Sequence record: MN850574.1 | DNA length: 64,000 bases | Source: Escherichia phage kaaroe | Strand: one strand, 5' to 3' | Shown here: piece after piece, positions 1 through 64,000 of the stretch | How positions within the stretch are numbered: the first letter of the stretch is position 1 | Layout of the letters: the number at the start of each line of letters is the position of its first letter | Position numbers and translations under genes: made by a program | Notes under the pieces: generated by a model | What the model saw: the letters and a program-made list of their open reading frames with translations, nothing else | The model's database searches: none | What the model was told of the DNA's origin: nothing

Positions 1-43
1 TACACACATCAAAACGAAACACACTTTCTTAAGGAGAATCAAA

Positions 44-322
44 ATGAGCAACCTGTCTTTCGCTAAAGTAGAAATTTCTAAAACTCGCGGTGGCTTTAAA
101 ATCAAAACTTCCAACATCACTTCCTGTCGTGGTTGCGTCCGGTTTGCGTTCGACTTGGCAGCGAAGCTGGGTATTAAAACCTTTACCGTTGAGAGCGGAT
201 CTACCTGGACCACTCTGATTGTTACTGCCGCTTGGATCAATGGCGAGTATGTAGAAAAAGCATACTTTGACATTTTCTATGACTACGAAGAAAAATGCTT
301 TTATGCACTGCAAGACATGTAA
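44..322 (+). CDS. hypothetical protein (92 aa)
   Basis: ORF with AAGGAG RBS 8 nt upstream of ATG; no recognisable homology. Confidence 0.5.
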   Translation: MSNLSFAKVEISKTRGGFKIKTSNITSCRGCVRFAFDLAAKLGIKTFTVESGSTWTTLIVTAAWINGEYVEKAYFDIFYDYEEKCFYALQDM

Positions 323-332
323 GGAGGACAAT

Positions 333-641
333 TTGACAACACAAGATATTGTTAATGTACTTTATATCTGGATTACTGGTGCAATGATCTCGTATCTAGT
401 ATTCTGCTTGTATGCCAGATTCGACAAGGACACCAAAGAGGTCGATACAGGAGCATTTTGTATTGCTGCAATCGTCTGGCCTATAACGTGGACCGTGGTT
501 GATATTGTTATGTGTTATAAGGGGCTGAAATGTTTTGGTTTGATGATTGCTGGTAAACCGGAAGCGAAGCCGCGCACGCATAAAGGATTCAGTCCAAAAC
601 CAGTCGATGACGGTCGATATAAACCGGAAGAAGATTTTTAA
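333..641 (+). CDS. hypothetical membrane protein, TTG start inferred
   Basis: AAGGAGG RBS at 322-328 then TTG at 333; hydrophobic helices (YIWITGAMISYLVFCLY, AAIVWPITWTVV). Confidence 0.4.
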   Translation: MTTQDIVNVLYIWITGAMISYLVFCLYARFDKDTKEVDTGAFCIAAIVWPITWTVVDIVMCYKGLKCFGLMIAGKPEAKPRTHKGFSPKPVDDGRYKPEEDF

Positions 642-648
642 AAAACTG

Positions 649-677
649 TTGACATGAAAATGCGGTTATCATATAAT
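649..677 (+). promoter_or_regulatory. sigma70-type early promoter inside a hairpin
   Basis: TTGACA 649-654, 17-nt spacer, TATAAT 672-677; stem ATGCGGT 660-666 pairs with ACCGCAT 679-685 so the -10 sits in the loop. Confidence 0.6.
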
Positions 678-711
678 GACCGCATCAAATGAACGATGTG
701 AGGATTATATT

Positions 712-1020
712 ATGTTTATCTCTTCTGCTACTCCAGTTAAAGTTTACGGCGAAACTGTGTATCTTCCGGCTGGCTATCGCTATGTTATCGTTGACCGTCA
801 CGGTGTAGTGTATGCTTTTAAAGGCCGTCCGGTTGAGATTGATTCTGAATACGGTACATGGGGATATAAAGCCGCATACATGGATATTCCTGATTTGGGA
901 GTACGTTTAGGAAGATTTGATAATGATGTTAAACCATGCTTGATTAAGTATGCATCCTATGGTAAAACTGTTAAACCAAATAGCGTCGGCTGGATTGATA
1001 ACGGCGTTAACGTGAAATAA
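712..1020 (+). CDS. hypothetical protein
   Basis: ATG 712 preceded by GAGGATTATATT leader; start refined from ORF 676..1020. Confidence 0.5.
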   Translation: MFISSATPVKVYGETVYLPAGYRYVIVDRHGVVYAFKGRPVEIDSEYGTWGYKAAYMDIPDLGVRLGRFDNDVKPCLIKYASYGKTVKPNSVGWIDNGVNVK

Positions 1021-1034
1021 TGTGAGGTGAATTT

Positions 1035-1328
1035 ATGCTGTCTACTAGTAAAATGGTTGTTGGTGTCGCTGAAAATGCTTTAGAAATCGCTGATGAGGCT
1101 TTGACCGTCGCTTATGTTCGACGTGAAGAATTGCTATTGAAACACGCGGATCTATTGGTTGAACGGAAAGAGACTATGAAAGCTGGTAAAAGCACGCTCG
1201 CTATTGCCATTAAACTATCTGATAGTGAAGATGAGATCGTGGAGATCCACACTAAGATCAAGGAAGTAGAAAAATACTCTGAAATGCTGCGACATAATCT
1301 TGATGAATTAGGGGTAAATCATGGCTAA
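1035..1328 (+). CDS. hypothetical protein
   Basis: ORF with GAGGTG RBS. Confidence 0.5.
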   Translation: MLSTSKMVVGVAENALEIADEALTVAYVRREELLLKHADLLVERKETMKAGKSTLAIAIKLSDSEDEIVEIHTKIKEVEKYSEMLRHNLDELGVNHG

Positions 1329-1542
1329 GTTACGATCTGGACGAGTTTTAACGCTGGCTGAACTGAAAGAAAAAGGTTTAGACCCTGATTCTGTAGGTAT
1401 TAGACCTATTAATTACATTCTGTTTCTAGAGGGTAAACTCTTTACTAATGCTCATCCAGCATTAAATGCACCACATTTTTATAAGTGTAATGACTTTAAC
1501 GGTTATATCGTTCCAGAATATTTCTTAGAATTTGATGATTAG
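1321..1542 (+). CDS. hypothetical protein
   Basis: ORF with start overlapping upstream stop. Confidence 0.45.
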   Translation: MAKLRSGRVLTLAELKEKGLDPDSVGIRPINYILFLEGKLFTNAHPALNAPHFYKCNDFNGYIVPEYFLEFDD

Positions 1543-1828
1543 TATAAAACACTCACCGACCGGAAAGGGGTCGGTGATCTTCAATGATGATAAACCGTTA
1601 ATCTTAATTCGAAATGGTGACTGGACATTACATGATACCCGTGTTACTATCCATTCACCGCCTAAAGAGATTCAACGGGAATTGGTTAGGATCGCCCTAA
1701 CCGATAAGCATAAAGAGGCGGTAGGCTATTCTCTTTTGAAGTTGGGTGTTGACTTTCCTTTCGAGTATACGCTAACATTCAGAGAGCAGTCAGTGAAGCT
1801 AACAGAGATTCTATTCTCTGAGATATGA
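1535..1828 (+). CDS. hypothetical protein, start uncertain
   Basis: ORF; a strong hairpin at 1553-1577 lies inside the 5' end, so the true start may be GTG 1574. Confidence 0.35.
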   Translation: MISIKHSPTGKGSVIFNDDKPLILIRNGDWTLHDTRVTIHSPPKEIQRELVRIALTDKHKEAVGYSLLKLGVDFPFEYTLTFREQSVKLTEILFSEI

Positions 1829-1838
1829 GGATTATATA

Positions 1839-2270
1839 ATGGTTTATCCAACCCCTAGTAAGATTTACATTGACGATACTCATTTTCTTGTTGAAATTAT
1901 GGGTATCAAGTTTAGTGGTAATGTTAAAATTGTAGAATGGGAATTGCACGGTCAATCTGTAACCGATTATGACCATTATATCCCTTTCGGTGGCGATGAT
2001 AACTTTGTTTCATTCGACCATGAAGGTTACATGAACTTTGAGCAAGACGATGTACCTTTGTATCTGGCAATGATGGATATTCCTACTAAAACAGAATATA
2101 CAGAGGGTGATTGCGATTGTTGCGGATACTACAGCGTAACAGATATTAAGCTGCTATCCGGTAAAGAACTTTACAAAGAGGATCATTTCGGAAACTGCAA
2201 TTTTCCGTGTGATTGGCAAGAATTTTTCGAACTGGTAGAGATTGAGCGAACTTATGTGAGGAAGGGATAA
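1839..2270 (+). CDS. hypothetical Cys-rich protein
   Basis: ORF with GAGGATTATATAATG start context; CDCCGYY and CNFPCDW motifs. Confidence 0.5.
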   Translation: MVYPTPSKIYIDDTHFLVEIMGIKFSGNVKIVEWELHGQSVTDYDHYIPFGGDDNFVSFDHEGYMNFEQDDVPLYLAMMDIPTKTEYTEGDCDCCGYYSVTDIKLLSGKELYKEDHFGNCNFPCDWQEFFELVEIERTYVRKG

Positions 2271-3082
2271 TGAAGAAAGCATTAGGTTTAATTCCCTATA
2301 CTGGCAATAAGGAAAAGTTATTGCCGGGTGTTAGTAAGTATTTCCCTAAGCACTATAACCGCTTTGTTGATGCCTTTTGTGGCGGCTTGAGCGTGTCTCT
2401 GTACGTAGAAGGGGATGTGCTGGCTAATGACTATGATCACCGCTTAATTGAAGCGTACAAAGCGATTGACGAGTGTCCTGATCCGGTTTCTACGATCAAG
2501 CGGATTATTGCCGAGAATGATTTGTCTCGTGATGATAAAGATGCTTACATGGCATTCCGTAAGAAGTATAATGAGAATCCAGATCCGCTATCTCTGTTTG
2601 TTCTGATTCAGCACAGTTTTAGCAACATTAACCGTCATAACAGGAAGGGCGAATTTAATGCTAATTTTGGTCGCCGGACTTTTAACGAAAACGCGGTAGA
2701 GCGTGTCCTGAATTTTAAGGAAGAAAACAAAGACGGTCGAATCAGTTTTACGTCTGGTCGTTATGACGAGATCGAGATCTTGCCAGGTGATTTCGTTTAT
2801 TTGGACCCGCCGTACCTTATCACTTCTGCGGAATATAATAAGTTCTGGAGTGACGAGGAAGAGATTAAATTCTATCAGTGGGTAGAATCTATTATGGCGC
2901 GTGGTTTTCAGTTTGGTATAAGTAATGTCACGCATCATAAGGGAAAGGCAAATGATCATCTTCTTGACTTTATCAAGCGGAATGATTTAAACTGCGTCTT
3001 GTTGAATAAGACCTATTGCCTAGATCGTTCAGGTGGCAAGTCTTCTGATACGCAAGAAGTTTATGTAACTAACGTAGATTGA
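2270..3082 (+). CDS. dam: DNA adenine methyltransferase Dam
   Basis: N-terminal YTGNKxKLLP..FVDxFCGGLSVSL and DPPY motif; colinear with recalled T4 Dam. Confidence 0.85.
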   Translation: MKKALGLIPYTGNKEKLLPGVSKYFPKHYNRFVDAFCGGLSVSLYVEGDVLANDYDHRLIEAYKAIDECPDPVSTIKRIIAENDLSRDDKDAYMAFRKKYNENPDPLSLFVLIQHSFSNINRHNRKGEFNANFGRRTFNENAVERVLNFKEENKDGRISFTSGRYDEIEILPGDFVYLDPPYLITSAEYNKFWSDEEEIKFYQWVESIMARGFQFGISNVTHHKGKANDHLLDFIKRNDLNCVLLNKTYCLDRSGGKSSDTQEVYVTNVD

Positions 3083-3090
3083 GGTATAAC

Positions 3091-3372
3091 ATGGTAGAAA
3101 TTTTTGGTTTTGAAGGTTACAACTGTAAGTATTGCCAGAATGCAAAGCGCCTTTGTGAAGCGCGTAAGATCCCTTACATCTACATTCCGGTTAATGATGG
3201 TGTGGACGAAAACGGTCGCCCGGTAAAGATTGATTCTATCATTGCCGATATTCAGGATCGCGCAGGGGTAGAAGTTATTGCCACCATGCCGCAGATTTTC
3301 TATGATGGTGATTATATCGGTGGCTTTGATGAGTTCCGATCCTTTGTAGTCAAAAACAAGATTAATGGTTAA
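3091..3372 (+). CDS. nrdC: thioredoxin/glutaredoxin-like protein NrdC
   Basis: CKYC redox motif, MPQIFYDGDYIGGFDEF tail similar to recalled T4 NrdC; ATG 3091 after GAGG. Confidence 0.7.
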   Translation: MVEIFGFEGYNCKYCQNAKRLCEARKIPYIYIPVNDGVDENGRPVKIDSIIADIQDRAGVEVIATMPQIFYDGDYIGGFDEFRSFVVKNKING

Positions 3373-3396
3373 ATACCTTCTTTGGAGGGTGAATTT

Positions 3397-3870
3397 ATGT
3401 TACTGACTGCTAAGAGTGCTAAAGAGTACAAACAAGAACTATTCGAAAAACAGGGGGGCATTTGCCCCCTTTGTCAATTGCCACTTTTTGAGGATATGAG
3501 CAAAAACCATCTTGACCACGACCACGATCTAGATGGGAAAGGGCAAGGCCGCGTAAGGGGATTGCTTCATTCGTGTTGCAACCGCCTAGAAGGATCGTTG
3601 ACCGGAGACTTTAAACGGTTTGGTGTTGGTGCTTTAGGTGCTGATTTCGTTGTTTGGGCTACAAACTATGTTAATTACATCAAAGGAGACTACACCAACA
3701 ATCATTTACATCCTCAATATGCTGTTGATAAAGTAAAACGATTTTCACGCTTGACACGCGCGGAGATGGTTGATATTATGGACGCAGAAGGTTTCGATTA
3801 CTGCGACGCTGATACAAGAGAAGAGATCACGAAGAAGTATAAGAAACAATTTATACAAAGATTAAGATAG
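3397..3870 (+). CDS. 49: endonuclease VII (Holliday junction resolvase) gp49
   Basis: MLLTAK..CPLCQ..HLDHDH..RGLLHSCCN matches recalled T4 gp49 zinc-binding/H-N-H region. Confidence 0.85.
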   Translation: MLLTAKSAKEYKQELFEKQGGICPLCQLPLFEDMSKNHLDHDHDLDGKGQGRVRGLLHSCCNRLEGSLTGDFKRFGVGALGADFVVWATNYVNYIKGDYTNNHLHPQYAVDKVKRFSRLTRAEMVDIMDAEGFDYCDADTREEITKKYKKQFIQRLR

Positions 3871-3873
3871 TAG

Positions 3874-3908
3874 TTGACAATAAGAAATGGGAGTAGTAAA
3901 ATACTCCC
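3874..3908 (+). promoter_or_regulatory. early promoter with GGGAGTA/TACTCCC hairpin (PeSL-like)
   Basis: TTGACA 3874-3879, 17-nt spacer, TAAAAT 3897-3902; arms GGGAGTAG 3889-3896 and TACTCCC 3902-3908. Confidence 0.6.
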
Positions 3909-3933
3909 ATCTAATCAAGAAGGAGAATCAACA

Positions 3934-4206
3934 ATGCGTAAGATGTTTAAATCCGGTGTTGCCTATGTTTTTAAATCTGAGCAAGCACATAAAGACTTCT
4001 TAGATGATGAATACGAGGGGGTGAAAGATACCTACGAAGTCATCAAGAATGGGTTTACTGTTCTTAAAGTGTCACCTGTTGGTTATGTAAGTGAAATCTC
4101 GGTTGATGGGAAAACATACACCGCTAAAGACTTTGATCCGCGTTGGGAATTTATGCTGCTTCCGTGTGAGCGCATTCTGTTCCGTGCTGTTCAATTAGTG
4201 AAATGA
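3934..4206 (+). CDS. hypothetical protein, paralog family A member 1
   Basis: AAGGAG RBS; GF(T/K)VLKV..G.V..I.VDG..YT..DF module shared with next two genes. Confidence 0.5.
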   Translation: MRKMFKSGVAYVFKSEQAHKDFLDDEYEGVKDTYEVIKNGFTVLKVSPVGYVSEISVDGKTYTAKDFDPRWEFMLLPCERILFRAVQLVK

Positions 4207-4220
4207 TAGAGGATTATATT

Positions 4221-4787
4221 ATGGTACAGAAAACGTATAAATTGTATCCGGCTAAGTCTTCAAATGATGCTGTTTTTGAACGAGGTCGTTATTACACTTT
4301 CCGTAATGCTGAGTCCGCAGAGGAATTTGTTAAACGCTACCCACAACATAACAAGTTCCTGTATGGTGTGCTTCACAGGGGCTTTAAAGTTCTTACGGTT
4401 AATGTTATGGGTAAAGTGTATTTGGTAGAAACTCATGATTATGAGGGTGCATCAATCATGATTGATGCAAGCGAGCGCAAATACTTTAAACGCATCACTA
4501 AAAAGCAGTTTGAAGAAATGAAACCAGTTAAGAAAGAAGAATCTCTGGAAGATCTGATTAACTTGTTTGGTAAAGTTCGCTCTATCTCCTTTGCGATTGA
4601 AGATGACATTACCGACAATAAAATCTTTATCAAGAACGCGGAAGACCTGAAAGAGTTCCTTATTGAAAATAGATCTCGGCTGGAAACCTTTCTTGAAAGT
4701 GAAATTATTCGACATGATACCTACGCTAAATTCAGCGCCGATAAAGTAGCTGAACTGAAAGAGATCCAAAAGTCATTTAACGCTTGA
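4221..4787 (+). CDS. hypothetical protein, paralog family A member 2
   Basis: Shares GFKVLTV and ERKYFKRITKKQFEEM modules with 4844..6022. Confidence 0.55.
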   Translation: MVQKTYKLYPAKSSNDAVFERGRYYTFRNAESAEEFVKRYPQHNKFLYGVLHRGFKVLTVNVMGKVYLVETHDYEGASIMIDASERKYFKRITKKQFEEMKPVKKEESLEDLINLFGKVRSISFAIEDDITDNKIFIKNAEDLKEFLIENRSRLETFLESEIIRHDTYAKFSADKVAELKEIQKSFNA

Positions 4788-4818
4788 CATGATGAAACGG
4801 GAGTAGTAAGATACTCCC
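4784..4818 (+). promoter_or_regulatory. early promoter with GGGAGTA/TACTCCC hairpin (PeSL-like)
   Basis: TTGACA 4784-4789, 17-nt spacer, TAAGAT 4807-4812, arms GGGAGTAG/TACTCCC. Confidence 0.6.
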
Positions 4819-4843
4819 ATCTAAACAACGAGAGGATTATATT

Positions 4844-6022
4844 ATGGCTAAATTCTTTGAAGGTCATTACTATGCATTCCGTGAAGGCGGTAAAGATGAG
4901 TTTCTAGACTTTTCTCGCTATTCAATTATTCTGACCGATGCTTCGCGCCGTGGTCATATTCGGGTTGCTGAAATCGTAGAAAAGGGCTTTAAAGTATTAG
5001 AAAAAGATGACCACGGTCATGTTATTACTATTGAAGCTGGAGATGTAGTTTATTCCGCTGAGGATATCGTTTATTATTGGTCTACTATGATTATGCACAA
5101 TGAGCGCAAATACTTTAAACGTATCTCAAAAGAGGCATACGAAGCGATGAACAAGAAAGAGGATGCAATGCCGACTTACTTTGAAAAAGGTAAATGTTAT
5201 TCGTTTACCCCAGAAGGTTTGCAAGAATTTAAGCGATTCTGGGGAGAGCATGACCCAGAGCACAAAGAAGCCATGAAACTTGTTGATTTTGTCGAATATG
5301 GCTTTTTAGTTGAAGAAGAATTGCACGGATCAGCTACCATGATCACCGCGAAAGGTGAAACCGTCAAGGCGGACCGTTTTTGTGATCAATGGAATTGCTT
5401 GTTTGACGGTAGCGAATTTGAATACTTCGCGGAAATCACGAAACAACAATTTCATTCTATGCAAGCGGATGGTCAGAGATTTAAAGTAGGTGAACGCTAC
5501 AAACCAAATCAGCATAATTTGCCATATTGGTTTACCGCTGAAACTGTATCAAGTCATGTTGTTGAAATTGTTCAAAAGCTGGGACAAGGATTTAAGGTAA
5601 CTAAAGTAGATGATTATGGAAGTGTTGACGCGGTTGAAATTGATGGTGTAGAATATACACCGAAATCTTTCGGTCTTTGCTGGTATCACTTGATCAGCAA
5701 TGATGAACGTTATAACTTTGTTGAACTGCCATCTGAACCGGAAGAAGCACTAGAAGATCATGATCATCTGTCTGAACTGGTTAAGCTGTTTGGTGATCTG
5801 CCGGATGGTGTAGGCGTGGCGGTAATGGGTGAAGGTGCTGTTATCCGAAACCTGAAAGACTTTAAAAAGTTCTTGATTGACATGCTGCCTAAACTTGATG
5901 ATAATCTAGATACAGATATTCAGAATCGCAAAGAAATTGTTAAAGAGACTGAAAAAGAGATCGAAGAGATTCGAGCAATTCGCCAGAAGGTGAAAGCAGT
6001 AAAGAAAAAAGTTAGTGCTTGA
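4844..6022 (+). CDS. hypothetical protein, paralog family A member 3 (internally repeated)
   Basis: Contains GFKVLEK, GFKVTKV, ERKYFKRISKEAYEAM and EFEYFAEITKQQFHSM repeats of the family A module. Confidence 0.6.
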   Translation: MAKFFEGHYYAFREGGKDEFLDFSRYSIILTDASRRGHIRVAEIVEKGFKVLEKDDHGHVITIEAGDVVYSAEDIVYYWSTMIMHNERKYFKRISKEAYEAMNKKEDAMPTYFEKGKCYSFTPEGLQEFKRFWGEHDPEHKEAMKLVDFVEYGFLVEEELHGSATMITAKGETVKADRFCDQWNCLFDGSEFEYFAEITKQQFHSMQADGQRFKVGERYKPNQHNLPYWFTAETVSSHVVEIVQKLGQGFKVTKVDDYGSVDAVEIDGVEYTPKSFGLCWYHLISNDERYNFVELPSEPEEALEDHDHLSELVKLFGDLPDGVGVAVMGEGAVIRNLKDFKKFLIDMLPKLDDNLDTDIQNRKEIVKETEKEIEEIRAIRQKVKAVKKKVSA

Positions 6023-6053
6023 CATGCGAAGGGAGTATGCTATAATACTCCCA
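6019..6053 (+). promoter_or_regulatory. early promoter with GGGAGTA/TACTCCC hairpin (PeSL-like)
   Basis: TTGACA 6019-6024, TATAAT 6041-6046, arms GGGAGTA 6031-6037 and TACTCCC 6047-6053. Confidence 0.6.
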
Positions 6054-6076
6054 CTTAACAACGAGAGGATTATATT

Positions 6077-6571
6077 ATGTGGGTACAAGATGTTTGGTAT
6101 ACTGTAACTAAAGAAAACCTTGACGCATTCAGCGACCAATCTTGCGCTAATAGCTCAATTGCTGGTATACTTACTGATGTGTTTGGTGGTGTAGATAAAA
6201 TTCGTTTTAAAGTTGTTGTTAGTTCGCTGGGTCAGGTGAAAGATCTTTACACCGAAGATAAAGACCTTGATCTTGAACTTCGTCTTCGTATTGATAATGC
6301 AAGTCTAGGTTATTGGTTTGAAGATAACGAATATGAATACTTCACGCCAGCAATTAAAGTTTTTGCGACTAAACTGGAAGCTGTACTGAATCTCCGACCA
6401 ATTAATGTTGACGGATACATTATCAAAAATATTCAGGATTGGGAGTTGTATCTAGATCAGGTTATCCGAAATAGTAAGCAGGAAGCCGCTAATAAGAAGC
6501 GACAAGAGATTAAACAGCTTAAAGCTGAACTAGAAGCTAAAGAAAAAGAATTAGCAGAACTGGTAAAATAA
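6077..6571 (+). CDS. hypothetical protein with C-terminal coiled coil
   Basis: GAGAGGATTATATTATG start context; C-terminal heptad-like KQLKAELEAKEKELAELVK. Confidence 0.5.
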   Translation: MWVQDVWYTVTKENLDAFSDQSCANSSIAGILTDVFGGVDKIRFKVVVSSLGQVKDLYTEDKDLDLELRLRIDNASLGYWFEDNEYEYFTPAIKVFATKLEAVLNLRPINVDGYIIKNIQDWELYLDQVIRNSKQEAANKKRQEIKQLKAELEAKEKELAELVK

Positions 6572-6581
6572 CTATCAACGA

Positions 6582-6603
6582 GCGGGAGAAATCCCGCTTT
6601 TTC
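6582..6603 (+). terminator. intrinsic terminator
   Basis: GCGGGAgaaaTCCCGC followed by TTTTTC. Confidence 0.6.
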
Positions 6604-6615
6604 ATAGGTGATACA

Positions 6616-8478
6616 ATGGAAAAACTAATCAAAGACATTACAGAGATCGCAACGGGTAAAGAAAACGAAGTAAGCAAAGAGAACGCGAACAAAGACGCGC
6701 GAACATTCCCGACACGTCGAGATCTGATTGCTGGTGCTGTGTCTAAACAGATTGCTAAAACCGTGTTACCTGAGCACATCTATAAAGCGCATGTAGACGG
6801 TGACATTCATTATCATGATATGGATTATGCACCCGCTATGCCGTTTACTAACTGCTGTCTTGTTAATCTCAAAGACATGTTAGAGAATGGTTTTAAATTG
6901 GGTAGCGCACAAATCGAAAGTCCGAAATCAATCGGCGTTGCTTGTGCTGTAACCGCTCAAATTATCGCACAGGTGGCAAGTCATCAATATGGCGGGACCA
7001 CAATCGCAAACATCGATCAGGTGTTAGCACCGTATGTTGAGAAAACATATCATAAACACCTTGCTGATGCCGAAACCTACGGAATCAAAGCTGATACTCT
7101 CTATGCACAAGAGAAGACAGAAAAAGAAACTTTAGACGGGTATCAAGCGTTGGAATATGAAATCAACACTTTGTTCTCCACCAACGGTCAAACGCCTTTT
7201 GTGACTTTAACCTTTGGTATGGGTACTAGCTGGGAAGAAAAACTGATTCAGAAAGCGATCCTGAACGTTCGAACTAAAGGTTTAGGTAAAGATGGTATCA
7301 CTCCGGTGTTTCCTAAGCTGGTGATGTTCTTAGAAGAAGGATTAAACCTTAAACCGGAAGATCCGAACTACGACATTAAGCAACTTGCATTGGAATGTTC
7401 TAGTAAGCGTCTTTACCCTGATTATATCTCTGCGAAGAATAACCGTAGTATCACCGGATCTAGTGTTCCGGTTAGCCCGATGGGTTGTCGTAGCTTCCTG
7501 GGTGTGTGGCATAATGAGAAAGGCGAAGAAGTATTAGACGGACGTAATAACTTGGGTGTTGTGACCCTGAATCTTCCGCGTATTGCCCTTATTGCCGCGC
7601 GTCGTGCTGGTAAAGCGTCTGTAATGCGCAGAATTGAGCTATTCGAACAAGAGCTAGCCAATCGTATGCCTATTTGCTTTGATGCGCTCATGAGTCGCGT
7701 AGACGCTTTAAAAGGGGCTAAAGCCAATGTTGCTCCGGTGCTGTATACCGAAGGTGCGTTTTTCCGTATTCATCAAAACGATGAAATTTTGGAAGTGTTG
7801 AAAGATGGTCGCGCTAGTATCTCTCTTGGATATATTGGTTTACATGAGGTATTGAGCGTCCTGTTTGGTGTTCATCCGTTTGATTCGGAAGATGCGCAGC
7901 GATACGGTAAACATATTCTTAAGATCTTGCGTCATTATACTGAAAAATGGAAGGACGAAACCGGACTTGGGTTTAGTCTTTACGGTACTCCAGCCGAGAG
8001 CCTTTGCTATCGATTTAATCGACTGGACCGAGAGCAATTTGGTATTGTTAAGGGTGCTACCGATAAAGACTGGTACACCAACTCATTCCACCTTGACGTA
8101 GACCGGAAAGTCACTCCATTTGAGAAAATTGACTTTGAGAAAGATTATCACTGGCTGGCGTCCGGTGGCATGATCTCTTATGTTGAGTTCCCAGACATGA
8201 AAAACAACCTGAAAGGTCTTGAAACTGTAGTAGACTATGCAATGGATAAATTGCACTACTTCGGTGTTAATACTCCTTCTGATGTATGTCATGTATGCGG
8301 ATCTACTAAGGAAATGAGAGCGACCGAGTCTGGTTTTGTTTGTCCTGATTGCGGTAATGACAATCTGGACAAGATGAATGTTATCCGTCGCGTTAGTGGA
8401 TATCTTGGATCTGTTGATCTGCGTCCATTCAACCACGGGAAACACTCCGAGATGGTAAACCGCGTTAAGCACATGTAA
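6616..8478 (+). CDS. nrdD: anaerobic ribonucleoside-triphosphate reductase NrdD, uninterrupted
   Basis: Near full-length colinearity with recalled T4 NrdD (NANKDARTFPTRRDL..., C-terminal CHVCGST...CPDCG, glycyl-radical region). Confidence 0.95.
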   Translation: MEKLIKDITEIATGKENEVSKENANKDARTFPTRRDLIAGAVSKQIAKTVLPEHIYKAHVDGDIHYHDMDYAPAMPFTNCCLVNLKDMLENGFKLGSAQIESPKSIGVACAVTAQIIAQVASHQYGGTTIANIDQVLAPYVEKTYHKHLADAETYGIKADTLYAQEKTEKETLDGYQALEYEINTLFSTNGQTPFVTLTFGMGTSWEEKLIQKAILNVRTKGLGKDGITPVFPKLVMFLEEGLNLKPEDPNYDIKQLALECSSKRLYPDYISAKNNRSITGSSVPVSPMGCRSFLGVWHNEKGEEVLDGRNNLGVVTLNLPRIALIAARRAGKASVMRRIELFEQELANRMPICFDALMSRVDALKGAKANVAPVLYTEGAFFRIHQNDEILEVLKDGRASISLGYIGLHEVLSVLFGVHPFDSEDAQRYGKHILKILRHYTEKWKDETGLGFSLYGTPAESLCYRFNRLDREQFGIVKGATDKDWYTNSFHLDVDRKVTPFEKIDFEKDYHWLASGGMISYVEFPDMKNNLKGLETVVDYAMDKLHYFGVNTPSDVCHVCGSTKEMRATESGFVCPDCGNDNLDKMNVIRRVSGYLGSVDLRPFNHGKHSEMVNRVKHM

Positions 8479-8483
8479 ATTTC

Positions 8484-8512
8484 AGCCGATCCGAAAGGGT
8501 CGGCTTTTTCGT
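8484..8512 (+). terminator. intrinsic terminator
   Basis: AGCCGATCCgaaaGGGTCGGCT then TTTTTCGTTTT. Confidence 0.65.
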
Positions 8513-8521
8513 TTTGGGGTG

Positions 8522-8549
8522 TTGACAACATGATTAGCTAATGTATAAT
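8522..8549 (+). promoter_or_regulatory. sigma70-type early promoter
   Basis: TTGACA 8522-8527, 16-nt spacer, TATAAT 8544-8549. Confidence 0.55.
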
Positions 8550-8578
8550 GCTCACATCGAAAACAACGAGAGGACAAC

Positions 8579-9118
8579 ATGATGATGTTTTGTGTACTGA
8601 ACAAAGAAGTTAAACTTCGTAAACTGGAAATTGGCGATGGTGTTGTTGTTAAAATGCACGCTAGCACATTGACTAGTTTTAATTTAAAGGAAAGTTTTTT
8701 TATTAGAGGAACGGTGGTTAATATCTGCTGGAGTAAAGGCGAAGGAATCCGTAGCTTTTGCGTAATTGACGATGATAATAACCTGTATGTGATTCGCTAT
8801 CATAATAATTCTGTATTGGTCTATACCGACAATTCACGAGAATTGTATACTCTTGAATTTGTTAAGCGTACTGATTGCGATCGATTTGTTCGTGCTTATG
8901 AAGAAGATGGCTGTTTTGCGACTGAAACAGAAACAAATGAATATGTTCCTATGGAAGTAGGAGCAGAAATTAAACACAAGATCACGGATCGTATTTTTAA
9001 GGTTGTTGCGGTTGCTCATACTCAATTTGTAGCGCAAGCGCCGGATGAAGAATTTATTATCTACAATATTGGTAATGCAAGTTCTCATTTTCATAATGTA
9101 CTATATCGCGACCTTTGA
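8579..9118 (+). CDS. hypothetical protein
   Basis: ORF downstream of promoter with GAGAGG RBS. Confidence 0.5.
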   Translation: MMMFCVLNKEVKLRKLEIGDGVVVKMHASTLTSFNLKESFFIRGTVVNICWSKGEGIRSFCVIDDDNNLYVIRYHNNSVLVYTDNSRELYTLEFVKRTDCDRFVRAYEEDGCFATETETNEYVPMEVGAEIKHKITDRIFKVVAVAHTQFVAQAPDEEFIIYNIGNASSHFHNVLYRDL

Positions 9119-9135
9119 TAATGTGTGAGGTGAAT

Positions 9136-9663
9136 ATGAAATCATTAAACCGTAAGCGTAAAGCACAACGACACAAAGAACGAGCTAAAAAGATTGCTAT
9201 TGAACTGGTTGAGCGTGAGGATAGCTATTTGTCTACGGGTCGTTTGTATACATTCCATGCATTGATTGATGGTAAGCCAGTGTTGCATAATCATGATTGC
9301 TTAGCACTGTTTCACGAGATCGAACCAATCCATCGTGAATGGGATGACAACAAAGCAAAAGGACAATATTTCCTTACTTGTTCGTGTGGTCATGCTGGAT
9401 GTGCTGGATATTGGGAACCTGTTACGATCCGTGAGAAAAATGATACTATTCAATGGGTCGCCCGTACCCGCGATGGTTATGATAAAGGTGCTGATGGTAC
9501 TGGCGATAACGTAGTTTACTTTAATCGTGATTGGTATTATATGGCGCGATGTATGATCCTGTTTTATCTTGACTCGATGCCGTATGAATATTTCAGTTTC
9601 CAGAATGGGACCGAACTGACAGGGAAGGAATGGTCTGAATACATTCGAAAAAATTTAAAATAA
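9136..9663 (+). CDS. hypothetical Cys-containing protein
   Basis: ATG 9136 after GAGGTG; CSCGHAGCAGYW motif. Confidence 0.5.
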   Translation: MKSLNRKRKAQRHKERAKKIAIELVEREDSYLSTGRLYTFHALIDGKPVLHNHDCLALFHEIEPIHREWDDNKAKGQYFLTCSCGHAGCAGYWEPVTIREKNDTIQWVARTRDGYDKGADGTGDNVVYFNRDWYYMARCMILFYLDSMPYEYFSFQNGTELTGKEWSEYIRKNLK

Positions 9664-9667
9664 ATGC

Positions 9668-9696
9668 TTGACGGGGATCGCGAGATCCCCTATACT
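9668..9696 (+). promoter_or_regulatory. early promoter with GGGGATC/GATCCCC hairpin
   Basis: TTGACG 9668-9673, 17-nt spacer, TATACT 9691-9696; palindrome GGGGATCgcgaGATCCCC 9673-9690. Confidence 0.5.
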
Positions 9697-9738
9697 ATAT
9701 TCATCAAGACGAGATACAACTTTACAGGAGAATCAAAT

Positions 9739-9891
9739 ATGTGGACTTTACTGATTTGGGAAACTGAAAACGCACAAGTAGAAATCCGTGAATACGAATA
9801 CCTAAGCCCAGCTTATCTATTAGCATCTCGCGGTGGTTACTATAAAGCGCAGATTGTAAACGAGTTCGGGGTAATTGAATATGAGTTCTGA
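9739..9891 (+). CDS. hypothetical small protein
   Basis: AGGAGAATCAAAT leader then ATG 9739; 50 aa. Confidence 0.35.
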   Translation: MWTLLIWETENAQVEIREYEYLSPAYLLASRGGYYKAQIVNEFGVIEYEF

Positions 9892-10384
9892 TACATACGG
9901 CAAACTACGCTATGCCGATATTAAAGATTGTGATATGGTTAACGGTGAGGGAGTGAGAGTCTCCCTTTACGTTACCGGATGTTCACACGCATGTGATGGT
10001 TGCTTTAATGCTAGCCTACTCAATCCTAAGAACGGGGAACCATTCACCGATGATACAATGGGATTGATTCTGGATCTGCTTAGACCTGATTTTATTCAGG
10101 GGCTAACATTCTTAGGTGGCGATCCACTGTATAAACGCAATTTAAAGGGTGTACAGCGGATCATCGATGAAGTAAAATCATGGATGCCAAATAAAGATAT
10201 TTGGCTATGGTCCGGTTATACCCTTGACCAATTGAATGATGAGCAAAGAAAAATTGTAGAATCAGTTGACATGTTCATCGATGGGCGTTATATTAAAGAT
10301 ATGCCAACGAAGAAGCCGTGGCGGGGATCTGACAATCAAGTACAATACAAGATTGTTAATAGTATTCCAGTGAAAATTATTTGA
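9881..10384 (+). CDS. nrdG: anaerobic ribonucleotide reductase activating protein NrdG
   Basis: Radical-SAM-like GCSHACDGC cluster, GGDPLY and KKPWRGSDNQ matching recalled T4 NrdG. Confidence 0.9.
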   Translation: MSSDTYGKLRYADIKDCDMVNGEGVRVSLYVTGCSHACDGCFNASLLNPKNGEPFTDDTMGLILDLLRPDFIQGLTFLGGDPLYKRNLKGVQRIIDEVKSWMPNKDIWLWSGYTLDQLNDEQRKIVESVDMFIDGRYIKDMPTKKPWRGSDNQVQYKIVNSIPVKII

Positions 10385-10394
10385 GGTGATTATT

Positions 10395-10922
10395 ATGGAA
10401 TGGGAAGTTGGTAAAACTTACAAGATTGAATGCGAAGCGTCGAAAGCCGAACTGACTAAATTTTCGTCGTCTATTAACAGATGTATTGTTGACTTGTTGG
10501 CTGGTCGCCCGTTTAGGGTAGAAGACCTTGACGATGATGGTGATGTTAGAGAAATTACTATTATTGGTAGTGATTTCGACTCTATGACGTTAAAAGAATC
10601 CCCTATTGGTTGTTCTGGTGTGTGGTTTTGGTCGGGTGAGCGTCGTTTCTTTACCGAAGTTACTATTGAACCTAAGATTCCAGATTCAGAAGAAAAAGAA
10701 GAAGACCTAACTTTAGAACGCCTGGGTCTGCTTATGGAAGCCTACGACATTCAGTTGATCGATAAGATGGGGTTACATAATAGCATTGCCAAAATTACTA
10801 CCCTAGAAGGTATTAAGAGCGTACTGGATGGTATGCCTAGCCGGATCGGTGCTATCAGAGAATACAAACAAACGCGCGACCGTATGATCCAATTAGAATC
10901 ACGTATCAAAAATGAGAGATGA
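10395..10922 (+). CDS. hypothetical protein, paralog family B member 1
   Basis: N-terminal MEWEVGKTYK motif shared with the next three genes. Confidence 0.55.
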   Translation: MEWEVGKTYKIECEASKAELTKFSSSINRCIVDLLAGRPFRVEDLDDDGDVREITIIGSDFDSMTLKESPIGCSGVWFWSGERRFFTEVTIEPKIPDSEEKEEDLTLERLGLLMEAYDIQLIDKMGLHNSIAKITTLEGIKSVLDGMPSRIGAIREYKQTRDRMIQLESRIKNER

Positions 10923-10926
10923 TATT

Positions 10927-11391
10927 ATGAAATGGGAAGCTGGTAAGACCTATGCGTGGAAAGATGTAAAAGATGCAAACCAATTTTTTAAATGGTATGA
11001 TGTTGATTATTTGAAATATCTGCGATTACCGTTTAAAGTTGCGTCGGTTGATGCGAAAAAAGGATACGTGCGGTCTGTTTATCTTCATGATGGAACTTAT
11101 ATGAGTTCAACCGATGTAGGTCTATCTTGTTGGTTTCTGGATCATGACCGTAGCAGATTTGAAGAAATTATTATTCCAGAAGAATCTAAATTAATTGACC
11201 TTCTCAAATTGGCGATGGATAATTATAAAATTCGCTTTGAATGCAAATCACATGCGGCTATCGGTGCTAACGCCTTGCGTCATATCTCCAGTTTTGAAGA
11301 GTTGAAAGATTTTCTTGACAAAATGCCGGAAAGAGTGCAAGCTATACAGGAAGCTGAGAAAGCATTAAACGAACTTGATAAAATCGGTTAA
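10927..11391 (+). CDS. hypothetical protein, paralog family B member 2
   Basis: MKWEAGKTYAWKD N-terminus; C-terminal helical tail resembling other family B members. Confidence 0.55.
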   Translation: MKWEAGKTYAWKDVKDANQFFKWYDVDYLKYLRLPFKVASVDAKKGYVRSVYLHDGTYMSSTDVGLSCWFLDHDRSRFEEIIIPEESKLIDLLKLAMDNYKIRFECKSHAAIGANALRHISSFEELKDFLDKMPERVQAIQEAEKALNELDKIG

Positions 11392-11403
11392 GGGGAATAT
11401 ATT

Positions 11404-12228
11404 ATGAAATGGGAAATTGGTAAAACTTACACTTGGAAAGATGAAAACGCGAAAACTGAGTTTATTACTAACGGAGAAGGTGTTCTTTCTCCACTTAACA
11501 GCGATATCAGTGCAGCTATTGGTGACAAGCCATTTACCATCATCGAGATCGAGGGTAACGGTTGGATTGATGCAATAGAGCTAGACGGTGTTTATCATAC
11601 GGCGAAAACTGCTACAGGAAAAGACATTTGGACTGCAACATATTTCTTTAGTCCATTCGATAGAAAATTCTTTCGTGAAGTTGAAGAAGTTCCCCAGAAA
11701 TGGGAAGTTGGTAAAACTTATACTTGGAAAGATGCGAATGCTATGACCGACTTCTGTCATTATGCTGAAAACGTATCTAACCTTAATTATGTTATTGCAC
11801 GAGCAATAAATTATAGACCTTTTACTGTTAAAAATGTTAGTCCATGTGGGCAAGTTAATGTAATTGAAATTGATGGTAAAGACCATACTCTAATGAGTGC
11901 AACCGAAGATAGCGACCATAAAGGAACTAGCTGGTTTATTGATTCTGATAGAAAATTCTTTCGTGAAGTAGAAGAATTGGAAGTTATAACCACTGATTCT
12001 AAGATCGTTGGACAGTTGAAACGTCTGTTTAGTAGTCGTTATGGCCTGACAATGGTTAAATTTAGCGAAGCAAATGAAGGTAAAACCTTTGAACGTTTCG
12101 ATGATTTCATCGCAGCACTTGACAAGATGGACGAAATAATGCAAGATCGCCAGAAGATTAAAGACCTTCAAGAAGACATTAAACGTCGTGAAGTTGAATT
12201 TTTGATTGGTAAAGAGCGAGGTTGGTAA
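11404..12228 (+). CDS. hypothetical protein, paralog family B member 3 (two tandem modules)
   Basis: MKWEIGKTYTWKD and a second internal QKWEVGKTYTWKD; repeated DRKFFREVEE. Confidence 0.6.
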   Translation: MKWEIGKTYTWKDENAKTEFITNGEGVLSPLNSDISAAIGDKPFTIIEIEGNGWIDAIELDGVYHTAKTATGKDIWTATYFFSPFDRKFFREVEEVPQKWEVGKTYTWKDANAMTDFCHYAENVSNLNYVIARAINYRPFTVKNVSPCGQVNVIEIDGKDHTLMSATEDSDHKGTSWFIDSDRKFFREVEELEVITTDSKIVGQLKRLFSSRYGLTMVKFSEANEGKTFERFDDFIAALDKMDEIMQDRQKIKDLQEDIKRREVEFLIGKERGW

Positions 12229-12229
12229 T

Positions 12230-12706
12230 ATGTTTGTTGTTGGCATGACCTATCAGTGGAAAAACGAACAAGCGCGTAAAGCCTTTGCAACCAGTGATGC
12301 GAATCGTGTGATCTCCGAGTTTATCGGGGACCGTCAGTTTAAAGTCTTAGCTATTGATTCATCTACTATACCTGAATATGTTTCTGTGATTGAAATCGAT
12401 GGTAAGGCTTACCAGTGTCCAGACAATGAAAAGGTTTATCTTTATGCTTGTAATTGGTTTTCACCTACCGAAGATCAATATTTTAAAGTAGTATCAGCAG
12501 AACTATCATCCGAAGCAATGATGCAACAATTCTTCAATAACTACGAAGTTTCTGTGCGTCGCTATGGCGAAGAAGAAGTGTTTAAAATCGATGATTACAA
12601 TCAGTTTAAACGAGTATTCGCCACTAAGTTGCAGCGTGACTTTGAACGTGACCAACGGATCAAGGAACTGGAAGAAGAACTAGAAAGATTAAAGGCTGAG
12701 AAATGA
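12230..12706 (+). CDS. hypothetical protein, paralog family B member 4
   Basis: MFVVGMTYQWKNE N-terminus and coiled-coil C-terminus. Confidence 0.55.
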   Translation: MFVVGMTYQWKNEQARKAFATSDANRVISEFIGDRQFKVLAIDSSTIPEYVSVIEIDGKAYQCPDNEKVYLYACNWFSPTEDQYFKVVSAELSSEAMMQQFFNNYEVSVRRYGEEEVFKIDDYNQFKRVFATKLQRDFERDQRIKELEEELERLKAEK

Positions 12707-12972
12707 TCGAGATATACGGTATACCGAAAGAGGCTTATCATTGTTATGGTTGTATTAGTGCAATGAAGCTACTGGATGATCTGGGTATTCCGTATACACT
12801 TAAACCAGTATTCAAGCAGGTCGGGGTTGACATTATTCCCGACCGTGATATGATTGAAGAACTGGCGGGGAGGCTGAACTCAAAGAGCCTCCGGTTTGTA
12901 TACCCCCAGATATTCATTGACAACGAGCACATTGGAGGCTATAAAGAACTGAGGGCGATTTATGATTATTGA
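12703..12972 (+). CDS. nrdH: glutaredoxin-like protein (NrdH-like)
   Basis: CYGC redox motif and YPQIFIDNEHIGGYKEL; sits beside nrdG as in T4. Confidence 0.65.
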   Translation: MIEIYGIPKEAYHCYGCISAMKLLDDLGIPYTLKPVFKQVGVDIIPDRDMIEELAGRLNSKSLRFVYPQIFIDNEHIGGYKELRAIYDY

Positions 12973-13120
12973 GAATTTAGTTTCGGTATTCATTATTGCT
13001 TTATTTGCTATAATGGCTTTACCGTTGAAGAAGTGTAAACACTGTAACGGAACAGGATTGCGTGGTGATGGGTGTTGCGCTCATTGTCATGGATCTGGTA
13101 AAGTAAGTATCATTAAGTAA
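12962..13120 (+). CDS. small membrane-anchored peptide with DnaJ-type CxxCxGxG zinc finger (52 aa)
   Basis: Unlisted ORF; hydrophobic N-terminus NLVSVFIIALFAIMAL followed by CKHCNGTG..CCAHCHGSG. Confidence 0.3.
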   Translation: MIIENLVSVFIIALFAIMALPLKKCKHCNGTGLRGDGCCAHCHGSGKVSIIK

Positions 13121-13141
13121 TTCTTGAGTGAGGAATATATT

Positions 13142-13429
13142 ATGTTAGTACACAATGCAATCGCACACATGGTTTATTCTCGATTTGGGCGCATGGAAGA
13201 AATCAATATTACCGACGCAGATTTAGATCTGATGCAAGTCGAAGGCCAGACATATCTGAAAAATAACGGCGTGAATATCGGTAAAGCGCGTGTGCGTGAA
13301 TTGTTGGTTGAATATATTCTCTCTGAATTTGGCATTAGTGCTTTCGGTGTGAAAGAGATTGCACCTAAGCGCGAAATTTCTGATAAAATGATCAAGAAAT
13401 GCCAGAAAGAACGACGTAAGGGTTTCTAA
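13142..13429 (+). CDS. hypothetical protein
   Basis: GAGTGAGGAATATATTATG start context. Confidence 0.5.
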   Translation: MLVHNAIAHMVYSRFGRMEEINITDADLDLMQVEGQTYLKNNGVNIGKARVRELLVEYILSEFGISAFGVKEIAPKREISDKMIKKCQKERRKGF

Positions 13430-14898
13430 TGAAGATTGAAACATTAATCGCATTGCCAGCGGCGGGGAAAACTGATGCTATACTTTCCCACGTCCTAGAG
13501 ACAAAAGAAAAAGCGGTTATTGCTTCGCCATCTCGTGTTTTAAGTGAACAATCTTACAATAAGTTTAAAAGAATGGGCGGTCGTGCTGTCTTGATTGATA
13601 GCACAAGACTAAGAAGCCTTAAGACAGTGCAAGCGTCGATAATGCAATCAGTTAAAGATGGTGCTGATGTGATATTCATTACACATACAGCGTTATCTAA
13701 TATGGAACGTTCAAAAATGTTTGGTGATTATGCTCTTTACATTGATGAAGTTCCTCAACTGGTTGAATTTAATGAGTATCCGTTTAAGTCTAATCTTGAA
13801 CTTATCACGAAGCATTGCGAACCAATCGCCGACGAATCGGAATGCCTACAGAACTTAGTTCTAAAAGACTCTGAGAAGGCCGCTATCAAAGAAAAGATAG
13901 AAAGTGCGAAGGATGGTACTGATATGATCGATTCTTCTCTTAGAGGGCTTTATGAGGCGTTATTAGAGAAGAAAATCAACGTTATGGTAAAACATAACGA
14001 AGGACACCGGAAGAATGGGTCGAAAATTGTTTTCTTGAACGATAACAAACACGGTACGTGGGGAGACTTTAAAAAGGTTACGATAGCATGTGCAAATCTC
14101 TTTGATACATATAGTGGGAAGTATCTACGATACTATGCAAATTGCGATTTTGTTCCGAGTGCGCTAGAATCCAGACTATATTTCAAAGAGTATAAAAATA
14201 CAGATAGAGTTAATATCATCCTTATGACGGACTCTGAACGATGGTCGCGTCACCAGTCAGAAACAAACAATACCTTTGAACGTCTTGTTGATATGGTTAA
14301 AAATGAATGTGGCGATGACTTCATTTATACCGTGAATCGGGACCGTGAAGCGTGTACAAATGGTATTGGTGAGCGGATACCTTACGGGTCTTATGGTCTT
14401 AACTCTTACATTCATCATAAAAATGTTGCTGTGATGTTCAGCTTTAACCCTCAACGATGGGAGATTGATATTTTAAAAGGTCTTGCTAATAGTTGTGATC
14501 TCCCGACAAACGAGTTTTTGAAAGCGCGTCATGTGTCTGATTATCTGGAACCAGCATTTCAATTATGTTTGCGTTGTAACCTGAGAGACAACGAGAGCAA
14601 GGAGAATGTTAATCTATATGTTCCTGATTGGGCGTTGGTGGATTATCTAAAAACGTTTCTGCCTAATGCCAATGTAATAACAGATCGAATGATTCCGCTA
14701 GAATGTGGTGAACGTAAAGGGCGAAAATCATTTAAAAAGATGTTCGACTTTAACGAGCAAGAGAATGCAAGATTTAACGGATTTAAGTACCGCATGAAGA
14801 AAAAAGGAAAAACTCTTGATCCGTCTGACGGCGAATCTGTAGAGATGGTTAGAGTGTGGATAACTAAGCAAAGAAAGTATAATGGTAATGGGGAATAG
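13429..14898 (+). CDS. putative P-loop NTPase/helicase-like protein
   Basis: Walker A-like LPAAGKTD near N-terminus and Walker B-like LYIDEVP; no T4 counterpart recognised. Confidence 0.45.
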   Translation: MKIETLIALPAAGKTDAILSHVLETKEKAVIASPSRVLSEQSYNKFKRMGGRAVLIDSTRLRSLKTVQASIMQSVKDGADVIFITHTALSNMERSKMFGDYALYIDEVPQLVEFNEYPFKSNLELITKHCEPIADESECLQNLVLKDSEKAAIKEKIESAKDGTDMIDSSLRGLYEALLEKKINVMVKHNEGHRKNGSKIVFLNDNKHGTWGDFKKVTIACANLFDTYSGKYLRYYANCDFVPSALESRLYFKEYKNTDRVNIILMTDSERWSRHQSETNNTFERLVDMVKNECGDDFIYTVNRDREACTNGIGERIPYGSYGLNSYIHHKNVAVMFSFNPQRWEIDILKGLANSCDLPTNEFLKARHVSDYLEPAFQLCLRCNLRDNESKENVNLYVPDWALVDYLKTFLPNANVITDRMIPLECGERKGRKSFKKMFDFNEQENARFNGFKYRMKKKGKTLDPSDGESVEMVRVWITKQRKYNGNGE

Positions 14899-14938
14899 CC
14901 CGAAAGGGTTATTTCCTAAATAATAGCGAGGGTGCGAA

Positions 14939-15472
14939 GTGTCTGATTATGTAAACAATAAAGAGCTTTACGAAGAAATTTGCCGTTGGAAACAACAAAT
15001 TGCAGCAGAAGGTCGGCAAGTTCCAATGAGCGATCAAATCGGCCTAGCAATTATGCAAATCTCTAAAAATCTATCACGTCGTTTTAACTTTTCTGGTTAT
15101 AGTCAAACGTGGCGCGAAGAAATGATCGACGACGGAATCGAAGCGGCGGTCAAGGGTTTGATTAATTTTGACGAGACAAAGTATAAAAATCCTCATGCTT
15201 ACATCACGCAAGCGTGCTTTAATGCTTTTGTACAGCGCATTAAAAAAGAGAGAACAGCGACAGCCGCAAAATACAAATATTTTGTGCATCATGTATATGA
15301 CGAACGCGACGCTGATATGTGCCAGATTGCTGATGAGGCATTCATACAGGACATTTACGATAAAATCAACAACTACGAGGAATCGGTCAATAAACCGAAA
15401 GCGCCAAAGGTTGAAGATGTATTGACCGAGGAATTGCCTAGCTTGGACCAATTTTATGAGATTGAAAATTAA
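14939..15472 (+). CDS. 55: late-transcription sigma factor gp55
   Basis: [49 protein letters not shown] closely matches recalled T4 gp55; GTG start. Confidence 0.9.
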
Positions 15473-15689
15473 CATTTCCCGTTTGCTGGAAGAAGCAGAG
15501 TTTGAAACTGACCTTGTGCCGTATTTCGCCAAATTATTTTTGAGAGATTGCGGCGTTCCGGTGATTATCGATCCGTGCAATATCAAATCACCGGATCTTG
15601 AGGTCTTTACGGGTACAATCTCACATAGCTATAATGTATCAGAAGATGAATTTTCTTTAATAATTGATTATATCCCAGAGGTAAAATAA
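15456..15689 (+). CDS. hypothetical protein
   Basis: ORF with start overlapping end of gene 55. Confidence 0.35.
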
Positions 15690-15690
15690 T

Positions 15691-15978
15691 ATGACTTGCA
15701 ATGAACAGCATGACCAGATTGCAGTGAATGAAGTAGACAAAGTACAAGCAGAACTAGAGGCTAAAGCCGCTAAGAAAGCGGAAAAGATCTTGCGTAAGAA
15801 CTCGCGAGAGATTGCACGCCTTAAGCGGTGGGCTGAACAAGCTATCATCGATGATAACCGTGATGCGTATATCTACGCTATCGGAAAGTTACGTGATATC
15901 TACAAACAGCCACACACGCCAGAACTGCTTTCTGCTATGTGGATTAGTACACGGCAAACGGTATTAAGTATGCTGTAA
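15691..15978 (+). CDS. hypothetical protein
   Basis: ORF with GAGG RBS. Confidence 0.45.
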   Translation: MTCNEQHDQIAVNEVDKVQAELEAKAAKKAEKILRKNSREIARLKRWAEQAIIDDNRDAYIYAIGKLRDIYKQPHTPELLSAMWISTRQTVLSML

Positions 15979-16000
15979 TGGCTTTATAGGGGAGACTCTG

Positions 16001-16026
16001 AAAGGGGTTTCCCTTTTTATTTTTCT
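16001..16026 (+). terminator. putative intrinsic terminator
   Basis: AAAGGGgtttCCCTTT followed by T-rich run. Confidence 0.45.
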
Positions 16027-16068
16027 GTGATATAGTGAGAGCATCGAAAACGAAGAGAGGAAGAGACT

Positions 16069-17094
16069 ATGAAAATTTTGCTTTTAGGTGATCTGCATAC
16101 TGGTATCGGTGGCGATGATCCGTGGGTGCATGAGTATATTCTTGATACCATCAAGAAGGCGGTTGAATACTCCAAAGAGCATAATATTAAGACATGGATT
16201 CAAACAGGGGATTGGTTTGATTGCCGAAAAGCAATTACCCATGAAACCATGAAATTTAACCGTACTAAGGTCATCCCATTACTGGAAGAGGCTGGAATTA
16301 CTTGTTATATCACGGTCGGGAACCATGATATGTTTAAACGAAACAAGATCCAGCCTAACGCACCGCGTGAAGTGTTAAGCCAGTATGATTGCATTAAGGT
16401 TATCGATAAACCGGAAACAGTTACCTTTGATGGTGTATCATTTGATCTGTTCCCGTGGTTTTGTGATGACAATAAATCAGAGATTTTAGAGTTTATTCAA
16501 AACTCATTCAGCGAATATTGTGTAGGCCATTGGGAATTGTCCGGTTACTATTTCTATAAAGGGCTAAAATCCGAAGGTTATAGCGCGGACTTCCTCAAGA
16601 AATACCGTGAAGTGTTTTCCGGTCATTTTCATACTATCAGCGATGGCGGTAATGTAACGTATATCGGTACACCATACACACTAACGGCGGGTGACGAAAA
16701 CGATCCGCGTGGGTTTTGGGTATTCGATACCGATACACACAAAAAAGAGTTTATCCAGAATGACAAAACTTATCATGTGCGTATCACTTACCCGTCAGAT
16801 GATAAAATCGATGTAGAACGCTTTAAGGGGCTTAGTGTGCGTCTTATTGCAACGGTTGCTGATAATGGGTTAACTAAGTTAGAAAGCGCGTTAGAGGCCG
16901 TTGTACACAAGCTAAAAGTGGTCCATAAACTGGAGAGTAGCGCATCACAGGAAACAGGTGTTATTGAAGTTAAAAGCACTATTCAGATGGTATATGAATA
17001 TCTGGAAGAACAAAACCTAGAACCGGAAGAACTTGCGGCGGTCAAGCGTATTTCTGATGAACTTTTAGCCGAGGTAAATAGCGCAAAAAGTTAG
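16069..17094 (+). CDS. 47: recombination endonuclease subunit gp47 (Mre11-like)
   Basis: MKILLLGDLH..GDWFD..VGNHD phosphoesterase motifs; position before gene 46. Confidence 0.9.
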   Translation: MKILLLGDLHTGIGGDDPWVHEYILDTIKKAVEYSKEHNIKTWIQTGDWFDCRKAITHETMKFNRTKVIPLLEEAGITCYITVGNHDMFKRNKIQPNAPREVLSQYDCIKVIDKPETVTFDGVSFDLFPWFCDDNKSEILEFIQNSFSEYCVGHWELSGYYFYKGLKSEGYSADFLKKYREVFSGHFHTISDGGNVTYIGTPYTLTAGDENDPRGFWVFDTDTHKKEFIQNDKTYHVRITYPSDDKIDVERFKGLSVRLIATVADNGLTKLESALEAVVHKLKVVHKLESSASQETGVIEVKSTIQMVYEYLEEQNLEPEELAAVKRISDELLAEVNSAKS

Positions 17095-17123
17095 TTGACG
17101 CGTGGAGAAATCCCCGTTATACT
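17095..17123 (+). promoter_or_regulatory. sigma70-type early promoter
   Basis: TTGACG 17095-17100, 17-nt spacer, TATACT 17118-17123. Confidence 0.5.
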
Positions 17124-17148
17124 CTCTAAAAATTGATTGGAGGTTGTT

Positions 17149-17400
17149 ATGATTACTAATGCATTGAAAGAAATCAACGAAGGTTTATCGAAATTCACTA
17201 AGATCCATGTATTTGAGGTTGTGCGAGATGGTCAGTATATGCTATCATTTCGATCTAACTATGGTTTGTGGACTCATGACGAAATCCCATTTGATCGTGA
17301 AAATATCACCAAAGAGGGGCTAACAAACATCGTATCCCGTAAGGTTGCTGATATTACCCAGAATGTTATTGCGCGTGGATCTATGGGGTCTGTACGATGA
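17149..17400 (+). CDS. hypothetical protein
   Basis: GGAGG RBS then ATG 17149. Confidence 0.45.
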   Translation: MITNALKEINEGLSKFTKIHVFEVVRDGQYMLSFRSNYGLWTHDEIPFDRENITKEGLTNIVSRKVADITQNVIARGSMGSVR

Positions 17401-17714
17401 AAACACTTGCACAAAAGGTAATGGAATTTAATGAGGCATTGCCTATGTTTGCTCGACGTAAGGGGATCTCCGTTGATGTATGGTATTCCAAAGAGCATGA
17501 AGAAGTTCGGATGATGGTCGAAAAGCGACTCACTGATACTACCGTTAAGTGTAAGTTTCGCTCTATTCCTCGCGCGGAAATAGAATTTGATGAAAGCTAT
17601 TACTTTACGCTGCGTCATGTACTGAAACAAGCAGTGGATGAACTTTTAGAAGACCTGAAACAATATGAGATTGAACGAGGAACATATTATGAATACGACT
17701 ATGGTCGCGGCTGA
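17397..17714 (+). CDS. hypothetical protein
   Basis: ORF with overlapping start. Confidence 0.45.
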   Translation: MKTLAQKVMEFNEALPMFARRKGISVDVWYSKEHEEVRMMVEKRLTDTTVKCKFRSIPRAEIEFDESYYFTLRHVLKQAVDELLEDLKQYEIERGTYYEYDYGRG

Positions 17715-18261
17715 TTCTGATTTGTTGGTAATGGAACATTTTATTAAATTGGTGCACACATACACACTAAAACAATCACATTGCAAGAATCCGATCTATG
17801 GCTATCTGAAAGCGAGTATTGCTAAAATGTGGGGTCAGCCAGTGGTTAAGATGTGGTATGATGACGGTTATCGTCGTTACCTTAAAGTGATTCATCCACA
17901 GGATTTGATGGTAACTATGGACATTGGCGACTTTGTAAAAGACAAAGTAGAATCCATTATTAAGAGTGTGGTTGGTGAATATAATCCGATTGTATATGGT
18001 GCTTTCGTACAGTGGAAACAATCCAGCAAGTATTATTTTCCGAATACTCCATTGACGTTAACAGGTTGGATCTCTGTCATGCATAGTGGGGTATTCCTGG
18101 AAGCGTCAGAGACAATGTATAAAGGGTATATTCTCCCGCATCGACTGGTGAAATGTGATTACCGCTTGACTGTAGGTGAATTTCGCGATATTCTGGAACA
18201 GCAAGCGGAAGACCTGCAAGGTGAAATTGAAGAATTTTTAGAGGAACATAAACTAAAATGA
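17689..18261 (+). CDS. hypothetical protein
   Basis: GAGGAACATATTATG start context. Confidence 0.5.
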   Translation: MNTTMVAADSDLLVMEHFIKLVHTYTLKQSHCKNPIYGYLKASIAKMWGQPVVKMWYDDGYRRYLKVIHPQDLMVTMDIGDFVKDKVESIIKSVVGEYNPIVYGAFVQWKQSSKYYFPNTPLTLTGWISVMHSGVFLEASETMYKGYILPHRLVKCDYRLTVGEFRDILEQQAEDLQGEIEEFLEEHKLK

Positions 18262-18521
18262 TTCTATCGATGACCTACCTTAGACACAGGGTTATAGAAG
18301 GTCTTCGCGAATATCTGGCATTGAATAAAGGGATTTATGTTGATCCCTTTATGACATATGATCCGGCGACACTGGATTATGTGATCATGTTGCCAGATCG
18401 CAGAGACACACTAGTTAAAGTGAAGGCGGCAAGTGTTTACAATATTGATGAAGATGTGTTAGCATTTAATATTATGGAATGTGTGATTGCGGAGTGGATT
18501 AATGGCAAAGTTAAATTTTAA
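18258..18521 (+). CDS. hypothetical protein
   Basis: ORF with overlapping start. Confidence 0.45.
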   Translation: MILSMTYLRHRVIEGLREYLALNKGIYVDPFMTYDPATLDYVIMLPDRRDTLVKVKAASVYNIDEDVLAFNIMECVIAEWINGKVKF

Positions 18522-20184
18522 AACCTTGCGCTATCAAAATATAATGAGCGTGGGTGCTGAACCTGTTGAGATTCAGCTAGACGGATTCAAAAAGACACTA
18601 ATCACTGGTGTTAACGGTGCTGGTAAATCAACAATGATCGAGGCGCTTTGCTTTGTGTTGTTCGGTAAACCGTTTCGTAGTATCAAGAAAGGCCAATTGA
18701 TTAACAGCGTCAACAAAAAGAAACTGTTAGTCGAAGTCTGGTTTGAACTGGACGGAAAAGAGTTTTATATCAAACGTGGTCAAAAACCGGAAGTCTTCGA
18801 AGTGCATCGCGACGGTCAAAAGATCGACGAGAGCGCAAGCACCAAAGACTTTCAGGAATATTTTGAAGGTATCATAGGAATGAACCTAGCCAGCTTTAAA
18901 CAGATCGTTGTTTTAGGCACTGCTGGTTATGTTCCGTTTATGAGTCTTCCGGCAGCGGGTCGCCGTAAACTGGTCGAGGATTTGCTTGATATTGCTACGC
19001 TAGGCGAAATGGATAAACTGAATAAAGCGTATGTGCGCGAGATTACCCAGAATATCCAAATGCAGGAAATGAAAGCTAATCACGTTCAGCAACAAATCAA
19101 CACTCATAAAAAGTACATAGAAGACGCTAGCAAGGCGAGTGCCGAGAATCTACAGCGTTTGCAGAATATGTACGAGAAAGAAGTCGAATCAGCTAAAGCG
19201 TTTAAAGCCGAAGAAACACGCTTGACCGATGAGCTATTGGCTGTTGTTATGCCGGAAGATCCTAGCGCGGCATTGGCTAAAATTAATACGGCTATCGCAC
19301 AGATTGGTGCACAGATCCAGAACTTTGACCGTGTTATCCATATGCACGAGAAAGGCGGGATCTGTCCTACGTGCACACAACCGATCATTCAGGGTAATGA
19401 TCAGGCTGTACGCGAACAAAAAGCACAAGCCGAACATAAACTGTCTCTTATTGACGAGAAACGCGTAGAATACGCAGAGAAGGCCAATTCTTTCCAGACA
19501 GCACAAACTAAGGTCTTGGAAATTAAACGCGCTATAGAGTCACAGAGAGCGAATTTAACGGCATCTGTAGGTCGGGCTAAACAGATCCAGAAAGCAATTC
19601 AGGAATTACAAAAAGAAAGGGTTGACAATTCCGAAGAACTTGCTAAACTGGAACACGAACTGGTAGAGATTACTAATGAAAAATCAAAGCTAGTTCTTGA
19701 AAAATATCACCGTGGATTTGTAACAGAAATGTTGAAGGATTCCGGTGTTAAGGCGTCTATCGTCAAGAAATATATTCCATATTTCAATGATCGGATTGCG
19801 TATTATCTTGATATCATGGAAGCGGATTATATCTTTACGCTAGATGAAGAGTTTAACGAAACAATCAAATCACGGGGGCGGGAATCGTTTTCGTATACAT
19901 CATTCAGTCAAGGCGAAAAAGCACGTATTGACCTTGCGATGCTCTTTACATGGCGTGATGTTGCTGGTAAAGTATCTGGTACTAATATTTCTTTGTTGGT
20001 ACTCGACGAAATTTATGATGGGGCTACGGACGTTCAGGGCGTAAAAGCACTTGATTCCATCATTGACAAGTTAGATGATAACGTGTATATTATCAGCCAT
20101 CGTGACCATAACCCTGATGATTTTAGCCGTCATCTCAAGATGGTTAAACGTGGGCGATTCACTGAAATGAATGTTAACATTTGA
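18502..20184 (+). CDS. 46: recombination ATPase subunit gp46 (Rad50/SbcC-like)
   Basis: YQNIMSVG..TGVNGAGKST Walker A, central coiled coil with CPTC zinc hook, C-terminal LLVLDE; matches recalled T4 gp46. Confidence 0.9.
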   Translation: MAKLNFKTLRYQNIMSVGAEPVEIQLDGFKKTLITGVNGAGKSTMIEALCFVLFGKPFRSIKKGQLINSVNKKKLLVEVWFELDGKEFYIKRGQKPEVFEVHRDGQKIDESASTKDFQEYFEGIIGMNLASFKQIVVLGTAGYVPFMSLPAAGRRKLVEDLLDIATLGEMDKLNKAYVREITQNIQMQEMKANHVQQQINTHKKYIEDASKASAENLQRLQNMYEKEVESAKAFKAEETRLTDELLAVVMPEDPSAALAKINTAIAQIGAQIQNFDRVIHMHEKGGICPTCTQPIIQGNDQAVREQKAQAEHKLSLIDEKRVEYAEKANSFQTAQTKVLEIKRAIESQRANLTASVGRAKQIQKAIQELQKERVDNSEELAKLEHELVEITNEKSKLVLEKYHRGFVTEMLKDSGVKASIVKKYIPYFNDRIAYYLDIMEADYIFTLDEEFNETIKSRGRESFSYTSFSQGEKARIDLAMLFTWRDVAGKVSGTNISLLVLDEIYDGATDVQGVKALDSIIDKLDDNVYIISHRDHNPDDFSRHLKMVKRGRFTEMNVNI

Positions 20185-20401
20185 CAGAGTAACGCAGCCG
20201 GAGTTAGAATTGTATACATTAATCAATCTATATTCCGGTGAAGAATATGTAGTTAGTATGGGGGATATGAAAAACAGCATATACAGCGATGAAGACATAA
20301 CAAAAATGTTGTCTTGTCGTCATCATGAGTTTATGCTGGTCCCCAACTTTGATAAACTTGATTACCCTGATGCTGGGGTTGCAACAAACTTTAGAACGTG
20401 A
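20171..20401 (+). CDS. hypothetical protein
   Basis: ORF overlapping end of gene 46. Confidence 0.4.
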   Translation: MLTFDRVTQPELELYTLINLYSGEEYVVSMGDMKNSIYSDEDITKMLSCRHHEFMLVPNFDKLDYPDAGVATNFRT

Positions 20402-20431
20402 TATACTGATTTTATTTTGGAGATTAATATT

Positions 20432-20809
20432 ATGACTACTTCCGCAAACCTGGCTAAAATTACTGTAGCAGACATTCAGAACAAGAAAACCAGTCTCGAA
20501 TTTGACCGAGCAATGAACAAGATACGTAAAGCGTGGGGACTACAAATGCCGGAAAGCGAGAAAGCTAAAATGAAGGTTATCCCGCAGCAAGCACGCTTTG
20601 AACTGTACGCGCATATTGATGATATGGTGCAAAAAGAATGGATCGCGGCAATGCGCAAGTATTACGATGATTCAATTGCTAAAGGTGCTAAAACTATTCG
20701 AGGTAAAGATATTCTCGAAAAGGGTTATCAGATTGACACTGATGAACTGCTGATTGAAGCCGCTAGCGTAGTAGTAACTCGTCTGATCGCAATTGCTGAT
20801 GGGAAGTGA
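20432..20809 (+). CDS. hypothetical protein (occupies the position of rpbA in T4)
   Basis: ORF between 46 and 45; assignment positional only. Confidence 0.4.
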   Translation: MTTSANLAKITVADIQNKKTSLEFDRAMNKIRKAWGLQMPESEKAKMKVIPQQARFELYAHIDDMVQKEWIAAMRKYYDDSIAKGAKTIRGKDILEKGYQIDTDELLIEAASVVVTRLIAIADGK

Positions 20810-20813
20810 TAGA

Positions 20814-21191
20814 ATGAAACGTATGAGCTTAAAAGAACAAATGCTATTCATCCTACAAAATCGTAAATTATGTCATATTCCGTTTGACTATATCAAAGAT
20901 AATGATGTAATGAACTACCGTCACGGGATAGAATGTATTGAGTGGTATTTTGTCCTAGATAAATTTGTTGATGATGTGATTCGTCGTAAACTTGCGTTTG
21001 ATGTTCGTGGTGATCTGGTATATCTCGACGGCAAAAAGACCGCAAAGAATCCTGTTACTGTCTATGCTCTGCAACAATACTTGACAGCTTACATTGGATT
21101 GAAGTATACTCACTCATCCGACAAGGAAGCCGAGAAAAAATTTATCGAAAGAATGCTAAAGATTCAAAATGAGCACGCAGTAAACCCGTAA
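20814..21191 (+). CDS. hypothetical protein
   Basis: ORF with GGGAAG RBS. Confidence 0.45.
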   Translation: MKRMSLKEQMLFILQNRKLCHIPFDYIKDNDVMNYRHGIECIEWYFVLDKFVDDVIRRKLAFDVRGDLVYLDGKKTAKNPVTVYALQQYLTAYIGLKYTHSSDKEAEKKFIERMLKIQNEHAVNP

Positions 21192-21221
21192 TTAATTGAT
21201 TAACATGATAAAGGTGATTTG

Positions 21222-21908
21222 ATGAAACTGACTAAAGAAACCATTGCTACCCTGAAAAACTTTTCCGCTATTAACCCAGGTATCATCCTGAAAAAAGGAA
21301 ACGTCCTGATCACCAAAAACATGACAAACGTTGTATATGGTGAAGCGACTCTGAATCAAGAACTGGAACACGAAATTGGGATCTATGATCTTAACTCTTT
21401 CTTGGGTATTCTGAATCTGGTAGGCGATGAAGCAGATATTACGGTTGACGACCGCACTGGTAACATTCGTGTGTCTAATGATCGTCTGAAAATTAATTAC
21501 CCTGGTGCTAGTGCTGCTGCTATCGTATCACCGAAAGGCCGAGTTACTCCACCTGCAAGCGATGTAGATTACGAACTGAGCAACGACGATCTGAAACAGC
21601 TTATGAAAATGAGCAATCAGCTTAAAGTGGATCGCCTTGAATTTCTTCCGATTGATGGTCGTCTGATGATCAAAGGTTGGGAAGAGATTGACAAAAATAA
21701 TCCTAATGAGATGTTTTGTCTTGATATGGGCGAATATACCGGAACCGCAGACTTCCATTTCTTTATTCGTAAAGATAACATGAAACTGGTTGCTACTGAC
21801 TTCGGCGATTACAAACTGAGCTTCACTCGCCGTAAGGCTGTATGGCTGGCAAGTGAAACCGTATCTTATATGATCGCGTGTGACCTTGACTCCAGCTACA
21901 CCGACTAA
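21222..21908 (+). CDS. 45: sliding clamp gp45
   Basis: MKLTKETIATLKNFSAINPGIILK colinear with recalled T4 gp45 N-terminus; 228 aa. Confidence 0.9.
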   Translation: MKLTKETIATLKNFSAINPGIILKKGNVLITKNMTNVVYGEATLNQELEHEIGIYDLNSFLGILNLVGDEADITVDDRTGNIRVSNDRLKINYPGASAAAIVSPKGRVTPPASDVDYELSNDDLKQLMKMSNQLKVDRLEFLPIDGRLMIKGWEEIDKNNPNEMFCLDMGEYTGTADFHFFIRKDNMKLVATDFGDYKLSFTRRKAVWLASETVSYMIACDLDSSYTD

Positions 21909-21920
21909 TATAATGTTTGT

Positions 21921-21941
21921 GGGGAGTATAAAATACTCCCC
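21921..21941 (+). other. GGGGAGTA/TACTCCCC hairpin with TATAAAAT in loop region
   Basis: 8-bp stem with 5-nt loop between genes 45 and 44; same arm sequence as the PeSL-like promoters. Confidence 0.45.
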
Positions 21942-21974
21942 GTTTTAATGATGTAATTTGTGAGAGGTGATTAT

Positions 21975-22949
21975 ATGCTGAGTGTTAATGAAAATGAGTT
22001 TCAGTGGGAACAGAAATACCGTCCGAAATCAATTTCTGAATGTATTCTGCCGGAAGCAGATAAAAAGATCTTCGCGCAGATTGTTAAGCAAGGCCGAATC
22101 CCTTCTATGATCCTGCATAGCCCATCGCCGGGTACTGGTAAAACAACCGTTGCTAAGGCGCTTTGCGAAGATGTGGGTGTTGATTATCTGTTTGTTAACG
22201 GCGCAGATTGTAAGATTGATTTTATCCGCGATGAGATTACACGCTTTGCGCAGAGTGTATCACTCGATGAAGAAAAAAGAGAAAAAGGCAAAGTTGTTAT
22301 TATCGATGAGTATGACCGAGCGGGGTTGGCTGACGCTCAAAGACACTTGCGTAGTTTCTCTGAGGCATACTCAAACAATGTGACATTCATTATCACAGCA
22401 AACGATCTAGAAGGTATTATCCCAGCGTTACGATCTCGATTTGACCCCATAACGTTTGGATCTCCGACTAAAGATGATCAGCTTCGCATGATGAAAGAAA
22501 TGATCGTCCGGTGTAAAGCAATTCTTGATAAAGAAGGTGTGCCAGTAGAAGAAATGCGCGTATTAGCGGAACTGGTTAAACAGAACTTCCCAGACTTCCG
22601 ACGCGTAATGAAACTTTTGGACCGCTACGCTAAACATGGTAAAATTGATGCTGGCGTATTGAGCATGGTTATCGAAAGTAGCAATACCGAAGTAACCGAT
22701 GTGGTGGAAGCACTTAAAACTAAACAGTTTGCTAATGTGCGTAAACTTGCGCCGCGATATACCAATACATACGCTCAATTTGTCAAGAAACTTTATAATG
22801 AGTTGTATACTCAAGTTAAGCCAGCTTCTATTATTCGTCTCACTGAGATTATCGGTGAAAATAATCAGATGTTTGCACACGCGGCTGATAAAGAGATTCA
22901 CATTGTCTTTTTGTTAATGCAATTAATGGTTGAATTGGAGTTCGTATAA
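21975..22949 (+). CDS. 44: clamp loader large subunit gp44
   Basis: EQKYRP..HSPSPGTGKTTVAKAL Walker A, IDEYDR, SRC-like region; colinear with recalled T4 gp44. Confidence 0.9.
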   Translation: MLSVNENEFQWEQKYRPKSISECILPEADKKIFAQIVKQGRIPSMILHSPSPGTGKTTVAKALCEDVGVDYLFVNGADCKIDFIRDEITRFAQSVSLDEEKREKGKVVIIDEYDRAGLADAQRHLRSFSEAYSNNVTFIITANDLEGIIPALRSRFDPITFGSPTKDDQLRMMKEMIVRCKAILDKEGVPVEEMRVLAELVKQNFPDFRRVMKLLDRYAKHGKIDAGVLSMVIESSNTEVTDVVEALKTKQFANVRKLAPRYTNTYAQFVKKLYNELYTQVKPASIIRLTEIIGENNQMFAHAADKEIHIVFLLMQLMVELEFV

Positions 22950-23527
22950 TGTTAGGTCAATTTTTCGGTGAAGATGATACACAATTAAACGAGCATGAAA
23001 TTGCATGGCGCTCTCGTGATTGGGAAAAGGTGTCTGAATTAGCGGATACATTCACCGAGAAAACCGACAATGCATTATTTGCTCTGATGGATCATATCAC
23101 TTTAGATAAACAGCGCGTTAATGTGGGAAACAATTCTGCATATAACCAGAGATGGATTAACACCGCTCTTTCCCAGCACGCAGATTGCCTATATAGCGCG
23201 TATGTGATGAATTTAATCGGTCATGGCCTCCCAGATCAAATGCATTTTGATTATCTCTTACAGAGTATTTCTAAGGGGAAACGATACGGTAAATGGGCTA
23301 AACTAACAGAAGAATTGGACCAAAAATTGGTTTTAATGGCAGTGGCGAAAGCATATTGTGTAAATATGGATGACGCCCGGTTTTATCTCGATTTGGCTAA
23401 TGAAAAGGGATATATGGACAAGTTATTGAAGCACATTAAACCGTATGCGACCGATGAACTTTTGGCGGGTGTTACTAAGAATCAGACAGAAAGGAAACGA
23501 CTTAAAAAGATTATAGAAAGGTGGTAA
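22949..23527 (+). CDS. 62: clamp loader small subunit gp62
   Basis: QLNEHEIAW..KRYGKWAKL colinear with recalled T4 gp62. Confidence 0.85.
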   Translation: MLGQFFGEDDTQLNEHEIAWRSRDWEKVSELADTFTEKTDNALFALMDHITLDKQRVNVGNNSAYNQRWINTALSQHADCLYSAYVMNLIGHGLPDQMHFDYLLQSISKGKRYGKWAKLTEELDQKLVLMAVAKAYCVNMDDARFYLDLANEKGYMDKLLKHIKPYATDELLAGVTKNQTERKRLKKIIERW

Positions 23528-23528
23528 A

Positions 23529-23891
23529 ATGATTGAAATTAATTTGATTAGTCCTGAAAACTTCCTTAAAATTAAGGAAACTTTAACCCGCTGCGGCATT
23601 GCCAACAATCGAGACAAGACGCTGTATCAGTCTTGTCATATTCTCCAGAAGAAAGGGCGCTATTACATCGTTCATTTCAAGGAGTTGTTGAAATTAGATG
23701 GTCGTAGTGTTAAAATGACGTGGGAAGATGAATTACGCCGTAATAACATTGCAAAACTTCTGGCGCAGTGGAATCTGTGTACCCTGATTGATAGTGATTT
23801 TGAAACTACCGAAGTTAATAATTTCCGTGTATTGTCTTTCAAACAGAAAGAAGAGTGGACGCTGATCGAGAAATATCAGATCGGGCGATAA
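23529..23891 (+). CDS. regA: translational repressor RegA
   Basis: MIEINL..LTRCGIANNRDKTLYQSCHILQKKGRYYIVHFKE nearly identical in pattern to recalled T4 RegA. Confidence 0.9.
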   Translation: MIEINLISPENFLKIKETLTRCGIANNRDKTLYQSCHILQKKGRYYIVHFKELLKLDGRSVKMTWEDELRRNNIAKLLAQWNLCTLIDSDFETTEVNNFRVLSFKQKEEWTLIEKYQIGR

Positions 23892-23913
23892 GATACTGAT
23901 GGGATAGGGGTAT

Positions 23914-23941
23914 TGACAAACTAAGTCGATTCCCCTATAAT
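23914..23941 (+). promoter_or_regulatory. sigma70-type early promoter
   Basis: TTGACA 23914-23919, 16-nt spacer, TATAAT 23936-23941. Confidence 0.55.
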
Positions 23942-23973
23942 GAGTGTCTTTCGTAAGTGAAGGAGTTTATATT

Positions 23974-26652
23974 ATGTATTTTCTGTCATGTGAGCGAGTA
24001 GGTGATAAGATCTACGAGCGTTATATTGATGATGCTGGACAAGAACAAGAGCGTTACGTTGAATATACGCCAACTTTATTTCATCATGCCGCGCCTGGTA
24101 TGGTTACGAATTATAAAGATATCTATGGCAAGCCTTGCATTGCTAAAAAATTCCCCTCTATGAACGAGGCCAACAAATGGCGTAAAAAGATGGGAGAAAT
24201 GGGGCAAGAGGCGCTAGGGATGGATGATTTTATCATCTCCTATCTGTCTGATACGTATAAAGGCGAGATTCGATATGACCGAAATAAAATCCGTGTAGCA
24301 TGGGTTGATATCGAGGTCACTGCCCCAGAATTTCCTAAACCAGAAGAAGCGAAATATCCTATCGATGCAATTACGCATTATGATTCCGTACATGATCGTT
24401 TCTTTGTATTTGATTTGAAAGGAAAAAACGGTGAAATCTGGGAATCTAGCAAGTCTATTCTTCGACCTGATATTGTAGAGCGCGTTGTTTATAACGTCTA
24501 TGACACAGAAGATGAATTGCTGTTAGAATACATCCGATTCTTTGAGGAAAACCGACCCGTTGGTTTCACTGGCTGGAACACAGAAACATTCGATATTCCA
24601 TATATCATTAAACGTATCAGTAATAAGTTCGGAAGTAGAACCGCTAACCGTCTAAGCCCGTGCGGTAAGATTAAATCCCGAATCTCACAGGATGATTTTG
24701 GCAACGAGCGTGAAGCATTTACGATCATGGGGATCGAAAGCCTTGATTATATTGACCTGTACAAGAAATTTAGCTTTACGACTCAACCAACATATGCATT
24801 AGATTATGTTGCTGAATATGAGACAGGAATCGGTAAGGTTGATTATGATGGTCCGTTAAAGAAATTGCGTGATGACAACCATCAACTTTACATCGATTAT
24901 AACATCGGCGACGTTGATCGTGTTCTGGCGATTGATAAAAAGCGTGGATTTATCGATCTGGTGTATAGTCTATGTTTCTATGCAAAGATTAAATTTAACC
25001 ATGTTTATAACCCGATGAAAGTGTGGGATGCTATTATCTTCGGATCTCTGAAAGCTGAGGGTAAAGTAGTACCGGAAAATAAGATACAGCCTAAGCAGAC
25101 GTATCCAGGCGCATTCGTAAAAGAACCTGTGCCGAATGCTTACCGTTGGATGATGAGCTTTGACTTAACAAGTCTGTACCCATCTATTATTCGACAGGTT
25201 AATATTTCGCCTGAAACAATCGCTGGATCTTTTGATGCTGCACCGATGCACGAGTATATCAATAAAACTGCACCACGTCCGAGTGATGAGTATTCTTGCT
25301 CGCCTAACGGATGGATGTATAGAAAAGATATTCACGGTATCGTACCGATTGAGATTAAAAAGGTATTCGATCAGCGTAAGCAGTACAAAAACATGATGTT
25401 GGCATGTGATCGCAATGCTGAACTCTGTAAAGCGATTCTACACGATGAAAATCATGTTTATGGAGGAACCATTAACTATAGCGTTGAAGTGCGTCACGAC
25501 TTTGATGAAGCGTTTAAATCGATGCTTTCTGAATTAAGTAAAGATGCCTTAGAGAAATTGCTGGAAGAATGTAAAGACGAGTCGATCTTGTGCAATACAA
25601 ACCAGCTTTCTCGTAAAGTTTTGATCAACTCCCTTTATGGTGCGTTGGGGAATCCTAAATTCCGTTTTTATGATCTCCGTAACGCTAGTGCGATCACCTT
25701 GTTTGGTCAGCTTGCAATTCAGTGGATTGAGCGTAAGATTAACGAATACTTAAACGAGCTTTGTGGAACAACCGATTTTGCATATGTTCGTTATTGTGAT
25801 ACTGACTCCGTTTATGTGCTGGTTAACAATGTTGTTGATAAGGTTGGCGGGGAAGACCGTTTCGACGATACCGAAAAACTTGTTGACTTCCTTGATAATT
25901 TCGGTAAACATCGAATGGAACCTATTATCGACAAGGGATATCGCGAGTTATGCGAGTACATGAACAACTATGAGCACTTGATGTTTATGGACCGTGAGGC
26001 AATTGCTGGTCCTCCATTGAAATCTGCGGGTATCGGTGGATTCTGGACTGGTAAAAAGCGTTATGCTCTTAATGTTTGGGATATGGAAGGAACGCGCTTT
26101 GCTGAACCTAAGCTAAAAATCATGGGCTTGGAAACGCAACGTAGCTCCACCCCTAAAGCATGTCAGAAATCACTGAAAGAATGTATTCGCCGTATGTTGC
26201 AGGAAGGTGAAGAGTCATTGCAGGAATACTACGGTATTTTTGAGCAAGAATTTAGAAAACTTGACTATCTTGATGTTGCTGCGGTATCATCTGCAAACAA
26301 CCTACAGAAATACAGCGATTCAAACGGGTATCCGATTAAGGGTTGTCCGTATGCGGTTAAGAGTGTATTGTGTTATAATCGTAATGCTCGAAAATTCGGA
26401 CTAGATCCGATTCGTGAAGGCGAGAAGGTTATGATTGTACCGCTGAAAGATCGAAATCCGTTTGGAGAAATCTGTTTTGGTTGGTTGTCCGGTACTCGTA
26501 TTCCTCCAGAAATTGAATCAGAGGTGTTAAAGTGGTTAGACTGGCCTTTGTTGTTTAATAAGACTTTCGTCAAACCACTGGAGAACATTACCACGGCTGC
26601 AAAGCTGCAATATGAAAAAGTGGCATCTCTTACAGACCTGTTTGACATTTAA
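23974..26652 (+). CDS. 43: DNA polymerase gp43 (family B)
   Basis: Exonuclease and polymerase motifs (DIE, YNIGDVD, SLYPSII, KILINSLYGALG, YCDTDS) colinear with recalled T4 gp43. Confidence 0.95.
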   Translation: MYFLSCERVGDKIYERYIDDAGQEQERYVEYTPTLFHHAAPGMVTNYKDIYGKPCIAKKFPSMNEANKWRKKMGEMGQEALGMDDFIISYLSDTYKGEIRYDRNKIRVAWVDIEVTAPEFPKPEEAKYPIDAITHYDSVHDRFFVFDLKGKNGEIWESSKSILRPDIVERVVYNVYDTEDELLLEYIRFFEENRPVGFTGWNTETFDIPYIIKRISNKFGSRTANRLSPCGKIKSRISQDDFGNEREAFTIMGIESLDYIDLYKKFSFTTQPTYALDYVAEYETGIGKVDYDGPLKKLRDDNHQLYIDYNIGDVDRVLAIDKKRGFIDLVYSLCFYAKIKFNHVYNPMKVWDAIIFGSLKAEGKVVPENKIQPKQTYPGAFVKEPVPNAYRWMMSFDLTSLYPSIIRQVNISPETIAGSFDAAPMHEYINKTAPRPSDEYSCSPNGWMYRKDIHGIVPIEIKKVFDQRKQYKNMMLACDRNAELCKAILHDENHVYGGTINYSVEVRHDFDEAFKSMLSELSKDALEKLLEECKDESILCNTNQLSRKVLINSLYGALGNPKFRFYDLRNASAITLFGQLAIQWIERKINEYLNELCGTTDFAYVRYCDTDSVYVLVNNVVDKVGGEDRFDDTEKLVDFLDNFGKHRMEPIIDKGYRELCEYMNNYEHLMFMDREAIAGPPLKSAGIGGFWTGKKRYALNVWDMEGTRFAEPKLKIMGLETQRSSTPKACQKSLKECIRRMLQEGEESLQEYYGIFEQEFRKLDYLDVAAVSSANNLQKYSDSNGYPIKGCPYAVKSVLCYNRNARKFGLDPIREGEKVMIVPLKDRNPFGEICFGWLSGTRIPPEIESEVLKWLDWPLLFNKTFVKPLENITTAAKLQYEKVASLTDLFDI

Positions 26653-26668
26653 GATAAAGTGTGTATAA
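26641..26668 (+). promoter_or_regulatory. sigma70-type early promoter followed by leader hairpin
   Basis: TTGACA 26641-26646, 16-nt spacer, TATAAT 26663-26668; GGCGGGT/ACCCGCC hairpin at 26669-26694. Confidence 0.5.
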
Positions 26669-26713
26669 TGGCGGGTGTTGGGTGACGATACCCGCCAACG
26701 TGAGAAATATACT

Positions 26714-26902
26714 ATGAGAGAAATTGAAAAGATTAAACGTGAACGTGAGGAAGGCATAGAGCATTTCAAGAAAGTTCACGGAAATCACAGCAACGAAGTA
26801 TTTGTGACGATCGATGTTGATGCGATGAAAAAGTTAATTCAAGAGCACTACAAAGATCGAATAACAATGAAGCAATTAAAGTATTACGGATTAACTGAAT
26901 AG
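26714..26902 (+). CDS. hypothetical small protein
   Basis: GAGAAATATACTATG start; only ORF between 43 and uvsX. Confidence 0.4.
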   Translation: MREIEKIKREREEGIEHFKKVHGNHSNEVFVTIDVDAMKKLIQEHYKDRITMKQLKYYGLTE

Positions 26903-26913
26903 AGGTATTAATA

Positions 26914-27984
26914 ATGTCTGTACTGGAAAAACTGAAAAAGAACTCTACCCTGAAAACTACTGCGGTACTGTCTAAATCCAGCTTCTTTAACGAAAAAACA
27001 AATACTCGCACTAAGATCCCGATGCTGAATATTGCGTTTTCAGGTGATCTTAAAAAAGGCTTTCAATCTGGTCTGATTTTCTTTGCTGGTCCGTCTAAGC
27101 ACTTTAAATCAAACATGGGATTAACTTGTGTTAGTGCATACATGAAACAGAATCCTGATGCGGCGTGTTTGTTCTTTGATTCTGAGTTCGGTATTACACC
27201 CGCTTATCTTGAATCTATGGGTGTAGATCCTGATCGCGTGGTGCATGTTCCAATCAAGAACATCGAAGAACTTAAATTTGAAATCATGAACCAGCTTGAG
27301 CAAATTACCCGTGAAGATAAAGTGATCATCTTTATTGACTCAATCGGTAACTTAGCAAGTAAAAAAGAAGTTGAAGACGCGATTAATGAGAAATCTGCAC
27401 AGGATATGACGCGAGCTAAAGCACTTAAAGGCTTGTTCCGTATGGTGACGCCATATCTGACTATGAATGATATCCCGTGCATCGCTATTAACCACACTTA
27501 CGAAACACAAGAAATGTTTAGTAAGACCGTTATGTCCGGCGGTACGGGCGCGATGTATTCAGCCAATGAAGTTTTCATTATTGGTCGTCGTCAGCAGAAA
27601 GAAGGAACCGAAATTACTGGTTATGATTTTATCCTGAATGCGGAAAAATCACGAACCGTTAAAGAAAAATCTAAGTTCCCGATTAGCGTAACATTTAGCG
27701 GTGGCATCGATCCTTATTCCGGTTTGCTGGAGTTGGCTGTAGAGTTAGGTTGGGTAGTGAAACCGTCAAACGGCTGGTATTCTCGTTCAATCCTGAATAC
27801 TGAGACCGGAGAGATGGAAACCGAAGAACGCAAGTTCCGTGCTAAAGAAACCAATAGCATTGAGTTCTGGAAACCGCTTCTGACAAACGATAAGTTTAAC
27901 GAAGCAATCAACGATCATTATAAGCTGGGGCAAGTGATCAGCGACGAAGCAGTTGACAAAGAAATCGAAGATATGTTAGCATAA
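26914..27984 (+). CDS. uvsX: recombinase UvsX (RecA-like)
   Basis: KIPMLNIAFSG..AGPSKHFKSN Walker A-like region and FIDSIGNLASKKE; colinear with recalled T4 UvsX. Confidence 0.95.
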   Translation: MSVLEKLKKNSTLKTTAVLSKSSFFNEKTNTRTKIPMLNIAFSGDLKKGFQSGLIFFAGPSKHFKSNMGLTCVSAYMKQNPDAACLFFDSEFGITPAYLESMGVDPDRVVHVPIKNIEELKFEIMNQLEQITREDKVIIFIDSIGNLASKKEVEDAINEKSAQDMTRAKALKGLFRMVTPYLTMNDIPCIAINHTYETQEMFSKTVMSGGTGAMYSANEVFIIGRRQQKEGTEITGYDFILNAEKSRTVKEKSKFPISVTFSGGIDPYSGLLELAVELGWVVKPSNGWYSRSILNTETGEMETEERKFRAKETNSIEFWKPLLTNDKFNEAINDHYKLGQVISDEAVDKEIEDMLA

Positions 27985-27995
27985 CAATGGTAGTA

Positions 27996-28018
27996 AAGGG
28001 GCTACGTGCCCCTTTTTC
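27996..28018 (+). terminator. intrinsic terminator
   Basis: AAGGGGCtacgtGCCCCTT followed by TTTTC. Confidence 0.6.
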
Positions 28019-28039
28019 ATATCTAGAGAGGATTATATT

Positions 28040-28357
28040 ATGGATAAGAAACCAACAAGTTTAGAAGAAGCACACGGCTTGATTCAAGAAGCAATGAAGA
28101 CAGTTATTCAGGAATTGATAATTGTTGATGAAGAGGGAGAGCATCATATTGTCTATATTCATAATGTTGAATACGATCCAGACACTAAAGGTATTGTGGT
28201 CGACTACTCCACGCCGTCAGATCGTGATGTGGTATATCCACACGTCATTAAGGCGTTAACCGCGCAGATCAAAGAAGCAGAAGAAAAGTTGAAAAAAGAA
28301 ACTTTCTGGTATAAACTCAAGACCTTTGTTATGCGTGTAGTTGGGGGCTATGTATGA
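28040..28357 (+). CDS. hypothetical protein (occupies the position of gene 40 in T4)
   Basis: GAGAGGATTATATTATG start; assignment positional only. Confidence 0.4.
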   Translation: MDKKPTSLEEAHGLIQEAMKTVIQELIIVDEEGEHHIVYIHNVEYDPDTKGIVVDYSTPSDRDVVYPHVIKALTAQIKEAEEKLKKETFWYKLKTFVMRVVGGYV

Positions 28358-29766
28358 TTAAAACTATCTTTTCACAGTTGATTTACAATGGCGCATTCTT
28401 TACGAATGTATGGCCTCACCTTAAAGCGGACTACTTCACCGAAGACGAAGAAAAACTGATTTATAAGCTGATTAAAAAGCACGTAGACGAATATTCCAAC
28501 ATTCCTACGCCAACTGCATTACATATTGCTTTAGACAAGGAGAGAGGCAATCAGACAACATATGAAGGGGCTAAAACTCTTCTTGATTCGCTTGAGAATA
28601 CACCGGAAGACCTTGATTGGTTAATGAAGGAAACCGAAAAATTTATTCGTGACCGTGCCATGTATAATGCAATGTCACGGGCGCTAGAGATTCAGGCGAA
28701 CGCACAACTACCAAAAGAGAAACAGAATAAGAAATTGCCGAGTGAGGGTGCTATTCCTGAGATCATGCAGGAAGCACTATCAATTACGTTTGATTCTGAT
28801 GTAGGTCATGACTGGTTTAATGACTTTGAAAAACGATTCTTGCTATATCAGACTAAGGCGAATAAGATCCCGTTTAAGCTGCCGATGTTGAATAAAATCA
28901 CGAAAGGAGGGGCGGAAAGAAAAACGCTAAATGTGTTGCTTGCTGGTGTAAATGTTGGTAAATCGCTTGGATTATGTTCTCTTGCTGCGGATTATATGGA
29001 ATGTGGTTATGATGTATTGTATATCTCAATGGAGATGGCAGAGCATGTCGTAGCCAAACGTATCGACGCAAACTTGCTTGACATTACATTAGATGAATTG
29101 GATAATGGTAATGTTTCTTTTGCGGAATATTCCGCACGTATGAAGCGTGTTAAGAATAAGAAGATCGGAGATCGTCCGGTTGGAAAATTGATGATCAAGC
29201 AGTATCCGACTGGTGGCGCGAACTCCAATCACTTTGAGGCGTTAATGAATGAATTGCGACTCAAGAAACAGTTTAAACCTGATGTTGTGATTGTTGACTA
29301 TCTGGGGATTTGCGCATCGTCTCGCTTGCGTGTATACTCTGAAAATAGTTACACACTAGTTAAGGCGATTGCGGAAGAACTGCGAGGATTTTTTGTTAAG
29401 TGGGATGTTGTTGGTTGGACTGCGGCACAGACTACCCGCGCGGGTTGGGATGCTTCCGACCTTAACATGAGTGATACCGCTGAATCAGCAGGTCTTCCGG
29501 CTACTGCCGACTTTATGTTGGGTGTTATCGAAACCGAAGACCTGGCTAAAATGGGCGTCCAACTCATGAAGCAGATCAAGTCTCGTTACGGTGATAAGAA
29601 CTATTATTCACGGTTTAACGTTGGTGTGAAGAAAGGCAATCAGCGTTGGTATGAAGTACCAAACCAGATCGCAGATCAGGAGAATGCACAACTTAAACCA
29701 CAAAGCGCACAGCAAGCCGAGAAACGAGAAAAACTCGACGAGCTAGCAAATAACATGACTTTCTAA
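28354..29766 (+). CDS. 41: replicative DNA helicase gp41 (DnaB-like)
   Basis: LLAGVNVGKSLGLCSLAADY Walker A, IVDYLGIC, C-terminal IKSRYGDKN; colinear with recalled T4 gp41. Confidence 0.95.
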   Translation: MIKTIFSQLIYNGAFFTNVWPHLKADYFTEDEEKLIYKLIKKHVDEYSNIPTPTALHIALDKERGNQTTYEGAKTLLDSLENTPEDLDWLMKETEKFIRDRAMYNAMSRALEIQANAQLPKEKQNKKLPSEGAIPEIMQEALSITFDSDVGHDWFNDFEKRFLLYQTKANKIPFKLPMLNKITKGGAERKTLNVLLAGVNVGKSLGLCSLAADYMECGYDVLYISMEMAEHVVAKRIDANLLDITLDELDNGNVSFAEYSARMKRVKNKKIGDRPVGKLMIKQYPTGGANSNHFEALMNELRLKKQFKPDVVIVDYLGICASSRLRVYSENSYTLVKAIAEELRGFFVKWDVVGWTAAQTTRAGWDASDLNMSDTAESAGLPATADFMLGVIETEDLAKMGVQLMKQIKSRYGDKNYYSRFNVGVKKGNQRWYEVPNQIADQENAQLKPQSAQQAEKREKLDELANNMTF

Positions 29767-29772
29767 TAAAAT

Positions 29773-29788
29773 GCGCCCTGCGGGGCGC
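29773..29788 (+). other. GC-rich hairpin without T-run
   Basis: GCGCCCtgcgGGGCGC immediately after gene 41 stop. Confidence 0.35.
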
Positions 29789-29816
29789 TGGTGAATGATT
29801 TGATAGGAGATATAAC

Positions 29817-30452
29817 ATGATCGCTAATGCTTTACCGCCAAAATGGATCGTAAGTCGCTTTTATACTCTCAAGGAAGGTAACGCACCTGATGGTCGTCCG
29901 ATCCGAGATCTGTTTCTGGAGATGACTACAGCCGAAGCACAGTTTTATAATGATCTGACAGACGATAAGCCATTTCTCGTAAATTCGGTGGACCTTGATG
30001 GCAATGTCACATCAATCATCACACATGGTGGGGGAGTGAAAAATATTACTTCTCTGCGTGATCACGGTTGGGAAATTGCTTGTGTATTTCCTGCGGATGT
30101 ACGCGGATTCTTTGATGAGGTATCTGATATTAAAGTAAATGCACTGGAACCATATGACGAGATCCCACCACTGAAAGAAGAAAAAGAGTTGACACCGGAA
30201 GATGTAGATAGTACACTACACCCCGACCTATTTAAGAAGATTAGCGGTTTATGGACTGTTACCCTGTATCCAACCGCATTAGGTCTAGAATTGGGTATGC
30301 CAACTTATTCTGATATTGATAATTGGAATAAGAGCATTGATAAAGATGTTGAAAAACAGCGAAATAATGCTAAAATGCAACTTAAAGAGAAACGCAAAGA
30401 TCTTGAACGACAACTGAAAGAAACAAAACGTTTGCTTTCTACATTCGCTTGA
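29817..30452 (+). CDS. hypothetical protein
   Basis: ORF with GGAGA RBS. Confidence 0.5.
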   Translation: MIANALPPKWIVSRFYTLKEGNAPDGRPIRDLFLEMTTAEAQFYNDLTDDKPFLVNSVDLDGNVTSIITHGGGVKNITSLRDHGWEIACVFPADVRGFFDEVSDIKVNALEPYDEIPPLKEEKELTPEDVDSTLHPDLFKKISGLWTVTLYPTALGLELGMPTYSDIDNWNKSIDKDVEKQRNNAKMQLKEKRKDLERQLKETKRLLSTFA

Positions 30453-30482
30453 TCTATAATGAAACTCTAAGGAGACGATATT

Positions 30483-30860
30483 ATGAAAAATATGATTACG
30501 CCGGAAGATGTAGCATTCAAAACCGCATTCAACGGAGATATTCTTATTTTTATCGACGGTAAACACGCCGGAATGATTGAACCGGAAGGTCGCTGGGGTG
30601 TTGCTGAACTATATAACGTGGCGGGTGTAGAAGGTCATAAAACAGCACTTGTTTTCTTGTCAGATAAAGATCAAATGCGTCGAAAAATTGCTGCGCTCTA
30701 TAATGAAGCAGTATATTTCTACGAACCGTTTCATCGTATTAAAACGATCTCCCGCGTGACTCGAAAAGATGTTAATGCTTGTGTTATCAAGATTGTAGAG
30801 AATCAGGATAAACTGACGAAAGACCAGATTGTTGACTTACTGAAAGAGATTATTCTATGA
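30483..30860 (+). CDS. hypothetical protein
   Basis: AAGGAGACGATATTATG start context. Confidence 0.5.
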   Translation: MKNMITPEDVAFKTAFNGDILIFIDGKHAGMIEPEGRWGVAELYNVAGVEGHKTALVFLSDKDQMRRKIAALYNEAVYFYEPFHRIKTISRVTRKDVNACVIKIVENQDKLTKDQIVDLLKEIIL

Positions 30861-31180
30861 TTGGATTTAAACAGTTTGTTGAAGAAAATAAACTCAAAGA
30901 AGATATGACCGCTGGCGATGCTGGCGGCAATCCTGAGAAGATCGCAGCAGGTGAAACGAGCGGATCTATTACCAATCGTGGACCTAGTGTAGCGGGTAAA
31001 GAAAAACGCAAAAAGGAGAAAGACGGTGCTTAGTATCATCATGTTTATCGTTGGCTTGCTGTCCGCTATTATCGGTGTTGTTGTTTTCGGATTATCTGGA
31101 CACAAAACAAAAACAGAAAAGTTATCCGAGATCACAATGTATGTTGGTGTAGTTCTCATTCTGTTGTCGGTGGCGCTTAA

Positions 31181-31384
31181 ATGATTACGATGAAATGTCT
31201 TAAAAGCACATATGCACTTTTTGAAGCCGGAAAAGAATATGAATTTACAGAACTTGATTCGGTAGGCCGTTTTCGTGTATTCTCTTACACATCGCCAGAT
31301 GGTAGTGTCTACAAATTTGGCTTAGATGAAAACGGAGAGAATGAAAATGAAAGTGTAGGAACTTTCATGAAATTTGAGCTATAA
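31181..31384 (+). CDS. hypothetical protein
   Basis: Small ORF upstream of primase. Confidence 0.4.
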   Translation: MITMKCLKSTYALFEAGKEYEFTELDSVGRFRVFSYTSPDGSVYKFGLDENGENENESVGTFMKFEL

Positions 31385-31393
31385 GAGGTTATT

Positions 31394-32422
31394 ATGATTT
31401 ACTACGCAGATTATGAAATAGCGGAAAAAGCCATATACGGCGAACGAAATTTTAAACGGTTGCATACTAGCTCATTTACGCTGGTCTGTAGTTGTCCGAT
31501 CTGCGGTGACTCAAAGAAAAATCATACTCAAGCGCGATTCCGTATCTATACCTATAAAGATAGTTTGCGTTGTGGTTGTTTCAACTGTAACTACAATCAG
31601 CCGTTAGGTGAATTTCTCAAACAGTATAAGCCGGACCTATTCAGGGAATGGCTTATGGAACGACGGAAGGAACAAGGCGACCACAAGAACACCACGTTCA
31701 AGCCACTGAAAAAGGTAGAAAAGCCGGAGATTAAGAAAGTGCAAACATTGCCTTTCTGCGAGAGATTAGATACTCTTCCGGCTAATCATCCTATAATAAA
31801 GTATGTCAGTGATCGTTGCATCCCTCACGATAAATGGGATCTTCTGTATTTCACGAGAGAATGGCAAAAGGTAGCAAATCACATTAAGGCTGATACTTTC
31901 AAGAATCCACAACCTGAACCGCGTTTAGTGATTCCTATCTTTAACCGAGAGAACAAGATAGAATCCATTCAGGGGCGAGCATTGAGAAAGGATTACGGAA
32001 AGACCAAATATATGACGATTAAAACTCATGAGTTAGCGAGTAAGGTCTATGGTCTTGAACGAGCCGATCCGAGTAAACCAGTGTATTTCTTAGAAGGTCC
32101 GATCGATTCATTGTTTATTGATAACGGGTGTGCAATTACTGGCGGTACTTTGGGATTAGATGAAATTCCTTTCCCTGATCAGCGAGTGTTTGTACTTGAT
32201 GCGGAACCACGGTCTGCCGATACAATGCACCGACTGGAAAAGTTTATCAATGCAGGGGAAAAGATTGTATTGTGGGACCGTTGCCCGTGGCATTCTAAAG
32301 ACGTTAACGCCATGATTCAAGACGAGGGCGCTACACGCGACCAGATCATGGAATATATCAAAGAGAACACCGTACAAGGTCTGATGGCTAAAATGCGGTT
32401 TATGAAATATTGTAAATTTTAA
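31394..32422 (+). CDS. 61: DNA primase gp61
   Basis: N-terminal zinc ribbon CPICGDSKKN..CFNCNY, EPRLVIPI, EGPIDSLFI and GATRDQIMEY colinear with recalled T4 gp61. Confidence 0.9.
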   Translation: MIYYADYEIAEKAIYGERNFKRLHTSSFTLVCSCPICGDSKKNHTQARFRIYTYKDSLRCGCFNCNYNQPLGEFLKQYKPDLFREWLMERRKEQGDHKNTTFKPLKKVEKPEIKKVQTLPFCERLDTLPANHPIIKYVSDRCIPHDKWDLLYFTREWQKVANHIKADTFKNPQPEPRLVIPIFNRENKIESIQGRALRKDYGKTKYMTIKTHELASKVYGLERADPSKPVYFLEGPIDSLFIDNGCAITGGTLGLDEIPFPDQRVFVLDAEPRSADTMHRLEKFINAGEKIVLWDRCPWHSKDVNAMIQDEGATRDQIMEYIKENTVQGLMAKMRFMKYCKF

Positions 32423-32436
32423 TTAATGAGGTGAAT

Positions 32437-32955
32437 ATGTCAGAATTTAATTCTTGTGCTGGTCTGGTTAACGAAAAAGATATTAACGCGGCTATCGCCG
32501 CATATCATCACGCGATTGCAGAAGGTAAAGATCCGTTTCAGGTGATGCTCGAAATGCAAACTGGTTTGCAGGTTGCATTATCCGAAAAATTTGATTGGGT
32601 CCCAAATCCAACTAAGCTAGAGACTTGCGGTGAAATGCTGGATTGGATGCAACGGATGGATGACGCTATCGCAGACGAAACACGAGAGCTTTACACATCG
32701 CTGGGTGGAATGTCCAATGGTAAAGATGCAAGTGCAATCTGGAAAATGTGGAAAAAGAACCACGGAGAAGCGCGAGCGCGTAAATTCTCTGAACTGTCAC
32801 CGGAAGATCAGCTTGAAGTGAAATTTGAATTTGTGGACGCGATCCACTTCATTCTGTCAAAGATGATCCCGCTGGGTATTGACGCTCAAGAACTCTTTAT
32901 TCTGTACTATCTGAAAAATGCTGAAAACTTCGCCCGTCAAGAACGCGGCTACTAA
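32437..32955 (+). CDS. 56: gp56-like dCTP pyrophosphatase (MazG-like all-alpha NTP pyrophosphatase)
   Basis: Position after gene 61 and C-terminal LSPEDQLEVKFEFVD..LYYLKNAENFARQ acidic-helix pattern; sequence match to T4 gp56 is from memory only. Confidence 0.5.
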   Translation: MSEFNSCAGLVNEKDINAAIAAYHHAIAEGKDPFQVMLEMQTGLQVALSEKFDWVPNPTKLETCGEMLDWMQRMDDAIADETRELYTSLGGMSNGKDASAIWKMWKKNHGEARARKFSELSPEDQLEVKFEFVDAIHFILSKMIPLGIDAQELFILYYLKNAENFARQERGY

Positions 32956-32962
32956 AAATTAG

Positions 32963-32991
32963 TTGACACTACTCTATAATGGTTTTATTAT
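32963..32991 (+). promoter_or_regulatory. sigma70-type early promoter
   Basis: TTGACA 32963-32968, 17-nt spacer, TATTAT 32986-32991. Confidence 0.5.
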
Positions 32992-33021
32992 GCCTCCCGT
33001 CGAAAGATTGGAGGCTTTTTT
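32992..33021 (+). other. hairpin plus U-run that includes the Shine-Dalgarno of the downstream gene
   Basis: GCCTCC 32992-32997 pairs with GGAGGC 33010-33015, then TTTTTT; ATG at 33025. Confidence 0.5.
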
Positions 33022-33024
33022 ATT

Positions 33025-33528
33025 ATGCAATTTACACCAGAAGAACTTAACATCATTGATGAAGTGATGAACTCTAAAGAAAATATCGATATGTCGATCC
33101 TTAATGGATTGATCGAAAAGACTGAGCGGTTAGTGCATCATGAAGCCTTGTATCGCGGTGTGAGCAAAAGAGAAGGCCGTAAGCTGGATACCTTAATTGT
33201 TGGTGATTCTTTCGTTGTAGAGCGTCCTATGAGCTTTACGCCACTGCAATCAACAGCAGAGGACTTTGCAACCGATGTTTATGCAACAGGAAAGATTATT
33301 GCAATAAAACCTACCAAGCCTTGCATGAATTATTACGAACATGCTATTGACCGAGTGGTGTCTAAAGAGTATGACAATCCGACTACTCGACTGTCTTTGT
33401 ATGCTATGTTGGCAGATGAGCGCGAGTGCATATACAAGACAGGGACGACCATGATCCTTGATGAGATCGAGGAAGTTTACGCGTGTAACGGCGATCTGAT
33501 AGAGATTTACAAATTTTCTTTAATTTAA
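33025..33528 (+). CDS. putative ADP-ribosyltransferase-like protein (Mod-like)
   Basis: Ordered YRG, SFT/QST and ExE (DEIEE) motifs in R-S-E spacing; sits where T4 has modA/modB. Confidence 0.35.
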   Translation: MQFTPEELNIIDEVMNSKENIDMSILNGLIEKTERLVHHEALYRGVSKREGRKLDTLIVGDSFVVERPMSFTPLQSTAEDFATDVYATGKIIAIKPTKPCMNYYEHAIDRVVSKEYDNPTTRLSLYAMLADERECIYKTGTTMILDEIEEVYACNGDLIEIYKFSLI

Positions 33529-33531
33529 GTG

Positions 33532-33560
33532 TTGACAGGACAAACCAGATAGACAATAAT
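33532..33560 (+). promoter_or_regulatory. sigma70-type early promoter with conserved leader
   Basis: TTGACA 33532-33537, about 17-nt spacer, AATAAT 33555-33560; leader ATAATACACACATACCAA..AAGGAGAATCAA. Confidence 0.5.
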
Positions 33561-33589
33561 ACACACATACCAACTAAGGAGAATCAATT

Positions 33590-34345
33590 ATGAAACTGTT
33601 TGCTTTTAAATCTAACGAAGAATTGGCGCTGGTTGTTTTCCGGCTGAACTCTATCATGGCTGGCGCTTCACGTCGCAACAAAGACTTCTCTATGAGCTTA
33701 GTCACTGTGCGTAACATTTACCGTCAGACTCATTGCGCCTATTCAGGTGAAGCGTTCGGTGAAGGTGATGATGGACTCTCCTTAGAGCGCATTGATTGCA
33801 ATCTGGGATATGTTGATGGCAATGTAATTCCGGTTAAACTGAAATACAATTCTTTCCGTGGAAATCACACTATCGAATCTCTTAAAGAGATCCAGGAACT
33901 GGGAACTAACGGTAAACTTTCTGATGATGAAATTGCCCTACGTGCGAAGTACATCGAGTGGATCGAACTTAACGAGAATCGCATCAAAAATCAGGAAATG
34001 GCAATCGAAGAAAAGAAATTAGCAATCGAGCGCCACAAAAAGCACAACGAACCGGAGAAAGCAGAGGCAGCCGAGCGAGCGATTAAAAATACTCTCTTCC
34101 GTATGGAAGAACGTTATCAGAAAATTGCAGATCTCAAGCAAGCACTTAGCGAAATCAACAAGAAAGAAGAAAAACTTAAGGCTATTGCAAACAATACCGA
34201 AATCGTGCTAAAATATACCAGCGTTTTGATTGAATCTCTTTCTAAGTATGAGAACTTAACGCCAGCACAAAAAGAACGCGTGAAATACGGGCTTCCGATT
34301 GATGCGTCGTGGATTGAATTGATGAAAGCGAAGGTAGGTTTATAA
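33590..34345 (+). CDS. hypothetical protein with long coiled-coil segment
   Basis: ORF with AAGGAG RBS; charged helical region AIEEKKLAIERHKK.. Confidence 0.5.
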   Translation: MKLFAFKSNEELALVVFRLNSIMAGASRRNKDFSMSLVTVRNIYRQTHCAYSGEAFGEGDDGLSLERIDCNLGYVDGNVIPVKLKYNSFRGNHTIESLKEIQELGTNGKLSDDEIALRAKYIEWIELNENRIKNQEMAIEEKKLAIERHKKHNEPEKAEAAERAIKNTLFRMEERYQKIADLKQALSEINKKEEKLKAIANNTEIVLKYTSVLIESLSKYENLTPAQKERVKYGLPIDASWIELMKAKVGL

Positions 34346-34659
34346 TGCATGTATTTGCTGTATGTTATCGTGATAAAGACGGATTCTTTCAATACTCAGT
34401 GGACGCGAAAGGTCGCGTCCTAACTTGCGAAACACATGATGCTGCGTTAGCGTCAATGTGTGATCAGATAGATTATTGTGAGAGTCTATTGGCGGGTGAA
34501 CCGAAATACAAGGTTGTACCTAAACGAAAATTTGGCATAATCCGGTCTTCTGAAATTGTTCGGGATGGTATCGAATATAAAATTCCTGAATATGAAAAAG
34601 AACGGGTACGGCGAGAACTCAATACTATCTGTGTTCGCAAGGTGAGGATTTTAGGATAA
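34345..34659 (+). CDS. hypothetical protein
   Basis: ORF with overlapping start. Confidence 0.45.
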   Translation: MHVFAVCYRDKDGFFQYSVDAKGRVLTCETHDAALASMCDQIDYCESLLAGEPKYKVVPKRKFGIIRSSEIVRDGIEYKIPEYEKERVRRELNTICVRKVRILG

Positions 34660-36050
34660 TGAGCAGAGTATTAACTTTCGATATGTTAACAGACGGGCAA
34701 AAACATGCTTTTGATGTTCTAATGAAACGCATTGAACAAAAGAAGCATACAACTGTCCGTGGTGCGGCGGGTACTGGTAAAACCGCAATGATGAAATTCA
34801 TTGTTCAGGAAATGGTCCGCCGTGGTGTAACTGGTGTGGTTTTGGCAACGCCTACCCACCAGGCTAAAAAAGTTTTGAGTAAAGCGGTAGGTCGTCAAGC
34901 ATTTACTTTACATGCACTACTGCGACTAAACCCGACCAACTATGAAGATACTCAAGTATTTGAGCAAAAAGATACTCCTAAGCTAGATGATGTTCAGATC
35001 ATCATTGTTGATGAAGCGAGTATGGTCGATAAGAAACTATTTGATATTCTCATGAAGAGTATCAACGGTCGAATTGTTATTATTGCCGTGGGTGATCTGT
35101 ACCAGTTACGACCAGTTGATCCGAGCGGTGCAACGTCGATCTCTCCTTTCTTCACCGATGAAAGGTTTCAGAATGTAGAACTTACAGAGATTAAACGATC
35201 TAATGCGCCAATAATTGATGTGGCGACCGCTGTCCGTAATGGTAAATGGGTATTCGAAAAGCAGTGCGGTAACGAGGGTGTATTCCATAGCTCAACTCTG
35301 CCGGAGTTTATGAAGCATTATTTCGAAACCGTTAAAACGCCGGAAGACCTTCTAGAAAACCGTATTCTGGCCTACACTAACAAGAGCGTCGAAAAACTCA
35401 ATGAAATTGTGCGTAAGCGCGTTTATAACACCGATGAACCAGTGATTGTAGATGAAATTCTGGTTACTCAGGAACCATTGATCGAATATCTGCGAGATGA
35501 ACGCGGGAAGAAGATTCCCAATGTTATTTTTAACAATGGTGAGATGATCCGAGTTAAAGAGGTCATCCCGCGTGAATTTACATTACGTTGCACGGGGGTA
35601 GATCCGCAACCAGTTTTAGGATATACTCTGAAAGTGGAAAGCGTCGATGATGACGAAGACAAAGAAATCCTAAATCAGAAAGTCGGTTTAGATGCAGTCG
35701 GAATCACTACAGATAAACCAGATTTAGTAGAAATCAACATTCTGACAGAACAACGTCAGAAGAACATTTTCTCTATCTATCTGAATACGGTCGCCGGACA
35801 ATATCGCGAAATGAAGAAAGAGAATCCAAAATTTAAACCAGATTGGGATTCCTTCTGGACGATGAAGCGTATGTTCTTGAATGTAAAAGCATTACCAGCT
35901 TGCACCATTCATAAGTCACAAGGGATCAGCGTAGACCGCGTGTTCCTGTATACTCCTTGCATGTGTACAGACAATGTTGACTTTGAACTGGCAATGCAGT
36001 TATTATATGTGGGTGTTACCCGTGCGCGGTATCGAGTAGACTATATTTGA
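34659..36050 (+). CDS. dda: DNA helicase Dda (SF1)
   Basis: LTDGQKHAFD..GAAGTGKT Walker A, IIVDEASM, GDLYQLRPV, C-terminal VGVTRAR; colinear with recalled T4 Dda. Confidence 0.9.
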   Translation: MSRVLTFDMLTDGQKHAFDVLMKRIEQKKHTTVRGAAGTGKTAMMKFIVQEMVRRGVTGVVLATPTHQAKKVLSKAVGRQAFTLHALLRLNPTNYEDTQVFEQKDTPKLDDVQIIIVDEASMVDKKLFDILMKSINGRIVIIAVGDLYQLRPVDPSGATSISPFFTDERFQNVELTEIKRSNAPIIDVATAVRNGKWVFEKQCGNEGVFHSSTLPEFMKHYFETVKTPEDLLENRILAYTNKSVEKLNEIVRKRVYNTDEPVIVDEILVTQEPLIEYLRDERGKKIPNVIFNNGEMIRVKEVIPREFTLRCTGVDPQPVLGYTLKVESVDDDEDKEILNQKVGLDAVGITTDKPDLVEINILTEQRQKNIFSIYLNTVAGQYREMKKENPKFKPDWDSFWTMKRMFLNVKALPACTIHKSQGISVDRVFLYTPCMCTDNVDFELAMQLLYVGVTRARYRVDYI

Positions 36051-36229
36051 GGAAATTATTATGATTATGCGAAGTATCCCAGAATTTAATGATGTGACGG
36101 TAAGCCGTCACAATGGAACTGTTACCATGTGCTTTAGATGGGGTCTATACGGCTGGAACGTGTCCGGCGATAGTGAAGCTGCATGTATCAATAAAATGAT
36201 CGAGCATTTCACTAAGCGAGGGTTTTGAT

Positions 36230-36472
36230 ATGGTTGTTATTAATAATGTGGCTAATGTAATACATCTACAATCAATTGTCGCGTGGAACCGTCAAAAGAT
36301 TCATTGTGACTATGCACAACATGTAATGAATTTTAACAACAAAGTACGCGCATACATGGCAACGGAACGACTGTTAACCGATAATTACGGTAACGGGATT
36401 ATTGATTGTAGCGGTTTCATTCTGGATAAAAACGATCTGGAGTTGTTCCGGCATATCGCGGAGGATATTTAA
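36230..36472 (+). CDS. hypothetical protein
   Basis: ORF between dda and dexA. Confidence 0.4.
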   Translation: MVVINNVANVIHLQSIVAWNRQKIHCDYAQHVMNFNNKVRAYMATERLLTDNYGNGIIDCSGFILDKNDLELFRHIAEDI

Positions 36473-36473
36473 A

Positions 36474-37142
36474 ATGCTTCCAGTGGATTTAATGATTGAC
36501 TTTGAAAGTTTAGGTTATCCGCCTGATGGGGCGGTTATCAATATGGCGGCAATCGGATTTAAAGAAGATCCGCACAATCCACCTACATTTAAAGAACTGG
36601 TTGGCAATTCCTTTCTGGTAAAATTTGATATTCCTTCCCAGAAAGGTGTAAGGGTGTTTGATCATGGTGTGGTTGAATGGTGGAAGAATACCACCTCAGA
36701 AGGCATGAGAAAGCAATTAATCACAAATGGTACGGAAGTATCAACTAAAGAAGGTTTAGCGCGTTTTAACGCATTCTGTGAAGCCGTAGGAGTAGATCCG
36801 GTTAAATCCGTATTGTGGTCACGCGGTAATGCGTTTGATATTCCGTTACTAGTTGATATGATCCGCCGTGCACACAATACACGAGAGACGTTCAGCCTTG
36901 AACCTGTGCGATTCTGGAATATCCGAGATGTTCGCACCGCCATTGAGCGTACATTGATGCATCGCGGGATGTGTGAGTGTCCGTTACCAATGGGTACGCT
37001 AGATGGTTTTATCGCACATGATGCAATTCATGATTGCGCTCGCGATATTCTTATGCTAATCTATGCACAACGTTATGCTATGGGTCTGGAAGACCTACCA
37101 GAAAATCCAGATCCAAATTCAGTTAAGAAACAAAGGGGATAA
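36474..37142 (+). CDS. dexA: exonuclease A DexA
   Basis: DLMIDFESLG N-terminal DEDD-type motif and HDAIHDCARD C-terminal motif; position after dda. Confidence 0.8.
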   Translation: MLPVDLMIDFESLGYPPDGAVINMAAIGFKEDPHNPPTFKELVGNSFLVKFDIPSQKGVRVFDHGVVEWWKNTTSEGMRKQLITNGTEVSTKEGLARFNAFCEAVGVDPVKSVLWSRGNAFDIPLLVDMIRRAHNTRETFSLEPVRFWNIRDVRTAIERTLMHRGMCECPLPMGTLDGFIAHDAIHDCARDILMLIYAQRYAMGLEDLPENPDPNSVKKQRG

Positions 37143-37143
37143 T

Positions 37144-37317
37144 ATGCCATTATACGATTATTCTTGTGAAGAACACGGTCAATTTCAGAAAATCCGCAAA
37201 ATTTCCGAGCGTGAAAAGGCAGAATGCCCTGAATGCGGTAAAGAATGCAAACAGGGATTGACTGCCCCGCGCGGGATTAATGGCGGGTACTATGATAAAA
37301 ATGTGCGCGTGTCATGA
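37144..37317 (+). CDS. FmdB-like zinc-ribbon small protein (57 aa)
   Basis: MPLYDYSCEEHG...CPECGKEC arrangement typical of FmdB-family zinc ribbons; GGGG RBS. Confidence 0.45.
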   Translation: MPLYDYSCEEHGQFQKIRKISEREKAECPECGKECKQGLTAPRGINGGYYDKNVRVS

Positions 37318-37416
37318 GTCATATACTTGACAATCACTCAATTTTTAATATGATTGTTGCAGCCGTCTTTGTGGCGGTTGCAGTAAGTTATGGTTATGTT
37401 ATGAAGAGGTTTAATA

Positions 37417-39240
37417 ATGAGTGAGTTTCGCATTTTATCTGATCGTGAACATGTCCTTAAGCGTGCAGGAATGTATATAGGATCAACAACTTACGAAGAA
37501 CATCAACGTTTCCTGTTCGGTAAATGGACAAAAATTTCATACGTTCCTGGACTGGTTAAAATCATTGATGAGATCATCGACAACTCTGTAGACGAGGCGA
37601 TCCGCACTAACTTTGAATTTGCCAATGTGATTAGCGTCGATATCCAAAACAATATTGTTACTGTAACAGACAATGGTCGCGGTATTCCTCAACATATGGT
37701 TACTACCCCAGAGGGTACGCAGATTCCGCAACCTGTCGCCGCATGGACACGAACAAAAGCAGGGTCTAACTTTGATGATACCAATCGATTAACGCAAGGG
37801 ATGAACGGTGTGGGGTCGTCGTTGTCAAATTTCTTTAGCGATTGGTTTACTGGTGTGACCTGTGACGGCGAAACAGAAATGACCGTTCAATGTACAAACG
37901 GTGCTGAAAATATCACATGGTCATCGAAACCATCAAAATTGAAGGGAACAAAGGTTACATTTTGCCCAGACTTCGACCACTTCGAAGGTTATATGATGGG
38001 CAACTCTGTTTTAGATATTGTTCATGATCGTCTGCAATCATTGAGCGTAATATTTCCTAAGATCACGTTTAAGTTTAATGGTAAACGTATTGTTAGTAAG
38101 TTCAAGGATTATGCTAAACTATACAATGATGATCCGTTTGTCATTGAAGATAAAAACTTTTCACTTGCCCTAGTTCCTGCGGTCGAGGGAGAAGGTTTTA
38201 AATCAGTATCCTTTGCTAATGGTCTGTTTACCAAAAACGGGGGAACACACGTTGATTATGTGACAGATGATCTTTGTGAAGAGATTGTAAAACGAATCAA
38301 GAAAGAATATAAGGTTGATGTTACTAAAGCTGCGGTTAAGTCTGGATTGACCTGTATTCTTATTGTTCGTGAATTGCCTAACCTTCGTTTTGATTCACAG
38401 ACAAAAGAACGATTGACTAATCCAACTGGTGATATCAAGCGTCATATTGATCTTGATTTTAAAAAGCTGGCTAAAGTCATTGCTAAGAAAGAAAACATTA
38501 TCATGCCTATTATTGCTGTAGTCCTGGCACGCAAAGAGGCAGCAGATAAAGCGGCAGCGACTAAGGCAGCAAAGGCAGCGAAACGGGCTAAGGTGGCAAA
38601 ACACGTTAAAGCTAACCTTATTGGAACTGACGCAGAAACTACCCTGTTTTTGACGGAAGGTGATTCCGCGATCAACTATCTGATCTCTGTACGTGATCAA
38701 GATTTACATGGAGGTTTCCCGTTGCGAGGCAAAACTCTTACAACGTGGGAACAACCGGAGGCAAAGATCGTTAAGAACGCCGAAATTTTTAACATCATGG
38801 CGATCACTGGCTTGCAATTTGGTGTTGATGCATTGGAAGTTATGCAATACAAAAATATTGCGATTATGACCGACGCTGATACTGACGGGATCGGGTCTAT
38901 TAAACCTAGTCTGATCTCTTTCTTTGCACGTTGGCCTGAATTGTTCGAAGATGGACGAATCCGGTTTATCAAAACACCTATTATCATTGCGGAACCAAAG
39001 AAAGGTGATGATGTTCGATGGTATTATGACCTAGAAGATTTCGAGAACGACCGAGATAATATCAAAGGTTACAACATTCGATATATCAAAGGTTTAGCAT
39101 CGCTCACAGAATCAGACTATCATCGCGTGATCAACGATCCTGTCATGGAGATCATCACGTTACCGGAAAACTATAAAGAGCTATTCGATTTGCTCTATAG
39201 TGAAGATGCAGATCAGCGCAAAATTTGGATGCAATCATAA
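37417..39240 (+). CDS. 39: topoisomerase II large (GyrB-like ATPase) subunit gp39, unsplit
   Basis: RPGMYIGS-like N-terminus, GHKL ATPase motifs (DNGRGIP), TOPRIM region; continuous 607-aa ORF. Confidence 0.9.
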   Translation: MSEFRILSDREHVLKRAGMYIGSTTYEEHQRFLFGKWTKISYVPGLVKIIDEIIDNSVDEAIRTNFEFANVISVDIQNNIVTVTDNGRGIPQHMVTTPEGTQIPQPVAAWTRTKAGSNFDDTNRLTQGMNGVGSSLSNFFSDWFTGVTCDGETEMTVQCTNGAENITWSSKPSKLKGTKVTFCPDFDHFEGYMMGNSVLDIVHDRLQSLSVIFPKITFKFNGKRIVSKFKDYAKLYNDDPFVIEDKNFSLALVPAVEGEGFKSVSFANGLFTKNGGTHVDYVTDDLCEEIVKRIKKEYKVDVTKAAVKSGLTCILIVRELPNLRFDSQTKERLTNPTGDIKRHIDLDFKKLAKVIAKKENIIMPIIAVVLARKEAADKAAATKAAKAAKRAKVAKHVKANLIGTDAETTLFLTEGDSAINYLISVRDQDLHGGFPLRGKTLTTWEQPEAKIVKNAEIFNIMAITGLQFGVDALEVMQYKNIAIMTDADTDGIGSIKPSLISFFARWPELFEDGRIRFIKTPIIIAEPKKGDDVRWYYDLEDFENDRDNIKGYNIRYIKGLASLTESDYHRVINDPVMEIITLPENYKELFDLLYSEDADQRKIWMQS

Positions 39241-39244
39241 CACT

Positions 39245-39280
39245 TGACATACAAGGGAGATTCTCTATAATGGGAGTCTC
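39245..39280 (+). promoter_or_regulatory. early promoter within GGGAGA/TCTCCC hairpin followed by T-run
   Basis: TTGACA 39245-39250, TATAAT 39266-39271; arms GGGAGA 39255-39260 and TCTCCC 39277-39282 then TTTTCTTTT. Confidence 0.5.
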
Positions 39281-39305
39281 CCTTTTCTTTTATGAGGATT
39301 TAACG

Positions 39306-39605
39306 ATGAGCAAAAAGAATAACATGATGATGAGTATGGCAAAGTTCATGGAAGCAGACCTGATCAAAAATACAGTACAGCATGAACGCCAGCGAGAAGC
39401 CGCAGTGATTGCAGAACAAGGTTTTCAGGTTATCCGCAATCCACCTAAAGATACGATTAAATCGAAATACAGAGAAGATCTGAAAGACCATGAAGTACGG
39501 GAACTGGTTAATGATCTGCGTGACATTGCCATCAAATATCATGGTTATCAGTGCTTACGAGAACTGATCGCAGAGCGAGTAATGGATGCATTGAAAAAAG
39601 ATTAA
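39306..39605 (+). CDS. hypothetical protein
   Basis: GAGGATTTAACGATG start. Confidence 0.45.
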   Translation: MSKKNNMMMSMAKFMEADLIKNTVQHERQREAAVIAEQGFQVIRNPPKDTIKSKYREDLKDHEVRELVNDLRDIAIKYHGYQCLRELIAERVMDALKKD

Positions 39606-39612
39606 AAATCTG

Positions 39613-39647
39613 TTGACACTGGATCGGGGATATATCATAATGTCCCC
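39613..39647 (+). promoter_or_regulatory. early promoter with GGGGA/TCCCC hairpin
   Basis: TTGACA 39613-39618, 17-nt spacer, CATAAT 39636-39641; arms GGGGA 39626-39630 and TCCCC 39643-39647. Confidence 0.5.
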
Positions 39648-39671
39648 ATCGAAAACAAAAGGTTGACTTAT

Positions 39672-39866
39672 ATGAAACCGTTTAAGAATGAAGAAACTCA
39701 AAAATTTTGTGAAAAAATTGCAGAAATCTACTTGACAGGGAATAAGGAAAAAGCTAATATTATGTTCAAAGAGTCAGTTTCCATGATGAAAGTAGCACGC
39801 TGGGAACTGATCGCAATGCAAGACCAAATTCGTTATCTAGTAACAAAGGAGAATCAAAATGCGTAA
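39672..39866 (+). CDS. hypothetical protein
   Basis: Small ORF downstream of promoter. Confidence 0.4.
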   Translation: MKPFKNEETQKFCEKIAEIYLTGNKEKANIMFKESVSMMKVARWELIAMQDQIRYLVTKENQNA

Positions 39867-40053
39867 CCATTACATCGAATTGGCAAGCCGTAAAGTTTCA
39901 GACCTGAAAGGCGTAATTGCTTACTATGAAGAAGTCCTGAAAAACGAAATTGCCGAGTGGGAACGTAAAGAATACAGCAAGTGCTTAGAGAAAAGCCGCG
40001 CTGAACTGGTTGACGCAGAAGCCCATCTGCAATGGGTAATTGAAAATGTATAA
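39859..40053 (+). CDS. hypothetical protein
   Basis: AAGGAGAATCAAAATG start context. Confidence 0.4.
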   Translation: MRNHYIELASRKVSDLKGVIAYYEEVLKNEIAEWERKEYSKCLEKSRAELVDAEAHLQWVIENV

Positions 40054-40064
40054 GGAGTAGAAAA

Positions 40065-40322
40065 ATGAGTCGAAGTTTTGATTTTATGATCGCCAAGTGT
40101 CATAGAGAAAAGAAATCGATGGACCTATTTATGAAATGTCTGAGATATGAATATGCGCACCTTCGTAAACACAAAATTGACCCGCAAGTTTCCTACGAAA
40201 ACATCAAGAAATATGCGAAAGAAGTGATTGACAACGATTGCACCGTGACATATAATGCGTTTATTGATTTATGGGCGTGGGATGTAATCTACGCAGAGAT
40301 GGACAAAGAAGATTTTAATTAA
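40065..40322 (+). CDS. hypothetical protein
   Basis: AAGGAG RBS. Confidence 0.45.
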   Translation: MSRSFDFMIAKCHREKKSMDLFMKCLRYEYAHLRKHKIDPQVSYENIKKYAKEVIDNDCTVTYNAFIDLWAWDVIYAEMDKEDFN

Positions 40323-40336
40323 GTGAGGATTATATT

Positions 40337-42445
40337 ATGAAAATGCATATTGATAATGAAGAAGTATTTGGCAGTGACTTGAGCGGTGCGGTTGATTTTT
40401 CACTGAAAGCAAGTAGCAAGGCTTTTATGGTGCTTTCTAAGAACACTTATCAATATTGTGAACGTGCTTGCGTCCGTGAGTATTCGTGCAATGCTACCGA
40501 CACTCACAAAGAAGCCGGAACCTTAGATCGTCCGTTTGATATTCATTTACCGACTGCAATCGAACCGTATTTTTCTGTGCGTGATTATGGTACTGGTATT
40601 CCGTCTAAGAAAGAATTAGAACAACTGTTTACGGTTTACTTTGAATCAACAAAAGACCAGACTAATGATTATATCGGATCTTTTGGTTTAGGTGCGAAAT
40701 CTGCTTATAGCTATACCGACACCTTTACAATCGTAAACTATTACAATGGTCGCGCTTATGGCTTTACGGCATTTGTGCAAAACTCTATGCCGAAAATGGT
40801 GCAGATTTTCGACGAACCGACCTATGAAGACAACGGTCTGAAAATCACTATTCCGGTGAAAGAAAAAGACATTCAGACATGGCATCGAGAAGCGCAATTT
40901 GTACTGCGTCATTTTGGGGAACACAAACCTAATATCAATGCAATCGAAATTAATTATTTCCCTAGCTTTGATAATTATTATGTGTGTAATGGGCGTGATA
41001 ACGATTCCTATGTAGTATATGCAATCATGGGTAAGATCCAGTATCCGATCCCGTATGAATATGTTCGCGGAACATGGTTAGAAGCTGTAAACCGCCAGCA
41101 CCAGACCATTTACATTAATTTTGAGTTGGGTGATCTGGACCTTATGCCATCGCGTGAAGAAGTTCACTTGTCAATTGAGACTAAAGCGAACATCGAAAAA
41201 CGCATTGCAGAAATCAATGAAATGATGTTGGAAAAGGTTAAAGAAAAGATCGCCAACATTAAAACAGAGCGTAAACTTGCGCAATTTATGAGCGAGTATT
41301 CATCGACTCAACGCAATATTATTAGCAAGATGGGTAAGATCGGACAATGGGACGATCCGGTAGCAATCTATAATAAGTTTGTTAATGCGGGTAAAGATTC
41401 GCCTAATGACGTAGAAGGTCAGGTGTATACTCTGTATCGTACTCGTCACACAATAAGTAAATTGCGCCCTGCTTTCGTTAGCAGTCAATACAACATTACG
41501 CATTTTGTATGGATGCATAAAGAAGATATTACGTGTCTTATTGATGATACCGATAAACCGAAACTGCGTGCACTGACTCTTAACGGCATGGTCCAGGAAT
41601 ACGGCATCAATAAAAAGGTACTGGTGTTCCGTCAGAAAAACGAAAAACATATGGAGACTTTCGAGTACATCAAACAGTATTATGATGATTCTGAAATGAC
41701 CGTGATTAAAGTGTCTGAGGCCGATGATCTGCGTGCTAAAGCAGTTAAACCGGAGAAGACCGAGCGTACACAACGTGAAGCGACTCCTAAGCTGCCTAAC
41801 GTGTATATCATGGAAAAGATTGGTGACAGTTGGCATAAAACCAGCCATCACATGAAAGCGGCAGAGATTCGCGAGTTATCAGGCTTGCACATGTTCCGCG
41901 TAGGTGATGCATTCGAAAGCCGTAGTCGTAAATCGATCCATAGTGAAAATACATTACACACGGCGCTTGACTACTTCGGGGTAACAAAGTATATTATTAC
42001 TCGAAACGAGACACAAAAATATCTCGTTGACGAACAATTGGAATGTGCGCTAGAATTTGTTCGCGGTAAGCTGGCTGGTCTGGCTAAGAAGGTTAAGACC
42101 AATCATCTGGGGTATGGCGAATATCTGGGTGTGATCACTATGTTGTTTCATGACGATGAACTAGAACGCTGTGTTCCAGAATTTATTGACAGACTGTACG
42201 GTCGTCATTATAATAAAGAGGTTTCCAAGTTACTCCTTCGTACTCGTTGGATTATGGACGCAGAAACTAAAAAGATTTGTGATGAAAAATTCACGGTAGC
42301 AAACGAACGAATTAAAGCAGTTTGTGCGAAGTTTAAAGAGAATAGCCCGTTACTGTATGATATTGTAGATAACTGGTATCGTATTCTGCATAATGACAAA
42401 CGCGCACAAGACTTTATGAAACTGGTTAAGAATGTTAAATTTTAA
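40337..42445 (+). CDS. rIIA: rIIA protein (membrane-associated, GHKL-type ATPase-like domain)
   Basis: SKAFMVLSKN..YQ, LPTA..SVRDYGTGIP, GSFGLGAKSAYSYTDTF and GLKITIPV colinear with recalled T4 rIIA. Confidence 0.9.
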   Translation: MKMHIDNEEVFGSDLSGAVDFSLKASSKAFMVLSKNTYQYCERACVREYSCNATDTHKEAGTLDRPFDIHLPTAIEPYFSVRDYGTGIPSKKELEQLFTVYFESTKDQTNDYIGSFGLGAKSAYSYTDTFTIVNYYNGRAYGFTAFVQNSMPKMVQIFDEPTYEDNGLKITIPVKEKDIQTWHREAQFVLRHFGEHKPNINAIEINYFPSFDNYYVCNGRDNDSYVVYAIMGKIQYPIPYEYVRGTWLEAVNRQHQTIYINFELGDLDLMPSREEVHLSIETKANIEKRIAEINEMMLEKVKEKIANIKTERKLAQFMSEYSSTQRNIISKMGKIGQWDDPVAIYNKFVNAGKDSPNDVEGQVYTLYRTRHTISKLRPAFVSSQYNITHFVWMHKEDITCLIDDTDKPKLRALTLNGMVQEYGINKKVLVFRQKNEKHMETFEYIKQYYDDSEMTVIKVSEADDLRAKAVKPEKTERTQREATPKLPNVYIMEKIGDSWHKTSHHMKAAEIRELSGLHMFRVGDAFESRSRKSIHSENTLHTALDYFGVTKYIITRNETQKYLVDEQLECALEFVRGKLAGLAKKVKTNHLGYGEYLGVITMLFHDDELERCVPEFIDRLYGRHYNKEVSKLLLRTRWIMDAETKKICDEKFTVANERIKAVCAKFKENSPLLYDIVDNWYRILHNDKRAQDFMKLVKNVKF

Positions 42446-42456
42446 GAGGTGATATT

Positions 42457-42588
42457 ATGACTAAACTGACCGCTATCCAGAAAGAAACCATCCGTAAACA
42501 ATACGCTCGCGGCTTGACTAAAGGCGAACTGGCACGAATCTATAATGTATCAGACCGCACAATCCGCAAGGTTGTCGAAGCAAAATAA
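42457..42588 (+). CDS. small HTH protein resembling the N-terminal domain of T4 rIIB (43 aa)
   Basis: Unlisted ORF with GAGGTG RBS; LTKGELARIYNVSDRTIRKVVEAK parallels recalled T4 rIIB residues about 25-50. Confidence 0.45.
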   Translation: MTKLTAIQKETIRKQYARGLTKGELARIYNVSDRTIRKVVEAK

Positions 42589-42591
42589 TTC

Positions 42592-42628
42592 TGGTATAAT
42601 GATGTGAATCGGGCGGCGATAGTCGCCC
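42592..42628 (+). promoter_or_regulatory. extended -10 promoter-like element followed by hairpin
   Basis: TGgTATAAT at 42592-42600, no clear -35; GGGCG/CGCCC hairpin 42611-42628. Confidence 0.35.
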
Positions 42629-42650
42629 AACTAATAGAGGAATGAATACT

Positions 42651-43643
42651 ATGACTAAAGCAAAAATCACCGTCTCTGACCGTAACGTTCAATGCCTGGA
42701 TTCTGAAAAACAAATCAAACTGGCTAAACAGTGGGGCGAAGGTAAGTTTACTACCCGCGAAGCACTTGCGGCAGCATTTGGGGTATCTCGTCGTACTGCC
42801 TCCCGTGTATTACTGATTCAGAAAGACGCAGTAGCGGAAGGTCGCAAGGCACTAGAAAAACGTAAAGCACGCCGTAAAACCAGTAAAGGAAAAGGCGGTG
42901 AACGCGCAAAAAAGCCCGTGACTACTTCCTCAAAAATCGTAGCAATAGCCTCAACTAAGTTTATTACTATTACATGTGGTGACATTGTTTATACTGCTGA
43001 TCCATCGCATGTTAACTTTAATGAAGCACTGGAAGCGATTAAACATAATGATTTCATCAAAGCTATTACGCTGATTGACATTAAGAAAGCGGTTGAAGTA
43101 TATTATCACGGCGCTTTCCGTATCGAAAATGGTATTGTGTATTATCATAATATTGTTCTTGATAATAATCTGACTCGTCGAGTTGTGGAGTCGATTAAAG
43201 AGAATAAGCCATATACGCACTATCTGAACTTCTTTGAGAAGTGCAAGAAGAATCCTAGCCGTAAGGCGGTAGATCGTCTGTTTGACTTCTTAGAGCACAA
43301 CGACATTGAGATCGGGGAAGATGGTTGTTTCTATGCATGGAAACGTGTTGATGTTGATTATAAAGATTTCTTTACGCATACGTTTGATAATAGCCCAGGG
43401 CGCACGGTTAAAATGAAGCGTAAAGACGTGGACCCAGATGATGATCGCACTTGCTCTAATGGCCTCCACGTTGCAGCGAAACACTATATTCCTCACTATG
43501 GCGGTGGACGAGGCCGAATCATTAAATGCAAAGTTGATCCGCGTCACGTTGTAAGTATCCCGAAAGATTATGCGAATGCCAAAATGCGCTGCCATCGTTA
43601 CTATGTGGTTGAAGATGTAACCGAAGGTTTTAGCCATTACTAA
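42651..43643 (+). CDS. rIIB: rIIB protein
   Basis: C-terminal FYAWKRV..TFDNSPGRTVKM..DDDRTCSNGLHV..DPRHVVSIP..AKMRC..YVVEDVTE colinear with recalled T4 rIIB. Confidence 0.85.
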   Translation: MTKAKITVSDRNVQCLDSEKQIKLAKQWGEGKFTTREALAAAFGVSRRTASRVLLIQKDAVAEGRKALEKRKARRKTSKGKGGERAKKPVTTSSKIVAIASTKFITITCGDIVYTADPSHVNFNEALEAIKHNDFIKAITLIDIKKAVEVYYHGAFRIENGIVYYHNIVLDNNLTRRVVESIKENKPYTHYLNFFEKCKKNPSRKAVDRLFDFLEHNDIEIGEDGCFYAWKRVDVDYKDFFTHTFDNSPGRTVKMKRKDVDPDDDRTCSNGLHVAAKHYIPHYGGGRGRIIKCKVDPRHVVSIPKDYANAKMRCHRYYVVEDVTEGFSHY

Positions 43644-43657
43644 CAGAGGAATTAATT

Positions 43658-43984
43658 ATGGTTGATATGAAAGTTACTTGCGAAAGTGCACATGTTGAAG
43701 TTGAAAGTAGCCAATATTCATTGCGTCCGTCCGGTCGCGTTACTGTGACTATGGATGATGTTGATTTGGTTAATAATGTTAGTGTTGAAGATATCGTTAA
43801 TGAGTATGATCATAGCGAACTACTAGACGCAATTCCTGAACATGTTGTGATCCAGCACGTAGTAAGCAATAATGATCCATCGACTTTCATTAAAGAATAT
43901 GGCGCTGATGAAATGCTCGATGAAATTGGCGAAAAGATTGTTATTGCATGGCTTGAAAACAACGGTTATACTGTAGAACAATAA
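43658..43984 (+). CDS. hypothetical acidic protein
   Basis: ORF with GAGG RBS. Confidence 0.45.
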   Translation: MVDMKVTCESAHVEVESSQYSLRPSGRVTVTMDDVDLVNNVSVEDIVNEYDHSELLDAIPEHVVIQHVVSNNDPSTFIKEYGADEMLDEIGEKIVIAWLENNGYTVEQ

Positions 43985-43993
43985 TCAACATAG

Positions 43994-44016
43994 GCCGCTT
44001 TGCGCGGCCTTTCTTA
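43994..44016 (+). terminator. intrinsic terminator
   Basis: GGCCGCtttgcGCGGCC followed by TTTCTT. Confidence 0.5.
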
Positions 44017-44029
44017 GAGGGAATACATT

Positions 44030-44323
44030 ATGACGGTCACGGTTATTACCAAATACGACGACGAAAATGTGATTTACGGTGACGTGGTTGTTGTTCACGG
44101 TCGTAGCATGAAAGTTACTGGTAATTGTAAAGATGGTGCTATTATTTGCGGTGAATTGGTGAGAACAGTCAATCCTATCACCGACGAACAAAAGCGAGTC
44201 ATTATCAGAAAACTTAAAGACAGTGGATATTGTAACGTCGTGGTGATTCAAGAAAAAATTGAAGTAGGTCACTTATACACAAATCAGAAAACAATTCCTG
44301 TATCAATGGTTAAAGGCGGTTAA
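44030..44323 (+). CDS. hypothetical protein
   Basis: AGAGGG RBS. Confidence 0.45.
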   Translation: MTVTVITKYDDENVIYGDVVVVHGRSMKVTGNCKDGAIICGELVRTVNPITDEQKRVIIRKLKDSGYCNVVVIQEKIEVGHLYTNQKTIPVSMVKGG

Positions 44324-44325
44324 TA

Positions 44326-44688
44326 ATGCTAGGTCATTCTAAAATAGAAGATTGCTCATTCAGAGCAATGAAAGATGATTTTTCGGTCCTGTACGCGTCT
44401 ATCCGAGAGTTGTTTGTAGATTTTAAGCAATTCAGAGAATACAAAGGCGTTAAGATGCGGGAGTGGGTATTCTGGCCTTTCTATATCATTACTCTGTTTT
44501 CTATGGTATTTTGTTTTGTCGGGATCACTATCGCTAGTTTTGTCACTTGCGTTTTCCTGATTATCAGGTGTATCATGTTTGCTTTGATTGCTGCCCCGTT
44601 TATTGTGTCAATCCTTCCGTTAAAATGGCTATTGGATTGGGCTGATAAATCTGATAAAGTAAAGAATGTGATTTGTAAGCGTGTATGA
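44326..44688 (+). CDS. hypothetical membrane protein
   Basis: Two long hydrophobic segments (FYIITLFSMVFCFVGITIASFV, IMFALIAAPFIVSIL). Confidence 0.45.
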   Translation: MLGHSKIEDCSFRAMKDDFSVLYASIRELFVDFKQFREYKGVKMREWVFWPFYIITLFSMVFCFVGITIASFVTCVFLIIRCIMFALIAAPFIVSILPLKWLLDWADKSDKVKNVICKRV

Positions 44689-44695
44689 GGTGAAG

Positions 44696-46042
44696 ATGAA
44701 TAAATCAGTTACTTACCGCAGCCTTGAAAGCATTGTACATAATGAAGCTAAGGAATATGCGATCTATTCTGCCGAGGAACGCGGGATTCCTCAATTAGTG
44801 GATGGGCTTAAACCAGTGCAACGCTTTGTTATGGAGTGCGCACTTCAAAAGAGTAAAGGTGACCGTAAGAAATTCCGTAAGATGGCAGATATTGGATCTG
44901 GTGTTGCTGAGTTGGGGTATCACCACGGCGAAACTAATGCCGTAGAAGCCGGATCACTCATGGCGAATACATGGAGCAATAATACTCCACTGCTTGACGG
45001 TCAAGGTAACTTCGGATCGCGTTTAGTCCAGAAAGCAGGTGCGGCACGTTATATCTTTGCTCGCGTGCATGAAAACTTCTTTAAAATCTATAAAGATATG
45101 AATTGCGCACCTAAGCACGAAGATCTGGAACACATCCCGCCAGCGTTCTACTTGCCAGTTGTGCCAATGGTATTGGCTAACGGTATTAGTGGTATTGCTA
45201 CAGGGTATAAAACTGACATTTTACCGCATTCACTGGAAAGCCTTATTGAATGCACAGAGCTAGCACTTGCCGGAAAACTGGATAAAGAACCTAGTGTTCA
45301 ATTCCCGAAATTCACGGGTAAAGTTATCCCGCGAGATGATCGCGATGGTGTGATTCTTGAGGGTACATATGAACTAAACGGCAAGACTAAACTGACAATA
45401 TCAGAAGTTCCTTATAAGTTCGACCGTGAAGAATATGTAGCGGTACTGGATGCACTGGAAGAAAAAGATCTGATTGTATCGTATAATGACCGTTGCTCTA
45501 AGGACGGATTCAGATTTGAAGTAACACTGAAACGCGATTATTTCAAAAGCGAAGATGAATCCGCTCGACATGAGCAAATCATGAAGGATTTTAAACTAAC
45601 GCAGTTAGTAGCCCAGAATATCGTAGTAGTTAACGAACGTGGTTTAGTAGAAGTATTCGAGAAAGCGAGCGATCTGATCCGTCGATTCGTCGAAATCCGA
45701 TTAGGGTATGTCGATAAACGCATTGAATTGATGCAAGCGGAAACGCTGGAAGCATACAATTATGCAATGGCTAAAGCCGAATTTATCGATCGCGTAATTA
45801 AGGGCGAAATCGAGCTACAGGGCAAGAAAAAGGCCGAGGTAATGCAATCCATCAATGGACATGAAAAACTGCGTCCATACGCCGATAAGCTAGTTTCTAT
45901 GCCATTGTATAGCGTTACTCAAGAAGAGTATGATCGACTGGTCAAAGATGCCGATAAACATCATAGTGAATATGAGTATTGGACAAAGACGACCGCAATG
46001 AAGGAATATAAGAAAGATCTTAAAGAACTTAAGAAGGGTTGA
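44696..46042 (+). CDS. 52: topoisomerase II medium (GyrA-like) subunit gp52
   Basis: DGLKPVQRFV motif and breakage-reunion region; position after the rIIB region. Confidence 0.9.
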   Translation: MNKSVTYRSLESIVHNEAKEYAIYSAEERGIPQLVDGLKPVQRFVMECALQKSKGDRKKFRKMADIGSGVAELGYHHGETNAVEAGSLMANTWSNNTPLLDGQGNFGSRLVQKAGAARYIFARVHENFFKIYKDMNCAPKHEDLEHIPPAFYLPVVPMVLANGISGIATGYKTDILPHSLESLIECTELALAGKLDKEPSVQFPKFTGKVIPRDDRDGVILEGTYELNGKTKLTISEVPYKFDREEYVAVLDALEEKDLIVSYNDRCSKDGFRFEVTLKRDYFKSEDESARHEQIMKDFKLTQLVAQNIVVVNERGLVEVFEKASDLIRRFVEIRLGYVDKRIELMQAETLEAYNYAMAKAEFIDRVIKGEIELQGKKKAEVMQSINGHEKLRPYADKLVSMPLYSVTQEEYDRLVKDADKHHSEYEYWTKTTAMKEYKKDLKELKKG

Positions 46043-46044
46043 TT

Positions 46045-46242
46045 ATGAAAGAATATCCAGAAGGCGGTTATATTGCATTTGTGTACAACAATAAAAAGAT
46101 TGTGCCAATGGTCGTTGAGACTATGGAAGAAGCCAACCGGATCACTATTGAATCTCTGAGCAAATTAGCAGAGATGACAAACACACCAGAACACAGAGCA
46201 AAGATCGACAGCTTGATGAAAGAATTTTCAGAGAGGAAATAA
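46045..46242 (+). CDS. hypothetical protein
   Basis: Small ORF, ATG 46045 just after gene 52 stop. Confidence 0.4.
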   Translation: MKEYPEGGYIAFVYNNKKIVPMVVETMEEANRITIESLSKLAEMTNTPEHRAKIDSLMKEFSERK

Positions 46243-46245
46243 ATT

Positions 46246-46641
46246 ATGACTGAACGACGCATTACTTCAAATGGTTTGGGTACTCATCATGCCTGGATGG
46301 TTGACCCAGACAAAAATCCTTATAAACTTTACGATACAACGATTAAACCGTGGAATAATGGCGTATGGAAAACACCACCCACAACAGCACCTATTATGAC
46401 TGATCAGAAACCGTTTAGCCCGATGGCGGAACCAGTACAGATTAAGCCGTTACCTTACCAGATAACGACGAATAGCATCACCAACAAACAAGAAAATGAT
46501 ATTGATATGATCTACGAGATGATTAAACTTTGGCGTGATGTTTATCTGGGTGTTCTCTGCAACACAGATAAAAGTGCACATGCGGCAGCGGTACTGGCAT
46601 CTCATGCAGTAGACGAAGCCAAAAAGAAATTTAGTAAGTAA
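46246..46641 (+). CDS. hypothetical protein
   Basis: GAGAGG RBS. Confidence 0.5.
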   Translation: MTERRITSNGLGTHHAWMVDPDKNPYKLYDTTIKPWNNGVWKTPPTTAPIMTDQKPFSPMAEPVQIKPLPYQITTNSITNKQENDIDMIYEMIKLWRDVYLGVLCNTDKSAHAAAVLASHAVDEAKKKFSK

Positions 46642-46651
46642 CTGATTATTA

Positions 46652-46680
46652 AGCCGATCCTTGTGGTCGGCTTTTTTATT
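46652..46680 (+). terminator. intrinsic terminator
   Basis: AGCCGATCcttgtGGTCGGCT followed by TTTTTTATTTT. Confidence 0.7.
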
Positions 46681-46690
46681 TTAAAAGTTG

Positions 46691-46719
46691 TTGACTTCCA
46701 TAATCCATCATTGCATAAT
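46691..46719 (+). promoter_or_regulatory. sigma70-type early promoter with conserved leader
   Basis: TTGACT 46691-46696, 17-nt spacer, CATAAT 46714-46719; leader ATAATACACACATACCAAAC..AAGGAGAATCAA. Confidence 0.55.
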
Positions 46720-46750
46720 ACACACATACCAAACAAAAGGAGAATCAAAG

Positions 46751-47023
46751 ATGAACAACGAAAACAGCAAAGTGTTGGCAATTGCAGATAAAGTAGGTTA
46801 CTGGAAATGCTGGGATGATATGGAGAAATTAGGCGGTCGCTATCTCGATAACTTAGAGTTGCATTATTGCCAAGCGCGTAATGCAGAAGTTGCGGGAGTA
46901 GCAATCGAAGATATTCCGTCTAAAGTCTTCGGATTCTCTAAAGATGATACTCTAGAATATGTTTTCAAGGCTGTTATGGATCAAGCATGGGAAGACGCAG
47001 AGACACGCGCTCTTGACTGGTGA
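46751..47023 (+). CDS. hypothetical protein
   Basis: AAGGAGAATCAAAG then ATG 46751. Confidence 0.45.
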   Translation: MNNENSKVLAIADKVGYWKCWDDMEKLGGRYLDNLELHYCQARNAEVAGVAIEDIPSKVFGFSKDDTLEYVFKAVMDQAWEDAETRALDW

Positions 47024-47027
47024 TAAT

Positions 47028-47198
47028 ATGAACTGGTATAAAATTTGGAAAAATCAGGTGGAGGCTTATCTAGGGTATAAGCCAACCGACGAAGAATTAC
47101 TTGAAGCAATGTACGAAGACGGCTTAAATCCGAAAGTAGCCGCGCAAGAATACGCGGAATGGGTGAAGGTCGAAGATAACCTAAAGGGGAAACTATGA
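47028..47198 (+). CDS. hypothetical small protein
   Basis: ATG 47028; 56 aa. Confidence 0.35.
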   Translation: MNWYKIWKNQVEAYLGYKPTDEELLEAMYEDGLNPKVAAQEYAEWVKVEDNLKGKL

Positions 47199-47395
47199 AG
47201 AAAATGATTGCGATTGCTTTGCTGGCTAGTGCATGTACGGTAAATGCTAATACCGCAGCGATGGTCGCGGCTGTAACTGCTGCAAATGCGTCTGTTATGG
47301 CATCGCAAGAGGCAGCACGCCAGCAAGCACAACAAGAAGCCCAGCGAAAAGCACATGAGGCGACGAAAAATTTCACGAAAATAACAAAAAACTAG
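47195..47395 (+). CDS. small secreted or lipoprotein-like protein
   Basis: N-terminal signal-like MKKMIAIALLASAC with possible lipobox Cys; Ala/Gln-rich mature part. Confidence 0.4.
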   Translation: MKKMIAIALLASACTVNANTAAMVAAVTAANASVMASQEAARQQAQQEAQRKAHEATKNFTKITKN

Positions 47396-47430
47396 TTGAC
47401 GCCAAAGGTCATCGGTAGTATTATACTCCC
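47396..47430 (+). promoter_or_regulatory. sigma70-type early promoter with degenerate hairpin
   Basis: TTGACG 47396-47401, 17-nt spacer, TATTAT 47419-47424; GGTAGTA..TACTCCC arms. Confidence 0.5.
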
Positions 47431-47458
47431 ATACCGAAACGAACTGGAGGAAATAAAA

Positions 47459-47701
47459 ATGGTTAAAGTTAATGTTATCGAAGTTGCACTGTACGACGCT
47501 GGGATCTTCCTGAATGAAAAAGAAGCTGCCGTCCTCGACGAACTGAAAACTGTTTTTGTTCCTGTAGTAGAAGACGTAGAAGCAATCAAAATCGCTTCTC
47601 GTAAACTGTCCCGCGAAGCATTCGACATGATTGATCCGGTTTTCAAAGTTATGCACGAATGCGCGGTTATGATGACCGAAGAAGAAGCGAAAAATTTCTA
47701 A
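47459..47701 (+). CDS. hypothetical protein
   Basis: GGAGG RBS, ATG 47459. Confidence 0.45.
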   Translation: MVKVNVIEVALYDAGIFLNEKEAAVLDELKTVFVPVVEDVEAIKIASRKLSREAFDMIDPVFKVMHECAVMMTEEEAKNF

Positions 47702-47708
47702 AAACTAG

Positions 47709-47743
47709 TTGACGTAAAGATAAGGGAGTAGTAACATACTCCC
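47709..47743 (+). promoter_or_regulatory. early promoter with GGGAGTA/TACTCCC hairpin (PeSL-like)
   Basis: TTGACG 47709-47714, 17-nt spacer, TAACAT 47732-47737; arms GGGAGTAG 47724-47731 and TACTCCC 47737-47743. Confidence 0.55.
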
Positions 47744-47766
47744 ATACCAAACGAAAGGAGAATCAC

Positions 47767-47976
47767 ATGAAATCTATCGAGCAAGTAGTAACAGAGTTTA
47801 TGAGCTACGAAGGAAACCGCATCTTTGGACGTTCTCAAGTTCGCGAGATCGTAGAAGAAGTTGCTGGAGAGTTTGCGGAATCTGGTCACATTATCACGCA
47901 AGAACGTAAAGAAGAAGCAGTAAACCAGATCATGGCTATACAGAAAATGCGTATTAATGCACGAGCGGGGGCTTAA
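47767..47976 (+). CDS. hypothetical protein
   Basis: AAGGAGAATCACATG start context. Confidence 0.45.
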   Translation: MKSIEQVVTEFMSYEGNRIFGRSQVREIVEEVAGEFAESGHIITQERKEEAVNQIMAIQKMRINARAGA

Positions 47977-47977
47977 A

Positions 47978-48277
47978 ATGAATTTTACCGATAAAGTTTT
48001 TGAAATTAGTCGCACTACTTCAATTAAAAATCTTAGGGCGGCTGCATTTATGGTTGATAAAGGGTTTAATATGGCATCGTCTGACGGTGTACCGTACTTT
48101 GCACCAACTTTCGTTGGCTGGATGACTGATCGTAAACGTGATTACACTAAAGCATATCCGCATATGGTACTTAGTAAAATTATCACTAAAGTGTATCCAC
48201 ATATGGTACTTAATGACGTTATCACGGACCACGATCACTTTACAAACTTTATTGTTTCCGGTGAATGGCGAAAATAA
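47978..48277 (+). CDS. hypothetical protein with internal 13-aa tandem repeat
   Basis: ATG 47978; YPHMVLSKIITKV / YPHMVLNDVITDH from a 39-bp direct DNA repeat. Confidence 0.45.
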   Translation: MNFTDKVFEISRTTSIKNLRAAAFMVDKGFNMASSDGVPYFAPTFVGWMTDRKRDYTKAYPHMVLSKIITKVYPHMVLNDVITDHDHFTNFIVSGEWRK

Positions 48278-48288
48278 TTTAAAACTAG

Positions 48289-48323
48289 TTGACACCGGAT
48301 TAAGGGAGTAGTAACATACTCCC
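48289..48323 (+). promoter_or_regulatory. early promoter with GGGAGTA/TACTCCC hairpin (PeSL-like)
   Basis: TTGACA 48289-48294, 17-nt spacer, TAACAT 48312-48317; arms identical to the 47709 copy. Confidence 0.55.
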
Positions 48324-48351
48324 ATCAAGACAAAACACTGAGGAATATATT

Positions 48352-49110
48352 ATGAAAAACATTATCGCTGCTATCGTTCTTTCTGCTACTGCTTTCGGTG
48401 CTAACGCTGCGTCCTTTGATTGCGCTAAAGCTACTACCAAATCAGAGAAGTTTATTTGTGCTAATGAGTCTATCTCCGCACTGGACTCTAAACTTCATGA
48501 GGTGTATGTTAAGGCTGTTAAGATTGATCCGTCTCTGAAACAAGAGCAACGAAACTGGAATAAAACTGTTCGTGATACAATGATCAATATAGGGCAGATT
48601 CAGCCACTGGAGGCTGTATATAACGCTCAAATCCAAAACTTGATGAATGTATTACCTAAAGAAGAAACCGCGTCAGAAAGCGATTCAGAGACTTCTGCGA
48701 AGGTTGAAGAAGAACAACCGAAACAGGAAGCAAAAGTGGTAGAAGAACCGAAGGTCGAAACTTTTACCTATCAATGTACCGTTCGTTATGAGTGGAGTAT
48801 GAAAGATGGAATTTCCACAAAAATTAAAGAGGCTCCACTGTATGCAAAATATGGAAACCAGCCAGGGGATCTTAAAGTAACCATTAAAAATGGGAAGATG
48901 GTTGATTTTGTATACACTGATGAATACAACGTACACAAAGCAAACGTACAAGAAACCGTTATGACTAAAGGCGGGTTTTATAAGAATGTTGGCAAGAAAG
49001 ATCTATATGAATACTCCGTTTTCGAACCAAACGACGGAACTATTCGATTTGAAAAACGTCATCCTACATTCGGTGGAGCAATTGATGTAGATCAATACGT
49101 TTGCAAGTAA
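48352..49110 (+). CDS. secreted protein with LprI/DUF1311-like N-terminal domain
   Basis: Signal peptide MKNIIAAIVLSATAFGANA; CAKATT..E.FIC..ISALDSKL..VY pattern typical of DUF1311; acidic linker then C-terminal domain with second Cys pair. Confidence 0.5.
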   Translation: MKNIIAAIVLSATAFGANAASFDCAKATTKSEKFICANESISALDSKLHEVYVKAVKIDPSLKQEQRNWNKTVRDTMINIGQIQPLEAVYNAQIQNLMNVLPKEETASESDSETSAKVEEEQPKQEAKVVEEPKVETFTYQCTVRYEWSMKDGISTKIKEAPLYAKYGNQPGDLKVTIKNGKMVDFVYTDEYNVHKANVQETVMTKGGFYKNVGKKDLYEYSVFEPNDGTIRFEKRHPTFGGAIDVDQYVCK

Positions 49111-49121
49111 GAGGTTAAATT

Positions 49122-49409
49122 ATGCAATTCAATAACATGAAGATTACAAAAGATTGGTGGAAGGCGATGCAAGATACTCCAGAAACCAAATTAAGCGAGA
49201 CAACAACCACAATACAAGTTGATTACGAAGATCCGAAAGACATATACAGAGAGATTTTAATCAGAGAGCTTATAAAAGCTGGAAACTATCAAACACCAGA
49301 TGGCCTTATTGACATGATGGTTAAAGGTCTGTATAGTGGTAAAAATCCAGATATTTTACCGTGGTACGAGGGATATTTTAAAACATATCGTGACCACAAC
49401 CGAAAATAA
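49122..49409 (+). CDS. hypothetical protein
   Basis: ORF with AGAGG RBS. Confidence 0.45.
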   Translation: MQFNNMKITKDWWKAMQDTPETKLSETTTTIQVDYEDPKDIYREILIRELIKAGNYQTPDGLIDMMVKGLYSGKNPDILPWYEGYFKTYRDHNRK

Positions 49410-49432
49410 GTTGTTGACGTGAGGATTATATT

Positions 49433-49624
49433 ATGGTAATTTTTAATCGCGATGGTATCATAGTTCGGCAGCATCCATTCCTTGAATACTATCAGGTTGA
49501 ACAATGGGGATATGGAGATTGCAACCGCTCATACGGTCAAAGCTGGGGATACCGTACAGTTTTTGAATCAACTAATATTGACAAAGTACGACAGAAAGTT
49601 TTAGAACTTCTTAACGATAAGTGA
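49433..49624 (+). CDS. hypothetical protein
   Basis: GAGGATTATATTATG start context. Confidence 0.4.
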   Translation: MVIFNRDGIIVRQHPFLEYYQVEQWGYGDCNRSYGQSWGYRTVFESTNIDKVRQKVLELLNDK

Positions 49625-49634
49625 GGATTACATC

Positions 49635-50003
49635 ATGGAAATTCAAAACAATTACGAAAAATGTGTTATTATCAATGATTTGCAACGTCAATTGCACAAC
49701 TACGAAACCGATTATAAAACAGCAACCAAAACTGGAAAGCTGAAAGTGTGGGAAGTCTGGTATAACCGGAACTATCTGGGAAGCATCCACAAACTTGATC
49801 GCAGTGATGTTTATACAATGCATGTAGGCGCTTGTGGTGAATCGGATGTAGCATTTAATTTCATGGAAGCACTTGCATTCTATGTAGAATATCTGGTAGA
49901 CTATATCGAGTTGGAAGAGGAAGTTGTAGAATTGCTTCCTCCACCGGAAGAAGCGCCGGAAGCAACGATCCTGAAAGCATTAAAGAAAATCTTTGTTAAG
50001 TGA
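49635..50003 (+). CDS. hypothetical protein
   Basis: GTGAGGATTACATCATG start context. Confidence 0.45.
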   Translation: MEIQNNYEKCVIINDLQRQLHNYETDYKTATKTGKLKVWEVWYNRNYLGSIHKLDRSDVYTMHVGACGESDVAFNFMEALAFYVEYLVDYIELEEEVVELLPPPEEAPEATILKALKKIFVK

Positions 50004-50011
50004 GGTGAACT

Positions 50012-50344
50012 ATGAAAAATGTACTGATTGTGTGGGAACTGATTCCAGAAACTACTGAATTATACATGGTACAGGTTGACAATAAAGAATTTGAAATTCT
50101 GAAACGCGTCAACTGCAAATATATTAACATTGATGACATGACCCCAGAAATGGACTATGTAAACTATGCTCTCATGCAGCCTAGTTGGATTATGGATGAA
50201 ACTAAAGCAGACGCCGAATCGCTGGGTGTACCGGAAGAAGTATTAGCGAAATGGCATCAATTCAAAGTTGAAATAAAAGAGGGCGAACCGTTTATTCCTA
50301 GCGGTAAGATCGATGCGGTGATCGTAACAGGTTTTCATCTGTAA
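50012..50344 (+). CDS. hypothetical protein
   Basis: GTGAGGTGAACTATG start context. Confidence 0.45.
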   Translation: MKNVLIVWELIPETTELYMVQVDNKEFEILKRVNCKYINIDDMTPEMDYVNYALMQPSWIMDETKADAESLGVPEEVLAKWHQFKVEIKEGEPFIPSGKIDAVIVTGFHL

Positions 50345-50356
50345 GGAGATTATACA

Positions 50357-50689
50357 ATGTTTAACTATGACAAATATGAATCATGGAAAGCGACCGAATT
50401 GAAAGAGGCAGCGCGGTTAATCACACCGCGTCTTTATCCGGTGTTGTTTAGCGCAGATAAAGTAACAAGGGAAGTAAACGAGGCGCTATCGGTTTTAGGC
50501 TATCTGATCGATAAAGTAGAGAAAACATCGGTATTCACAAATAGCGTAGAATATACCCGGTATCGAGTGTTTTTAGATTCCTTGCTCGTTGTCATTAAGG
50601 CACTAAATGATCATAACTACACCATGAACATGACGAAAATAATCGACGAAGCAAGAATTATGACAGAGAATATTTTCGGTAAATTTTGA
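50357..50689 (+). CDS. hypothetical protein, paralog family C member 1
   Basis: C-terminal ..IIDEARIMTENIFGKF similar to the next gene. Confidence 0.45.
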   Translation: MFNYDKYESWKATELKEAARLITPRLYPVLFSADKVTREVNEALSVLGYLIDKVEKTSVFTNSVEYTRYRVFLDSLLVVIKALNDHNYTMNMTKIIDEARIMTENIFGKF

Positions 50690-50803
50690 TTATGAAAGAT
50701 GATGAATCATTGAAAATTGCACTGGTTATGCTATTACAAGGTATAGAATTAGCAAACCACGAAAAAATGTTGAAACAACAGCGTGAAATTATGAGAGGTG
50801 ATT

Positions 50804-51127
50804 ATGATCGAGTTTGAAATTGACAACTTTCACGAAAAAGCAGAAGACCTAACCAAAATTTTGATTAGTCGAGGTGCATATAATACGAAAGATATTATAA
50901 AAGAAGTTAATGTAGCGATGGACGCGATCCGAAAGGAATTTAAACATATTTCAGCGATTGGAGAAAATGGTCATCTTGAAGATGTTGAGCTGGTAGCACT
51001 GCGACGCTATTACTTCTTTGTTGATTGCATCATTGATCTAGCTAAAAATTATAGTCATTACATGAAAGATATTGTAAAAGATGCACGTAAGCTGGCAGAG
51101 AATGTTTACGGGAAGTTTCCAGAATGA
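50804..51127 (+). CDS. hypothetical protein, paralog family C member 2
   Basis: C-terminal ..IVKDARKLAENVYGKF similar to the previous gene. Confidence 0.45.
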   Translation: MIEFEIDNFHEKAEDLTKILISRGAYNTKDIIKEVNVAMDAIRKEFKHISAIGENGHLEDVELVALRRYYFFVDCIIDLAKNYSHYMKDIVKDARKLAENVYGKFPE

Positions 51128-51372
51128 AATTAGAACAAGCGATTGTATACTTTGAGATGGGCTATGATATTGCTCGTGTAGAGTGGGAAGATGGTGATTT
51201 TGTCCGATTGATTGATCTTCCAGAAACAGCTATTGCACTGGTCAAAGTAGAAAACGGCGTACAACGAAATTACGCGTTTTCTGACGAAGACAAACAAGCC
51301 GATGACTGGTACGCTACCTGTTTTCATCATACAGCGTCAAAATGCGATTCAGGCGCGTCTATGCGCCAATAA
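51124..51372 (+). CDS. hypothetical protein
   Basis: Last + strand ORF before the convergent terminator. Confidence 0.4.
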   Translation: MKLEQAIVYFEMGYDIARVEWEDGDFVRLIDLPETAIALVKVENGVQRNYAFSDEDKQADDWYATCFHHTASKCDSGASMRQ

Positions 51373-51375
51373 AAA

Positions 51376-51405
51376 GAAGGGGAGGCCGAAAGGCTTCCCC
51401 TTTAA
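51376..51405. terminator. bidirectional intrinsic terminator between convergent transcription units
   Basis: GGGGAGGCCgaaaGGCTTCCCC with A/T runs on both sides, between + strand ORF end (51372) and holin stop (51407). Confidence 0.6.
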
Positions 51406-51406
51406 G

Positions 51407-52063
51407 TTATCTAATCCTTCCGAGGATTCTGGCAGATTGATTGCAAAGAGTATCTAAATTCTCAATGTCAATATCCGGTTTATTCTTCCATGAAATGGCG
51501 ATACTACCAGAATAGACATTATCGAGATTGAATATAGGACAAGAATACATGAAACCTATATCGATATTCTCTAATTTCTTTTCTCTTGATGGAATATACT
51601 GGAAATCTTTATCGGTAAAATATGATTTACCTAAAAGATGCCTACGATATTCTTCACTCGTTTTATTGATAGGGAATCCGCCTAAATTTTTTTCATCGAT
51701 TGTGTGAGGTAGCTTTCCTTCATATGCCACCAAATCAACAAAATAGTTTAGGTTTTTCGGACGAAAACTAAAAACAGCAGAAAAATCGGCATCAGCCGAC
51801 ACATGAACTATCTGTAACTGCTCCTGTGCTGCATTATCAAAATTGCGGTCTTTCTCTACCTGGAGAATGTGAGCATAAGTCTCATAACGAGTCTCTTTAT
51901 AAAGCGCAAATAACTCGTTTTTACTATAAACGACAAATGCTAATATGGACAACACGACGGCAGCAAAAACACGAAGTACGAGCAACTCCGTGCTTTTAGT
52001 TGTGAAAATAGCGCGCAGGACATTTGAGATAGCAAAGTCTTTCCCTTTTTCAGAAACTTGCAT
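51407..52063 (-). CDS. t: holin T
   Basis: 218 aa, one N-terminal TM helix; QLQIVHVSADADFSAVFSFRPKNLNYFVDLVAYEGKLP and CNQSARILGR colinear with recalled T4 holin. Confidence 0.85.
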   Translation of the reverse strand: MQVSEKGKDFAISNVLRAIFTTKSTELLVLRVFAAVVLSILAFVVYSKNELFALYKETRYETYAHILQVEKDRNFDNAAQEQLQIVHVSADADFSAVFSFRPKNLNYFVDLVAYEGKLPHTIDEKNLGGFPINKTSEEYRRHLLGKSYFTDKDFQYIPSREKKLENIDIGFMYSCPIFNLDNVYSGSIAISWKNKPDIDIENLDTLCNQSARILGRIR

Positions 52064-52096
52064 ATAATGCCCTAAGATAACTATGACAGTGTACTC

Positions 52097-52336
52097 TTAT
52101 TTAGGTAGTTGACTATCACTAGGTTTATCTTGCTCGTTACTATCTTCTGACTGATCTTTATTAAACTCCTTATAAAGTTCTTCCACAAAACGATCATCAA
52201 TTGGCGTATTGGTATAAGCCGCAAGACGACGAGCGCAATAGAAGAAAATTTTAGTGAGCATCTTTTCACTAATTAACTTTGACAATAATTTCATTCCGAA
52301 ATTAGACAAAGCACCAATGACGATATTATAGACCAT
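52097..52336 (-). CDS. hypothetical protein (79 aa) in the position of gene 38
   Basis: AAGGAGAAAC RBS; hydrophobic N-terminus, acidic C-terminus; no resemblance to T4 gp38 noticed. Confidence 0.45.
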   Translation of the reverse strand: MVYNIVIGALSNFGMKLLSKLISEKMLTKIFFYCARRLAAYTNTPIDDRFVEELYKEFNKDQSEDSNEQDKPSDSQLPK

Positions 52337-52376
52337 AGCCGTTTCTCCTTAGTAGTTCCCTTCCCTGGGAGTTTCC

Positions 52377-55139
52377 TTAATTCTTTTTAAGTTCCGCTAG
52401 TTCAGCTTTAACGGCATTCAATTCTTCGCTCATTTCCTGAAACGCCTTAATTAAAAGAGCGTTGACAGCAGAGTTAGAAATTGTTAAGATCTCTTCTGGC
52501 TTATCGGGATCGCCGATGTTAGAAGTTGTTACTGCTTCCGGTAATTCTTTTTCAAGATCCTGAGCAATAATACCAACTTCATGAGCAATGACAGTACGGT
52601 CGGTTAAAGATTTAACCTTGTCATAGGTGTATACCGTCAAGCGATTAACTTTATCAGTGGCATTCTCCTTATACTCTTCCTTGTTGATTTTAAGGCGAGC
52701 ATCAGAGCGAATGTAAACGTCGTTAAAGTTACCATTGCGTCCAGCTTGGAAATCGCCGTTTTTATAGAAGGTAGTATTAGATTCAACACCAGAACCTTTA
52801 ACATGAACTCGCCATGAACCTTCATTAAGAAGCATACCCAACGAGAATGTTACTGCACCTTGAACATAACGTTGCTTGATCAAAGGAACATATGTAGACG
52901 CATCACCACGGTCTAAACGTTGGAAAATAGGTGCTTTGACGTTATCATCATGTTGAGATGCAAAAGAACCAGCACCCGCAGAACCAGAATCTATAGTAAT
53001 GACGCTAGCGCCGCGTTGAATAGCATTACCAAAATTCAGACTACCGCCTACGTTAGCATCGCTTCCGCTATAGAAAGAACCTGCAACAGAGAACTTAACC
53101 GGACCAGTTCCACCCGCAGTACGTTCGGTATACCAATGATAACTTGTTGCATCCGTACATTCAAAAACTTGTTTTCGTGATTCATTACCCCATGTATGGA
53201 GACTAAATTGCGAAGAAGAACCACGGTTAGCATGGAATGTAATTTCGCCAGATTCTACACGCACAAATCCTTTAAATCGCGCAGTAATTTCACCGGTTGC
53301 CATTTTACGTTCAGTTGTGAAGTGTGCACCGCTATTGTCTTCAAACTGCAAAATGTTATCACGGGCGTTATTGCTATCACCCCAATGGTTGATTTTAAAG
53401 AAATCACGAGATCCTAATCGTCCACTAGAGAAATGAAGGAAACCTTTTTCTACATAAACATCACCCGTAAAACGAGCGGCTTTGCTTGCACGTTCTAACG
53501 TTAATGCAGCTTCGTTACCGTCACCGCCTAATTGAACGTTACCGGAAGTCAAATCGTAAATGAATGGTCGGTTGCCGTTCCACCCACCAAAACGATCATT
53601 TTCGGCAGTAGAAAGAAGATAAACTTTAGTGCCGTCATTACGCCAGAATGCACCATAATTACCAAAGATCATACGGTATGCATCAGAATTGGCAGCTACA
53701 TATTGACCATTAGTGTATACAATTTTGGTTGCACCTGCGCTTAAAGATACTTGACCACTTGCTTCTAGCTTAACAAAGTTTTTACCTTCGTCACTATACC
53801 ATTGAAAATCGTTGGTTTCTGTAGAACCAAAACCAAACCAGCCTTGACGTTTATTAGCCCCGTCTCGCTGATCCATATATTCAAAATAGTTACTACAACC
53901 AGTAGGACGCCACATACGAATCGCGTTATTGCCTTGCAGATGAAGTCTATTGACAAATAAACCATCACTACCAACAATTTTTAATACTTCTTTTTGGTCG
54001 GTGGAACCAGTAGCCAAACGATACACATCACCTTGAACAGTTTCATGCCATATTGTTTCCGCCGCACGACTGCGGAATTTACGCATATATTTTTTATTGT
54101 TGTCTGGTACGTTATTAAGGCTCACAATATCATAGGTTGCTTGTGAGTTATTATCAAACATCAACGTTCCGGCTTTGTTTTCTGTGTTGAACATCGTAAT
54201 AACACGAGCATCAAATTTAGTTCCGGTTGCTGGTGCAGTCGCCGAAAATTCAGGAACATCATAAACAGTCAATGCGACGTCAACAGTTTTTCCAAACTCT
54301 ACAATAACGTTATCGGTGTAACGACCATAGTTAACATAAATGTCATAGTTATCACCGGAAGTATTAATTGCAAATACTTCATGGACGTTCAAAGAATTTC
54401 GACGATATGCAGCAATAGTAACACCTTTAGGATTTCCATTCCCACCACGAATCACGATTTCAAGGAAATCCACCTGGTCGTAGGATTTAACATTAAATCC
54501 GTTTCCACCATAGATACGAATAAATGCCATTTTTCCTTGCTGGGGGATCATTGCGGTTGCAATCTTAAAGTAGCCACGAGTTGCGTCACCGGAAGGAACA
54601 GACATTTTAACGTTCTTAACAAACATACGGTCAATTTCTTGTTTGCTATAAACGTTCAATTCTCCTGGAGTTGGTTTATCACCTTCGTGATACATTTTAT
54701 AACTAAATGCTTTTTGACCTTCTCTATTATAGCCATAAGTTTCTACACGCGATCCAGTGTGCCCATACTGGAAAGTAAATCCTCGACCATGTTGGACACC
54801 GGAAGAGTGAGGAACGTTTAGCGTGAGTTCGAGAAGACCATCAAGACCATTGGTACGGAAAGCGCCAAAGTAGTTAAGATCTCTCGCTGTCTGATCTTCC
54901 AGATAGTTAGCGGTTTTACTTAAGATATAATTATTACCTTTAACCTTACCCGCCATTGTAACATCGCGGTCATAAACCGGAGGACAACTTAAATTGATAA
55001 TAGTACCGGAATCATTTTTAGTAAGAAGATATTGATCCGCAAGGTTGATTGCCAATTCCCCCGGATTCATCGTACTAGCATCAGGTTTACGACCTTTAGT
55101 GCTAGTGCGTTTAAATTGGATTCTGCTTAAATCTGCCAT
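52377..55139 (-). CDS. 37: long tail fiber distal subunit gp37 with C-terminal intramolecular chaperone (peptidase S74-like) domain
   Basis: N-terminal RIQFKR..PGELAINL and internal AGAGSFASQ..DASTYVPLIKQRYVQG match recalled T4 gp37; C-terminal SDARLK..GIIAQDLEKELPEAV matches the S74 chaperone signature. Confidence 0.9.
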   Translation of the reverse strand: MADLSRIQFKRTSTKGRKPDASTMNPGELAINLADQYLLTKNDSGTIINLSCPPVYDRDVTMAGKVKGNNYILSKTANYLEDQTARDLNYFGAFRTNGLDGLLELTLNVPHSSGVQHGRGFTFQYGHTGSRVETYGYNREGQKAFSYKMYHEGDKPTPGELNVYSKQEIDRMFVKNVKMSVPSGDATRGYFKIATAMIPQQGKMAFIRIYGGNGFNVKSYDQVDFLEIVIRGGNGNPKGVTIAAYRRNSLNVHEVFAINTSGDNYDIYVNYGRYTDNVIVEFGKTVDVALTVYDVPEFSATAPATGTKFDARVITMFNTENKAGTLMFDNNSQATYDIVSLNNVPDNNKKYMRKFRSRAAETIWHETVQGDVYRLATGSTDQKEVLKIVGSDGLFVNRLHLQGNNAIRMWRPTGCSNYFEYMDQRDGANKRQGWFGFGSTETNDFQWYSDEGKNFVKLEASGQVSLSAGATKIVYTNGQYVAANSDAYRMIFGNYGAFWRNDGTKVYLLSTAENDRFGGWNGNRPFIYDLTSGNVQLGGDGNEAALTLERASKAARFTGDVYVEKGFLHFSSGRLGSRDFFKINHWGDSNNARDNILQFEDNSGAHFTTERKMATGEITARFKGFVRVESGEITFHANRGSSSQFSLHTWGNESRKQVFECTDATSYHWYTERTAGGTGPVKFSVAGSFYSGSDANVGGSLNFGNAIQRGASVITIDSGSAGAGSFASQHDDNVKAPIFQRLDRGDASTYVPLIKQRYVQGAVTFSLGMLLNEGSWRVHVKGSGVESNTTFYKNGDFQAGRNGNFNDVYIRSDARLKINKEEYKENATDKVNRLTVYTYDKVKSLTDRTVIAHEVGIIAQDLEKELPEAVTTSNIGDPDKPEEILTISNSAVNALLIKAFQEMSEELNAVKAELAELKKN

Positions 55140-55182
55140 TTTATAAAATCCTTAAACGGTTATTAGAATAATATTATTTAGA

Positions 55183-55207
55183 AAAGCGGGGATTGTCTCC
55201 CCGCTAA
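55183..55207 (-). terminator. intrinsic terminator after gene 36
   Basis: AGCGGGGAgacaaTCCCCGCT followed on the - strand by TTTTC. Confidence 0.5.
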
Positions 55208-55209
55208 AA

Positions 55210-56700
55210 TTAGAAAGTACCAAAATCAATCACCGCATTAAGTGGAACTGCGCCAACATCAGCCGGAGTAGGTTTATTACCTTCATGATAAAGCTGATAG
55301 CGGTCCACGGTTTGAGTATTGTTTCTAGAACGGAAAAACACGACCTTTGAGTCGTGGGTGATCCCCAGCTTTTCGGTCCCTTTAATATCACTAATGCGGT
55401 GAATCATAGCAGTACCATCAGCACCGCTTAACGCCGCATAACAGTTATCCCCGTTATAGTTAGTTTTAGCTGTTCTAACACCGTTTGCAGCCGGAACAGT
55501 TAACGGTCCTGTCATGGTATCGCCAGTGACGTTAACATAGCGAATATCAGCCAATTTACGGTGATCTACATAGTTCCATGCAGTCCATGATTCATTAGAA
55601 CACGAACGCCAGCACATCGGATGGTCAATAGATTCAGGATAATACACCTGAACAATTCGACGAGTACCAACAGCATCTTCTGGGCGATATACCATCAAAA
55701 CGCCGTTATAATAGCTATCAGACGGTTTATTAGTACCTGATCCAGCATTTTCCACACGATAGATACCGCGATTAATAAGAGTGTTCCAATCAACGTTTCC
55801 AATGATGGTTGGATTTGCTACCATTGATTTTCTCTCAAAGTAGCTCAAACGAACCAATTCATTAGGACCAGCAGGATCGTTTGTCGCCAACATTCTAGGC
55901 GCTTGCAAGTTACCTTCCATAATATCACCAGCACGTTTAACCTGTGCATCATTGGTGACATTGCCTAGCCCAACATCGGCTTTAGTTGGTTTATTGTTGG
56001 TGTGATAAAAACGACCTTCTCTGCCATTAACAAAAATGGTAGGCTCATCTTTACTTCGGAAGACCAACGTGTCAAGAACGTTACCATAATAGATCTTAGT
56101 CGCATCAAAATTAATTAAATCACGTTCCCTTGCAATTAATTTCGAATCAACCGATAGTTTAACAGTGACAGTGTTTAAATTATATGTTCCTGTGAGGGTA
56201 TCACCGCGACGAGACACCAAATCTAAATCATTATTCGTTGGTTTATTAACAGGGCTATAGACGCGTTGACCTGTGTCTTTAATGGTTGTCCCTTCGATAG
56301 TCCCTTTAGACTTAAATTCGCCCGTTGTGGTGTCAATATACGCCATAATAACGCCATCACGGGCATTAACAAAGCCGATTGACTTCCATGAATGCAAACC
56401 CCAGCTTACGCCGTCAAAATTAGCAGCGTCGCTCTGACCTTTAAAGATACCATTCTTTTTGGTTTCTCCAGCCGATGCGCTACCTACGCTTAAACCTTCC
56501 TCGAAATGAACTTGCTTTTGAAATGTGCCACCTTCGGATGCACTAACAGCATCAAAATCGGTAGCCGAAGGTCTATCAAAAGCGGTATAGATTTTATGAC
56601 CTTTGTAGAAAAGCTGATCCCCCGCTGGCTGGATCGTCAAGTTTCCTTGCGTCCAAATGGGAGATCCACCTACAGTAGATCCATATTTCAAATCTGCCAT
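55210..56700 (-). CDS. 36: long tail fiber distal connector gp36 (enlarged, 496 aa)
   Basis: N-terminal MADLKYGSTVGGSPIWTQGN..PAGD matches recalled T4 gp36; about twice the T4 length. Confidence 0.8.
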   Translation of the reverse strand: MADLKYGSTVGGSPIWTQGNLTIQPAGDQLFYKGHKIYTAFDRPSATDFDAVSASEGGTFQKQVHFEEGLSVGSASAGETKKNGIFKGQSDAANFDGVSWGLHSWKSIGFVNARDGVIMAYIDTTTGEFKSKGTIEGTTIKDTGQRVYSPVNKPTNNDLDLVSRRGDTLTGTYNLNTVTVKLSVDSKLIARERDLINFDATKIYYGNVLDTLVFRSKDEPTIFVNGREGRFYHTNNKPTKADVGLGNVTNDAQVKRAGDIMEGNLQAPRMLATNDPAGPNELVRLSYFERKSMVANPTIIGNVDWNTLINRGIYRVENAGSGTNKPSDSYYNGVLMVYRPEDAVGTRRIVQVYYPESIDHPMCWRSCSNESWTAWNYVDHRKLADIRYVNVTGDTMTGPLTVPAANGVRTAKTNYNGDNCYAALSGADGTAMIHRISDIKGTEKLGITHDSKVVFFRSRNNTQTVDRYQLYHEGNKPTPADVGAVPLNAVIDFGTF

Positions 56701-56734
56701 AAAGTAACCTCAAAAAATTAGTTATAGTTCCGAG

Positions 56735-56742
56735 TATTTATA
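56735..56742 (-). promoter_or_regulatory. T4-type late promoter TATAAATA
   Basis: TATAAATA on - strand about 30 nt upstream of gene 36 ATG. Confidence 0.6.
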
Positions 56743-56870
56743 GAATGTTAACAAAATATCGCTTCGCGACGTGCCGTAGGCACTGGCTATTTTTTAACCG
56801 AAACAAATTTCTATTATTCTAAAGATCTTTCTTCGTTTTGGTTACATTTTAACCAACTGTATAAAAAATA

Positions 56871-56893
56871 AAGCCGACCACATGGGTCGGCTT
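56871..56893 (-). terminator. intrinsic terminator after gene 35
   Basis: AAGCCGACCcatgtGGTCGGCTT followed on - strand by TATTTTTTAT. Confidence 0.6.
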
Positions 56894-56903
56894 GTTAAAA
56901 ATG

Positions 56904-58043
56904 TTAATCAACATCGAACTCTTTAAAGTTGTTGGATGTGATGTGTTTATTATCTCTGGGTAGTTTAAGAAGACTCATTACAGGGTTAGTAAAATCACCG
57001 TTATCCTGAATATGAGTTGTTCTAACACCATTAACACCAAATGAAGTAGGACCAGTAGTTTTGACAACTCCACTGATCGGCGTTATTAGTATGTTTCTAA
57101 TTTTAACAATACCTTCATTGGAGTTGGTTGGATATCTGATACAACCAGTTACTACACTATCAACTCCTTCCGGTACGGTATAGACGGCTTCAAACTTTTC
57201 CCATTGGTCTTTTTTGCTGGCATTGTATCGAACACCAGTTTGATATTGTCCATCGGTGAAGTAGTTGTGATAGAAACGCGCTGTTACGTTGGCTGCGGCT
57301 GCGGCACTATCACGGAACAATTCAAAGGATATTGATAGTTTGTCACCTGCCTTTATGTTAAAATCCTCAAGTGGGGCGCTGGTCTCATCATGAGGCCATT
57401 GTATTAGCTCGAAATGTTCGGCATCTTCGCTAACATACTCAACCGGATAATCTAAAAATCGTTGTGGTGTTCCTGTTATAGCAAGATCATCTATAGTATC
57501 ATAGACTTTCTCAATTTGTATAGATGAATCTTGTCCTTCCCCGTGAGTTGCTTGCATCCCTTCGCACACAATTTTACCCATTTTAGTAGAATAAATTGCT
57601 GCATATGATACACGAGGCATTTGCTGTAGCAAAATGTGATTCGGGAATGATACAGATCCCAGCTTAGAGAATACACCATCACTGATCGGATCTGCAAACA
57701 ATTCTCCATGCGTTGCCATCGCAATGATATAGTCACCTTTCAGCAAAGAAAGATAATCACGCATTGCCAAAACAGCACCGCGACCATAGAATACCTTTTC
57801 TTCGTGTAGTTGTCCAGTTGGAGTAAGAACTTTAAAATTTAGGCCATTTTCATAGCCAGTGCCAACGATCTCCACTCCATTAAATCTAATCCTTGCTGGT
57901 TTGGTAGAATCCGCATTAGATCCGCGCACTTCCAGCTTATACATCACAGAGTTATTTTCTGAAATGCTGGTAAATGTCGCAGAGTCTTCGTCGAAATGCG
58001 CAAACCTAATTCCAGTGTTGCGTAATTCTATATCTTGTGTCAT
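56904..58043 (-). CDS. 35: long tail fiber hinge connector gp35
   Basis: Position between 34 and 36; NNSVMYKLEVRGS, VSYAAIYS and FGVNGVR resemble recalled T4 gp35 segments. Confidence 0.75.
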   Translation of the reverse strand: MTQDIELRNTGIRFAHFDEDSATFTSISENNSVMYKLEVRGSNADSTKPARIRFNGVEIVGTGYENGLNFKVLTPTGQLHEEKVFYGRGAVLAMRDYLSLLKGDYIIAMATHGELFADPISDGVFSKLGSVSFPNHILLQQMPRVSYAAIYSTKMGKIVCEGMQATHGEGQDSSIQIEKVYDTIDDLAITGTPQRFLDYPVEYVSEDAEHFELIQWPHDETSAPLEDFNIKAGDKLSISFELFRDSAAAAANVTARFYHNYFTDGQYQTGVRYNASKKDQWEKFEAVYTVPEGVDSVVTGCIRYPTNSNEGIVKIRNILITPISGVVKTTGPTSFGVNGVRTTHIQDNGDFTNPVMSLLKLPRDNKHITSNNFKEFDVD

Positions 58044-58055
58044 AATAACCCCATA

Positions 58056-58071
58056 GGGGGCTTTCGCCCCC
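58056..58071 (-). other. intercistronic GC hairpin between genes 34 and 35
   Basis: GGGGGCgaaaGCCCCC (minus-strand sense) in the 33-nt gap, no T-run. Confidence 0.4.
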
Positions 58072-58076
58072 TTTAA

Positions 58077-61000
58077 TTAGTCTTCCCAGATAAAGTCTAC
58101 GGTACGAGTCAGATTATTGGCGATGATTTTAACATTACCAACTTTGATCCAATCACGAACCGTCATAGAGTTCATTAAACCACCTTCTGCAACTACTGCC
58201 CCGATTTCCTGAGCGGTAGGCTTATTCTGTTTGGTGTAAATTTCACCCCATGCTGTCCATTGACCACCAGTACCGGAACGGATATAATGTTTATGAGTAC
58301 CATCAGGGGACCAAAGCTGGGTAAGCCCGTCCGCGTCAGTACCCCATTGCATCAGAGTACCGTTTTTCTTCTCTGGATAAGTTTCTTTGATGTTCTGGGT
58401 AGTAACTCGCATATTCCAGAAACCGATGTTACCGATTGCCGGAGCGGTTGCCGCGCTAGCTTCATGCTTAACAGAAACAATAGGCGCATTATCCATAGTC
58501 AGCTTACCGACCATTGTATCGCCAGCATTCTTAACAAACTGACGGTTAAGAACTTCGTCGGCGTTTCCTGCGTGTACGATCTGATATTTCTGTCCGGCGA
58601 TCTCTGTAGTTAACGTTTGATGACCTGCCTTGATGTTAACACTTCCACCGTGACCGATATTCAGCATACCATCTGAGGAACGAGTCATTGCCGGATTAGA
58701 CTGGTCAACTATGTATAAACCGCCTTGTTTCGCATACAGGTTACGACCTGCAATAAAGTCTCTATATGCTGTCGCGTCGCCATTGTGTTTCATAGCAAAG
58801 GCGTAATGCTCAACGACTCCACCATCATTGATTTTACCGAAAGCGATAGCATCACTATCAACAACTTGCGCTGTTCCAGTACCACCAACGATAATAGACC
58901 AAGAGTTTTTCATGCCTTCCGATGCGGTTGTGCCATGCAGAGTAATTCCGGTGTGACCGTCAACTCCACGCTCACCCAACACCAGATGACCATTACTCGG
59001 AACATCGGTCGAGTTCTTAGTCACAGACAGAGTTTCAAAGGAACCTGATTTTAAGCACTCTAAATCGCCCTTCACGTTAACGTTTTTATTAAACGTGTAA
59101 TTGCTCTCTATGGTCTGATCAATGTCTCTACGCGCCCATTTAGCGGCCTCTACGTTACCCAATTTCAAACTATTCTGAGCGGTTGCCATCTTAGGTAAGA
59201 AATTAGCAAGTGCGTAGTTTAATCCTTTAGGGGTAACAGCAATTCCGTCATGCTGGTAGTTTCCTAGTTCTTGAGTAGAACCTTGCAGATTATCACCAAC
59301 AAAACAGTTTTCCTGAGTAGCAACTTTCAAGAAGCCACGACGCGCTTCGGTTGCTTTCCATGTATCCTCTGTCTGAACAACATATTTGAAGTTCTTCGGA
59401 GAAATTGCTACATTGTCCATAATACCAGCCACGGTTTCGGCTTGAGTACCAACTCGGATAATACCTTCTTTACCTTCGGTGGCCTTTTTGCCTTGCAGCT
59501 TTTTAGGCGTGATGATTGTAGTATCATCTTGACCAGCGTCAGTAAGCTGAGTAGTCGCAACTTTAGCGACACCTTTTGTATCTTCGGTTGCATCCAGACC
59601 GCTGATCATGATACCTTGCCACAAATCACCAGTAAGGTTAAGCCCCTGAGTCGGATCTACTTTCAAACGCTGTGCATTCTCAAAGAAGGTTTTAATCTTC
59701 AATGGGGTAGAAATGCGATCATCGTCACGACCTGCGTCAAATTCCGGCTGAGTTGCAATTTCTGCTAAACCGTGTAAAGTTTCCGTTGCGCGGCGAGTAT
59801 GCAACTTTTTAGGCGTGATGATATGGTTATCACTTTGACCTAAGTTTGTTTCTTCCTGAGTTGCAATTTCAGCGATACCAGTGCGCGATTCGGTAGCAGT
59901 ACGTTTCGTTAGCGTGCGAGTCGTGATGAGTAAAGCATCTTGCTGGGTTGATTCTGTAGCCCCTTGCACTTCCGCGTCAGTTGCCAGATAGCCAACACCA
60001 CGGGAAGTTTCGGTCGCCTTGACTTCGTTGATGTTTTTTGGCGTAACAATTTTAGCATGGTCATTGATGTTATAGATCCCTGTACCAGCTTCGCCACGTC
60101 GAGCGGCAGCACTGCCGCCAGCCTGAACAATTTCAGCAATACCAGCGAGATCTTCGGAAGCGCGACGTTCTTCTAATTTCTTAGGAGTAATAGCGCGGGT
60201 ATCGTCTAAACCTTCATTGGTTTCGTGCTGGGTTGCAATTTCCATCACACCACGACGGGCTTCGGTAGCAACACAGTCATTTAACTTTTTAGGCGTAACG
60301 ATAACATCATCCAGGAAGTTGGAACCAGTATCTTGATGCGTTTCCGCTTGAGTCGCAATGCGAGCAATACCGCGTCGAGTTTCGTTGGCGGTTTTATTAG
60401 CCAGCATTTTTGGTGTTACTGCAACTTCGTCGCTAGGATTCTCTTCATGGTTTTTATTCGTTTCAGTTTGGGTAGCCAGTGCAATTACACCAACACGATC
60501 TTTACGAGTCGGATCTACTCGTTCTACAATCGGGTGAGCATGTGCCACCAACCAGTATTTCTTACCATCATCACCTTCTGAATAAGAGAACTCCAGATAA
60601 GGTACATAATCATTTGCAGCGTTGAAAGACAATTCAGATACTCCCGTCCATGTATCGGTCCCATTGAATGGGTACTCGCTACGCTTAGGAAACTGAACCA
60701 TGTTTTTCTGCATAAGGATTTTTGTATCCTCTGTGGCGGTGATAATACGGCAATTCTGGTTTCCGTTCATATACTGCATAGAAACTTGAATACGATCACC
60801 CGGCTCGACATTGGTCGGCAGCGTCAGAGTAACATCACGACCACCAAATACAGCAACATAGCTATTAGGTTGCAAGCGAGTGTCATCGATGATCGGTTTA
60901 AGACGAACAGACTGATCACCATCCCACAAACGCCATAAGTTTTCCGTCTTGTCAAAGATGAATACACCATGACCGCTACGCTTACCGATAATCTCTTTTA

Positions 61001-61817
61001 GACCGGACGTGCCAATTGATTGTTCTTCTGCGTGCTCATGAACTTTAACCGTAACGTGGTTGGTTGCGGTTAATCCGTCAAGGTCTGTAGTCTGGATCAT
61101 GTCGCCATTGTTGGCAAACTTAGGAAGCACTAAGGTAATATTACCCAACGAACTACGACGAAATACCTGATCACCATTCTGCATTTGAATAGCATCAATC
61201 GCTGGCTGTGCGTACACACCGCGTGGCTCTGTTCCTGTCTGATAAACATGCCAACGATTACGAACAAAGATGAAATAGTTCATTGCATACGGGGTAGTGC
61301 AATACCATTTTCGGTTGTACACATTACCGTTATGGTAAAACTCATGTCCTGTACTCAAGAACGATAATTCGTTAACACCACACTTGCCACCGATATCTTT
61401 TACTGTTATAGTGTCTCCCTCTGCTGGTTTAGTTGGCATAGAGAAAGTCAAGTTTGCAAATTGACCATCTGCTGCGATATAATCACCAGACTGTAAAGGA
61501 GTATCACCGGAAGTTGCTGCAATATAATCCCAACGTGGGTCCGTGCGCAGTGCTTGCCATTTAGTCGGGTCAAAATCACCTGCTGGCTTTGTGATATCTT
61601 CTTTTGCATAATACGGACGGTTTTGATAGATTGTAGTTCCGTATTGATCATAACCGCGAGTTGTGTCATACTGAGTAATACCATTATGGTAATTGAAAAA
61701 TTCAACGTTGACCGCATCGGTGTTGACATTCTTATCAGCCAATGCTACATTGACGACCTTTTCATTACCAGCGTCAAAGCCAAATGTGGCCTTGAAATGT
61801 TGAGAAAAATCTGCCAT
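58077..61817 (-). CDS. 34: long tail fiber proximal subunit gp34
   Basis: Repeated TETRRGIARIATQ / TEARRGVMEIATQ / TPKKL units and C-terminal TVRDWIKVGNVKI..FIWED colinear with recalled T4 gp34. Confidence 0.9.
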   Translation of the reverse strand: MADFSQHFKATFGFDAGNEKVVNVALADKNVNTDAVNVEFFNYHNGITQYDTTRGYDQYGTTIYQNRPYYAKEDITKPAGDFDPTKWQALRTDPRWDYIAATSGDTPLQSGDYIAADGQFANLTFSMPTKPAEGDTITVKDIGGKCGVNELSFLSTGHEFYHNGNVYNRKWYCTTPYAMNYFIFVRNRWHVYQTGTEPRGVYAQPAIDAIQMQNGDQVFRRSSLGNITLVLPKFANNGDMIQTTDLDGLTATNHVTVKVHEHAEEQSIGTSGLKEIIGKRSGHGVFIFDKTENLWRLWDGDQSVRLKPIIDDTRLQPNSYVAVFGGRDVTLTLPTNVEPGDRIQVSMQYMNGNQNCRIITATEDTKILMQKNMVQFPKRSEYPFNGTDTWTGVSELSFNAANDYVPYLEFSYSEGDDGKKYWLVAHAHPIVERVDPTRKDRVGVIALATQTETNKNHEENPSDEVAVTPKMLANKTANETRRGIARIATQAETHQDTGSNFLDDVIVTPKKLNDCVATEARRGVMEIATQHETNEGLDDTRAITPKKLEERRASEDLAGIAEIVQAGGSAAARRGEAGTGIYNINDHAKIVTPKNINEVKATETSRGVGYLATDAEVQGATESTQQDALLITTRTLTKRTATESRTGIAEIATQEETNLGQSDNHIITPKKLHTRRATETLHGLAEIATQPEFDAGRDDDRISTPLKIKTFFENAQRLKVDPTQGLNLTGDLWQGIMISGLDATEDTKGVAKVATTQLTDAGQDDTTIITPKKLQGKKATEGKEGIIRVGTQAETVAGIMDNVAISPKNFKYVVQTEDTWKATEARRGFLKVATQENCFVGDNLQGSTQELGNYQHDGIAVTPKGLNYALANFLPKMATAQNSLKLGNVEAAKWARRDIDQTIESNYTFNKNVNVKGDLECLKSGSFETLSVTKNSTDVPSNGHLVLGERGVDGHTGITLHGTTASEGMKNSWSIIVGGTGTAQVVDSDAIAFGKINDGGVVEHYAFAMKHNGDATAYRDFIAGRNLYAKQGGLYIVDQSNPAMTRSSDGMLNIGHGGSVNIKAGHQTLTTEIAGQKYQIVHAGNADEVLNRQFVKNAGDTMVGKLTMDNAPIVSVKHEASAATAPAIGNIGFWNMRVTTQNIKETYPEKKNGTLMQWGTDADGLTQLWSPDGTHKHYIRSGTGGQWTAWGEIYTKQNKPTAQEIGAVVAEGGLMNSMTVRDWIKVGNVKIIANNLTRTVDFIWED

Positions 61818-61845
61818 TATTGGGTCTCCTTTTATAGTATGTTCA

Positions 61846-61853
61846 TATTTATA
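61846..61853 (-). promoter_or_regulatory. T4-type late promoter TATAAATA
   Basis: TATAAATA on - strand 29 nt upstream of gene 34 ATG. Confidence 0.6.
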
Positions 61854-61891
61854 AAATAAGGCTTGATAGAAACAAAAGAGGATGATATATT

Positions 61892-62077
61892 ATGGTTAAA
61901 GTTGATTTGTCAGAAGGTGCAAAATGGGTAGTTGACAGAATCCCTGATAAGGATTACAATTATTTCCGCGCCGAATTAAACAATGCAATTCTGCGAGTTA
62001 TGGAGAAGTACGGGTATGACCGTGAAGTATCTAACTCGTTTGGCGAATATGTTGTTGTGAGAGTGGAGAGAACTTAA
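61892..62077 (+). CDS. hypothetical protein
   Basis: AAGAGGATGATATATTATG start context. Confidence 0.45.
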   Translation: MVKVDLSEGAKWVVDRIPDKDYNYFRAELNNAILRVMEKYGYDREVSNSFGEYVVVRVERT

Positions 62078-62079
62078 TT

Positions 62080-63027
62080 ATGACGTATAACCCATTTACA
62101 AAAACGACCGCTACACTTAATGATTTCTTCGATGATCCAGAAGATAAACTGCCGGAAGGTGTGCATTTGATTGATATGTCGCAGCTTATGATTGCTACTA
62201 TCTCACATACCTTTAAACCGGAAGATCCTATTAATGAAGGTATGATCCGTCATCTTATCCTTGACACCATGCGTTATAATATGACAAAATTCAAAGAGCA
62301 ATACCCAATTACGGTACTTGCCTTTGATTCAAGCAAAGGTTACTGGCGACGTGATATCGCACCTTACTATAAACGCAACCGTAAGGAAAAACGAGACGCA
62401 GATCCGCGTGATTGGGAGATGATCTTTGCTGCGATCAATAAGATCACCGAAGAGTTTAAAGAGAACATGCCTTATCACGTTATTAAGGTTGACAAAGTTG
62501 AAGCGGATGATATAATCGCTGTGTTAACTAAAAAGTTTTCTGTCGAAGGTCGCCAGGTGCTGATCAACTCAGGCGATGGTGACTACACACAGTTACACAA
62601 ATACAAAAACGTGAAACAGTGGTCGCCAGTACAGAAAGCGTGGAAGAAATGCAAATATGGTAGCCCTTACAAAGACCTTATGGTAAAATGTGTTAAGGGT
62701 GACGCAAAAGACGGTGTAGCTTCTATCAAGTGCCGTAGTGATTTCATTATCTCACGACTGGAAGGAGAACGAGCTAAACCAATTGCAACCAAATGGTTAG
62801 AGCAAATTTTCGATGCCGAAGATCCAAAGTCTTTGATGACAGAGGAAGAAGCACGACGCTTTGACGAAAACCGCGAACTTATTGATTTTGAATTTATTCC
62901 TGATAACATCGAATATGAAATTTTGTTAGCATGGGAGAAATCTAAACCAGCACCACGCGGTAAAATTTATAACTATTTTGTAACAAATGCGTTAGTTAAA
63001 ATGTTGCAGAAAATTGGTGAGTTCTAA
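62080..63027 (+). CDS. rnh: RNase H (5'-3' exonuclease/flap endonuclease)
   Basis: RHLILDT, YWRRDIAPYYK, VEADDIIAVL, SGDGDYTQLHKY.NVKQWSP and PRGKIYNYFV colinear with recalled T4 Rnh. Confidence 0.9.
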   Translation: MTYNPFTKTTATLNDFFDDPEDKLPEGVHLIDMSQLMIATISHTFKPEDPINEGMIRHLILDTMRYNMTKFKEQYPITVLAFDSSKGYWRRDIAPYYKRNRKEKRDADPRDWEMIFAAINKITEEFKENMPYHVIKVDKVEADDIIAVLTKKFSVEGRQVLINSGDGDYTQLHKYKNVKQWSPVQKAWKKCKYGSPYKDLMVKCVKGDAKDGVASIKCRSDFIISRLEGERAKPIATKWLEQIFDAEDPKSLMTEEEARRFDENRELIDFEFIPDNIEYEILLAWEKSKPAPRGKIYNYFVTNALVKMLQKIGEF

Positions 63028-63037
63028 GGGTTGATAT

Positions 63038-63634
63038 ATGAAAGAACTTGAATTAAAATACTATGCACACTCACAAATTGGCGTCGAAACAATCTGTGAT
63101 TTGTGGGTAGCAATGTATGACGGGTACAATCTAGTAGATCGTGCTAACACTCTAAAACACGAATTTTATTATGATACCGAAGATCATGCACTGCGTCGAA
63201 AAGGAATTTATGCTCGACTTGACGTTAATAGATCATTGATCATGGTCAAAATAGGTGATAGTGAATCTGGACTCTTCAACCGAGAAGAAATTACTTTTTC
63301 AACAATGGATGATTTCTATCATTATGTTGATAGTCTAGGCGTAAACTCCGACCTTATCGTTCCTTTATTGCAAGTAATGACATACCGCAAGTCATTGACA
63401 CTTGACCTTGAGGGTGCTATAGTGGAAATGTGCAAAGACACTTTCTATTATTGCAAAGTCGGCGAAAGAATGGGAGAGGCTCACTATGAACTTGAGTTCG
63501 AGTTAAAATCAGGTGATGAAAAAGCACTTGACATTATCCGAGAAATGATGCTAGAATATGTTGGTGACGATTTAAGTCCTAGCGAATTTTCAAAAGCTGA
63601 ACGTGGTTTTCAATTAATGACGAAAGAGGGTTAA
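63038..63634 (+). CDS. CYTH-like (triphosphate tunnel metalloenzyme-like) domain protein
   Basis: N-terminal ELELK (ExExK) and C-terminal YELEFELK acidic motif; 198 aa. Confidence 0.45.
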   Translation: MKELELKYYAHSQIGVETICDLWVAMYDGYNLVDRANTLKHEFYYDTEDHALRRKGIYARLDVNRSLIMVKIGDSESGLFNREEITFSTMDDFYHYVDSLGVNSDLIVPLLQVMTYRKSLTLDLEGAIVEMCKDTFYYCKVGERMGEAHYELEFELKSGDEKALDIIREMMLEYVGDDLSPSEFSKAERGFQLMTKEG

Positions 63635-63638
63635 TATT

Positions 63639-63914
63639 ATGACTGAACAGAAAAAAGAAAAAGTAGTATTTGACGAAGCAGTGCACGGAAATACCCTGGC
63701 ACAACTGATTAAAGAAGCCAGCGATCAGAAAACCATTCAAGAAGCATATGGCGATAAGATCAAAGAGATCAAACAGCGTGCTAAAGAAGAATTAGGCGTA
63801 GATGGTAAAATGTGGGGCATTCTGTTTAAACTGTATCACCAGCAACAGCGCGAAACCTTCGAAGCAGAACGCGATGAAGCAGTAGAACTCTATGATCGGG
63901 TGTTCAATGCTTAA
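63639..63914 (+). CDS. dsbA: late-promoter/dsDNA-binding protein DsbA-like
   Basis: FDEAVHG..LAQLIKEASD..RAKEELGVDGKM..FEAERDEAVELYDRVF resembles recalled T4 DsbA; position after rnh. Confidence 0.6.
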   Translation: MTEQKKEKVVFDEAVHGNTLAQLIKEASDQKTIQEAYGDKIKEIKQRAKEELGVDGKMWGILFKLYHQQQRETFEAERDEAVELYDRVFNA

Positions 63915-64000
63915 TGAACATGCGGTAAAAGCCGCGAATAAAACAGCAAACGGTCTTGCAATCGAAAAACTGGTTGTTGAAGAGGGATTGACTTATCTTG

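Follow-up and report, generated by a model that had tools for sequence, protein, structure and literature searches.

The region between gene 56 and the modB-like gene of Escherichia phage kaaroe raises the question of how a gene can be expressed when its Shine-Dalgarno sequence (SD) forms one arm of a terminator-like hairpin. In the window, i.e., the whole 64,000-nt stretch of DNA analysed here (sequence record MN850574.1), which is 99.6% identical to phage RB49, both genes are separated by a 69-nt gap (32956-33024) that contains the entire cassette, with gene 56 closing the upstream 61-56 transcription unit. An earlier annotation made from the letters of the window (the sequence-only reading) had placed a promoter at 32963-32991, followed by the hairpin, six U residues and the ATG at 33025, and had named GGAGG as the sole ribosome-binding site (RBS). 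All these positions were confirmed on the sequence, and no other SD-like motif was found 5' of the ATG, from which GGAGG is 10 nt distant. The features of the region are the following:

32431-32955, + strand: gene 56 (dCTPase/dUTPase), from the list of open reading frames (ORFs), the RB49 annotation 56 and a Pfam dUTPase_2 match
32953-32955, + strand: stop codon TAA of gene 56, from the ORF list
32953-32962, + strand: A/T-rich, UP-like stretch TAAAAATTAG 5' of the -35 hexamer, corresponding to the AT-rich part of a promoter-early stem-loop (PeSL), from the sequence and the PeSL definition
32963-32968, + strand: -35 hexamer TTGACA, from the sequence; minus_35_signal in GEC-3S; invariant in 15 cassette variants
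32969-32985, + strand: promoter spacer of 17 nt, which holds a fortuitous, non-conserved TATAAT at 32975-32980
32986-32991, + strand: -10 hexamer TATTAT, from the sequence; minus_10_signal in GEC-3S
32992-32997, + strand: GCCTCC, promoter discriminator (predicted -6 to -1) and 5' arm of the hairpin (anti-SD mimic), from folding and the register of other PeSL promoters
32998-32999, + strand: predicted transcription start, C32998 or G32999, from the distance to the -10, the C-rich -3 to -1 and the end of the published model
32999-33008, + strand: inner stem-loop GUC-GAAA-GAU (3 bp and a GNRA tetraloop) capping the hairpin, from the minimum-free-energy structure; invariant in relatives
33010-33015, + strand: GGAGGC, 3' arm of the hairpin containing the SD GGAGG (33010-33014), from folding; ribosome_binding_site within the annotated terminator of Makalu_002
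33016-33021, + strand: U6 tract of the terminator, also the SD-to-AUG spacer, from the sequence; 5 to 7 long among relatives
33025-33528, + strand: modB-like ADP-ribosyltransferase gene (167 aa, ATG at 33025), from the ORF and PHROG 832

The protein encoded by the modB-like gene matched PHROG 832 ('RNA polymerase ADP-ribosylase', E = 1e-20), while a Pfam search gave no match at E <= 0.01. The homologous gene is annotated as modB in RB49, Phi1 and JSE, and the protein is 28-30% identical to those of the T4-type ModB genes listed. ModB belongs to the early proteins, its over-expression is lethal, and it modifies ribosomal protein S1 (RNAylation).

With regard to the promoter, TTGACA-17-TATTAT matches the sigma-70 consensus at 11 of 12 positions. 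Matches of at least 11/12 occur 29 times on the + strand of the window and 0 times on the - strand, where about 0.9 per strand would be expected. The analysis thus supports a real sigma-70-type early promoter, abutting a terminator-like hairpin whose 3' arm is the SD. Promoter and terminator were both already known: the supplementary tables of Nolan et al. 2006 catalogue the RB49 early promoter Pe:9496 (9446-9496), equivalent to window positions 32949-32999, and the TransTerm terminator 'modB<--56' (9430-9453), equivalent to 32992-33015. In GenBank, the annotation of sister phages includes the promoter in GEC-3S and the terminator plus RBS in Makalu_002 and Makalu_003, and three more records have a terminator at the position of the cassette. 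Given the published HMM score of Pe:9496, which is 11.3 where the top RB49 early promoters reach 30-47, the promoter of the modB cassette may be weak.

Several lines of evidence converge on a predicted transcription start at 32998/32999, 7-8 nt past the -10. Other PeSLs in the window present the -10, six mostly C-rich bases (ACTCCC, GTCCCC) and A(+1)TC, and the modB cassette reads TATTAT-GCCTCC-C/G in the same register; the RB49 early consensus has C at -3 to -1, consistent with 5'-end mapping; and the published 51-nt model of Pe:9496 terminates at window position 32999 (Nolan et al. 2006). The transcript had been proposed to start inside the hairpin. A start in this region was retained, and its predicted position was refined to just 3' of the outer 5' arm, at the mismatched base of the stem (C32998) or the base that follows. 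GCCTCC, which is part of the published promoter model and of the published terminator alike, would hence occupy -6 to -1, so that RNA from the own promoter would lack the 5' arm and could not form the hairpin. Two other promoter assignments were rejected. The spacer TATAAT (32975-32980) was dismissed as the true -10, since no -35 lies at a distance of 16-18 nt from it and both JSE and FL20 deviate from this sequence. A late promoter with a switch of the T4 gene e type was ruled out, as the late promoter motif TATAAATA is absent from the + strand across the whole window.

The full hairpin, GCCUCC-C-GUC-GAAA-GAU-U-GGAGGC (32992-33015; 24 nt), contains an interior C.U mismatch and has a folding energy of -15.0 kcal/mol (z = -4.2 to -4.5), with 0-1 of 200 dinucleotide shuffles folding equally well. 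It dominates the ensemble, with a frequency of 0.81-0.95 and no alternative antiterminator pairing. Its GC-rich stem of 9 bp (6 + 3) is followed directly by six U, lies 37 nt past the stop codon of gene 56 and thus 3' of a transcription unit, and was called by TransTerm with confidence 100 (Nolan et al. 2006). These properties are those of an intrinsic terminator and, together with the sister-phage annotations mentioned above, they bear out the proposal that the hairpin could terminate read-through out of gene 56, a function that we regard as credible on these structural grounds. A pattern-based terminator scan of the window did not list this hairpin, probably because its rule, taken literally, requires a continuous stem with a loop of 3-8 nt and the stem here is broken by the C.U mismatch. 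Bidirectional termination was considered and rejected, since no U-run follows the stem on the reverse strand.

The accessibility of the SD was predicted as a function of the 5' end. For RNA whose 5' end lies at 32992 or further upstream (starts 32431-32992), the predicted probability of an unpaired SD was 0.000, i.e., the SD is paired in a stable helix. With a start at 32998 or 32999, the folding energy was only -3.7 or -2.3 kcal/mol, respectively, and the predicted probability rose to 0.39-0.48. The predicted cost of opening the SD was 13.4 kcal/mol in read-through RNA versus 2.3 kcal/mol in own-promoter RNA. Among the 17 promoter-proximal genes of the window, modB showed the largest difference between read-through and own RNA (+8.9 kcal/mol); values for 15 of the other 16 lay between -3.2 and +3.6, the exception being the gene at 17095 with +5.5. 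Masking would therefore be limited to RNA entering from upstream, as only such RNA carries both arms. The sequence-only reading, which had made translation of modB dependent on melting or processing of the hairpin, is thus partly supported: the overlap of promoter, terminator and SD stands, and the hairpin-dependent translation finds no support, as predicted own-promoter RNA lacks the 5' arm, folds at -2 to -4 kcal/mol and leaves the SD 39-48% unpaired.

Such dependence would be expected if the hairpin were part of the modB mRNA, either because transcription started upstream of 32992 or because the promoter were inactive and modB were served by read-through only, with attenuation and with translation by way of melting or nucleolytic processing. 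The low HMM score would fit this scheme, as would the perfect TATAAT in the spacer, whose use would set +1 near 32987 and leave the whole hairpin in the RNA, and the toxicity of ModB makes a very low expression plausible. Furthermore, RB49 encodes RegB, and the T4 modB RNA is a cut target of this nuclease at its GGAG. However, RegB is inhibited by secondary structure and so would not open the stem; the spacer TATAAT lacks a -35 partner and conservation, as stated above, while TTGACA and TATTAT are conserved at the optimal 17-nt spacing; and in all other PeSL promoters the register has +1 following a six-base discriminator. In addition, T4-type modB leaders share the geometry of an arm upstream of +1, which is sensible only with a productive proximal promoter. 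Taken together, we consider a hairpin retained in the modB mRNA to be quite improbable.

Instead, we favor, as the probable explanation, a PeSL-type composite cassette of an RB49-like phage (Krischvirus), in which overlapping promoter, terminator and RBS tie ModB to its own immediate-early promoter and insulate it from upstream transcription. The complementarity of GCCUCC after the -10 to GGAGGC would give rise to two kinds of RNA. Read-through RNA from the 61-56 unit would carry both arms, form the 9-bp hairpin followed by U6 and mostly terminate, and any RNA escaping termination would have a fully paired modB SD and be poorly translated. Own-promoter RNA, starting at around 32998/32999, would form no hairpin, would not be terminated and would present a free SD within a 26-nt leader. 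What was obtained here is the sequence anatomy, the thermodynamics, the conservation, the family membership and the presence of the same logic at modB of the T4 subfamily. We infer where +1 lies, how efficient termination is and what follows for translation. If termination is efficient, masking of the few escaping transcripts adds little, and the overlap with the SD might in that case reflect nothing more than compaction.

Many riboswitch expression platforms have a terminator that overlaps the SD. The overlap found here resembles them, and a regulated leader was accordingly considered, in the form of a riboswitch, an attenuator or a protein switch (RegB/S1, or ModB autoregulation via ADP-ribosylated S1) toggling between terminator and antiterminator. 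The U-rich tract beside the SD could bind S1, which is itself modified by ModB. Against this, neither an aptamer, an antiterminator nor a known RNA family was found in the modB leader: Rfam gave no match at E <= 1 in 31000-35000, the ensemble described above contains no antiterminator pairing, and the own-promoter leader of 26 nt is too short for an aptamer. Moreover, GGAGG is followed by CUUUUUU, which is not the A-rich RegB/S1 consensus. A regulated leader of this kind is therefore very improbable.

The cassette was found in all 58 matching Krischvirus records. Among 15 variants drawn from GenBank, IMG/VR and metagenomes, changes were restricted to the spacer, one -10 base (TATTGT in L004), the mismatched base of the stem and the length of the U-run; both hairpin arms were invariant, and so were the hexamers with the exception of that -10 base. 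No covariation could be obtained for the modB hairpin, since its stem arms are invariant in all 15 of these Krischvirus-type variants. It is in the spacer that substitutions among relatives cluster, with CAATCAAT in JSE and TATCAT in FL20 instead of TATAAT. JSE and G37-3 also carry the insertion of a homing endonuclease (HNH) gene that ends 2 nt from the -35 and replaces TAAAAATTAG. A scan of IMG/VR yielded one divergent relative with a ModB 75% identical, in which the intergenic cassette is 94% identical compared to 69-76% for the coding flanks; the high conservation continues into the two genes, over about 45 nt of gene 56 and about 60 nt of modB. This conservation island resembles a recombination mosaic no less than RNA-level selection. 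A single metagenome scan returned near-identical loci only. No second clear case of an SD serving as a terminator 3' arm was found in the window plus 50 kb of RB49 (about 114 kb). A weak analogue of this arrangement was observed at 17095, and RB49 gene 53 shows an analogue with a late promoter.

This mosaic pattern bears on the alternative of compaction devoid of regulatory meaning, in which a terminator arm came to reuse the SD through PeSL recombination, with the terminator insulating modB and the SD masking being unselected. A promoter of 29 nt, a terminator of 30 nt and an RBS of about 15 nt exceed the 69-nt gap, and CTCCC, common after the -10 in PeSLs, is complementary to any SD. PeSLs are described as recombination hot spots (Arbiol et al. 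2010, PMC2839356; Comeau et al. 2014, PMC4122927), the insertion in JSE and G37-3 ends next to the -35, and the modB overlap is the only clear case in about 114 kb. On the other hand, modB is a clear outlier among the 17 promoter-proximal genes of the window, and the same masking is found at modB in five genera of the Tevenvirinae, where it is achieved by unrelated, non-terminator hairpins with compensatory changes. Its recurrence there argues that the masking itself is selected at modB. We regard compaction devoid of regulatory meaning as unlikely.

The composite cassette that we favor would explain how one gene for a host-modifying ADP-ribosyltransferase, lethal when over-made, is insulated from upstream transcription in a compact genome, with a single 24-nt hairpin acting as terminator, promoter discriminator and RBS. 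Its practical importance is small, and it opens no long-standing question. Nevertheless, a terminator annotated before a start codon in RB49-like phages need not mean poor translation, and the design offers a model for insulated expression cassettes of very small size.

Regarding the comparison with known systems, a PeSL is described in RB49 and phi1 as an AT-rich stretch, a consensus -35/-10 and a stem-loop, with an SD and ATG at its 3' end (Arbiol et al. 2010, PMC2839356; Comeau et al. 2014, PMC4122927). Five positional subclasses are distinguished, in one of which the stem-loop is 3' of the -10, and 51 PeSLs are listed for RB49, typically of the form G(n)-loop-C(n). Termination by one PeSL stem-loop in vivo roughly equals that of rrnB T1, and one PeSL yields about 13,000 Miller units; the in vivo promoter and terminator activities given by the authors concern PeSLs 193/192, 206/205 and 211/210 and not the modB cassette. 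By its sequence anatomy, the modB cassette fits this class: it is intergenic in an RB49/phi1-type genome, has the near-consensus hexamers preceded by the AT-rich stretch and a stable stem-loop that begins 1 nt after the -10, and ends in an SD, here inside the stem-loop, and a start codon. Both share the phage species group, TTGACA-17-TAnnnT and a stem-loop attenuating upstream transcription (predicted for modB), and the modB leader has TCGAAA in common with other PeSLs and is likewise associated with indels (the HNH gene in JSE and G37-3). In contrast, most PeSLs of the window have their stem-loop across or before the -10, as GGGAGTA-(-10)-ACTCCC, with the 3' arm ending at -1, whereas in the modB cassette the C-rich box that follows the -10 serves as the 5' arm and pairs with the SD, 3' of +1. 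The modB stem-loop is not of the G(n)-loop-C(n) type, and it carries a U6 tail, while 39244 and 21886 are the only other PeSLs of the window after which a T-run was noted. With 10 nt between them, the SD and the AUG are further apart than at other PeSLs (8 nt), which counts against the explanation that we favor. With canonical intrinsic terminators, the hairpin shares the GC-rich stem, the GNRA tetraloop, the folding energy, U6 and the TransTerm call, and it differs from them in that the 5' arm overlaps a promoter, the 3' arm is the SD and it is not bidirectional.

The logic predicted from sequence for modB is the same as that of the T4 genes e, soc, 49 and I-TevI, in which a hairpin masking the translation initiation region contains the promoter; long upstream RNAs with both arms are not translated, while RNAs from the proximal promoter, devoid of the 5' arm, are (reviewed in PMC3014915). 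In T4, the order is gene 56, segF and soc, with soc roughly in the position of modB here. Pairing of the SD in upstream-initiated RNA and a proximal start 3' of the masking arm are both predicted for modB, the latter on the basis of its spacing from the -10, the family register and the published model. However, the proximal promoters of those T4 genes are late (TATAAATA) and delay expression, whereas the early sigma-70 promoter of modB would confine expression to the early period, and the T4 hairpins have no U-run and are not terminators. The modB cassette appears to work like this family and is not a member in the strict T4 sense.

Finally, nine Tevenvirinae modB leaders were compared (T4, RB69, JS98, S16, Q7622 and IMG/VR loci). 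In these, a 12-bp helix, with 94% of cells paired and compensatory changes at 3 pairs, pairs the -10/discriminator with the SD and the AU of the start codon; in T4, the 5' arm is TATGAT-AGCUUCUG. The predicted opening cost is 13-20 kcal/mol for read-through versus 0.6-6.6 kcal/mol for own-promoter RNA, comparable to the 13.4 versus 2.3 kcal/mol predicted for the cassette analysed here, and modA-type paralogues do not have this helix. The T4 modB leader structure was alluded to by Durand et al. 2006 (PMC1702504), and no description of promoter-gated masking of the modB SD as a T4-like trait was found in the literature searched. Such masking, if shared across T4-like genera, may be of interest for research on ModB (S1 RNAylation) or on T4 gene timing. 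Both types have an early promoter, a 5' arm upstream of the predicted +1 and GGAGG in the 3' arm, although their hairpins show no sequence homology. In the Tevenvirinae, the -10 hexamer is part of the 5' arm, the 3' arm runs through the AUG and, with no U-run, the role of the hairpin is limited to masking; in the RB49 type, the discriminator alone makes up the arm, the AUG is free and U6 makes the hairpin a terminator too. We tentatively suggest, as a possibility with nearly even chances, that promoter-gated masking of the modB SD is a conserved trait of T4-like phages (T4, RB69, JS98, S16, Kanagawavirus-type and, independently, the RB49 group), by which the toxic transferase would be made only from own-promoter RNA and never from read-through, the RB49 group having fused the mask with an intrinsic terminator.

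Sequence reading of 32700–33300, together with an exact coordinate check, confirmed that a promoter, a hairpin, a U6 tract and the modB ATG succeed one another between genes 56 and modB (hereafter, the cassette), exactly where the sequence-only reading had placed them. The elements are as follows:

32953–32955, plus strand: gene 56 stop codon, TAA
directly after the gene 56 stop codon and before the −35, plus strand: TAAAAATTAG
32963–32968, plus strand: −35 hexamer, TTGACA
between −35 and −10, plus strand: promoter spacer of 17 nt
32986–32991, plus strand: −10 hexamer, TATTAT
32992–32997, plus strand: GCCTCC, 5′ arm of the hairpin, then C32998
32999–33008, plus strand: inner stem-loop GTC-GAAA-GAT, then T33009
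33010–33015, plus strand: GGAGGC, 3′ arm of the hairpin
33016–33021, plus strand: T-run TTTTTT, then ATT
33025, plus strand: modB start codon, ATG

The GGAGG in the stem had also been taken for the sole ribosome-binding site (RBS), and no other Shine-Dalgarno (SD)-like sequence was found 5′ of the ATG. In a consensus scan, the promoter matched the sigma-70 consensus at 11 of 12 positions. Matches of at least 11/12 in the whole window numbered 29 on the plus strand and none on the minus strand, against a chance expectation of about 0.9 ± 0.95 per strand, so that a plus-strand match directly 5′ of a gene is very unlikely to be accidental. Further plus-strand matches lie, for example, at 3751, 5877, 10266, 20063, 40228, 42186 and 49309; for several, the nearest start codon is more than 70 nt away, and these may sit within ORFs rather than in intergenic gaps. 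The RNA of 32992–33021 folded as ((((((.(((....))).)))))) at −15.0 kcal/mol, with an ensemble frequency of 0.81–0.95 and a z-score of −4.2 to −4.5, and 0–1 of 200 shuffles were equally stable. This hairpin was absent from the list of the built-in terminator scan of the window, whose rule, as worded, appears to fit only an uninterrupted stem with a loop of 3–8 nt, a fit that the C·U mismatch would break.

The region, which carries genes 61 (primase), 56 (dCTPase), modB and srd, shared 99.6% identity with coliphage RB49 (Krischvirus). The Mod-like protein matched PHROG 832 ('RNA polymerase ADP-ribosylase', E = 1e-20), and a Pfam search with it returned no match. The cassette elements themselves are already catalogued, since the RB49 early promoter 'Pe:9496' (9446–9496, minus strand, HMM score 11.3) and the TransTerm terminator 'modB<--56' (9430–9453, confidence 100, 10 bp), both in the supplement of Nolan et al. 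2006 (PMC1524935), convert (window x = RB49 position 42445 − x) to window 32949–32999 and 32992–33015, respectively. Similarly, the identical −35 and −10 are annotated in the GEC-3S record, a terminator with the RBS within it in the Makalu_002 and Makalu_003 records, and a terminator under the cassette in three more records.

Promoter-early stem-loops (PeSLs), defined in RB49 and phi1 at about 50 per genome, join an AT-rich stretch, a sigma-70 promoter of consensus type and a stable stem-loop to the SD and ATG of the gene that follows; the stem-loop attenuates upstream transcription, with termination by one of them about equal to that of rrnB T1, and one PeSL yielded approximately 13,000 Miller units (Arbiol et al. 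2010, PMC2839356). All the sequence features of a PeSL were present in the cassette, which has the leader motif TCGAAA in common with two other PeSLs. It is a PeSL-type promoter/terminator/RBS cassette of RB49-like phages that had been catalogued before. PeSLs abound in the window, the commonest form being TTGACA-...GGGAGTA-(-10)-ACTCCC-A(+1)TC..., in which the stem-loop spans the −10 and −1 is the last base of its 3′ arm. The cassette is unusual in that GCCTCC, the C-rich box that follows its −10, forms the 5′ arm and has as its partner the SD, which lies 3′ of the transcription start.

Two further promoters of the window deserve mention. At 37327–37417 (plus strand), TTGACA-16-TATGAT is followed at once by a 14-bp hairpin (37354–37386) that lacks a U-run, and the gene downstream encodes 607 aa; the promoter's predicted +1 falls within the 5′ arm, and part of the hairpin would therefore stay in its own transcript. 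The modB-srd gap (33529–33589, plus strand) contains another early promoter, TTGACA-17-AATAAT, which has been published as Pe:8927 and has no stem-loop, so modB transcripts should run on into srd, dda.1 and dda. The product of the srd-like gene (33590–34345, plus strand) matched PHROG 1400 (Srd anti-sigma factor, E = 6e-74), as well as HNH endonuclease, endonuclease and endonuclease VII PHROGs (E = 1e-4 to 3e-12) and 'decoy of host sigma70'.

In the aligned PeSLs of the window, six mostly C-rich bases separate the −10 from the start; RB49 early promoters carry C at −3 to −1, and their consensus agrees with mapped 5′ ends (Nolan et al., PMC1524935); and the published 51-nt model of the cassette promoter ends at window 32999. 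For these reasons the start, previously placed inside the hairpin, is predicted more exactly at C32998 or G32999, just past the outer 5′ arm. RNA with its 5′ end at 32998 or 32999 folded at −3.7 or −2.3 kcal/mol, respectively, and the hairpin was absent. In a partition-function scan, the SD had an unpaired probability of 0.000 for all 5′ ends from 32431 to 32992 and of 0.39–0.48 with the 5′ end at 32998/32999, and forcing 33008–33027 open cost 13.4 kcal/mol in RNA entering from the 61-56 unit (read-through RNA) and 2.3 kcal/mol in RNA from the cassette promoter (own RNA). Since the own RNA would have no hairpin and a partly free SD, the idea that translation awaits hairpin melting or processing is limited to RNA from gene 56, most of which should be terminated at the U6 tract anyway; given the predicted +1, the own RNA would be neither terminated nor SD-hidden. 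The earlier mechanism was thus half right: its terminator part held, whereas melting-dependent translation did not. A hairpin inside the modB mRNA requires either that transcription start upstream of 32992 or that the promoter be inactive, and the low HMM score of Pe:9496 is the only real support for this. Within the reach of the tools used, a riboswitch or attenuator was excluded, given that there was neither an Rfam match nor an alternative pairing, and that the leader is only 26 nt long.

We propose that 61-56 transcripts would end efficiently at 33016–33021, that read-through RNA escaping termination would be translationally silent, and that transcription from the cassette promoter would begin at 32998/32999, giving an RNA with its SD free. 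ModB is an early protein, lethal if over-expressed according to the literature, which offers a reason to make it from a single early promoter; RB49 has no MotA and no middle promoters (Nolan et al., PMC1524935). RB49 encodes RegB, which might cut the exposed GGAGG as an extra layer; the CUUUUUU that follows is a mismatch to the A-rich RegB/S1 consensus.

When the difference between read-through and own opening cost was calculated for 17 promoter-proximal genes in the window, modB was an outlier at +8.9 kcal/mol, with 15 of the 16 others between −3.2 and +3.6. The exception (+5.5 kcal/mol) was a weak version of the modB geometry, the PeSL at 17095–17151 (plus strand; TTGACG-17-TATACT), where CTCTCT after the −10 can pair with the GGAGG SD of an 83-aa ORF at 17149; opening its translation initiation region costs 8.2 kcal/mol in read-through and 2.7 in own RNA, a difference second to that of modB. 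A census of SDs within 3′ arms of stable hairpins in the window and 50 kb of RB49 revealed no second terminator-SD fusion. It did reveal, upstream of RB49 baseplate gene 53 (22532–22587, plus strand, of the RB49 locus NC_005066 42000–91999), a late promoter, TATAAATA, in the loop of a hairpin that masks the SD of this gene (CACCCU.../...GAGGGUG, −14.3 kcal/mol), an arrangement of the T4 gene-e type.

The cassette was present in all 58 matching Krischvirus records. Its 15 distinct copies differed by spacer substitutions, a change of the mismatched U to C, a U-run of 5–7 and a single −10 change (TATTGT for TATTAT, at the equivalent of window 32990, in IMGVR_UViG_3300045988_033703); both arms and all other hexamer bases were invariant, and no covariation of the RB49-type stem was found across these copies. 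A TATAAT in the spacer was not kept across copies, unlike the hexamers, which supports the promoter reading. In the relative IMGVR_UViG_3300005711_000037, ModB was 75%, the intergenic cassette 94% and the coding flanks 69–76% identical; an island of 92–97% nucleotide identity (about 32911–33090), which takes in some 45 nt at the end of gene 56, the cassette and some 60 nt at the start of modB, had flanks of 52–83%, with srd further downstream at 92%, a mosaic pattern suggestive of recombination at the cassette. JSE and G37-3 carry, between 56 and modB, an inserted HNH homing-endonuclease gene, with a junction corresponding to window 32961/32963:

JSE locus, 224–1144, opposite strand: HNH insert
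G37-3 locus, 215–1144, opposite strand: HNH insert

Homology to the window restarts 2 nt 5′ of the −35, and this insertion is the kind of indel that PeSLs reportedly mediate.

For the RB49 cassette taken alone, pure compaction, with masking not selected, is plausible; this reading is weakened by a parallel in the T4 subfamily, where the following modB leaders pair the −10/discriminator of their own early promoter with the modB SD and AUG:

T4 locus, 2115–2190, minus strand: modB leader
RB69 locus, 685–760, minus strand: modB leader
L018, L019, L021 and L030–L036 (comparison loci): modB leaders

The T4 early promoter, GTTTAC-17-TATGAT, directly precedes AGCUUCUG, which, with the −10, pairs with CGGAGGCUAUCAU of the modB SD/start codon (−20.8 kcal/mol, z = −3.8). 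Equivalent structures were found in RB69 (−22.9 kcal/mol, z = −4.2), JS98, S16, Q7622 and several IMG/VR phages. In an alignment of 14 distinct leaders, a 12-bp helix joins −10 positions 2–6 and the discriminator to the SD, the spacer and the AU of the start codon, with 94% of cells paired. Three helix pairs showed compensatory changes (e.g., A-U in seven and G-C in five leaders, or G-C in seven and A-U in five), which probably represent just two or three independent events. No shuffle matched the observed pairing or covariation score, and shifting the 3′ partners by 1–3 columns left 26–54% of cells paired, versus 77% for the whole proposed structure. Opening these leaders costs 13–20 kcal/mol in read-through and 0.6–6.6 in own-promoter RNA. 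No such difference was observed for modA-type paralogues with their own early promoter (2.4–3.4 versus 1.4–2.4 kcal/mol), which (L037–L042, phiC120) lack the helix and have an SD near the RegB consensus, GGAGAAUAAUAUG.

Although T4 modB RNA is stably structured in vitro, RegB cuts its GGAG in vivo (Durand et al. 2006). An explicit account of promoter-gated masking at modB was not found in searchable papers, and the apparent conservation of gating at modB across T4-like genera is the only mildly new element. The best-supported reading of the cassette is that of a promoter within a hairpin masking the translation initiation region, a known phage trick that here uses an early promoter and is fused to a terminator.

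Follow-up and report, generated by a model that had tools for sequence, protein, structure and literature searches.

The closest described relatives of the repeat considered here are the early-gene cassettes of RB49, phi1 and JSE, which Arbiol, Comeau, Kutateladze, Adamia and Krisch studied in 2010 (PMC2839356). These elements are known as PeSLs (promoter-early stem-loops), and a stem-loop terminator usually accompanies the promoter cassette in them (Arbiol et al., 2010, PMC2839356; Comeau et al., 2014, PMC4122927). RB49 and phi1 carry about 50 PeSLs per genome, with 51 listed for RB49 (Arbiol et al., 2010, PMC2839356). Over about 100 conserved bp a PeSL contains an AT-rich region, sigma70-like -35 and -10 boxes, a stem-loop (five positions), a Shine-Dalgarno sequence and an ATG (PMC2839356). 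Promoter and terminator activity has been recorded with lacZ fusions of PeSL206/205 and the PeSL211/210 stem-loop, which are other copies than the three considered below (PMC2839356). Reported crossovers between PeSLs lie in the interval from the -10 box to the start codon (Arbiol et al., 2010, PMC2839356). The early promoters of RB49 have also been described on their own. Their consensus has C at -3 to -1 and accords with 5' ends that have been mapped (Nolan et al., 2006, PMC1524935); the mapping itself is that of Desplats et al. (2002), taken here from the summary by Nolan et al. (2006, PMC1524935).

The repeat that precedes srd at 33555 and a 90-aa ORF at 46714 is, with a probability of roughly 0.9, the downstream half of the standard early-gene cassette of RB49-like phages (Krischvirus), that is, of the PeSL family. 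It is a real repeat that the first-pass annotation partly misclassified, and it is a variant of the published PeSL/RB49 early-promoter family. The element, its function and its part in gene shuffling are already known from the literature.

Genomic setting and the three copies

The window, meaning the whole stretch of 64,000 nucleotides analysed, is by sequence comparison the early region of an RB49-like Krischvirus, at about 99% identity. A 3-kb stretch around the repeat has 99.3% identity to Escherichia phage FL15 and 98.9% to RB49, and it matches 76 phage records, for the most part Krischvirus. The window runs as the reverse complement of the RB49 record, with the early genes on its + strand. 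modB lies upstream of srd and ends in a stop codon at 33526-33528, and the srd cassette follows.

33532..33537, + strand: -35 hexamer TTGACA of the srd early promoter (with the -10 hexamer, 11/12 consensus matches; 17-bp spacer)
33555..33560, + strand: -10 hexamer AATAAT, placed by promoter geometry
33561..33589, + strand: discriminator ACACAC, predicted start A33567 and leader, read from the sequence
33590..34345, + strand: srd (Srd anti-sigma factor, 251 aa; RB49 annotation), served by the 33555 cassette

The stretch upstream of this -35 hexamer (33505-33531) is about 85% A+T. The leader is the 23-nt ATACCAACTAAGGAGAATCAATT, in which the Shine-Dalgarno GGAG (33578-33581) stands 8 nt from the ATG at 33590. 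Transcription of srd would start at A33567, 7 nt past the -10 box and in a CAT context, judging from the spacing, the preference of RB49 early promoters for C at -3 to -1 and the agreement with mapped 5' ends. No stem-loop or inverted repeat was found inside the srd cassette, which folds no better than shuffled sequence. Strictly speaking, then, this copy falls short of a full PeSL: it consists of an early promoter and the family leader. A distant srd orthologue in Enterobacter phage IME523 (Kanagawavirus; L007 1300-1375) has its own T4-type early promoter, GTTTAC-17-TAGTAT, and a similar A/C-rich leader, ACACCAACATGGAGAAACAAAATG.

The second copy and the copy that opens the window are laid out as follows.

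46651..46683, + strand: intrinsic terminator (hairpin AAGCCGATCCTTGTGGTCGGCTT followed by a T-run), adjoining the -35 box on its upstream side; the stem-loop part of the 46714 cassette
46691..46719, + strand: early promoter TTGACT-17 bp-CATAAT (TTGACT starts at 46691; -10 box CATAAT at 46714-46719)
46720..46750, + strand: discriminator ACACAC, predicted start A46726 and 25-nt leader ATACCAAACAAAAGGAGAATCAAAG, read from the sequence
46751..47023, + strand: 90-aa ORF served by the 46714 cassette; orthologue annotated in GEC-3S
1..43, + strand: third cassette, 3' part (-10 box represented by its last T; ACACAC; CAT with the predicted start at position 8; long leader with AAGGAGAATCAAA)
44..322, + strand: 92-aa ORF served by the third cassette

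Ahead of the -35 box of the 46714 copy, positions 46674-46690 read TTTTTTATTTTAAAAGTTG, and its leader has GGAG at 46739-46742. The GEC-3S record annotates a terminator, a promoter and both the -35 and -10 boxes at the site orthologous to 46691. The rest of the third promoter is cut off by the window edge, and the RB49 orthologue supplies the missing upstream part as TTGACA-GGGGATCGGTGATCCCC-TATACT with 17-bp spacing. The distance from AAGGAG to the ATG is 8 nt at both 33555 and 46714, and 7 nt at the window start. All leaders are essentially unstructured (-0.4 to -2.7 kcal/mol; the 46714 leader, -0.4 kcal/mol).

How might such a cassette work? Read from the sequence, it begins with a host sigma70 promoter made up of an AT-rich upstream stretch, TTGACA, 17 bp and xATAAT, next to which comes an A/C-rich discriminator (ACACAC, ACACCC or ACTCCC). 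Transcription would probably start from the A of CAT, 7 nt past the -10 box, giving a short, unstructured, A/C-rich 5' leader that leads into a strong ribosome-binding site, AGGAGAATCAA, 7-8 nt ahead of the ATG. The cassette would thereby drive immediate-early expression of whichever ORF lies downstream. In the 46714 copy the stem-loop stands upstream as a terminator; the srd copy has none. Being conserved in sequence, the cassettes also offer the phage recombination system brief stretches of homology for inserting, deleting or exchanging ORFs. Promoter activity and start sites at all three copies are predicted from the family, as is the early expression of srd and the two ORFs.

One family of early cassettes

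The first-pass annotation had called the 33555 and 46714 sites nearly identical, and they are: from the -10 box as far as the ATG they agree at 34 of 40 aligned positions and share an exact 19-mer, in an alignment that spans 33556-33592 and 46715-46753. The strings it quoted do occur in the window, although their first bases are 33556 and 46715, in each case one base downstream of the stated position. Its related leader at the start of the window (1-46) is indeed a related copy. The proteins downstream (the 92-aa ORF, Srd and the 90-aa ORF) are unrelated, as it had also proposed, with no significant mutual BLASTP similarity. Paralogy among them was considered and dropped, the best match having E = 0.05 over 30 aa in a five-sequence database.

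How far does the repeat extend beyond these sites? ACACACATACCAA has two exact copies in the window (33561 and 46720). At up to two mismatches there are 6 matches against 1.9 expected from the shuffle control in the window, so the weight lies only with the two exact copies. AAGGAGAATCAA, at up to one mismatch, has 7 copies against 0.63 expected in the same kind of control, all on the + strand. ATAC[A/T]C[A/C]CAT likewise occurs 7 times in the window (0.46 expected), on the + strand only, and 19 times in the RB49 genome, on the early strand only. Seventeen of these 19 can be aligned with those of the window across about 75 nt, starting at AAAGTTGTTGAC and taking in the ATG; the remaining RB49 matches, at 133596 and 137048, fail to align with the cassette family and were dropped. 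The family consensus reads AAAGTTGTTGACA, N17, (C/T)ATAAT, ACACCCAT, (AC)CGAAACGAA..., AGGAGAATCAAAATG. A profile built from the alignment finds at least 13 copies in the window, only on the + strand, and several of them lie outside the set from which it was built. Both the profile and the alignment place two further sites in the family.

3874..3933, + strand: family member of the GGGAGTA hairpin type, with AAGGAGAATCAA
47396..47458, + strand: family member TATTAT-ACTCCCATACCGAAACGAAC...

The idea of a portable block (-10 box, leader and Shine-Dalgarno sequence) shared by unrelated genes is thus borne out at many more sites than the three originally listed. A repeat confined to those sites and followed by paralogous proteins, which would have spoken against the idea, is not what was found.

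Within the family the 33555/46714 pair is close yet not exceptional. Its 85% identity ranks 6th of 153 family pairs, with a median of 71% and a maximum of 88%. ACACACAT, the form found at 33555 and 46714, departs on alignment from the family consensus ACACCCAT/ACTCCCAT by one or two bases; all three strings fall into a single alignable family. ACACACAT itself is also present in the RB49 cassettes upstream of ORF191, ORF209 and ORF210. Treating the three strings as one family avoids reporting one known element under several names.

A scan of IMG/VR for the 15-mer ATACACACATACCAA was set aside. It occurs there at 85 loci, of which just 3 (L028, L061 and L076) also have the GGAGAATCA part; the others are chance 15-mer matches in a very large collection.

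Some neighbouring sites deserve a separate mention. A profile match at 30183-30223 (E = 7e-4, TTGACA...TACACTACACCC) lies inside a coding region, the ORF at 29817-30452, and could be either a chance match or an early promoter within the gene. At 39846-39861, AAGGAGAATCAAAATG has no promoter of its own, overlaps the end of the preceding ORF and lies about 240 nt downstream of the 39613 promoter; it follows that the ribosome-binding block can exist apart from the promoter block. Upstream of gene 44, at 21886-21945, an early promoter (TTGACT-17-TATAAT) precedes a perfect hairpin, GGGGAGTA-TAAAA-TACTCCCC. Across the junction of its stem and loop the hairpin contains TATAAAATA, which resembles a late promoter, and RB49 annotates both an early and a late promoter there.

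A possible second role for the leader

One aspect that deserves attention is whether the leader is conserved mainly for what happens after transcription. On this tentative account, which is possible but rather unlikely to be the main reason for conservation, GGAGAATCAAA is a RegB/S1 endoribonuclease target through which the early mRNAs are shut off, the A/C-rich leader is an S1-friendly translation enhancer and recombination is a by-product. GGAGAATCAAA agrees with the T4 consensus GGAGRAYARAA at 10 of 11 positions (Durand et al., 2006, PMC1702504), and since RB49 also encodes regB, the ribosome-binding site may double as an early-mRNA shut-off site. The leaders are unstructured, as such a target would be, and 6 of the 7 AAGGAGAATCA-type sites in the window come directly after an early promoter. 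However, A is strongly preferred at position 8 of the T4 consensus (PMC1702504), and GGAGAATCAAA has C there. Moreover, a strong Shine-Dalgarno sequence with A-rich spacing is expected of any highly expressed gene. The specificity of RB49 RegB is also said to differ from that of T4 RegB. A post-transcriptional role of this kind would add to the early-cassette explanation and does not exclude it.

A bolder version seems improbable, more so than the shut-off account just given. Here the transcribed half (CAT start, A/C-rich leader and GGAGAATCAAA) would have been shaped at once as a translation enhancer, a RegB/S1 shut-off site and a preferred crossover patch, and would form part of a two-class timing code. 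Putative RegB-cut GGAGAATCAAA sites would be set against putative uncut GAGGATTATATT sites. If this were true, genes with the GAGGAwTATATTATG block (10 copies) would resist RegB and stay expressed longer, and Krischvirus ORFs of unknown function would carry a two-class timing code in their cassettes.

A second translation-initiation block, GAGGA(A/T)TAYAYYATG, does recur in the window, in 10 copies that all lie on the + strand. They come directly after early promoters and also inside operons and, unlike the AGGAGAATCAA block, lack GGAG.

700, 4209, 4832, 6065, 13130, 28028, 40325, 48340, 49421 and 49623, + strand: GAGGA(A/T)TAYAYYATG repeat

The GGGAGTA hairpin and exchange between cassettes

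The first-pass annotation set the repeat apart from the GGGAGTA hairpin as a module of a second type, and here it did not hold up. In its strongest form the proposal would make ACACACATACCAA an operator or RNA element with a regulator of its own, and its regulon separate from the hairpin genes. The two sites are, after all, identical over an exact 19-mer, and neither the 33555 nor the 46714 copy has the GGGAGTA 5' arm. Nevertheless, a separate module is very unlikely. The motif grades into ACACCCAT and ACTCCCAT in one alignable family, the identity of the pair falls inside the family range, and a scan of the whole window against Rfam at gathering thresholds gave no match. A hairpin cassette, moreover, has the same leader.

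47709..47766, + strand: GGGAGTA-hairpin cassette TTGACG-17 bp-TAACAT, with which the 46714 cassette is recombined in the ECD7 deletion

This cassette, below called the 47736 cassette, reads TAACAT-ACTCCCATACCAAACGAAAGGAGAATCAC-ATG, and the 46714 cassette reads CATAAT-ACACACATACCAAACAAAAGGAGAATCAAAG-ATG; the leaders are the same (ACTCCCATACCAAACGAAAGGAGAATCAC compared with ACACACATACCAAACAAAAGGAGAATCAA). ACACAC and ACTCCC, the latter being the 3' arm of the hairpin, differ at two positions. The site orthologous to 46714 varies in the same way between phages. RB49 and GEC-3S have ACACCCAT there and ECD7 has ACACAAAT; the FL04 orthologue of the 46751 gene follows a GGGAGTA cassette, TAATAT-ACTCCCATTCCAAACAAAAGGAGAATCAAAGATG. 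The shared leader, taken with this allelic variation, indicates that the versions are interchangeable alleles of one cassette, as far as sequence can tell. As for a chance resemblance between two unrelated AT-rich intergenic regions, only the short length of the repeat speaks for it, and it can practically be dismissed in view of the shuffle controls, the family alignment, the fixed position of the copies with respect to the -35 box, the -10 box and the ATG, and the location of every copy on the early strand.

Recombination at this cassette can be seen in two related genomes. ECD7 (L008 2486-2560), compared with window positions 46749-47766, lacks about 1.0 kb comprising four small ORFs and one internal cassette (gene content taken from GEC-3S). 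It matches the window exactly as far as ...CATAATACACA(A)ATACCAAACAAAAGGAGAATCA, after which comes CATGAAATCT..., where the window gene at 47767 begins. The deletion fuses the 46714 cassette to the 47736 cassette, and its crossover falls within the AAAGGAGAATCA that is common to both leaders. FL04 (L009 1480-1830) differs from window positions 46691-46751 by a 273-bp indel, which in FL04 amounts to an extra 68-aa ORF and a GGGAGTA cassette. The junction falls at the -10 box/discriminator: the window corresponds to the upstream FL04 cassette as far as ...ATAATACACACA and to the downstream FL04 cassette from ...CCAAACAAAAGGAGAATCAAAGATG on. From the sequence, the window looks like a recombinant of the two FL04 cassettes, or else FL04 bears an insertion. 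PeSL-mediated shuffling was proposed in 2010, and the ECD7 and FL04 junctions illustrate it with two natural cases from newer genomes.

The srd site is quieter. An 851-bp query (modB end, cassette and srd start) is 96-99% identical in 58 of 58 Krischvirus records, counting those in which the match covers at least 80% of the query, and no shuffling is evident at the srd copy among these records.

Comparison with known systems

For the annotation of RB49-like phages, which serve in therapy and as model phages, the block marks early transcription units and likely recombination breakpoints. Beyond correct annotation its significance is small. It is closest to the PeSLs of RB49, phi1 and JSE, with which it shares the phage group, the layout and the position before unrelated ORFs of unknown function. 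All three copies have sigma70-like boxes within the 16-18 bp spacing of PeSLs (the third via its RB49 orthologue) and a Shine-Dalgarno sequence and start codon at the 3' end, and the 33555 and 46714 copies have an AT-rich upstream region. By their coordinates, the RB49 ORF191, ORF209 and ORF210 cassettes with ACACACAT are among the PeSL regions of Arbiol et al. (2010). Indels bounded by cassettes, with the crossover inside, are seen at 46714 (ECD7 and FL04) but not, among the 58 records compared, at 33555. The stem-loop divides the copies in the same way, with a terminator hairpin adjoining the 46714 copy and none at the srd copy. The latter also differs from PeSLs in its location, a conserved replication/host-takeover block and not the hyperplastic region.

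The likeness to the RB49 early consensus (Desplats et al., 2002; Nolan et al., 2006, PMC1524935) lies in the TTGACA-type -35 box (G at -33), T/C at -12 and the C-rich stretch from -3 to -1. The difference is that the published descriptions end at the start site, whereas the repeat described here stresses the transcribed leader and ribosome-binding site. T4 RegB/S1 sites (Durand et al., 2006, PMC1702504) resemble the leader in having GGAG followed by an A-rich 7-mer in single-stranded early leaders. They differ at position 8, which is C in the putative RB49-type sites.

More distant are the T4 early promoters and the repeats at the T-even internal-protein loci (Repoila et al., 1994, cited in PMC2839356), where strong promoters and stem-loops also flank swappable small genes. 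These have a GTTTAC -35 box and AT-rich stems, however, and the authors of PMC2839356 call them analogues of PeSLs, not homologues. Finally, morons and integron cassettes are similarly portable, one ORF travelling with its own expression signals, but PeSL-type exchange involves no integrase or attC and relies instead on homology inside the regulatory cassette.

Follow-up and report, generated by a model that had tools for sequence, protein, structure and literature searches.

A small gene of 43 codons lies between rIIA and rIIB in phages of the genus Krischvirus, and profile comparison groups its product, MTKLTAIQKETIRKQYARGLTKGELARIYNVSDRTIRKVVEAK, with the N-terminal helix-turn-helix (HTH) domain of RIIB in one module family. 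We think it fairly probable that the locus combines a real early gene, which encodes a duplicated rIIB HTH module as a free nucleic-acid-binding domain, with a PeSL cassette placed ahead of rIIB. Databases already list the gene, as a hypothetical protein; its link to the rIIB HTH is the new part, and a literature search found no paper that draws this link. In a locus that has been historically central, this provides a likely identity for a gene listed as 'hypothetical' in about 58 phage genomes. It leaves the current picture of T4-like phage biology unchanged, adds no new system, and is to be seen as a modest evolutionary curiosity.

Genomic context of the small gene

The window, 64,000 nt of Escherichia phage kaaroe (MN850574.1), belongs to Krischvirus (RB49-like T4-type coliphages), and the 3.4-kb region around the small ORF is 98-99% identical to Krischvirus genomes (vB_Eco_TB34, KFS-EC, RB49, phi1, JSE and others; 58 records). 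All genes of the neighborhood lie on the + strand: the gp39 topoisomerase subunit (37417-39240) and rIIA (40337-42445, 702 aa, annotated as RIIA in KFS-EC and RB49) upstream of the small gene, and rIIB (42651-43643, 330 aa; phrog_609, E = 3e-106), three small ORFs and gp52 (44681-46042) downstream of it. The stand-alone 43-aa ORF that the initial annotation had described between the two rII genes is indeed present at 42457-42588 on the + strand. It is preceded by a strong Shine-Dalgarno sequence (GAGGTGA, 42446-42452), begins 11 nt after the rIIA stop, a gap of the same length as that between rIIA and rIIB in T4, and ends with its own stop codon (42586-42588), so that its product is a stand-alone polypeptide not joined to the RIIB core. 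An intergenic region of 62 nt follows, and the small ORF and rIIB are in different frames.

In RB49 and KFS-EC the small ORF is annotated as a hypothetical protein (RB49p274, KNU01_gp160), its family being phrog_15481. The annotated rIIB start in these same two genomes is the second of two in-frame ATGs (42651 in the window), and this is probably the true one, rather than 42642; it fits the position of the Shine-Dalgarno sequence AGAGGA (42636-42641), 9 nt upstream of it.

The small ORF is a real and strongly conserved gene

All 58 Krischvirus records carry an intact ORF, whose products are at least 95% identical throughout, and the metagenomic relatives of the product, down to 69% identity, are every one exactly 43 aa long. 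From contigs carrying relatives of the small ORF and contigs carrying the nearest homologues of rIIB, we assembled a set of five divergent metagenomic lineages (L004, L005/L006, L007/L008, L010 and L011) in which an HTH ORF of 43-46 aa lies between rIIA and rIIB. With the window, this makes six lineages in which the ORF occupies the same position directly after rIIA, and a GAGGT/GGTGA-type element is found 5' of it in all of them. Their rIIBs, where complete, share 54%, 62%, 59% and 42% identity with that of the window. Among cultured phages outside Krischvirus we found no free ORF (50,697 GenBank phage records searched at E ≤ 0.01, with matches in the 58 Krischvirus records only), and the rIIB DNA of L011 has no match in those same records.

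Selection was measured among the window, L004, L005, L007 and L010 (L011 was excluded). The small ORF showed a pN of 0.07-0.24 against a pS of 0.51-0.86, synonymous sites being near saturation, and its dN (0.08-0.28) is below those of rIIB (0.27-0.43) and rIIA (0.52-0.80) in the same genome pairs. In an alignment of the window, L004, L005, L007, L010, P0002 and P0003, 27 of the 43 residues are invariant, and the near-invariant segment (TKGELARxYNVSDRTIRxVVE) covers helix 2, the turn and helix 3, a stretch that is far more conserved here than in rIIB N-termini generally. Ranking the lineages by divergence of the small ORF gives nearly the same order as ranking them by divergence of rIIB. The gene is hence old and inherited along with rIIB, and does not stem from a recent split.

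This leaves next to no room for an artefact or pseudogene, that is, for a sequencing error or a recent nonsense mutation that split rIIB and left the small ORF as a decaying fragment. Such a history would account for the resemblance to rIIB N-termini and for nothing further. It conflicts with the same boundaries recurring in 58 independent genomes and five divergent lineages; with a 62-nt intergenic region that holds a promoter, a hairpin, a Shine-Dalgarno sequence and an ATG, between ORFs in different frames; with an rIIB that is complete and has its own HTH; and with the small ORF being the most conserved protein of the locus. The artificial stop by sequencing error against which the initial annotation had warned is excluded, given that the layout is found in 58 isolates and five lineages, with a Shine-Dalgarno sequence and start of its own and under purifying selection.

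Predicted fold of the product

AlphaFold models the 43-aa product with a mean pLDDT of 90.7 as a three-helix HTH (helices 6-18, 22-28 and 33-41). The closest folds in the PDB are the HTH of the IstA transposase (TM 0.81, rmsd 1.0 Å), Hin (TM 0.83) and CENP-B (TM 0.78), together with gamma-delta resolvase, with Foldseek E-values that are weak, as expected at 43 residues. The predicted fold is thus alike to the domains of Hin/gamma-delta resolvase, IstA (IS21) and CENP-B over 39-43 residues (TM 0.78-0.83, rmsd 1.0-1.6 Å), although sequence identity to them is only 20-28%. A further difference is that in Hin and resolvase, IstA and CENP-B the HTH is tethered to a catalytic or a second DNA-binding domain, whereas the small phage protein is free-standing. 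The protein is basic, with 11 K/R against 4 D/E and a net charge of about +7.

Family searches gave generic answers. In Pfam, CENP-B_N (PF04218) was matched with 26.0 bits, above its gathering cut-off of 21.2, which is a generic HTH assignment without functional implication, while Sigma-70 region 4 (PF04545) stayed below its own (21.1 bits against 24.1). NCBIfam returned only weak generic HTH matches for the small ORF. Its Pfam and PHROG matches are to generic HTH families, and phrog_15481 is listed as of unknown function.

Relationship to the N-terminal HTH of RIIB

The small ORF is related to the N-terminus of T4 rIIB, as the initial annotation had suspected: aligned with T4 residues 7-45 it gives a local score of 47 (z = 6.4; 0 of 500 shuffles). 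That it is closer to rIIB than the N-terminus of the long ORF is holds only in part. Against T4 itself it fails, since the long ORF scores 69 (z = 10.8), its NVQCL matching the NIKCL of T4. Against the family it stands: on a profile made from residues 1-55 of the rIIBs of other lineages (117 sequences), the small ORFs reach 45-55 bits (50 for the window), compared to 24-27 bits for the resident rIIB HTHs (27 for the window). In pairwise comparisons with the 117 other rIIBs, the small ORF is ahead in 59 and the resident N-terminus in 54.

Profile-profile comparisons with hhalign matched the small ORFs to canonical rIIB N-termini (30 diverse sequences) at 99.1% (E = 1.5e-18), the rIIB N-termini of the clade to the same canonical set at 98.7% (E = 3.7e-16), and the small ORFs to the clade's own rIIB HTH at 95.3% (E = 2.4e-8), from which we conclude that both modules are rIIB-type and have diverged from each other. 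The best tblastn matches of the small ORF outside Krischvirus are likewise rIIB N-termini, and in other T4-like genera the match falls within the first ~45 codons of rIIB. Compared with the N-terminal HTH of T4-type RIIB (PF26926, Phage_T4_rIIB; phrog_609), the small protein has the same three-helix HTH, and a common pattern, L-x3-QK-x-I-x5-G-x2-K-x2-LA-x2-(F/Y)-x-VS-x-RTI-x-(R/K)-V, runs through it and through RIIB N-termini.

Genomic position points the same way. The small gene and the HTH of T4-type rIIB occupy the same slot, directly after rIIA. In T4, Jiaodavirus, Marfavirus, Dhakavirus and Roth88, rIIB is the next gene after rIIA, at a distance of at most 14 nt and in the tightest case overlapping it by 1 nt, and these related genomes have, as the initial annotation had proposed to check, a single rIIB whose HTH-bearing 5' end comes right after rIIA. 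By synteny in T4 and four other lineages, the small ORF is therefore in the position of the canonical rIIB HTH. It differs from the T4-type RIIB HTH in being a separate 43-aa polypeptide with its own Shine-Dalgarno sequence and stop, and the phages that carry it differ from T4-type phages in that their rIIB has another, diverged HTH besides.

Similarity alone ties the small ORF to rIIB in a non-exclusive manner. A profile search of 1.84 billion representative proteins yielded 304 matches, mostly multi-HTH repeat proteins without an rIIB core, and per-domain scores in that search were up to ~49 bits for generic HTHs, the best rIIB having 33.5 bits. Some generic HTHs score 40-50 bits on the rIIB N-terminal profile, and free-standing relatives of 49-53 aa with a VSDRTIRRVVE motif, about as similar, occur in non-rII contexts. 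An independent capture, in which a generic free-standing HTH regulator (from a mobile element, for example) landed between rIIA and rIIB and owes its likeness to the rIIB HTH to shared membership of a very large HTH superfamily, would agree with these matches (mostly without an rIIB core, and ~49 bits against at most 33.5 for any rIIB), with such free-standing relatives, with the generic Pfam and PHROG assignments, and with a module tree in which branching is not resolved.

We nevertheless judge capture to be rather unlikely. It would have to place the small ORF exactly where, and at the spacing at which, other genera have the rIIB HTH, and to do so with a fit to the rIIB N-terminal profile (45-55 bits) that beats 146 of the 148 best generic matches with a score on that profile: these have a median of 25 bits, and only two reach 45 bits, one of which has an rIIB core. 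The fit is also about twice that to any Pfam or PHROG family. Besides, rIIB HTH modules multiply within this clade (three copies in L004), and the small ORF has been inherited together with rIIB.

The resident HTH of rIIB and the origin of the free copy

The long ORF does have an HTH-like segment of its own, as had been noticed from the sequence. RIIB begins with an N-terminal extension and then its HTH (residues ~12-56, nt ~42684-42818). In the AlphaFold model (pLDDT 87), where this HTH takes up about residues 18-56, it leads into a long helix at 58-78, then into a basic, disordered linker at 80-92 and lastly into the conserved core at 96-330; FTTREALAAAFGVSRRTASRVL falls in helices 36-43 and 47-56 of this predicted three-helix HTH. 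The recognition helices of the two modules differ (SRRTASRVL in rIIB, SDRTIRKVV in the free copy), and that of the fused module is equally conserved, FGVSRRTASRV being found in the window, L007 and L010. Since rIIB keeps the full succession of HTH, linker and core, no DNA-binding module has been lost from it, and the locus has one extra. Of the earlier proposal that a duplication or insertion split off an rIIB module, then, the common module family is upheld, whereas the event was not recent and rIIB retained its own HTH.

The number of HTHs varies among rIIBs. Among 122 proteins, 117 have one and three have three in tandem, namely P0009 (from L004, in which the free ORF is also present) and two proteins of phiAS5-like Aeromonas phages; P0046 has a different N-terminus with no HTH. 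The existence of three-HTH and HTH-less rIIBs argues that the module is evolutionarily mobile within rIIB. An HTH that can be absent, triplicated, or a separate protein more conserved than RIIA and RIIB is thereby marked as a distinct functional unit. In classical T4 genetics, the beginning of the B cistron was reported to be dispensable for rIIB function (deletion r1589; the Crick-Brenner frameshift region), as one would expect if the HTH is an accessory module that can be separated from the rest. A search for solved structures related to rIIB gave none by sequence, and the fold matches were not meaningful.

The reading we favor, duplication of an rIIB module, would have unfolded as follows. 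The duplication of the HTH module would date to an ancestor of Krischvirus and its uncultured relatives. Of the two copies, one would have stayed directly behind rIIA and become, or remained, a separate cistron; the other, still joined to the rIIB core by the flexible basic linker, would have come to differ in its recognition helix. The different recognition helices suggest subfunctionalization after duplication. This scenario draws on profile fit, synteny and the multiplication of modules in the clade rather than on a resolved tree: neighbor-joining of 64 modules over 45 columns produced no resolved branching, and the small ORFs grouped with the rIIB HTHs of their own clade in 0 of 500 bootstraps. 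At the nucleotide level, comparison of the small ORF with the 5' end of rIIB showed no trace of duplication (score 18; 96 of 500 shuffles scored as high). Tandem duplication, fission of a multi-HTH rIIB and capture of a generic HTH are all candidate origins. Simple fission of a one-HTH rIIB, which would follow if the first residues of the RB49-type rIIB (KAKITVSDRNV) aligned with the post-HTH segment of T4, KRPKVTISGDITV, was rejected, because NVQCL pairs with NIKCL of T4, where the HTH begins, and the HTH of rIIB is complete.

Possible roles of the free domain

The DNA-binding domain of Hin binds DNA as an isolated peptide of ~52 residues. We propose that the free domain would bind nucleic acid as those of Hin, resolvase, IstA and CENP-B do, its most likely target being DNA and its form a monomer, and that it probably serves the rII function in trans. 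Being a synthesizable peptide of 43 residues, it is a tractable reagent for finding the DNA or the partner of the rII system. What RIIB does at the molecular level is still not known (PMC2993671, PMC11879866).

A bolder version, to which we give only slight credence, makes the free HTH a trans-acting micro-protein that is a partner or a competitor of RIIB, its invariant recognition helix binding a conserved DNA or host target. Such a partner could supply in trans an ancestral specificity lost by the fused rIIB HTH, or could modulate RIIB activity. RIIB is reported to trigger a bacterial gasdermin/CARD defence (bioRxiv 10.1101/2023.05.28.542683), and one may speculate that the free HTH tunes how RIIB is seen by host sensing systems; it is still more speculative that it serves these phages, which have no MotA, as an early transcription factor. 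If the micro-protein version were true, the accessory N-terminal segment of RIIB would be a separable and dosage-tunable effector module.

A PeSL-type cassette ahead of rIIB

The TGnTATAAT element and the GC hairpin that had been noted between the two ORFs are both there, at 42592-42600 and 42611-42628. The first is the extended -10 (TGgTATAAT) of a promoter-like site on the + strand (42572-42600, 10/12 plus TG), with TTGTCG 17 bp upstream as an imperfect -35 (4/6). The 3' end of the small ORF contains this -35, and its stop codon falls within the spacer. The same promoter is annotated independently in the GenBank record of GEC-3S, and a TG-extended -10 is also present in L004, L005 and L010, the intergenic promoter of L007 being weak or absent. 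The hairpin, downstream of the -10 (GGGCGGC-GATA-GTCGCCC), has a 7-bp stem with six GC pairs and one G-T, and dominates the predicted fold of the intergenic RNA. A comparable hairpin appeared in 13 of 2000 shuffles of the intergenic region of the window (0-13 of 2000 per lineage). No U-tract comes after it (the sequence continues with AACTAATAG) and it is absent from the terminator scan, so it does not qualify as a Rho-independent terminator. No Rfam family was found in 42300-42800.

All five lineages that have an intergenic region (the window, L004, L005, L007 and L010) carry a GC-rich hairpin of 7-9 bp at this place, built of unrelated sequences (GGGCGGC, GCGCCTC, GTCCTGA and GCGCCC are the repeats by lineage). 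In L005 and L010 the promoter is near consensus, TTGACA-17-TA(C/T)(A/T)AT, and its -10 sits in the hairpin loop. The layout of rIIB Shine-Dalgarno sequence and ATG at 42636-42651 is also seen in L007.

In L011 there is no intergenic element at all, as the free ORF overlaps the stop of rIIA (ATGA) on one side and meets rIIB in a TGATG stop/start overlap on the other. Promoter and hairpin are accordingly dispensable for keeping the two ORFs apart.

PeSL cassettes, described in RB49 and phi1, consist of an intergenic sigma-70 consensus promoter, a stable stem-loop often with G/C tracts, and the Shine-Dalgarno sequence and ATG of the next gene (Arbiol et al., 2010, PMC2839356; see also Comeau et al., 2014, PMC4122927). 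For the stem-loop, five placements with respect to the promoter are described, one of them just downstream of the -10, and the PeSLs that were tested (193/192, 206/205 and 211/210) act as strong promoters and as terminators (PMC2839356). Judged by its layout, the promoter and hairpin at 42572-42641 are a member of this cassette family: a sigma-70-type promoter, a stable stem-loop with G/C tracts, and a Shine-Dalgarno sequence and ATG downstream are all present, and a stem-loop downstream of the -10 is one of the five published subclasses. The elements of L005 and L010, with the stem-loop over the -10, correspond to the commonest subclass. In two respects the window departs from the published cassettes: its -35 is imperfect, weaker than in consensus PeSL promoters, and lies inside the upstream ORF; and the upstream stop is not found within an AT-rich tract ahead of the -35, as it is in L005 and L010. 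A third difference is the setting, as this cassette lies in the conserved rII locus, unlike the PeSLs of hyperplastic ORFan regions; a PeSL cassette is now placed inside a conserved locus, and this one is not mentioned in PMC2839356. In a simple scan, cassettes of promoter plus stem-loop occur 14 times on the + strand of the window, against 0.55 expected in shuffles, and never on the - strand.

An HTH gene immediately upstream of a GC-rich inverted repeat invites another interpretation, namely that the repeat is an operator for one of the two HTHs, that of the small protein or that of rIIB, making the rIIB promoter autoregulated. In L005 and L010 the inverted repeat even brackets the -10, the classic geometry of a repressor site. 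Yet the lineages have completely different repeat sequences but one invariant recognition helix in the small protein, similar stem-loops stand beside 13 other promoters in the window, and PeSL stem-loops act as terminators (PMC2839356); we rate an operator as highly unlikely. The conservation of pairing rather than of sequence argues for a structural role, in RNA or in single-stranded DNA.

The hairpin also bears on whether the small ORF could be a regulatory leader (a leader peptide or uORF) in which only the act of translation counts, by modulating how the downstream hairpin forms and with it rIIB expression, and whose product has no function. Its shortness, its place upstream of a conserved hairpin and of rIIB, and its tight coupling to rIIB in L011 would suit such a role. 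We find this scarcely plausible, for the amino-acid sequence is under strong purifying selection (dN/dS 0.06-0.3 where measurable) and the fold prediction is confident, while the distance from stop to hairpin (22 nt in the window) is variable among lineages and L011 is devoid of any hairpin. As a separate matter, the idea that the hairpin stabilizes the 5' end of rIIB mRNA was rejected as a general role, on account of the -10 that lies within the loop in L005 and L010.

Returning to the PeSL reading, the stem-loop would attenuate read-through from upstream, and the sigma-70 extended -10 promoter would restart transcription, so that rIIB would have early expression of its own in phages that do without MotA-dependent middle promoters. 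The part of attenuator is probable for this hairpin, by extrapolation from one tested PeSL. In T4, the middle promoters of rIIB lie within the 3' end of rIIA. The present locus is similar in that rIIB would have promoter sites separate from those of rIIA, inside the last part of rIIA or right behind it, and dissimilar in that the promoters here are of the sigma-70 consensus or extended -10 type. RB49 has neither motA nor middle promoters (PMC1524935). A sigma-70-type promoter ahead of rIIB is hence the expected equivalent of the separate rIIB promoters of T4.

A second promoter-like site on the + strand, TTGACA-17-TATAAT, matches the consensus perfectly and lies in the 3' end of rIIA (42186-42214), 271 nt 5' of the small ORF. 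A transcript of the small ORF (and rIIB) may start from this candidate promoter, and under the favored duplication reading the small gene would be made together with rIIA from upstream early promoters that include this one. Near-consensus counterparts of the site are found 223-235 nt before the small ORF in L007 (12/12), L010 (11/12) and L005 (10/12).

Promoter-like sites, apparent coupling and stem-loops around the rII genes

A promoter-like site of perfect sigma-70 consensus (TTGACA-17-TATAAT) lies within the rIIA coding region on the + strand (window 42186-42214), and the free-standing 43-aa HTH ORF begins 271 nt downstream of it. Three of the metagenomic lineages that carry a counterpart of this ORF between rIIA and rIIB (L005, L007, and L010) have near-consensus promoter-like sites at the equivalent position. 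In its placement the site resembles the internal rIIB promoters of T4, yet it differs from them in being of the sigma-70 type.

The most distant lineage with a small HTH ORF, L011, shows another arrangement: the start of its 46-aa ORF (3361-3501) overlaps the rIIA stop (ATGA), its end overlaps the rIIB start (TGATG), and no promoter-early stem-loop (PeSL) cassette is found between the three genes. In L011, rIIA, the HTH ORF and rIIB look translationally coupled.

Throughout the window we found 14 PeSL-like cassettes (promoter plus stem-loop), all of them on the + strand and none on the - strand, compared to 0.55 expected from shuffles. They are located at 649, 3874, 4784, 6019, 8522, 9668, 26642, 27953, 29078, 39613, 40228, 42572, 46691, and 48289, with a further site at 39244-39284 (+). 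In several cassettes the stem is the same, GGGAGTA...TACTCCC, and its loop holds the -10. A conventional terminator-like site directly follows the ORF at 43658-43984: a GC-rich hairpin, GGCCGC...GCGGCC, and then TTTCTT (43992-44010). This T-rich tail distinguishes it from the U-less hairpin upstream of rIIB.

HTH modules within and outside rIIB

The small ORF and rIIB open with the same 9 nt, ATGACTAAA (Met-Thr-Lys; 42457-42465 and 42651-42659), an identity that is not statistically significant (96/500 shuffles). The number of HTH modules in rIIB varies: some proteins bear three in tandem at the N-terminus (P0009, from L004 4685-6064, and the Aeromonas phiAS5-like rIIBs P0077 and P0102), and L004 has a free-standing HTH ORF besides. 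P0186 (775 aa), from the search of representative proteins, combines two N-terminal rIIB-type HTH modules with an rIIB core (phmmer E = 1.5e-34). The rIIB homologue of contig L016 (P0046, 2607-3608) has no HTH and starts with a different short domain, MLHKFATRKIARTEAKRLGGKVKDLG...; the small ORF is also absent between rIIA and rIIB there.

The structure of the rIIB core (residues 96-330; gene at 42651-43643) was predicted confidently, and PDB searches by sequence and with Foldseek gave no meaningful match to it. The N-terminal region of rIIA (40337-42445), at residues ~75-140, gave weak Pfam matches to GHKL-type ATPase domains, HATPase_c_3 among them (E = 0.0036, under the cut-off).

Free-standing small HTH genes of 49-53 aa also occur on two short contigs in which rII genes are absent (L018 1058-1219; L019 914-1063), and their helix, VS(D/A)RTIRRV(V/I)E, is of the same type as that of the small ORF. 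One of the two lies close to a LexA-like repressor gene.

Follow-up and report, generated by a model that had tools for sequence, protein, structure and literature searches.

The window analysed here is a stretch of 64,000 nucleotides of Escherichia phage kaaroe (MN850574.1), given as one strand 5' to 3' and numbered from its first base. The part under study, 47396-48323, lies downstream of the topoisomerase gene 52, in the hyperplastic stretch that corresponds to ORF262-266 of phage RB49, and all genes in the region are on the + strand. Reading 5' to 3', gene 52 (end at 46042) is followed by two small ORFs, a terminator, a promoter, three further small ORFs and then the first of three intergenic cassettes, which were read from the sequence with starts at 47396, 47709 and 48289. 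We refer to these as cassettes 1, 2 and 3, and to the genes around them as A, B, C and E (Table 1).

The three cassettes have in common the pattern TTGAC(A/G)-17 bp-TAnnAT-ACTCCC-A. Each starts at the stop of the preceding gene or at most about 12 nt past it, and ends in a Shine-Dalgarno sequence (SD) and an ATG, the SD lying 8-11 nt 5' of the ATGs at 47459, 47767 and 48352. The proteins encoded behind them have no known function. Gene A is missing from RB49, phi1, JSE, ECD7, UPWr_E1, G37-3 and JK32, and the N-terminus of the gene E product looks signal-peptide-like on our reading of the sequence. A neighbouring cassette of another subclass, upstream of the three small ORFs, carries the leader ATACCAAACAAAAGGAGAATCA, which it shares in near-identical form with cassette 2; in one Makalu record, the hairpin of a neighbouring cassette is annotated as a terminator.

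Table 1 Features of the cassette region and of the related first cluster in the window. PeSL, promoter-early stem-loop.
Feature	Position	Strand	Details
First cluster, same hairpin type	3874-6076	+	cassette starts 3874, 4784, 6019
First-cluster hairpins	3889-3908, 4799-4818, 6031-6052	+	
Neighbouring cassette, other subclass	46651-46750	+	canonical intrinsic terminator hairpin 46651-46673 (9-bp stem and T-run), then promoter 17 nt downstream
Neighbouring cassette, promoter	46691-46719	+	-35 TTGACT 46691-46696; 17; -10 CATAAT 46714-46719
Cassette 1, probable PeSL before gene A	47368-47458	+	A/T-rich tract holds TAG stop 47393-47395 of upstream 66-aa gene
Cassette 1, promoter	47396-47424	+	-35 TTGACG 47396-47401; 17-bp spacer; -10 TATTAT 47419-47424; 10/12 consensus matches
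Cassette 1, hairpin	47414-47430	+	GGTAGTA-TTA-TACTCCC; degenerate, shifted
Cassette 1, predicted +1 and SD	47431; 47446-47450	+	A; GGAGG
Gene A	47459-47701	+	80 aa; ORFan; no Pfam or PHROG match
Cassette 2, probable PeSL before gene B	47699-47766	+	gene A stop TAA 47699-47701 inside A-rich tract
Cassette 2, promoter	47709-47737	+	-35 TTGACG 47709-47714; -10 TAACAT 47732-47737 (loop and first base of right arm)
Cassette 2, hairpin	47724-47743	+	GGGAGTA 47724-47730; loop GTAACA; TACTCCC 47737-47743
Cassette 2, predicted +1 and SD	47744; 47755-47760	+	A; AAGGAG
Gene B	47767-47976	+	69 aa; phrog_14966
Gene C	47978-48277	+	99 aa; phrog_19692; in only some relatives (phi1 ORF263.1-type slot)
Cassette 3, probable PeSL before gene E	48275-48351	+	gene C stop TAA 48275-48277 inside A-rich tract
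Cassette 3, promoter	48289-48317	+	-35 TTGACA 48289-48294; -10 TAACAT 48312-48317; 10/12 consensus matches
Cassette 3, hairpin	48304-48323	+	GGGAGTA/GTAACA/TACTCCC
Cassette 3, predicted +1 and SD	48324; 48340-48344	+	A; GAGGA
Gene E	48352-49110	+	252 aa; N-terminal LprI-like domain (PF07007); RB49 ORF262

Promoter features of the cassettes

The hexamers and spacings of the three cassettes are TTGACG/17/TATTAT, TTGACG/17/TAACAT and TTGACA/17/TAACAT, which agree with the sigma-70 consensus at 9-10 of 12 positions, and the 25 nt upstream of the promoters have an A+T content of 72-76% (76% at cassette 1). The homologous sites of all three are annotated as promoters, with -35 and -10 signals, in the RefSeq record of phage GEC-3S. 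The 5' ends of RB49 early transcripts were reportedly mapped by Desplats and co-workers in 2002. Early promoters of RB49 prefer a TTGAC-like -35 and carry C at -3 to -1, a consensus that agrees with 5'-end mapping (Nolan et al. 2006). Given this consensus, the predicted +1 of each cassette is the A after CCC, so that the whole hairpin would lie upstream of the cassette's own transcript and be absent from it. The initial annotation had spoken of a hairpin promoter; the promoter stands, as one of ordinary sigma-70 type, but the hairpin part was overstated, since the hairpin lies wholly 5' of the predicted start. An N4-type hairpin promoter was also considered, but the cassettes have a full sigma-70 -35/-10 pair, and we did not retain this reading.

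Similarity between the copies

The stretches 47709-47743 and 48289-48323, each of which starts with the -35 hexamer and ends with the hairpin, had been described as identical over about 35 bp. As a sum this holds, but the identity is not contiguous: the matching blocks are 13 nt (AAAACTAGTTGAC) and 25 nt (TAAGGGAGTAGTAACATACTCCCAT) long, with seven differing bases between them. When 47700-47750 was aligned with 48280-48330, 39 of 51 positions were identical. The degenerate copy reported at 47396 is indeed there and retains TTGACG-17-TATTAT-ACTCCCAT; its promoter pattern is kept, and its hairpin is weak and shifted, the left arm being displaced by 3 nt and carrying a mismatch.

Across the window, the 20-mer GGGAGTAGTAACATACTCCC with up to three mismatches is found at four sites (3889, 4799, 47724 and 48304) and in none of 100 shuffles, and GGGAGTA is present in 16 copies, where 3.5 ± 1.8 are expected (maximum 7). 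The first cluster, which the earlier description had placed some 40 kb away, is about 42 kb distant. From 15 nt before the -35 through the ATG, cassette-to-cassette identity is 59-78%, pairs between the two clusters included, compared with 49 ± 3% (maximum 60%) for random 76-mers. The 90 nt on each side of the cassettes show 47-57% identity, which is background. The similarity thus covers only about 75 nt, A/T-rich tract through start codon, and goes no further than that codon on one side and the upstream stop on the other.

Copies of this kind could have arisen by tandem duplication of whole genes together with their promoters, the coding parts having diverged afterwards, and the genes behind the 3874 and 4784 cassettes of the first cluster do share a domain (BLASTP E ~1e-6, with shared PHROG hits). 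The second cluster tells against it: BLASTP among the proteins behind the three cassettes (A, B and E) gave E > 1 for every pair, their PHROG families are different or none, nucleotide identity is at background right from the ATG and the upstream stop, and the units assort independently among genomes, as described below. We therefore regard tandem duplication as hardly credible. The claim that the copies precede unrelated genes, for which paralogy would have been the counter-evidence, came through this check for the second cluster and for comparisons between the clusters; inside the first cluster, where there is weak paralogy, it does not strictly hold.

The three genes of the first cluster, within 3934-6571, are distant paralogues, and the 90-aa protein matches repeats within a 392-aa goF-like protein (phrog_8944); the 164-aa protein has a weak PHROG hit, phrog_3710, in common with the 392-aa protein. 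The gene at 4844-6022 matches a goF-like PHROG. On these protein matches, duplication of genes may have played a part in this cluster (3.9-6.6 kb).

Gene content and junctions among relatives

Fifty-eight genomes matched the 3-kb stretch around the cassettes, with coverage of 46%-100% and identity of 92-99% over the matched parts. Nearly all of these records (56 of 58) are named as Escherichia, Enterobacteria or Shigella phages or as Krischvirus, and the 17 relatives that were fetched are all classified as Krischvirus, i.e. RB49-like T4-type coliphages. The 3-kb region shows 99.1% identity with Escherichia phage FL37 and, in the aligned parts, 96-97% with RB49 and JSE and about 95.5% with phi1.

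Gene content was compared in 18 genomes, namely the window and the 17 relatives. Five units vary between the conserved ORF267 and gene E: G, A, C, D and F, the last together with ORF265 and a small membrane-like ORF. Unit D has its own cassette of GGGGATCGGCGATCCCC type and is missing from the kaaroe window. For the pairs G/A, C/D and A/C, all four combinations of presence and absence are found, so that single ancestral insertions or deletions are insufficient and repeated exchange is required. The ends of BLASTN alignments cluster at the cassettes (46717-46755, 47688-47736, 48273-48276 and 48300). Boundaries also occur away from cassettes, at 47185-47190, at 47345-47357 and in the internal replacement of gene E at 48753-49092. 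This last segment, covering the C-terminal half of gene E and the adjoining ORF261, exists in a divergent version in GEC-3S, phi1, JSE, MIZ6, PHB13 and E26, and is a mosaic boundary without a cassette.

By three-way comparisons, four junctions were mapped. In ECD7, the gene-F cassette passes into gene B within the common leader ATACCAAAC(A/G)AAAGGAGAATCA, this crossover between the 46651-46750 and 47709 cassettes having deleted everything in between. In G37-3, the switch lies around the hairpin. UPWr_E1 has its junction at the -10: its spacer is that of the A cassette, while its -10 loop and leader are those of the B cassette. In kaaroe itself, the 3' end of gene C is joined to the E cassette within AAAACTAG/TTGACA, that is, in the A-rich tract and -35 of cassette 3.

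These junctions bear on two other explanations. The first is convergence only, in which each promoter was selected separately towards a strong sigma-70 consensus, with neither shared descent nor exchange. Selection for strength would be expected to give the -35 and -10 hexamers and the A/T-rich tract. The identity, however, also covers parts that sigma-70 does not require, namely the left arm GGGAGTA in the spacer, ACTCCC as discriminator, and leaders like the one shared in ECD7, and the chimeric cassettes of UPWr_E1, G37-3 and ECD7 show actual exchange. We consider convergence alone to be highly improbable.

The second is an integron-like process, in which a dedicated recombinase would cut and join the hairpin as if it were an attC site. 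The cassette organisation is similar, and Arbiol et al. (PMC2839356), who described such elements in RB49-type phages, make the comparison themselves and report mini-circles. Against this, the four junctions fall in four places (A-rich tract/-35, hairpin, -10 and leader/SD) with no fixed crossover point, and beyond the T4-type recombination machinery no integrase or recombinase is reported in RB49/phi1 (PMC2839356). An integron-like mechanism thus has very little probability in our judgement; four junctions at four different points of the cassette fit short-homology recombination rather than a site-specific enzyme.

The initial annotation had also proposed that a promoter module spreads independently of coding sequence. 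The comparison supports this, with promoter-plus-gene units gained and lost independently and junctions inside cassettes, although the idea had already been published. An exact scan of IMG/VR for TTGAC-N10-GGGAGTA-N6-TACTCCC returned only three contigs (150 kb, 165 kb and a 4-kb fragment), and on this evidence the module appears to be confined to the RB49-type phage group.

Identification of the cassettes as PeSLs

Each cassette is very probably a promoter-early stem-loop (PeSL) such as RB49-type T4-like coliphages carry: an expression joint, complete in itself and about 75-100 bp long, that stands between small accessory genes. The element is already known, having been described in 2010 in RB49-type phages, and kaaroe is a further Krischvirus genome. 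Arbiol et al. (PMC2839356) counted about 50 PeSLs per genome in RB49 and phi1 and defined them by a sigma-70-consensus promoter, an AT-rich upstream tract with an upstream stop codon, a stem-loop, and the SD and ATG of an ORFan. The stem-loop is found most often between -35 and -10, or overlapping the -10, and the elements are concentrated in hyperplastic regions, 5' of ORFans (PMC2839356). In their proposal, genes are deleted, inserted and swapped when PeSLs recombine with one another, and mini-circles arise in the process (PMC2839356); the subject was extended by Comeau et al. 2014 (PMC4122927).

In kaaroe we find the promoter hexamers, the AT-rich tract with its stop codon, the SD and start of an ORFan, a hyperplastic T4-type region, and variable flanked genes with chimeric cassettes. 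The stem-loop is present in cassettes 2 and 3; cassette 1 has no convincing hairpin, which we count against this identification. Promoter activity was assayed for PeSL193/192 and 206/205, and termination for PeSL211/210 (PMC2839356). In the RB49 sequence, PeSL193/192 reads TTGAAA-17-TAAGAT with GGGAGT...ACTCCC around the -10 and is of the same hairpin type as in kaaroe, and PeSL206/205 and PeSL211/210 have hairpins of GGGGAT...ATCCCC type, placed between their -35 and -10.

Fold, conservation and possible roles of the hairpin

The RNA hairpins at cassettes 2 and 3 fold with -11.9 kcal/mol each (z -3.95 and -4.61 against shuffles), and none of 200 shuffles folds as well as 47724-47743. First-cluster hairpins range from -11.9 to -13.8 kcal/mol, and the one of the 47396 copy, at -5.9 kcal/mol (z -1.3), is no better than shuffles. 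In the good copies the stem has 7 bp, GGGAGTA-N6-TACTCCC, and encloses the -10 box. Among 23 distinct copies, a covariation test found little variation in the stem: four of the seven pairs are invariant, with one compensatory change and three unpaired cells, values that 31 of 500 shuffles reach, so that the stem gains little from covariation. The compensatory change belongs to the cassette 3 orthologue of Shigella phage JK32 (L017:2974-3015), which reads TGGAGTA...TACTCCA, a double change that keeps the outermost pair. We dropped the idea that the loop centre is hypervariable, since bases 3-4 of the -10 at orthologous sites are about as diverse as nearby synonymous sites.

An intrinsic (Rho-independent) terminator on the + strand was rejected, because no U-run stands behind the G+C-rich hairpin: the tails of the cassette hairpins are AUACCAAACG and AUCAAGACAA (ATACCAAACG, ATCAAGACAA). 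A + strand terminator scan left the cassette hairpins unflagged, whereas it flagged the terminator at 46651-46673. The reverse strand of 47724-47743, opposite to all local genes, is weakly terminator-like.

Three other hairpins in the window were recorded. At 9668-9740, a cassette before a 50-aa ORF has GGGGATC-GCGA-GATCCCC between -35 and -10, the type that was assayed as a terminator in the 2010 PeSL paper. At 39244-39292, a TTGACA-17-TATAAT promoter has a 12-bp stem (-20.1 kcal/mol) with the -10 as its loop, followed by TTTTCTTTT; going by its sequence, this is a promoter and a canonical-looking terminator superimposed. At 21921-21941, past the end of a 229-aa ORF (21219-21908) and ahead of the next gene, whose ATG is at 21976, GGGGAGTA-TAAAA-TACTCCCC is followed by GTTTT. 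Its arms are those of the promoter hairpins, no -35/-10 hexamers stand at promoter spacing, and it looks like a terminator that re-uses the promoter-hairpin arms.

The palindrome GGGAGTA-N6-TACTCCC might instead serve above all as the DNA target of a dimeric phage protein, either an early-promoter repressor, in phages reported to lack MotA, or a recombination helper, which would be compatible with a PeSL. Arbiol et al. speculated on a DNA-binding protein that targets the stem-loop (PMC2839356). The arms are almost invariant among paralogous copies that differ in spacers and leaders, the same arms recur in the non-promoter hairpin at 21921-21941, and searches by others found neither a motA ortholog nor a middle-promoter consensus in RB49. 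Loop lengths of 3, 5, 6, 8 and 10 nt (47414, 21921, 47724, 6031 and RB49 PeSL193/192, respectively) are nevertheless unusual for a dimeric operator, other cassettes have entirely different stems elsewhere, which fits a structural requirement, and no candidate protein has been identified. We hold this reading to be unlikely. Only a small chance is likewise given to the arms being the recognition site of a phage protein that would switch off this subset of early promoters, or would nick or extrude the hairpin and so create recombination hotspots; if true, the protein-site reading would explain the arms in the non-promoter hairpin.

Returning to the PeSL identification, different cassettes bear different stems at different positions, a variety that fits a structural rather than a sequence requirement. 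The displaced left arm of the 47396 copy and the compensatory change in JK32 likewise speak for a structural role. That the arms are near-invariant among paralogous copies could be due to recombination that homogenised them, to common descent or to a binder that recognises the sequence. Of the whole account, the part played by the hairpin, be it in attenuation, in recombination or as a target of a protein, is the least certain. For the GGGAGTA type an attenuator role is extrapolated, as the published termination assay used the GGGGAT...ATCCCC hairpin of PeSL211/210. For the hairpin type overlapping the -10, a role as terminator is putative, and residual novelty is limited to the function of the GGGAGTA hairpin there.

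Proposed working of the cassettes

As PeSLs, the cassettes might work as follows. The stop codon of the upstream gene lies in the A/T-rich tract, which may serve as an UP element, and is followed by a near-consensus sigma-70 -35 (TTGACA/G), a 17-bp spacer and a -10 (TAnnAT) that makes up most of the hairpin loop. The right arm ACTCCC occupies -6 to -1, with transcription predicted to start at the A after CCC and to run through a leader of about 20 nt into the SD and ATG. Host RNA polymerase would fire the cassette promoters immediately after infection. The hairpin would then be present only in read-through RNA from the upstream unit, where it may attenuate, terminate or 3'-cap the upstream transcript and insulate each unit. 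With many cassettes per genome, short patches of identity would be offered to the phage homologous-recombination machinery, and promoter-plus-gene units could be deleted, inserted or swapped with expression intact; the comparison among relatives supports both of these last steps.

Few concrete mechanisms have been proposed by which large lytic phages could shuffle accessory genes and keep them expressed, and PeSLs are among them. The kaaroe window holds no new type of element. What it does provide, through 18 genomes compared at a single locus, is independent backing for the published PeSL model: five units assort independently, and crossovers fall at several positions of the cassette.

Comparison with other known systems

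The early promoters of T4 are likewise dependent on host sigma-70, A/T-rich upstream and placed before many small nonessential genes. Their -35 is GTTTAC-like, whereas RB49 prefers TTGAC (Nolan et al. 2006). The elements that Arbiol et al. regard as PeSL analogues at the T4 IP loci have weaker, AT-rich stem-loops (PMC2839356). Lambdoid morons (Hendrix et al. 2000, as discussed in PMC2839356) are also single accessory genes, each equipped with a promoter and a terminator. Their regulatory flanks, however, are not conserved repeats and are not thought to mediate movement (PMC2839356), whereas in PeSLs the repeat itself is the joint.

Integron cassettes too are small gene units bounded by hairpin-forming repeats, and circular intermediates are proposed for both. 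Integron cassettes rely on one common promoter, whereas the PeSL repeat carries a promoter for each unit. PeSL crossover points, moreover, vary, and no integrase is reported in RB49/phi1 (PMC2839356).

The closest comparison is with the PeSLs of RB49 and phi1 themselves. Of the ORF262-265 locus only ORFan263.1 is named in the original description (PMC2839356). The kaaroe cassettes share with those PeSLs the genus, the hyperplastic region after gene 52, the architecture and the behaviour as boundaries of insertions and deletions, and nothing essential differs.
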